19,595 bases of DNA, from contig JAYZAY010000099.1 of NCBI GenBank assembly GCA_036339465.1, positions 1 to 19,595 of the forward strand. Direction: 5' to 3'. Shown one piece after another: positions 1 to 19,595 of this stretch. The stretch's first letter is position 1. Each line of letters begins with the position of its first letter. Below the pieces are notes generated by a model. The model did no database searches and was not told where the DNA came from. It saw only the letters and a program-made list of their open reading frames with translations. Source of the stretch: Myxococcota bacterium. Lineage in GTDB: Bacteria > Myxococcota > XYA12-FULL-58-9 > JABJBS01. Both the position numbers and the translations under genes were made by a program.

Positions 1-350
1 GCGTCGATGTCATCTTCCCCTTGTCTGGGTTTTAGGCACTGAAAATCCTTTTCTATCAAGATTTTCAGGGTTTGATTTTCATCGAGGGTTTGGTCGTGGG
101 TTAGGGATACGAGATCGGTTTCGGCAAGTTCTTGTGCGAGATGCTTTGGGATGGTGATGGCAATGGTATTGGTTTCATAATTTGCGGTTATTTCTTCAAC
201 GTCGGCGCTACAAACGGCATAAGTGAGCGCACTGGGTGGGGCCAAGGAGAACTGAATTTTGGCGCTCACCTCATTGTGGTGCCCAATTTCTAAGACCTCA
301 GACTGGGTGAGGCGCAGTCTGAGACTATTGTTTAGAATTCTTATTTTCAT
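1..350 (-). CDS. DUF7009-like hypothetical protein, 3'-partial (runs off the left edge); absent from the ORF track
   Basis: My translation from ATG at 350 is MKIRILNNSLRLRLTQSEVLEIG...LKILIEKDFQCLKPRQGEDDIDA, open to position 1. The MK(I/L)RIxxNSxRLRLTxSEV and EKDFxCL..R.GED motifs match a small family I recall beside fdhD/fdhF-type genes. It overlaps the 3' end of fdhD by 26 bp. Confidence 0.8.
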   Translation of the reverse strand, partial: MKIRILNNSLRLRLTQSEVLEIGHHNEVSAKIQFSLAPPSALTYAVCSADVEEITANYETNTIAITIPKHLAQELAETDLVSLTHDQTLDENQTLKILIEKDFQCLKPRQGEDDID

Positions 351-1269
351 GGGGACCTTTCTCCGTGATTCGATAGGGGTGACTGTAGACGTTGCATCGT
401 TGCTCTCTGAGGAAACCTATCAGTGTGATATTGAAGGTTTCGGCGATTTCAATGGCCAAGCTTGAAGCGGCGCCCACCGCGGCCACAATCGGTATTTGAG
501 CGGCCAGGGCTTTTTGCATTATTTCGTAACTCACTCGACCACTTACTAGGGCGATCCTATGGATGGGAGTGAGCAAGTCTTGCTTAAGGGCATGACCGAC
601 CAATTTATCGAAGGCGTTATGTCGGCCAATGTCCTCACGGACATCCAAGAGATGACCACTGAAGTCGAAAAGGGCGGCTGCATGCAAGCCACCGGTCTCT
701 TCGAAAATAGATTGTTGGGTTCGGAGCGTGGTGGGTAGTTGGTGTATGGTTTCTGGGGCCACGTGGGCCGCGTCACTAAGTGGGACTGGATTTGAGTTGT
801 CTAAGGCCAGCGCTTGGAGTGATGATTTGCCACAAACCCCGCAACTCGAAGTTGAGGAAAAGTTTCTCTGAATGGGTTTTAGATCGATGTCTAAATGTTT
901 TTTTAGCTCCACTTGTAAGGTGTTGCTCGTGGTTCGGCCGGTTTCCGGGCTACCGCAGTGTTTGATTGAAACGATGTCATCGCTGTTTTTGATGATGCCT
1001 TCTGCGAAGAGAAATCCCGTGGCGAGATTTAGGTCGTCTCCGGGGGTTCGCATGGTGATGGTAAGAGGCACTCCCTCGTTTTTTTCCCCAACCTGCTTGG
1101 AGAGCCGAATTTCCAATGGGGACTCCACCACCACGGGATCGAGGGCGCTGGTGTAGACGTTCCGGTTAATTTTTGCGATCGGCTGTTTCTGGACCGACTC
1201 ATGATTGGTGTGCACATTATCCCCCAGCATTGGTCGCGAAGTCCTGCTTTTAGATGGACTCACTTTCAT
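325..1269 (-). CDS. fdhD: Formate dehydrogenase accessory sulfurtransferase FdhD
   Basis: Motifs: VVVESPLEI, TMRTPGDDLNLATGFLFAEGII, SSCGVCGK, TGGLHAAALF, REDIGRHNAFDKLVG, SGRVSYEIMQKA, SSLAIEIA. The true start may lie slightly downstream (ATG 1230 or GTG 1215). Confidence 0.96.
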   Translation of the reverse strand: MKVSPSKSRTSRPMLGDNVHTNHESVQKQPIAKINRNVYTSALDPVVVESPLEIRLSKQVGEKNEGVPLTITMRTPGDDLNLATGFLFAEGIIKNSDDIVSIKHCGSPETGRTTSNTLQVELKKHLDIDLKPIQRNFSSTSSCGVCGKSSLQALALDNSNPVPLSDAAHVAPETIHQLPTTLRTQQSIFEETGGLHAAALFDFSGHLLDVREDIGRHNAFDKLVGHALKQDLLTPIHRIALVSGRVSYEIMQKALAAQIPIVAAVGAASSLAIEIAETFNITLIGFLREQRCNVYSHPYRITEKGPHENKNSKQ

Positions 1270-1520
1270 TTGGAGCCATTAGCGGCTTTTGTCGCCAAAA
1301 ACAAACTGATAGGGCAGTATCGTGGCTCTGGTTTTTCCCCGGTGGATGCACTCCTTAGTCTGGACCGAAATATCTTGCGCCCAAATCCGTTTCTCCTACA
1401 AAAAGAAGGGCAAAAAGAAGAACATGTGTCCTTAAGTGCTTCTCGAAATCGACGATGATTGTGGGGAGAGACGCTGTGTCGCCTTGAGTAAAGCCCACAA
1501 ATTTTAGGGGAGTTAGCACC

Positions 1521-1817
1521 GTGAAACGATTTAGAGGACCGAGCATGGCCCGTGTGTTGGATAAAGTTAAGCGCGAGTTAGGGGCTGAGGCTTTTGTGTT
1601 GGAGACTCGACAGGTCAGAGGTGGGCTTCTGTGGGGCCAACAAATTGAAGTTCTGGCCACGACAGGCGATTGGGCAAATATCAAAAAAAACCGTCCTAGA
1701 ACAAAAAAGAATTCTGAGTTTAGGGAGAAACAAATTGTTTCTTTGCAGCGACAGGTTGCAGAACTAAGGGAAGATGTTCGGCAATTAACGGATGAACTCC
1801 AGCGCAAGCGCGCGTAA
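1521..1817 (+). CDS. Small protein resembling the N-terminal (B-domain) segment of FlhF plus a C-terminal coiled coil; no GTPase domain
   Basis: MKRFRGPSMARVLDKVKRELGAEAFVLETRQVRGGLLWG..IEVLA follows the FlhF N-terminal pattern (KxFxAxxMxEALxxVKxELGxDAVILxxRxVxxG...VEVxA). A GGGGAG SD precedes the GTG. The tail has heptads (IVSLQRQVAELREDVRQLTDEL). Confidence 0.7.
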   Translation: MKRFRGPSMARVLDKVKRELGAEAFVLETRQVRGGLLWGQQIEVLATTGDWANIKKNRPRTKKNSEFREKQIVSLQRQVAELREDVRQLTDELQRKRA

Positions 1818-1859
1818 ACCCTTCTTGAATCAAAGTCGATCTCTCTACGTCCATCTACA

Positions 1860-2450
1860 ATGGTTGTCTCTTTAGGAATTATCTTTGGTTTTCTTTTGGG
1901 TGGATCCCAAGACGCAGTTACGACGGATATCGGTAAAGCATTGGCTGCTGCGGCCTTGTTGCGTACTGAGGTTGTTGTGACTTATGACCCAAGTTATCGC
2001 GTTTTATCCTATCCAGGAGGCGATGTTCCCAACAACCGAGGTGTGTGCACGGATGTTGTTATTCGCGCCTTTCGTAAGGTGGGAATAGATTTACAAAAGT
2101 TGGTGCATGAGGATATGCTTCGGGCGTTTTCTGTTTATCCTCGTCATTGGGGGCTCACCAAGCCAGATAAGAACATAGACCACCGTAGAGTGCCGAATTT
2201 ACAAACATTTCTTAGCCGTCATGGAAAAAAACTGGGGCTTGGAAGGAATACAGCCGATTATAAGCCGGGTGATATCGTGACTTGGAATGTGGGTGCCCAC
2301 GGAAAAATCATTCCGCACATTGGGATCGTCACAGAGAAGCGCTCCAACGCAACGGCGCGTCCTCTGGTGGTCCATAATATAGGCTCTGGTCCAGAGCTCG
2401 AAGATATTCTATTCGACTATCCAATGACGGGGCACTATCGCTACAAATAG
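1860..2450 (+). CDS. DUF1287 (YijF-like) domain protein, probably exported
   Basis: Motifs: YDPSY..LSYPGGDVP..RGVCTDVVIRAFR..GIDLQKLVHEDM, DKNIDHRRVPNL, PGDIVTW, HIGIV, VVHNIG. The N-terminus is hydrophobic. Confidence 0.92.
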   Translation: MVVSLGIIFGFLLGGSQDAVTTDIGKALAAAALLRTEVVVTYDPSYRVLSYPGGDVPNNRGVCTDVVIRAFRKVGIDLQKLVHEDMLRAFSVYPRHWGLTKPDKNIDHRRVPNLQTFLSRHGKKLGLGRNTADYKPGDIVTWNVGAHGKIIPHIGIVTEKRSNATARPLVVHNIGSGPELEDILFDYPMTGHYRYK

Positions 2451-2568
2451 CTTGTTGGAGCGAGTTTCCAGACATTCCAATTCAGTATTTGAGCATGGAT
2501 TTTAGCTTGATTGCCCTGCTTGATTGTCTCGTCGCCAGAGTCATGGGCTTGGATGGGTGGGGTAAGAG

Positions 2569-2919
2569 TTAGAGGATATTCAGAACGTTTTCCGGGGGCC
2601 GACCGATGGCGGCTTTATTGTCGAAGCACACGATCGGGCGTTCTAGTAAGATGGGATAGTCAACAATGGCGCTGACGACTTCCGAGGTCTTACTTTGGGG
2701 CGATAAAGCGGCTTCCGTATATGCGGTTTCTTTGGAACGGACGATGTCGTGTGCATCCATGCCCAATTGATCGAGGAGGGAAGTTATTTCTGATTTTGTT
2801 GGTGGGGTTTTAAGATATTCTACGATCTTGGGATGATAGCCCCTCTCTTGTAGAAGTGCCAGAGTTTGTCGGCTTTTGGAACAACGTGGGTTGTGGTAGA
2901 GCGTTGGTTGTTTTGACAT
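2569..2919 (-). CDS. arsC: Arsenate reductase (glutaredoxin-dependent), ArsC family
   Basis: Motifs: YHNPRCSKSR, VEYLKTPP, PILLERPIV, AAIGRPPENVL. Confidence 0.93.
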   Translation of the reverse strand: MSKQPTLYHNPRCSKSRQTLALLQERGYHPKIVEYLKTPPTKSEITSLLDQLGMDAHDIVRSKETAYTEAALSPQSKTSEVVSAIVDYPILLERPIVCFDNKAAIGRPPENVLNIL

Positions 2920-3033
2920 TTAGGATTCTCTATGGGGTGTTTGGTTATTTCTACATCGTAGGTCGGGTAAGACACTGCGTATCTTTTGGAGTTTGTTTCG
3001 TTTTGAGCACGAAATTCTGATAATAATCAAGAC

Positions 3034-4197
3034 GTGAAGCTGATTTTTTCCATTTCATCCGGGTTATTGGAGCGTCTAAGAAAGTCGTTGGGGGTTTGTG
3101 ATAACACCGAACTTTTCAGTCGTGCACTGAAGGCGATGTGCGGGCACGGAGATGGTTTGCAGGTTCCGGAGTCCGTGGATGATGGGGACACGATTTCGGT
3201 TGAAGTGGAGGTATCCGACGAAGATTGGGCTCGCGCATCTGGAAAATTAGATGAGGCGTCCCCGGCCGAGGTGATGGTGGTGGCTTTAAACTGCCTTTCC
3301 TCCGCCAAAGAGTCTGCAGGGGATGAGCTGAGCATTAATTCTCAGATCTTTGGTCGGTATCTGGTGGAACAGAAGGTTGTGGATCTCAAGATGCTTATGA
3401 AGGCGGTAAGAGCCGCCAATTCTCAAGGGGTGCGCTTGGGCGATTTGGCCGTGGAGAAGAATTTTCTTAGCCGGGAAAAGGCAGAATATATCAATAGCCA
3501 ACAGGCACTCACGAAAAAACCGTTCGGCACTTTGGCTCTCGGTGAAAAGCTACTTACTGAGGCACAGATCGTTGAGCTTGTGGGCTTGCAGAAAGAGCGG
3601 CGCGGTGGGGTAGGAGAAGCGCTGATTAAGTTGGGGTTTGTAACTCAGGAGGCAATGGCAAAGTATTTTGCTCATTTTAAAGATACCCAAGAGCCCACCT
3701 TGGTGGGGCTCGATTCAACGGCGGGCAAGAGAGTGGTTCGAATGATTTTGGAGATATTTCCTGAATTGTCGAAATCACTCGCTGGGATCATCGTTGAGGT
3801 TGAGCCGGAACAGATGATTTTGCCACGACACCAGTATGAATACACGGCTGCGATTACCATGCGTGGTGATGCTACATGTACCGTGACCCTAAGTGTCAAT
3901 CGCGATTTTGCCAAAGTTATTATGTGGGGACTCTTTGGTTTGGATTATGTTGAGATGACTGAGATGTATCCAGATGGTGTTGGAGAATTCCTCAACATGC
4001 TGCTGGGGAATGCGGGCCGAGCGATGGATAAGGAAAGTATTCATGTCCAAGGTGACGCTCCTGATTTTGCGCCCGTATGGCCGGAAAACGGCAAAGCGCT
4101 TGCGTTCGCTGTGGTGGGGCAGATCCGGCCGGGAGCGACTGAGGTTACCCCCGTGGAACCGATGGCGAAGGGCAGCCTCATACTCTCCGACCTCTGA
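3034..4197 (+). CDS. Multidomain protein: N-terminal RHH-like region, four MshEN-like 29-aa repeats, C-terminal CheX-like phosphatase domain
   Basis: Repeats begin FGRYLVE, RLGDLAVE, FGTLALG and VGEALIKLG with a 29-aa period. The C-terminal part AAITMRGDATCTVTLS...DGVGEFLNMLLGN carries the CheC/CheX ExxN catalytic motif. Confidence 0.7.
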   Translation: MKLIFSISSGLLERLRKSLGVCDNTELFSRALKAMCGHGDGLQVPESVDDGDTISVEVEVSDEDWARASGKLDEASPAEVMVVALNCLSSAKESAGDELSINSQIFGRYLVEQKVVDLKMLMKAVRAANSQGVRLGDLAVEKNFLSREKAEYINSQQALTKKPFGTLALGEKLLTEAQIVELVGLQKERRGGVGEALIKLGFVTQEAMAKYFAHFKDTQEPTLVGLDSTAGKRVVRMILEIFPELSKSLAGIIVEVEPEQMILPRHQYEYTAAITMRGDATCTVTLSVNRDFAKVIMWGLFGLDYVEMTEMYPDGVGEFLNMLLGNAGRAMDKESIHVQGDAPDFAPVWPENGKALAFAVVGQIRPGATEVTPVEPMAKGSLILSDL

Positions 4198-4288
4198 GCC
4201 TCGCGCTGATTTTGATGTGGACTGTTTGGCTGTGCGCCTTCGTTTGTGCCTTTGGGCGGCTTTGGGGCAGGGGCCTACTGCTTTTCAG

Positions 4289-5221
4289 TTAGTTTTTAGC
4301 GCGATAGAGATCTCCACTAAATTTAAAAGCCAGTGCGATATATGGAAAGCTCTGAGCCGTATCCCCACCGGCTCGGTATGGATGTTCTAGGTACCAATTG
4401 ACCAAAAGAATGAGGGTGGGTTGGTCGAAACCGGTGCTCTCTTGTTTGTCATAAAAGCGGTAGGCCAGCATGGGGCCGATGCGGTGATTGCCCGGGTGAG
4501 GGCTCTCTGAAAGACCTAAATCCGTGAGCTTTTTGGTGCTGTAAATGGGGTTGTTCATGGAATAGCGGACCCCCGCCACGAGACCAAATCCGGATACATA
4601 GAGAAGATCTGTGTCATTGATGACGCACCATCCTTGGTTTTGGATCAGTCCATCGATGTAACTCTCATAAAAATAGATGTCTCCGTCATTGAGGTCCATG
4701 TTGTACCACTTTAATTGGAAATTGCTGACTAGGGCGATGGGGCCCAGCTTGCCCTGGAGTTTTGCGCCGAGGGCCAGTTCCGTGCCAAAACTGGCATAGT
4801 TCTGTCCTGCTTCTCCATTGGCCTTGAGGGTGTCATCGGTGTGTTTTACGTCAGGTCGGGCAAAGCTTTGTAGGCGATTGAAGGAGCCGAAGTATTGCAC
4901 AAAGTGCGCCGAGGCAGAAAGTTTCAAAACCGATAGGGGTTGGATGCTCAGCCCCATGCCAATATTGGTGAAAGCCGGGCTACTGAGTAGGGACAAGTCC
5001 AATCCGAAATAATTCTTTTCGTAGAGCGGGCTCTCGGATTTGTAGAGTTGGTATTGATAGGACGGTGTGAATTTCATACCGAGACCCAGTGGATTTGCCC
5101 GGAGGCCTATGAGGGTTTCATAGGTGATTTGGTGTTTGGCTGCATCTGCCTGGGGGTTCCAACTTAGGCAGAGCGGGAAAATGAGAAGCGCACGGAGAAA
5201 ACGACGGGACAACTTTGTCAT
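4289..5221 (-). CDS. Secreted hypothetical protein, probable outer-membrane beta-barrel
   Basis: Sec signal peptide MTKLSRRFLRALLIFPLCLSWNPQADA|A. It has many alternating aromatic/hydrophobic strands and ends YIALAFKFSGDLYRAKN. An AGGA SD precedes the ATG. Confidence 0.65.
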   Translation of the reverse strand: MTKLSRRFLRALLIFPLCLSWNPQADAAKHQITYETLIGLRANPLGLGMKFTPSYQYQLYKSESPLYEKNYFGLDLSLLSSPAFTNIGMGLSIQPLSVLKLSASAHFVQYFGSFNRLQSFARPDVKHTDDTLKANGEAGQNYASFGTELALGAKLQGKLGPIALVSNFQLKWYNMDLNDGDIYFYESYIDGLIQNQGWCVINDTDLLYVSGFGLVAGVRYSMNNPIYSTKKLTDLGLSESPHPGNHRIGPMLAYRFYDKQESTGFDQPTLILLVNWYLEHPYRAGGDTAQSFPYIALAFKFSGDLYRAKN

Positions 5222-5397
5222 TGTTCGTTCCTATGGAAATGGGTGAGTGAGGAGAGTCCCTATATAATTGTCGGGCCAGGCACGCCATGACTTTTTTGGC
5301 GTTCTTAGAGCCTTGGCGTTGAATCTTTGATGACAAGCCTTGACTGAGTCTTGGGCCGTGGCATTGGTTGCTTTGGGTCTTGAAAGAGGAGTTTGAA

Positions 5398-7125
5398 ATG
5401 TCGAGATTGATCCCAACCTTAAATGATATCGCTCGGAAGGCCATTAAAACGGCTTTGGATTTGGATGCGGAGCCTGTGGTTCGGGAGACCAATGATGCTC
5501 GTTTTGGGCATTACCAGATCAACGGTATTCTACCCTTGGCCAAAACTCTTAAAACCAACCCCCGTCAATTGGCAGATAAAGTTGCCGCTGTTTTAGGGGC
5601 AGAAGAGATGTTTCTTGAGCCGGAAGTGGCGGGCCCTGGCTTTATCAATCTTCGACTTGCCCCCGAATGGTTGGGAGCTCAGGTGGGCGCGGTGGCGGCT
5701 GATCACGAGCGCCTCGGCATCGAAAAAGTAGCGGAACCCGAATCCATTGTCATCGATTTTTCGAGTCCCAATGTCGCTAAGAAAATGCATGTTGGCCATC
5801 TTCGATCCACCATTATTGGAGATGCATTGGTCCGTGTTTTGAAGTTCCTTGGCCACAATGTGGTAGGCGACAATCATGTGGGTGATTGGGGAACGCAGTT
5901 TGGAATTCTCATTTGGGCCTGGCGAAATCGAGGATCAGACCTAGATTCCGAAGGGGTCACCATCGGGGATCTTGAGGAGCTTTATAAGGCAGGTACCGCA
6001 GCGAGTCAGGAGAGTCCGGCGATCAAAGATGCGTGTCGAGAAGAACTCGTAAAATTACAGGCGGGGGATGAGGCCAATTGTTCTCTATGGAAAAAATTTG
6101 TTGCGATTTCTCGGGAGGAAGCAGAACAAACTTATCGACGCTTGAACGTTGACTTCGATACGTGGCATGGGGAAAGCTTCTATCACGATGCTTTGCCGGG
6201 GGTGGTTGAAGAGCTGAAAACTAAAGGAATTGCCCGGCAAGACGAAGGGGCGATGGTGGTTTTCTTTGGCGAGGATTCTCCACTGAAAGATAGACCCTTC
6301 TTAATTCAGAAGAAGGACGGGGCTTTTCTCTATTCAACGACGGATATTGCGACGGTGCAATTCCGAATTCGGCAGCACCAGGCCAGTCGAATGATCTATG
6401 TGGTTGATGTGAGGCAGGGGCTTCACTTTAAGCAGCTTTTCAAAACCATTGAAATGCTTGGGATCGATACGCGCATGGAGCATGTTGGTTTTGGGATGAT
6501 GATGGGGGCGGATGGAAAACCTTTTCGGACTCGCGATGGTGGTACCGAAACTTTAGCGGCCCTCCTAGATGAAGCAGAAGACCGGATTTTACCTCGGGTG
6601 CTAGAGAAATGGCCGCAGCTATCGGAAGATGAGCAGCGTGATATTGCGACGCGCGTGGGTATTGGGGCGGTTAAATATGCAGACCTTTGTCAAAATTTGG
6701 CCACCGACTATAAATTCGATTGGGACAAACTTTTAGCAGCAGAGGGGAATACAGGGCCATACTTACAGTACACCCTAGTCCGCGTGCGTTCGGTTCTACG
6801 TGCGTATTCAGATAGGTTTGGTGGGGATTTTGTGACCGACGGTAAGCCGATTTCTTTAGGGACGGCAGAAGAGAGAGAATTGGCGGTCGAACTCTTGCGA
6901 TTCCATGATGTTTTGGGTGGTGTTGAGGAGAGTTTATTGCCCCATGGGTTGTGTGAGTATGTTTATGGTTTGGCGAGAAAGTACAATCCCTTCTATGCTG
7001 CTTGTCCGATTCTGATTTCCGAAGGTGAGACGTTAAGGTCTAGGATGACGCTCTGCGCGATGACTGCTAGGACCTTGGAACTCGGTTTGGGGGCCCTCAA
7101 TCTACCCCTACTTGAACGTATGTAG
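5398..7125 (+). CDS. argS: Arginine--tRNA ligase
   Basis: Motifs: FGHYQIN, VAGPGFINL, IDFSSPNVAKKMHVGHLRSTIIGD (HIGH-like), NHVGDWGTQFG, YSTTD, GNTGPYLQY, C-terminal LERM. I place the start at ATG 5398, after a GAGGAG SD, rather than at TTG 5368. Confidence 0.98.
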   Translation: MSRLIPTLNDIARKAIKTALDLDAEPVVRETNDARFGHYQINGILPLAKTLKTNPRQLADKVAAVLGAEEMFLEPEVAGPGFINLRLAPEWLGAQVGAVAADHERLGIEKVAEPESIVIDFSSPNVAKKMHVGHLRSTIIGDALVRVLKFLGHNVVGDNHVGDWGTQFGILIWAWRNRGSDLDSEGVTIGDLEELYKAGTAASQESPAIKDACREELVKLQAGDEANCSLWKKFVAISREEAEQTYRRLNVDFDTWHGESFYHDALPGVVEELKTKGIARQDEGAMVVFFGEDSPLKDRPFLIQKKDGAFLYSTTDIATVQFRIRQHQASRMIYVVDVRQGLHFKQLFKTIEMLGIDTRMEHVGFGMMMGADGKPFRTRDGGTETLAALLDEAEDRILPRVLEKWPQLSEDEQRDIATRVGIGAVKYADLCQNLATDYKFDWDKLLAAEGNTGPYLQYTLVRVRSVLRAYSDRFGGDFVTDGKPISLGTAEERELAVELLRFHDVLGGVEESLLPHGLCEYVYGLARKYNPFYAACPILISEGETLRSRMTLCAMTARTLELGLGALNLPLLERM

Positions 7126-7275
7126 GGGCCTATGTTTTTAGGGGATAGGTGTTTGGATTAAGCGGCCCACAAAACGAACTGTTTTACCGGCGTCATCTTC
7201 TCGTTGAAATACTGGCCGTCACGCGGGTGCAGAATTGTTTGTTGGTTGAGGTGTGCTCTCTGTTTCGGGGTAAGG

Positions 7276-7773
7276 TTATTCGCTGATATTTTCGGGGTCC
7301 CTAGGATTGTCTGCGACCTCATCACCGACATCGTTGGAATTCCTAAATGTCTGCATTTTGGTGTTGTAGTCCTTCAGAAGAAGGCGGGAAAACAGCGCGG
7401 GATTGACCGGCTTGAGTAGCCAGTTTTGACGGGTGTGGGTGTGGGTATGGGTATGGGTACTGGCGTTACTGGGGCCATGCTCACAGGTTTCGGTGCACAT
7501 CATGAACACCGTTGCGCGTTGGAATTTTTTATAGTCGTGTTCCGCCATTCGCTTGATGGTTGTGAATCCATCGATTCCTTCCATATGGACATCACAAACG
7601 ACATACCCAATGTCATTACGAGACTGAAAAATAGCCAGCCCCTCCTCACCCGATGCCGCTTCGACGATGCGCACGATTTCACCGCCGCTGGGCGAGGTCC
7701 CCACACCTCGAAAGGGCTTTCGCTGGGGCTCTTGATCATCGATAACCAGCAGAATATTGGGCGGGTGGTCCAT
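7276..7773 (-). CDS. Single-domain response regulator (CheY-like receiver) with a Thr-His repeat insertion
   Basis: The acidic pair (LVIDD), phospho-acceptor (VVCDVHMEGIDG), MCTE threonine and WLLKP lysine are all present. A GGAG SD precedes the ATG. Confidence 0.85.
   Translation of the reverse strand: MDHPPNILLVIDDQEPQRKPFRGVGTSPSGGEIVRIVEAASGEEGLAIFQSRNDIGYVVCDVHMEGIDGFTTIKRMAEHDYKKFQRATVFMMCTETCEHGPSNASTHTHTHTHTRQNWLLKPVNPALFSRLLLKDYNTKMQTFRNSNDVGDEVADNPRDPENISE
7431..7460. repeat. Imperfect 6-bp tandem repeat (GGGTGT)2(GGGTAT)2GGGTAC, encoding (TH)4T in the receiver protein
   Basis: Read directly from the sequence. Confidence 0.9.
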
Positions 7774-7888
7774 TTATAACTCCGATACAACGACTAATTC
7801 CATGCTAGAGTGGTTTGAAAAAGAAGACAAGGCTTTTTAATTCTTGGGAAGGGTCATTGGCCTTAGGAGACAGGTGTAGGAGGTTTTG

Positions 7889-8842
7889 ATGAGAATTGCA
7901 TTGGCGACTTGTTCTAATTTACCCGATTGGGAGATCGATGATCACGCCTTTTGGAAAGCGCTTGAGCGCGAGGGCATCGATTTTGATTGTGTTGTTTGGG
8001 ACAAGGCTTTGGTCAATTGGGCGAATTATGATGGGGTTTTGGTCCGTACTACCTGGGATTACCAGGAAAAGATTGAGCAATTTCAAAACTGGTTAACCAA
8101 GGTGGAAACCCAAACCAAAGTTTTGAATCCGGCGGCCGTGATGCGGTGGAATACGGAAAAAACATATTTGCGGGATTTGGCCGAACTGGGAGCACCTTTT
8201 CTGGATACTATTTGGCTACGGGCCGGAGAGCATGTGGATCTTGGGGAGGTATTGCAGGCCAAGGATTGGGAGGCCGGATTCCTGAAGCCTGTGGTGGGTG
8301 CCACGGCTCGGGAAACACTTCGTTTCACCACCCATGAGGCAGGCCTTAAACTGGCGCAAGCACATTTGGAGAGGCTACTTCCCCATGAAAGCCTGATGTT
8401 ACAACCCTATTGTCGAAGCGTAGAGGCGGTTGGTGAGTATTCGGCGCTTTATTTTGGGGGGCATTTTTCCCATGGGGTGCAAAAGATCCCCCTGCCCGGA
8501 GACTACCGGGTTCAAGATGACTTTGGTGCTTCTGATTGCCCCTATATCTTTTCAAAGTCCGACCGTGAGAGCATTCACCAGGTTTGGTTGGCCTTTGAAC
8601 GTTTCTGGGGAGGCAAGGTTCATGTAACCGACTTGGCCTATGGTCGTGTGGATCTCCTGCGAACCTCCGAGGGAAGATTGGTGCTTAATGAGTTGGAGCT
8701 CATTGAACCCTCGCTCTTCTTTCGTCACGACCCGGATTCTCCTAAGCGTTTGGCCAGGGTTATTGGGAGCTCATTTAGAGGGGCCCACGTGTCTGCGGCA
8801 GGGCGAGGGCTGTCTGAGTCAGGGAGATTGGCAGGGATTTAG
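7889..8842 (+). CDS. ATP-grasp protein (RimK/glutathione synthetase-like family)
   Basis: Motifs: VLVRTTWDY, NPAAVMRWNTEKTYL, FLKPVVGATA, LMLQPY, GEYSALYFGGHFSHGVQK, DYRVQDDFG, YGRVDL, LNELELIEPSLFF. An AGGAGG SD precedes ATG 7889. Confidence 0.9.
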   Translation: MRIALATCSNLPDWEIDDHAFWKALEREGIDFDCVVWDKALVNWANYDGVLVRTTWDYQEKIEQFQNWLTKVETQTKVLNPAAVMRWNTEKTYLRDLAELGAPFLDTIWLRAGEHVDLGEVLQAKDWEAGFLKPVVGATARETLRFTTHEAGLKLAQAHLERLLPHESLMLQPYCRSVEAVGEYSALYFGGHFSHGVQKIPLPGDYRVQDDFGASDCPYIFSKSDRESIHQVWLAFERFWGGKVHVTDLAYGRVDLLRTSEGRLVLNELELIEPSLFFRHDPDSPKRLARVIGSSFRGAHVSAAGRGLSESGRLAGI

Positions 8843-8885
8843 TTTGATTTCTGGGCGGCTCGCCGATGATTGAATCGCACCTGAA

Positions 8886-8935
8886 TGTAAACTTATGATT
8901 ACGCAATTTGGTGAGACTGTATACCAAATGATACA
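8886..8935. promoter_or_regulatory. Pair of imperfect 18-bp palindromes, candidate enhancer (UAS) sites for a sigma54 activator
   Basis: TGTAAACTTATGATTACG (8886-8903) and TGTATACCAAATGATACA (8918-8935) start 32 bp apart and resemble TGTA-N10-TACA. Confidence 0.5.
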
Positions 8936-8966
8936 AAAGTGGCTTTGTCTTGGAAGGGTTGTTATC

Positions 8967-8979
8967 TAAGTCATTGAAT
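8967..8979 (-). promoter_or_regulatory. Putative IHF site
   Basis: The minus strand reads ATTCAATGACTTA, one mismatch from WATCAANNNNTTR. It lies between the candidate UAS and the sigma54 promoter. Confidence 0.45.
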
Positions 8980-9007
8980 TCAATGCATAAACGTGTTGTC
9001 TTTTCCA

Positions 9008-9023
9008 TGGCATGGATAGTGCA
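9008..9023 (+). promoter_or_regulatory. Putative sigma54 (-24/-12) promoter
   Basis: TGGCATGGATAGTGCA has GG and GC separated by exactly 10 nt, close to the consensus TGGCACGNNNNTTGCW. It sits about 65 bp before the CDS. Confidence 0.65.
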
Positions 9024-9086
9024 TAACTTTAGGTTATACGTATCTGGTCATGTTCAAGTGCCTAAGTAAACTAACCGCAGGATGGT

Positions 9087-11321
9087 GTGATGTTAAGGAA
9101 AGCAGGATTATTGGGGATAGCGTTAATCACGGGAATCGTGGGCTGCAAGAACAACAACAAAGAAGAGTTCATTCAACCAGAGATTGGTGTTCGCCAAACT
9201 CAATCTGGCCTTTTGGAGGGCTTTAGCTCTTGTGAGAGTTTGGAGGCGCGTCTCAAGGCCAACTTATCTGAACACATGACGACTCAAGTTCAAATGGCTC
9301 TGGTGAATTACGGTCGCGGTGGAGTGATGGAGGATGGGGATGTGGCTGTCGCCGAGGCAAGCGCCGATTCGCCATCGGGTGAGGGTGGCTCAAATGATGC
9401 GGCCACGGCTTCAACAAAGCAAGAGGGCACTGATTTCTCTGGGACGAACAACCAAGAGGAAGGTGTTGATGAAGCCGATTTTGTGAAGACCGATGGCGAT
9501 TCAATTTTCGTGATCAATGACAACCGCCTCGAAATTTTCGCTGTGCCTGCTTTTGGTAAATTGGTGCATTATTCGAGCACGAAAATCGAAGGGCACCCAC
9601 GTCAAATGTTGAAAGATGGTAATAAGCTTGCGGTTTATTCACAGATCAACGCTTGGCAACTTCCTGAAAGCCACCCCATACGGGCTAAAATTGCAGGGCA
9701 GTTAGAGGACGTGGAAGTTCGGGATGGTGGCTTTGAGAAGGATTACATTGCTTATTGGCGCGTGCCCAATCTCACGAAAGTGACAGTCTTTGATGTTAGT
9801 GACCGCCAATATCCAACGCGTATACGCCATCTCTATATTGAAGGAGATTATAAGACTGGCCGGAAGGTGAATGGTGTGGTGCGAATGGTCTCCTATGCCA
9901 ATATGAATATCTACGATTTAAGATACTATCCTATTTTGGGAGAAGAGTATTGGGCATTCGATAGTGAGAGTCCAGAGGCCAAGCGCATTATGGCGCAAGC
10001 AGTTGCGAAGACCATCAATGAGAACAATGCGAAAATTGCGGACATGGAGCTCGATGATCTGATTCCAAGACTTTATGAATTGATGGATGATCGCTCTGTC
10101 ATCGATCATACTTACGCTGAAAATAACTGCCAGGATTTTAAAATTGCCGATGATGGTTTTGGCTGGGGTTTCACCTCGATTCTAACCCTTGATTTGCTCG
10201 GGGACACTTTTGATTTTGATGCGGACCACATACTGACAAATTACAGTGAAGTTTATGCGTCGCAGGATGTTATGATCATTGCAGAAGCATCCTTTGATTC
10301 GTGGTGGTTTTGGAACAATGAGGATGCCACCGAGAAAACAAATCTACACCGATTCGATATCTCTGAAGGCGCGACCACGGTTTATGCAGGAAGCGGGAGG
10401 GTTAAAGGACTCATTGGTGGTCAATTTGCATTATCAGAATATAATGGTTTTGTTCGAGTTGCTTCGACCACAGGCCAATGGGGACGGTGGTGGATGGATG
10501 AACGTGAAGAACCGGCCAATCATGTTTTTGTGTTGGAAGAAGCAACCTTAGAGAATGGCGCCACTGTCCTAAATCAAGTTGGTTCGGTTGAAAATATTGC
10601 TCCTGGAGAACGCATTTGGTCCTCGCGCTTTGTTCAAGACGAGGGGTATCTGGTGACTTTCCGTAATATTGATCCATTGTGGACCCTAGATTTAAGCAAT
10701 CCACGGGACCCTAAAATCAAAGGTGAGTTGGAAGTGCCCGGTGTGTCAACCTATATTCACCCATTGAGCGGGGACGAAGATGGGTTTCTTTTGACCATTG
10801 GGTTCGGTGGAGATGGTGAAGGACTGAATTGGAATACTCAGATTTCTCTCTTCGACGTGACCAATTTCTCTAATCCGCTCCTTGCAAGTGCGCTTCCGGT
10901 TGCCTTGGAAGATGGGGATGATTGGTATTACGCATACAGCGAGGCGAACTATGAACATAAGGCGTTTCAATATTGGTCTCCAAGGAAATTGTTGGCCATT
11001 CCTGTGAGCACCTATCGCCATCGCTATGACGAGGAATCCGGTCGTTACGCCTATGAATATGTGTCTCGTTTAGATCTTATCAATGTGGATGTCGAAAATG
11101 GACTCAGTAAATACGGAAGTGTTGACCATTCAGATTTCTTTAATAGAGACGCTGAGCGTTGGTGGAATTACCGGGATGTTCGAAGAAGTATCTTCATGGG
11201 TGATTATATCTACGCTATCAGTGATCGCGGTGTTACTGCCCACCATTTAGATACCCTGAAGTTAAGTGCATCTTATAAGCTTGTGGGAACCGGTCAGCGT
11301 GATTCTCACTGGGATTTCTAG
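9087..11321 (+). CDS. Beta-propeller domain lipoprotein (Beta_propel family)
   Basis: Lipobox ITGIVG|C. Family motifs: FSGTNNQEEGVDEADFVKTDG, QFALSEYNGFVRVAST, APGERIWSSRF, YLVTFRNIDPLWTLDLSNP, GELEVPGVSTYIHP, RRSIFMGDYIYAIS. The start is GTG 9087 or ATG 9090. Confidence 0.92.
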   Translation: MMLRKAGLLGIALITGIVGCKNNNKEEFIQPEIGVRQTQSGLLEGFSSCESLEARLKANLSEHMTTQVQMALVNYGRGGVMEDGDVAVAEASADSPSGEGGSNDAATASTKQEGTDFSGTNNQEEGVDEADFVKTDGDSIFVINDNRLEIFAVPAFGKLVHYSSTKIEGHPRQMLKDGNKLAVYSQINAWQLPESHPIRAKIAGQLEDVEVRDGGFEKDYIAYWRVPNLTKVTVFDVSDRQYPTRIRHLYIEGDYKTGRKVNGVVRMVSYANMNIYDLRYYPILGEEYWAFDSESPEAKRIMAQAVAKTINENNAKIADMELDDLIPRLYELMDDRSVIDHTYAENNCQDFKIADDGFGWGFTSILTLDLLGDTFDFDADHILTNYSEVYASQDVMIIAEASFDSWWFWNNEDATEKTNLHRFDISEGATTVYAGSGRVKGLIGGQFALSEYNGFVRVASTTGQWGRWWMDEREEPANHVFVLEEATLENGATVLNQVGSVENIAPGERIWSSRFVQDEGYLVTFRNIDPLWTLDLSNPRDPKIKGELEVPGVSTYIHPLSGDEDGFLLTIGFGGDGEGLNWNTQISLFDVTNFSNPLLASALPVALEDGDDWYYAYSEANYEHKAFQYWSPRKLLAIPVSTYRHRYDEESGRYAYEYVSRLDLINVDVENGLSKYGSVDHSDFFNRDAERWWNYRDVRRSIFMGDYIYAISDRGVTAHHLDTLKLSASYKLVGTGQRDSHWDF

Positions 11322-11560
11322 AAGTGGGGATGGTTTTTTCTGGCATATAGCGGCCGAGTCGGGTGTTAAAGCTTGGGAATTGATTCGACATTTTATTCTC
11401 CTCAAGAGTTTTTTTGAGCCTGGGATCTGATTTAATTCGACTCAATTTTCAAAGCTGTGATCTAAGCCGTTGGCATATTCAAGCTTCTATCATCAGAGAT
11501 CTGTGATAATAGGAAACCATGAGCCTGTACCTAGGGTAAAACCCAGAATTGGTAGTTTTA

Positions 11561-11926
11561 ATGGATGAACTGACAGAAGCGCAATTGAAGCAGTTGAAGC
11601 TGGATCTCCTCGAGCTGGAAACCGAACTCCAGGAGCTGATGGATATGAGTCGTGAAGGCGTGCAAATTGTTGAATTAGACCAGCCCATCGGACGATTAAC
11701 CCGAATGGATGCTATACAACATCAACAAATGGCGAAGGTTAATCGGGAGGGGCACGGGCGACGCTTGACCTTGGTGCGGGCGGCCATTCAGGCGCATTCC
11801 CGAGACGAATTTGGCTTTTGCAAGCGTTGTGAAGAGTCAATTGGTTTTAAGCGGCTGAAGGCACGACCTGAATCACCATTGTGTTTGCACTGTCAGTCAG
11901 CATCGGAAAAGCTACAAGCTCGATGA
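11561..11926 (+). CDS. TraR/DksA family C4 zinc-finger protein
   Basis: N-terminal coiled coil, then VELDQPIGRLTRMDA and FGFCKRCEESIGFKRLKARPESPLCLHC. ATG 11561 is my preferred start. Confidence 0.9.
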   Translation: MDELTEAQLKQLKLDLLELETELQELMDMSREGVQIVELDQPIGRLTRMDAIQHQQMAKVNREGHGRRLTLVRAAIQAHSRDEFGFCKRCEESIGFKRLKARPESPLCLHCQSASEKLQAR

Positions 11927-13689
11927 TTTAAAGATCCACGGATAGGTAACATCAGCAATTCTCCCTCCTCGGAAGGGTGCGAAGCGTAGACGCTGAATCA
12001 CTCTTTGGAGACAGGTCTCGCTTTGAGAATTGACTATGGTGGAATCTTCTATCTCTACAACCTGGACTTTTCCGGCTCCATCAATCACAAATGTCGTAAT
12101 GATTTTCTCACTAAGTCCGGGGTTTCTGGGAAACTCTTTCTCGTAGCAGTATTTTGCTTGGTTGGTGATACTTTTGAGTACCCGCTGGACCACTTCTGAT
12201 TTGAGACAACCCGACGCCTTTGTCTTTCCGGTGGTGACCAATAACCAGTTTTTGCCTCGACTACCCAGTATAGAACCCAACCCGAGTGAGTTCTGAGTTT
12301 ATTTTGAGATCTCCAAAGAACCGATTCCAAAAGTTTCATGGAACTTGCCTCCCTGGGAGCCTCGTGTTCGCAATGTGGCATCGTCAGAAAGGAGAGCGGT
12401 GTTTTTCGAATTCAGAGAGCCTAGGGCATCGTTGAGTCTACGACTAAGGCCTCATTGCCGAAAGCGCTCGCGTCATCTAAATGAGCTCCCCCTAAAACAT
12501 TGAATATATCCGGTTTTTTAGCAGCTTCTAAGTCCCCTGAGCGATTATGTTCGTCCACGTTGGGGGTGGAAGCTGATTGAGATTCTATTGTTCTAATTTT
12601 TTCCTTATTGGTGGTGGATTTATGGGTGGTCGCACCGGTTGGTGCGGATGATTTACGTAAGTCGATTGTAAAACTATTTTTCGGTTTTGGTCCTATGTTT
12701 GCGGGTTTGATGATGATTTGGGGAAATCGGTCTGTGTTCAAAAACTGTGTGCTTTCCTGGGATTTTGAGGCTAACGGTGTCAATAAGAGAGCGATCAGGA
12801 AAAATAAATGCCCTATAAATGAAAGTGACATTACCTTGATGAAGTAGTCGTCGCGGCTTTTTAGAAGACTGGTTCGGATAATTCTCGCTGGTGCGACGTA
12901 TTGAATGATAAACGTGATATCATTCCACCCCACACAGATACGGTCATGGAGGTCCATGTGGATGGATAAATGGCCATTAGAAGGCCTTACGTGATCACTG
13001 TGTTTGTGACGGTACCAGCAAAGGTCGCCACCTTCGAGGGCCGAGTCCTGAATAGCGATTTTCATTGAACTGCGGATGTTTAGGACAAAGGTTTCTTCTG
13101 ATTTGGATAAAAGACAGAATCGATTACTTTCGGTAGGGGTTGGGGCTCGGAAATCGTTTTTAATGCTTGTTCCTACAAAAACATCTTTGGGGGATTTAAA
13201 ATGGCTCACGCTTACTAAATCCCCCCTCCATAACATGGCGACCTCAAGGACGTTTTTTGCTGGTGTAGGCGTATCAACCAGAGAGATTTTTTCGGTAAAC
13301 AATTTTTGGCTTAGTCTATATGTAAATCGTTCATCATTAACGGATGCAGCGAACCATTGATTCTCTTGCTGAAAAACAGGAGGGAGTGACGGGAGCTGTG
13401 GGGCTTTACCTACATTGGTCGACATATCAGCGAACCAATCCATCTCGTCTAGCTGAGAGGATAGGGCGAGCTCATTCATGTGTTGGTCGATGCTATCGTC
13501 GAATTCCTCACAGCTTATATTTGAGAAGTCGCCGTTTTCTGGAGTCACGCAGAGTTTTCGCAGGATAGAAGCCGTGGTTGGATCCAGCCTCAATGTTGAA
13601 TCAGTGTTTGAATCAATGCTGTGGTGATGGCGTTTCATCTTTTTCCCCTTTAAATACCTGATAGGAAATCGCTGCATAAATCGTTCCAC
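11912..13689 (-). pseudogene. Disrupted GltG/AgmX(PglI)-like gliding-motility membrane protein with a TonB-like C-terminal domain
   Basis: The 5' piece (13689-12421) has VLEVAMLWRGDLVSVSHF and a TM helix (FIKVMSLSFIGHLFFLIALLL). After a frameshift near 12440 the sequence continues LNDALGSL...RTRGSQGG...FGIGSL, hits TAA at 12301-12299, then runs in frame into the 12280-11912 ORF. That ORF carries KYCYEKE..RNPGL..K...FVIDGAGKV...ETCL...VTYPWIF, the AgmX/PglI C-terminal domain. Confidence 0.75.
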
Positions 13690-13805
13690 TTTTGTTTGCG
13701 CCGGATGGGTCTGATTCGGTGACAGCTCTCACAGGAGGGACGTTTTCATGGGTTGATTGTCAAAATACGATGAATAAGTGTTGGCAATTTGACACTTTTT
13801 TGAGG

Positions 13806-13828
13806 TTCTTAGGGCATTTCTTAGGGCA
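13806..13828. repeat. Direct repeat TTCTTAGGGCA x2 (12-bp period) upstream of the GltG-like gene
   Basis: Read directly from the sequence: copies at 13806-13816 and 13818-13828. Confidence 0.6.
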
Positions 13829-14506
13829 CGCTGAATGGTTCTATATGCGGGTGTGGTTTCCTGTATGTTGTCGGGAAATCCAAGAGATATGTCCGTAATA
13901 TGACACGGTGAATCGGTGAGTGTCGATTTGTGTTGATGCCGTTTGGGATTGGTGAGGTTTCCGTGACCGACCTCACAAAAACCATTGAAATCATTTTCAC
14001 ACAAAAGCCTCTGGATTTGGCCACTTTTGGGAGCTCGCGTGGTTGGGTTTGAAAAAACAGGAAATACTTTTGTTAGAATTAAGACGTGTCATAATGAACA
14101 GGGTGAAATCGAGTTGTTTTTGGAACTGATATGATTTCGAGCCGAGAAATGGGTGATTTTACTCGGTGCCCTGAGGGTCTCTAAGTTTTTAGCCAACATT
14201 CCGGTGGTCAAGACGATGACCACGGGTTTCGTATGGGGAGCTGCGTGGGCAATGACCAACGTTTGCAGAGCTGAGGCACGCGCCAAGGGGAATGCTTCTC
14301 TGCAAGTGATTTTCGTATTCAGTTATCTACTGTGTTTGCTTTTGTAGCAGTGGGGCGACTGGCACCCAGTATAAGTGTGAGTTTGTGTGGAGTCATCGGT
14401 GGTGGATACAATTTTGAAATCAATGGGTCTGGATAAAAGAGTGTGCCGCAGCTTGTTTATCCTGGTAAGATGGGCATGATACAAAAAAAATTACTTTAGG
14501 ATCGGG

Positions 14507-14908
14507 ATGATGGCACTTGTTCTTGCTGGGTTGGTTTTTAGCATCGTCTTTCTCCTTTTCGTGGCATTTCCCAACCGCTTGGAAGCGCTGGTTAGGCAAG
14601 CTGTGAAAACAAAAGACCTGCAGCCCTTAAGAGATGAGCTCGCAGCGAAACCCAAAGATGTCAGACCCAATTGGTTTAATCGAGCCGCGAAAAGTTTATG
14701 GCTGGGTTACGAACGCGACATGGCAGCGGAGCTTGTTTTATGGTTCGCAGAAGCCAACCCTGAAGTGCCCATTGGGCAGTATTGGATTCAGCAGGTTTTA
14801 ACGGTTGAACCTTTGATTGCTCAGGCGAAATTTAGTGAGGAATTTCTACAGACCTATTTTAATCCAGAGGTCGCCGCCCATTGTGGGCCGGCAGGCTGAA
14901 GTAGTTGA
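14507..14908 (+). CDS. Membrane-anchored hypothetical protein, candidate selenoprotein (TGA 14897-14899 as Sec; C-terminus HCGPAG-U-SS*); ends at 14899 if not recoded
   Basis: N-terminal TM helix (LVLAGLVFSIVFLLFVAF) followed by a helical soluble domain. The terminal TGA lies five codons after a Cys and is followed by a SECIS-like hairpin. Confidence 0.6.
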
Positions 14909-14928
14909 TTGCTGTCGGTCGACAGCGA
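14897..14928 (+). promoter_or_regulatory. Putative bacterial SECIS element
   Basis: TGA, an 11-nt spacer (AGTAGTTGATT), then stem GCTGTC / loop GGTC / GACAGC (14911-14926). The stem extends by T-G and T-A pairs. The layout resembles the E. coli fdhF SECIS (11-nt spacer, apical GGUC). Confidence 0.55.
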
Positions 14929-14933
14929 GAGCC

Positions 14934-15272
14934 CTAGAGTTTTTTCCGAGCCATCGCCAACCACGCGCCCGTGGCCAAAAGAAGGCCTAAGGACTCTCTG
15001 GCGAGTTCGATTTCGGGCACGCTTTCTAGCATGGGGCCACCTAGGCCTCGATATTGAGCAGGCCAGAGATACACCGATCCCAATAGACTGAATGCCGCAC
15101 CGAGCTTTGCGATGGGTTGGATATATTGCCCACGCCAAGTTGCGATGGCGCCGAAACCAACCGAGCCGTAGGCCAATGCCCATTGGAGGAAATCGTGGTC
15201 GTTAAATTGAAGGGCCGCAAAGCCAAAAAAGAAAGCTGCGACCAGCAACCATAAATGTCTCAGAATAGTCAT
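14934..15272 (-). CDS. Transmembrane 220 (TMEM220) family protein
   Basis: Four hydrophobic segments, with motifs FAALQFND.D...W...Y and EIELARESLGLLL. Confidence 0.85.
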   Translation of the reverse strand: MTILRHLWLLVAAFFFGFAALQFNDHDFLQWALAYGSVGFGAIATWRGQYIQPIAKLGAAFSLLGSVYLWPAQYRGLGGPMLESVPEIELARESLGLLLATGAWLAMARKKL

Positions 15273-15462
15273 GGGAATCTATACCCGATGGGTATTTTTT
15301 TGCACTTGAATAATGAATTTAGAACGGAAAAAGCAGTTGGCAATCTTAGGTTTACGAGTCGGGAAAATTCCGCTACTCATCGCCTGCTGTGGTATTAGCG
15401 GAATGTCGTAAGGGGCGTACGCACACATAACCCAAGTGCCACGAGACACTGGAGACCAGAAG

Positions 15463-16494
15463 ATGATTGATTTACGTTCCGATACTATCACCAAACCAAC
15501 CCCTGAGATGCGTCAGGCCATTGCCACTGCGGAGGTGGGCGATGATGTTTTTGGAGATGACCCAAGCGTTTGTAGCCTGGAGGAACGGGTGGCTGACCTT
15601 TTTGGAAAGGAGGCGGCGCTATTTGTACCGACTGGGACCATGGGAAATCAACTTTGTATCCGTGCTCATACGCAGCCTGGGGACGAAATCATCGCTGCCG
15701 ATAATGCTCATATTTTTCTTTATGAAGGGGGAGCTTTTGCAGCTCTCTCGGGCGTTTCCTTGAATGCGGTGCGAAGTGTGGATGGTCTGTTGAGACCAGC
15801 TGATGTTGAAGCTGCGATCCGACCCACAGAGAGTTTAAGCCATTGTCCTCTGACCCGGTTGATCTGCGTGGAGAATACGGCCAACCGAGGTGGTGGTAAA
15901 GTTTATTCGATGGCAGCCACCCAAGACCTAGCAGACATTGGACGAAAGCACCTGTTGAAAATGCATTTGGATGGCGCGCGTATCTTTAATGCCTCTGTGG
16001 CTTTGGATGTTCCGGTTAAGGAAATCGCGTCCTATTTTGATTCACTAACATTTTGTTTGAGCAAAGGCTTGGGTTGCCCTGCCGGTAGCTTGATTGTGGG
16101 AACCCGGGCTTTTATCGATCGGTGTCATCGTTTTCGCAAAATGTTTGGTGGAGGAATGCGCCAAGTGGGTATTTTGGCTGCCGCGGGAACCTATGCATTG
16201 GATCATCATGTGAATCGATTGGCCGATGACCACTTGCGAGCAAAGGCACTTGGCGAGGCGCTCAGTTCTATGGACGGTATCAACGTTGATCTCAGTACCG
16301 TGGAAACCAATATGGTTTACGTGGATGTTGAAGGGATAGGGAAAAACGCCTCTGAGATGGTTGCGCTTTTGGCAAAACGCAACGTGGCGGTCACCAGTGT
16401 CGATGGATGTACCCTGAGGGCGGTTACACATTTAGAGATCGATGATGAGGCGATTCATAAGACCATTGAGGCTTTTCAAAGTATTGTTGCTTAA
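15463..16494 (+). CDS. ltaE: Low-specificity L-threonine aldolase
   Basis: Motifs: MIDLRSDTITKPT, VGDDVFGDDP, ALFVPTGTMGNQL, HIFLYEGG, ENT.NRGGG, HLDGARIFNA, CLSKGLG (PLP lysine), RKMFGGGMRQVG. A GGAG SD precedes ATG 15463. Confidence 0.96.
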   Translation: MIDLRSDTITKPTPEMRQAIATAEVGDDVFGDDPSVCSLEERVADLFGKEAALFVPTGTMGNQLCIRAHTQPGDEIIAADNAHIFLYEGGAFAALSGVSLNAVRSVDGLLRPADVEAAIRPTESLSHCPLTRLICVENTANRGGGKVYSMAATQDLADIGRKHLLKMHLDGARIFNASVALDVPVKEIASYFDSLTFCLSKGLGCPAGSLIVGTRAFIDRCHRFRKMFGGGMRQVGILAAAGTYALDHHVNRLADDHLRAKALGEALSSMDGINVDLSTVETNMVYVDVEGIGKNASEMVALLAKRNVAVTSVDGCTLRAVTHLEIDDEAIHKTIEAFQSIVA

Positions 16495-16566
16495 GCAATC
16501 CGATTCTAAGTTTGCGCCCAGCACAGCAATGAAGCGGGTCAATGGAGCTCCATAAAAACGAACGCC

Positions 16567-17403
16567 TTAGTCAGAGGAGATAAGACTCCAGTTCGCCGCG
16601 GCTACCGCATCTAGATCAAAGCCCCCAGTGGTTTCACCATACCCATGGAAATTGCGTCCACTGTCTCGAATACGGATAAATCGTGCGGCCGGAAGTCCAA
16701 TGGCTGCGAGGTCAAAGGTGTCTCCACCGGCGTCTTTTGCTGAAGTGGGGTCAATAGGTTGGTCGCTGTTGGCATGAACGTAGCTTACACCAGCGCAACC
16801 GGGGAACAGATTGGGAAGATCTTCGGCGTCGCAAGGCCATTCGTGCCAAGTTTCACCATCCATACTGGCGGCCACCGCTGCGGTCTCGAACCAACCCAGG
16901 AAGGGGTTTTCGAAGACCAATAAGTCTGGTCCGGGCCCATCGGTGATCTCAAGATCGGTCATTTCCAAAATGATCGTGCCACCTTGACCTAGGGACAGCA
17001 CGTTCAGGGAGCCAGAAGTTGCCCCGCGACCTTCTGGTGAACCGAGGACTATCTCGGGGTATCCATTTTGCCCGAAACCAGCATGCGGGCCCGGGGAAAA
17101 GCTTACCACTCGGTCCGCGAATGGGTCAGTTCCAGTGGGCCATTCAGGTTGAAATGGCTGAGTAACGGTGTCGTCTAACAATCCATCGTTTGTGTCGGTG
17201 CTGCCGTCGTTTTCGTTGTGGAGTTGTTGAAGAGGGGTCGTCTCTGTTGTTGTGTCCCATTCTGATCCGGCACCAGATTCGATGGTCGCGTGGGGCTTTT
17301 TTGTGTTTTCAGACGCTCTTTGGCCGCAGGTTGCAAGGCTCAACAGCAAGATGAGCGGCATGGGGGCTTTCTTGGCAAGACCCTCGAAAGAGCAAGAGTT
17401 CAT
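16567..17403 (-). CDS. Cell-surface lipoprotein (LIC13355-like 'cell surface protein' family), probably cobalamin-regulated
   Basis: Lipoprotein signal ...KKAPMPLILLLSLAT|C, then a Thr-rich linker. Motifs: DPFADRVVSFSPG, VLGSP.G.G...GS..VLSLG.GG.I, DGPGPDLLVFENPF, GCAGV, AGGDTFDL..IGL...RFIRIRD, GGFDLDAV. ATG 17403 follows an AAGG that lies within a hairpin. Confidence 0.75.
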   Translation of the reverse strand: MNSCSFEGLAKKAPMPLILLLSLATCGQRASENTKKPHATIESGAGSEWDTTTETTPLQQLHNENDGSTDTNDGLLDDTVTQPFQPEWPTGTDPFADRVVSFSPGPHAGFGQNGYPEIVLGSPEGRGATSGSLNVLSLGQGGTIILEMTDLEITDGPGPDLLVFENPFLGWFETAAVAASMDGETWHEWPCDAEDLPNLFPGCAGVSYVHANSDQPIDPTSAKDAGGDTFDLAAIGLPAARFIRIRDSGRNFHGYGETTGGFDLDAVAAANWSLISSD

Positions 17404-17438
17404 TTTTCCCAACCTTTAACCCGAAGGCTTGTTTTAAA

Positions 17439-17668
17439 GAGCGCGGCAGGTTTGTCGGCTTGCAGTATTTGTCCGCTGGACATTCCCAGGATTTCCCTGT
17501 GCCATTTACACTGCTCTCACTGCTCTCACTGCTCTCACTGCTCTCACTGCTCTCACTGCTCTCACTGCTCTCACTGCTCTCACTGCTCTCACTGCTCTCG
17601 GCGGCGGGACCGGCTTGGCTTTCCACCCGCTTCCCTCTCTTGTCCAGCTTGGAGTAGCAGCGTGCCCC
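17439..17668 (-). ncRNA. Cobalamin (B12) riboswitch-like element, divergent, interrupted by a tandem repeat
   Basis: Minus-strand elements occur in canonical order: AGAGGGAA (GGGAA at 17635-17631), GCGGGTGGAAAGCC, CGGTCCCGCCGCCG, GCAGT able to pair with ACTGC (17466-17462), B12-box-like GGCACAGG-GAAAT-CCTG-GGAATG (17503-17481), and AAGCCGACAAACCTGCC (17461-17445). Confidence 0.7.
17509..17598. repeat. Perfect 9-bp tandem repeat (CACTGCTCT) x10
   Basis: Counted directly: ten identical contiguous units with no spacers. Confidence 0.97.
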
Positions 17669-18343
17669 AAAGCATTAATTGTTTGGTAGCTATCGTATTG
17701 AATGGTCATGTCAACGTTGAGTTGGGATAGATGATTGTAAGGTCGGTTTTTCTCTGACCTTTCAAGTGGCTATCATCAATGGATACTTCGTGGTCTTTAC
17801 CTCGCCGCGCGTTTCAGATTGGTGTTTGTGGAAAAGGCTGGTCTCTAGGTTGAACGGGCTGTTTCGAGGATGGGGAGAAGAGTTTCCCGTGGTGGAAAAA
17901 TCCATAGATGTCCAATGGGGCGGTTCGGCTCTTTGGTTCGAATTGTGTCCTCCGAGAATTTGTTGGTGATGGGTCGAGCGGCCAAAATTTCGTGGCAACC
18001 CATGGGTTCATATTGCTCGAAGGTTTCGACAAAATCACGGGATTCTGAGTGTTTGTGGCGGTATTGGATGTTTATCGGCTTCCAATTTTTTGTGAGATGA
18101 ACAATGATTTTTCTCCTGTTTGAGTTCCTGTTTCTCGAGTTTTTTGAGCTCGATGACGCTGTGGCTCTCTAGATGTTTCTCCCCACCCGATAAAATTGAA
18201 CTATGAATTAACCTTGCGCACCATGGACCAACGGCTTTTTGGCTCGGTATGGGCAACAAACGGTGATTTTCACCGAAGATCAACGAGAAAGAGTCCCCCA
18301 AGGTAGACCAACACCTTATTCATTTCTCTGATGGAGTTTCCTT

Positions 18344-19595
18344 ATGTTTCGTTCTTTTGCGCGTGCTCTGCGTCCCCTAAGCAATGCTTATACTCGCGGG
18401 CTACCACGACCGATGCCGCGCCTGCTCTCCCGTACGCCTATGGGTTTGCTGGCAGGTAACTATAAAGCTCCTTCGATTCAAACCCGGCCCGCCAGAAATC
18501 CAGCGACCAGTTTCAAGACCCGCCTAGCCTTACCAACTCCTGGTTCTTTCGGAGCTTTTGCTTCGGGGAGTGGTGGCAGTGGCAGGGCAGGAGAGGATGT
18601 TCCTCGTTGGGTTTTAGGAAGTGGCCTCGGTTTGGTGGCTTTTTTTTCTGGGGATGATGCGCACAAGAAGACAGACCAAATCCTGCATGAGCGCGGTTTG
18701 CGGCAATTGCTCAAAAAACATGGTTGGGCTCGAAAAATAAAACTCGGAAGTATTGTCGGATTGGGTGTTAACTTGAACGAGGAGCTACATCCTGAAACCT
18801 CCTCTAGGGTTAAAGATGACCCAATTCGCCAAAAGACAACAGAAAAGATGAAGGCGGCGGGTTCTGAAGTTGTGTGGCTCGAGGCGTCTGGTTTACTCGA
18901 AATGGGTGCTTACGTTGGTGCTACCATACCGGTAGGGATTTTTGGGGATGGTACGGTTGGGTTTGATAGCAAGGGATTGATCGAATATCGGTTCATGTCA
19001 CCAATATCCGCAGAGGCTCAAAACAAGGGGGCGCGTGAAGTTCACGGAGGGACGTTACTTTTGCCGACGACACGCGAGGAATTGCTGGGAATTCATCCTG
19101 GTTCGGAATTTGAGATTCGGGGTTATGGTAAAATGTCGGGTAGAGCGCTGACCTCGGTAGGTCGTCGTTCATTCATTCCCGGTATTGGGGCTTCGACCGT
19201 TGCATCTGTGGGGGGCAATGCACTTTGGGAAGGCAATTTGATTCTCAAGGTGAAGGTTCTTGACGACCAAGGAAAAGTCGAAATGTTTGTAATTCGAGAC
19301 GAGAATAAGACAGGAAGAATTGAAGCGAGATTGAATGCGAGTCTTGGTCTGGATCCGACAAGTATGCCCACCTTAGGTAAGGGATATCTAGGAGTATTGG
19401 CTCGAAAGAAGGGGGAAAAAGCCATCTCCAGTTGCCTGAAGCGGTTTGGTCGCGCTGACTTCAACGCTTATTGGCAAGATACCAGCCGAGAGAATGGTAT
19501 GGGGCGATATGTTTTGGATATCAGAACTCCCGATGGATTGTGCGCCTATACGTCTCTTTTGGGACTGGAGGTAGATAAGGCTGAATCCTTGAGTG
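18344..19595 (+). CDS. Large hypothetical protein, 3'-partial (at least 417 aa, runs off the right edge); absent from the ORF track
   Basis: A GGAG SD at 18333-18336 precedes ATG 18344. The frame is open to the window end: MFRSFARALRPLSNAYTRGLPRPMPRLLSRT...VVWLEASGLLEMGAYVGATIP...GRYVLDIRTPDGLCAYTSLLGLEVDKAESLS. Confidence 0.8.
   Translation, partial: MFRSFARALRPLSNAYTRGLPRPMPRLLSRTPMGLLAGNYKAPSIQTRPARNPATSFKTRLALPTPGSFGAFASGSGGSGRAGEDVPRWVLGSGLGLVAFFSGDDAHKKTDQILHERGLRQLLKKHGWARKIKLGSIVGLGVNLNEELHPETSSRVKDDPIRQKTTEKMKAAGSEVVWLEASGLLEMGAYVGATIPVGIFGDGTVGFDSKGLIEYRFMSPISAEAQNKGAREVHGGTLLLPTTREELLGIHPGSEFEIRGYGKMSGRALTSVGRRSFIPGIGASTVASVGGNALWEGNLILKVKVLDDQGKVEMFVIRDENKTGRIEARLNASLGLDPTSMPTLGKGYLGVLARKKGEKAISSCLKRFGRADFNAYWQDTSRENGMGRYVLDIRTPDGLCAYTSLLGLEVDKAESLS

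Follow-up and report, generated by a model that had tools for sequence, protein, structure and literature searches.

The 5’ leader of a predicted lipoprotein gene in a Myxococcota bacterium holds a cobalamin riboswitch by descent, built like class I (17428-17679, minus strand), with a ten-copy tandem array inside it. We consider it probable that this is a decaying switch, likely blind to B12, that gained a slippage array from its own J6/7-P7 strand; the preliminary description of this DNA had offered decay as one of its options, and our preferred reading agrees with it. The window is a whole contig of 19,595 bp, without N, from a 4.17-Mb genome that is 93% complete, and the public runs that contain this genome are marine; no RNA run was listed among them, which has no bearing on whether the gene is expressed. 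Ordered riboswitch motifs, the array, the core substitutions and the association of the gene family with cobalamin riboswitches were all observed directly.

In an E-value search, RF00174 (model positions 1-189) matched the minus strand at 17428-17679 with 15.2 bits and an E-value of 0.14. The gathering threshold is 31.5 bits, and Rfam run at that threshold gave no match in the window, so the search of the uncollapsed sequence proposed in the preliminary description yielded a match, albeit one under the cut-off. Since 15.2 bits is not significant by itself, the identity of the riboswitch rests on its ordered motifs, the L5/L13 complement and the gene context, and on these grounds the original assignment to the cobalamin riboswitches holds by descent. 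The elements follow each other in the correct order: P1/P2, P3 with J3/4, P4, P5 with L5, P6, P7, P10-P12, J6/3 and then the P13 hairpin. The names of helices P8 and P10-P13 and of the J-segments follow the standard numbering. On the minus strand, the 5’ strand of P1 (8 of 10 pairs) and the P2 hairpin (5 of 7 pairs) lie at 17639-17668, each with two mismatches by reading of the sequence. The 5’ strand of P3, an intact J3/4 and P4 (2 of 5 pairs, from the aptamer comparison) lie at 17614-17636, and J4/5, P5 with an intact L5 that carries the kissing-loop half CCCG, and the 5’ strand of P6 lie at 17599-17613. Beyond the array, the P10-P12 arm with its J11/10 ‘AA’ (17479-17503) pairs in a shifted register, with P12 at a probability of 0.93-1.00 in all folds, and the 3’ strand of P7 is followed by P6 3’, J6/3 with both of its adenosines kept, P3 3’ and P1 3’ (17438-17466).

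The aptamer is followed by a 6-bp P13 hairpin (17411-17429, minus strand) with the loop CGGG, which is complementary to L5. The 3’ strand of P13 shares bases with the likely ribosome-binding site, which lies 8 nt upstream of the ATG at 17403. In an exact 4-mer test, 23 of 32 natural aptamers also had such a complement; the test speaks to complementarity only. A kissing loop between L5 and L13 is part of the design described for cobalamin riboswitches (PMC5028336, PMC7367189), and the J6/3 adenosines form the adenosyl pocket (PMC7367189). Upstream, a perfect TTGACA at 17709-17714 (minus strand), about 30 nt ahead of the aptamer, resembles a -35 hexamer and is a putative promoter element; no matching -10 passed the promoter scan, which returned 0 promoter-like sites. 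With the class I riboswitches of RF00174 (T. tengcongensis 4GMA and S. thermophilum 4GXY, as described in PMC7367189 and PMC5028336) the locus shares the P1-P6 order, the long P6 extension with P7 and P10-P12, J3/4, the J11/10 and J6/3 adenosines, the L5-L13 complement, a P13 over the ribosome site and a B12-uptake-type gene downstream. It differs from them in its score, the damaged P4, one lost P6 pair, four bases absent from 125 aptamers, the lack of P8 and a 91-bp perfect tandem array.

The gene behind the riboswitch (16567-17403, minus strand) encodes a predicted lipoprotein of 278 aa with a conserved Cys26, a low-complexity linker and a C-terminal discoidin-type domain that is most like the BtuH domain. 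The gene is present once in the genome, at a separate place from the other cobalamin riboswitch; no gene follows it in the same orientation, and its end faces a threonine-aldolase-type gene. Neither Pfam nor a sequence search of the PDB returned a match for the protein. The domain has a confident predicted fold (pLDDT 94.9), for which the top Foldseek match was 8BLW_B (BtuG1; E 3.9e-4, TM 0.48), with 7BIZ (BtuH2) third at TM 0.50; BtuG1 is described as having a BtuH domain (10.1101/2022.11.17.516869). Other discoidin and CBM32 domains scored close, and the discoidin domain of muskelin equalled BtuH2 at TM 0.50; the likeness to BtuH comes from Foldseek, at borderline TM-scores. The Bacteroides thetaiotaomicron proteins (PMC8941943, 10.1101/2022.11.17.516869) resemble ours as surface lipoproteins with a C-terminal discoidin-type domain in a cobalamin-riboswitch context, and differ in that there is no match at the sequence level (14-15% identity), the TM is borderline and the PKD domains are absent here.

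The lipoprotein has 1288 homologues, commonest in Myxococcota and some of them named ‘cell surface protein’ in myxobacteria. Among 25 homologous loci, 15 had an RF00174 match over the cut-off upstream on the same strand, two had one just downstream and five had none upstream; three offered less than 200 nt of upstream DNA, some of the loci are kin, and two are one contig. The riboswitch context at 15 of 25 loci, together with the BtuH-like predicted fold, suggests that the lipoprotein is likely a B12-capture protein. The large unnamed ‘cell surface protein’ lipoprotein family, usually found behind cobalamin riboswitches (loci L008-L033), would then comprise probable BtuH-like B12 binders outside Bacteroidota. 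In one genome (G002), the lipoprotein gene is present twice, each copy followed directly by a cobalamin riboswitch and not preceded by one (L025:864-1044 and L033:2067-2247). A public protein (P0001) that is 99% identical to the lipoprotein has 27 unrelated first residues, pointing to a chimeric contig or to a strain with different upstream DNA.

Tandem Repeats Finder confirmed, in the assembly, the ten-copy perfect 9-bp array on the minus strand that had been noted in the preliminary description (17509-17599; period 9, 10.1 copies, 100% matches), with a score of 182 compared to 46 for the second-best array of the window. As was also proposed there, the array occupies the P6 extension, a variable region, with the P5/P6 segment (17611-17599) on one side and the P10-P12 or B12-box segment (17503-17479) on the other, and GCAGT is present in all ten units and can pair with a single downstream ACTGC. 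The ACTGC (17466-17462) stands in the place of the P7 3’ strand, with which a unit forms 5 of 5 pairs. Each 9-nt unit is composed of J6/7 (three bases), the P7 5’ strand (five) and the first base of J7/8; P8, including its 5’ strand, is missing, and the array takes its place in a P6 extension that retains P7 and P10-P12. Perfect tandem repeats at 133 other cobalamin riboswitch loci reached 18 bp at most. The spacer from J6/7 to P10 measures 19-23 nt in 25 of 26 natural aptamers; at our locus it is 11 nt with one unit, 20 nt with two and 92 nt with ten. As two units match the natural length, we infer that the array most likely replaced the 5’ strand of P7-P8 as two units and then slipped.

The comparison with related genomes suggested in the preliminary description supplied no counterpart for the leader: blastn matches across 40 related genomes were limited to the repeat or to short parts of genes, with no close relative holding an orthologous leader, and an exact 22-nt pattern had 0 matches in viral contigs. 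Two of the blastn matches to the array (L002 in G035 and L003 in G026) are imperfect 9-bp repeats that look like coding DNA for a His-Xaa-Ser repeat (HxsA-type) on the other strand, and are unrelated to the riboswitch.

We compared the core of the aptamer with 32 natural aptamers drawn from members of its order and from homologous loci, and with 93 more from the phylum, for a total of 125. The second set was parsed from 100 further matches, all over the cut-off, and leaves 66 lower-ranked matches outside, so decayed look-alikes are under-sampled; a near-duplicate aptamer (L020, of L011) was left out of the HMM, core-base, fold-cost and spacer comparisons, and L051, with a mis-parsed J6/3, was also left out of the fold cost. 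Four core positions carried bases found in none of the 125 aptamers (0/32 and 0/93), a set that is conserved by construction since its members were picked by passing the Rfam cut-off, and in which kin are not independent. These are a C as the first base of J4/5, an A as the first base of J6/7 where all 125 have U, an A in place of the invariant last G of the P6 3’ strand, with loss of a C-G pair, and a C as the first base of J6/3. The third base of J6/3 was also considered as a defect (0/32 in the first set) and was not counted, as it occurs in 23 of 93 aptamers of the second set. P4 keeps two of its five pairs, compared to at least four of five in each of the 125 natural aptamers. With P3 at 3/3, P5 at 2/2 and P6 at 2/3, the junction stems do not give the four-way junction of paired P3-P6. 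Still intact are P3, P5, P7, P12, P13, the L5/L13 complement, J3/4, the J11/10 adenosines and both J6/3 adenosines. The three deviations from consensus quoted in the preliminary description, including GGCACAG for GCCACTG and GGGAATG for GGGAAGG, are present in the sequence.

We trained a profile HMM on the 32 natural aptamers, and it found the native leader in two pieces of 4.8 and 4.0 bits. When the leader was reduced to 0-3 units, the score rose to 18.5-22.3 bits, which is still below all of the 32 left-out natural aptamers (25.3-99.4 bits, the 28 highest at 53.1-99.4); the array thus costs some 10-15 bits and the substitutions account for the rest. This bears on the earlier proposal that the insertion hides the element from covariance-model searches. 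The element is indeed missed at the Rfam threshold, but we find no support for the insertion as the cause: Infernal passes 99 nt by a local end within the RF00174 alignment and still reaches only 15.2 bits, the 5’ half alone gives 11.1 bits and the 3’ half alone gives no cobalamin match. The other cobalamin riboswitch of the genome, which heads two lipoprotein genes, scores 87.1 bits with RF00174, arguing that the lineage is not generally divergent. Damage to the core goes beyond the array, and with a score under the cut-off and impaired junction stems the locus should not be filed as a functional member of RF00174.

It is possible, although we regard it as unlikely, that the locus is a divergent working riboswitch in which the first unit serves as P7 and the remaining nine form a weak, looped-out hairpin that replaces P8, leaving the array neutral. 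The kissing loop, the P13 over the ribosome site, P3, P5, P7 and the adenosyl-pocket adenosines known from the solved class I structures are all kept, the gene is intact and the genome encodes five proteins with a B12-binding domain. The P6 accessory region varies widely in length (PMC9600662; 53-145 nt in our natural set), and the array is predicted to form a hairpin of its own (-17.6 kcal/mol, z -2.3). The intact helices, L5/L13 complement and pocket adenosines look more ordered than random decay, and atypical cobalamin riboswitches do bind ligand (PMC7367189); both points count against decay. Three of five P4 pairs and one P6 pair have, however, been lost without compensation, the four bases have no precedent among the 125 aptamers, and the predicted probability of the native core at ten units is 0.0. 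The atypical yvrC cobalamin riboswitch of B. subtilis (PMC7367189) and riboswitches with variable P6 accessory regions (PMC9600662) do illustrate that departures in the P6 extension are tolerated and can alter corrinoid selectivity, but they keep a paired P3-P6 four-way junction, whereas at our locus the damage reaches the junction helices and a perfect tandem array forms the insertion.

Two kinds of shortened riboswitch were seen at other loci. Ahead of the same gene set, L010:93-234, L017:4263-4419 and L015:1-150 are short cobalamin riboswitches (142-157 nt) that keep P2 and are without the P10-P12 arm, and represent a natural truncated variant. In the same order, L057 (G008:C134:11773-11905) matches RF00174 at 19.4 bits; its 5’ half is intact, no 3’ half is recognizable, and it is possibly a decaying or truncated cobalamin riboswitch.

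We modeled the effect of copy number with ViennaRNA, which folds the RNA without ligand, kissing loop or pseudoknot, or co-transcriptional folding. In these models the locus could form 14 of 18 core pairs, compared to 16-18 of 18 in 31 natural aptamers, where the cost of forcing the core pairs was 0.7-13.7 kcal/mol (median 6.4). The corresponding cost at the locus was 10.7 kcal/mol with one unit, which falls within the natural range, 16.5 with two and 25.6 with ten. The cost was flat from 8 to 20 units, suggesting that the aptamer would be unaffected if one unit were gained or lost. The idea that copy number tunes B12 sensitivity, put forward in the preliminary description, therefore finds no support in the predicted cost, and no variation in copy number was observed among the sequence pieces, none of which bridges the array. 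The related idea of ten alternative registers for P7 fared no better: the first unit is the sole register that adjoins P6, and at ten units P7 is predicted to form almost only with the last unit (0.33, compared to 0.00 for the first). At six or more units, the 5’ strand of P1/P2 is predicted to pair with the array at 0.99-1.00, replacing P1/P2, and the array is also predicted to pair with codons 3-5 at 0.90-0.98 (37 C). A P4/L5 anti-aptamer hairpin appeared in one minimum-energy fold and was dropped, as its ensemble probability was 0.02.

The predicted pairing of the array with the 5’ leader (-23.1 kcal/mol) was matched by 20 of 1000 shuffles, 19 of 1000 permuted units and 61 of 2000 genome windows, and that with the start region (-22.1 kcal/mol) by 33 of 1000 shuffles and 53 of 2000 genome windows; both tests were devised after seeing the folds, and each stands at about 2-3%. 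The modeled cost of opening the ribosome site was 7.7-9.9 kcal/mol at one unit, 9.5-15.2 at ten and 11.4-15.5 at fifteen, depending on the range folded; one example range gave 8.2, 9.5 and 11.5 kcal/mol at 1, 10 and 15 units. Near ten units, each added unit raised the cost by about 0-2 kcal/mol, according to the range and temperature chosen, and in the shortest range the cost was flat from 8 units. These predicted leader and start-region pairings keep alive the idea of a rheostat, which is not strongly supported.

They bear on a further explanation, which we judge improbable, namely that the array is a selected contingency element whose slippage sets how much of a surface B12-capture protein is made, through tuning of B12 sensitivity or, blind to B12, through pairing with the start region. 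An equally improbable variant holds that the array at high copy would shut off B12 sensing and pair over the start codons, that subpopulations would set the protein level, and that contraction to one or two units would restore a foldable core. Pairing better than chance and an opening cost predicted to rise with copy number would fit such a role, a surface protein is a typical target, and none of the 133 other cobalamin riboswitches has such an array. There are also precedents in the 8-bp tandem repeat of the cssA leader of N. meningitidis (10.1101/583476) and the G-repeat of the H. pylori tlpB leader, targeted by RepG (PMC8295292), both slippage-prone repeats in the 5’ regulatory RNA of a surface-related gene. 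For those leaders, isolate variation and effects on expression have been measured and there is no metabolite aptamer, whereas our case consists of one assembled sequence and folding models. Against a contingency role, the pairing tests are post hoc, the effect varies in size with the range folded and the native-core cost is flat from 8 to 20 units. Furthermore, the contig pieces, none of them bridging, revealed no variation in copy number, no second instance was found among the 133 loci or 40 genomes, and the same genome has 44 other non-coding array loci.

The copy number of ten is that of the assembly, and support from sequence data came from contig pieces of eight public runs. None of these pieces extends across the array or across either of its junctions. 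A 39-nt piece that spans the 9-mer cycle and matches it exactly was present in six of the eight runs at a depth of 8-57, compared to 2-5 for flank pieces; by our own arithmetic a 91-bp array should give a depth excess of about 6.8-fold. Other organisms in the same runs have similar CT-rich repeats, so this piece is not assignable to the locus with certainty. The flanking bases 17226-17494 and 17623-17780 were matched without a difference by pieces from two studies, one of which may be the source of the assembly, leaving 17495-17508 and 17600-17622 uncovered. We therefore weighed the possibility that the array or its length is an artefact in which the assembler looped a short duplication. The want of bridging pieces and the repeats of other organisms speak for it, but the depth of the cycle piece and the position of the array inside a contig without N do not; arrays as long as 118 bp are spanned within contigs of this assembly, and others of 91-124 bp coincide with contig ends. 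An artefact would also leave unexplained the point substitutions, part of which the pieces from the two studies match exactly. We hold an artefact to be very improbable; the array is probably real, and its length is taken from the assembly alone.

A coding origin for the repeat is the least credible explanation that we weighed. With a period divisible by three and open frames on both strands, the array could encode a peptide of His-Cys-Ser repeats in the plus-strand ORF 17290-17730 or belong to an upstream ORF on the minus strand (17626-17309); the plus-strand ORF matches HxsA4 (E 6.7e-8), and blastn matched the array to repeat DNA in two other genomes. The HxsA4 match, however, reaches 33 bits against a cut-off of 55 and is confined to the repeat, no HxsB maturase in the genome is over the cut-off (best 33 against 370 bits), and the unit fits the J6/7-P7 position of the riboswitch exactly. 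With the HxsA4 match under its cut-off and HxsB absent at cut-off, we rejected both the peptide and the upstream ORF.

Across the genome as a whole we counted 94 perfect arrays (at least 30 bp and three copies) that merge into 81 loci, mostly with a period of 9-16 bp. Of these loci, 45 lie mostly outside long ORFs, in DNA that makes up 16% of the genome. A period that is a multiple of three was found at 15 of these 45 loci, as chance would give, compared to 33 of 36 loci inside ORFs, suggesting neutral slippage that is filtered by the reading frame. Loss of mismatch repair was considered as the cause of the arrays and rejected on the basis of MutS, the component searched for, which is intact. 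As a control, 195 kb of other loci held 11 arrays, in a set biased to linker repeats. About four non-coding array loci reach eight copies, and our own arithmetic puts the chance of such an array falling in a riboswitch at well under 1% per genome, yet it is to be expected somewhere across many genomes, above all in a switch under relaxed selection. Several contigs of the assembly end in arrays, and the end pairs C50/C77 and C34/C32 share a unit and could be joined.

In our preferred reading of a decayed switch, the ancestor would have been a class I switch that controlled translation through an L5-L13 kissing loop over the ribosome site, ahead of a btuH-like lipoprotein gene outside the main B12 operon. 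Uncompensated changes would have accumulated in P1, P2, P4, P6 and J6/3, and the 5’ strand of P7-P8 would have turned into two 9-nt units, of natural spacer length, that slipped to ten; either the core substitutions or the expansion of the array may have come first. The purine-rich array is predicted to pair with the 5’ strand of P1/P2, with itself and with codons 3-5, and these pairings would keep the four-way junction from forming. Expression of the gene would then no longer depend on B12, and the array, which likely survived because selection on the fold had relaxed, would dampen it somewhat. If this reading is true, the locus offers a clear snapshot of the death of a riboswitch through point decay and slippage of its own helix strand, with a B12-uptake gene uncoupled from B12, and such relics fall under Rfam thresholds. 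A literature search of open-access full texts, covering titles and abstract openings, returned no report of a slippage array within an aptamer. As one locus in one genome, it is a curiosity for RNA evolution; should copy number vary and set expression, it would represent a tandem-repeat contingency mechanism within a metabolite-sensing aptamer.

The rest of the contig yielded several minor observations. A 6-bp array of 4.8 copies (7431-7459) corresponds to a Thr-His run in a response-regulator receiver gene (7276-7773, minus strand). An ORF that extends past the end of the contig (18344-19595, plus strand; at least 417 aa) is divergent from the riboswitch, and about 600 nt of non-coding sequence separates the two. 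Within 11912-14004 on the minus strand, a 422-aa ORF (12421-13689), for which Pfam gave no match, and a short ORF (11912-12280), whose C-terminal part looks AgmX/GltG-like, stand one after the other and may be fragments of a single gene of the gliding-motility type.
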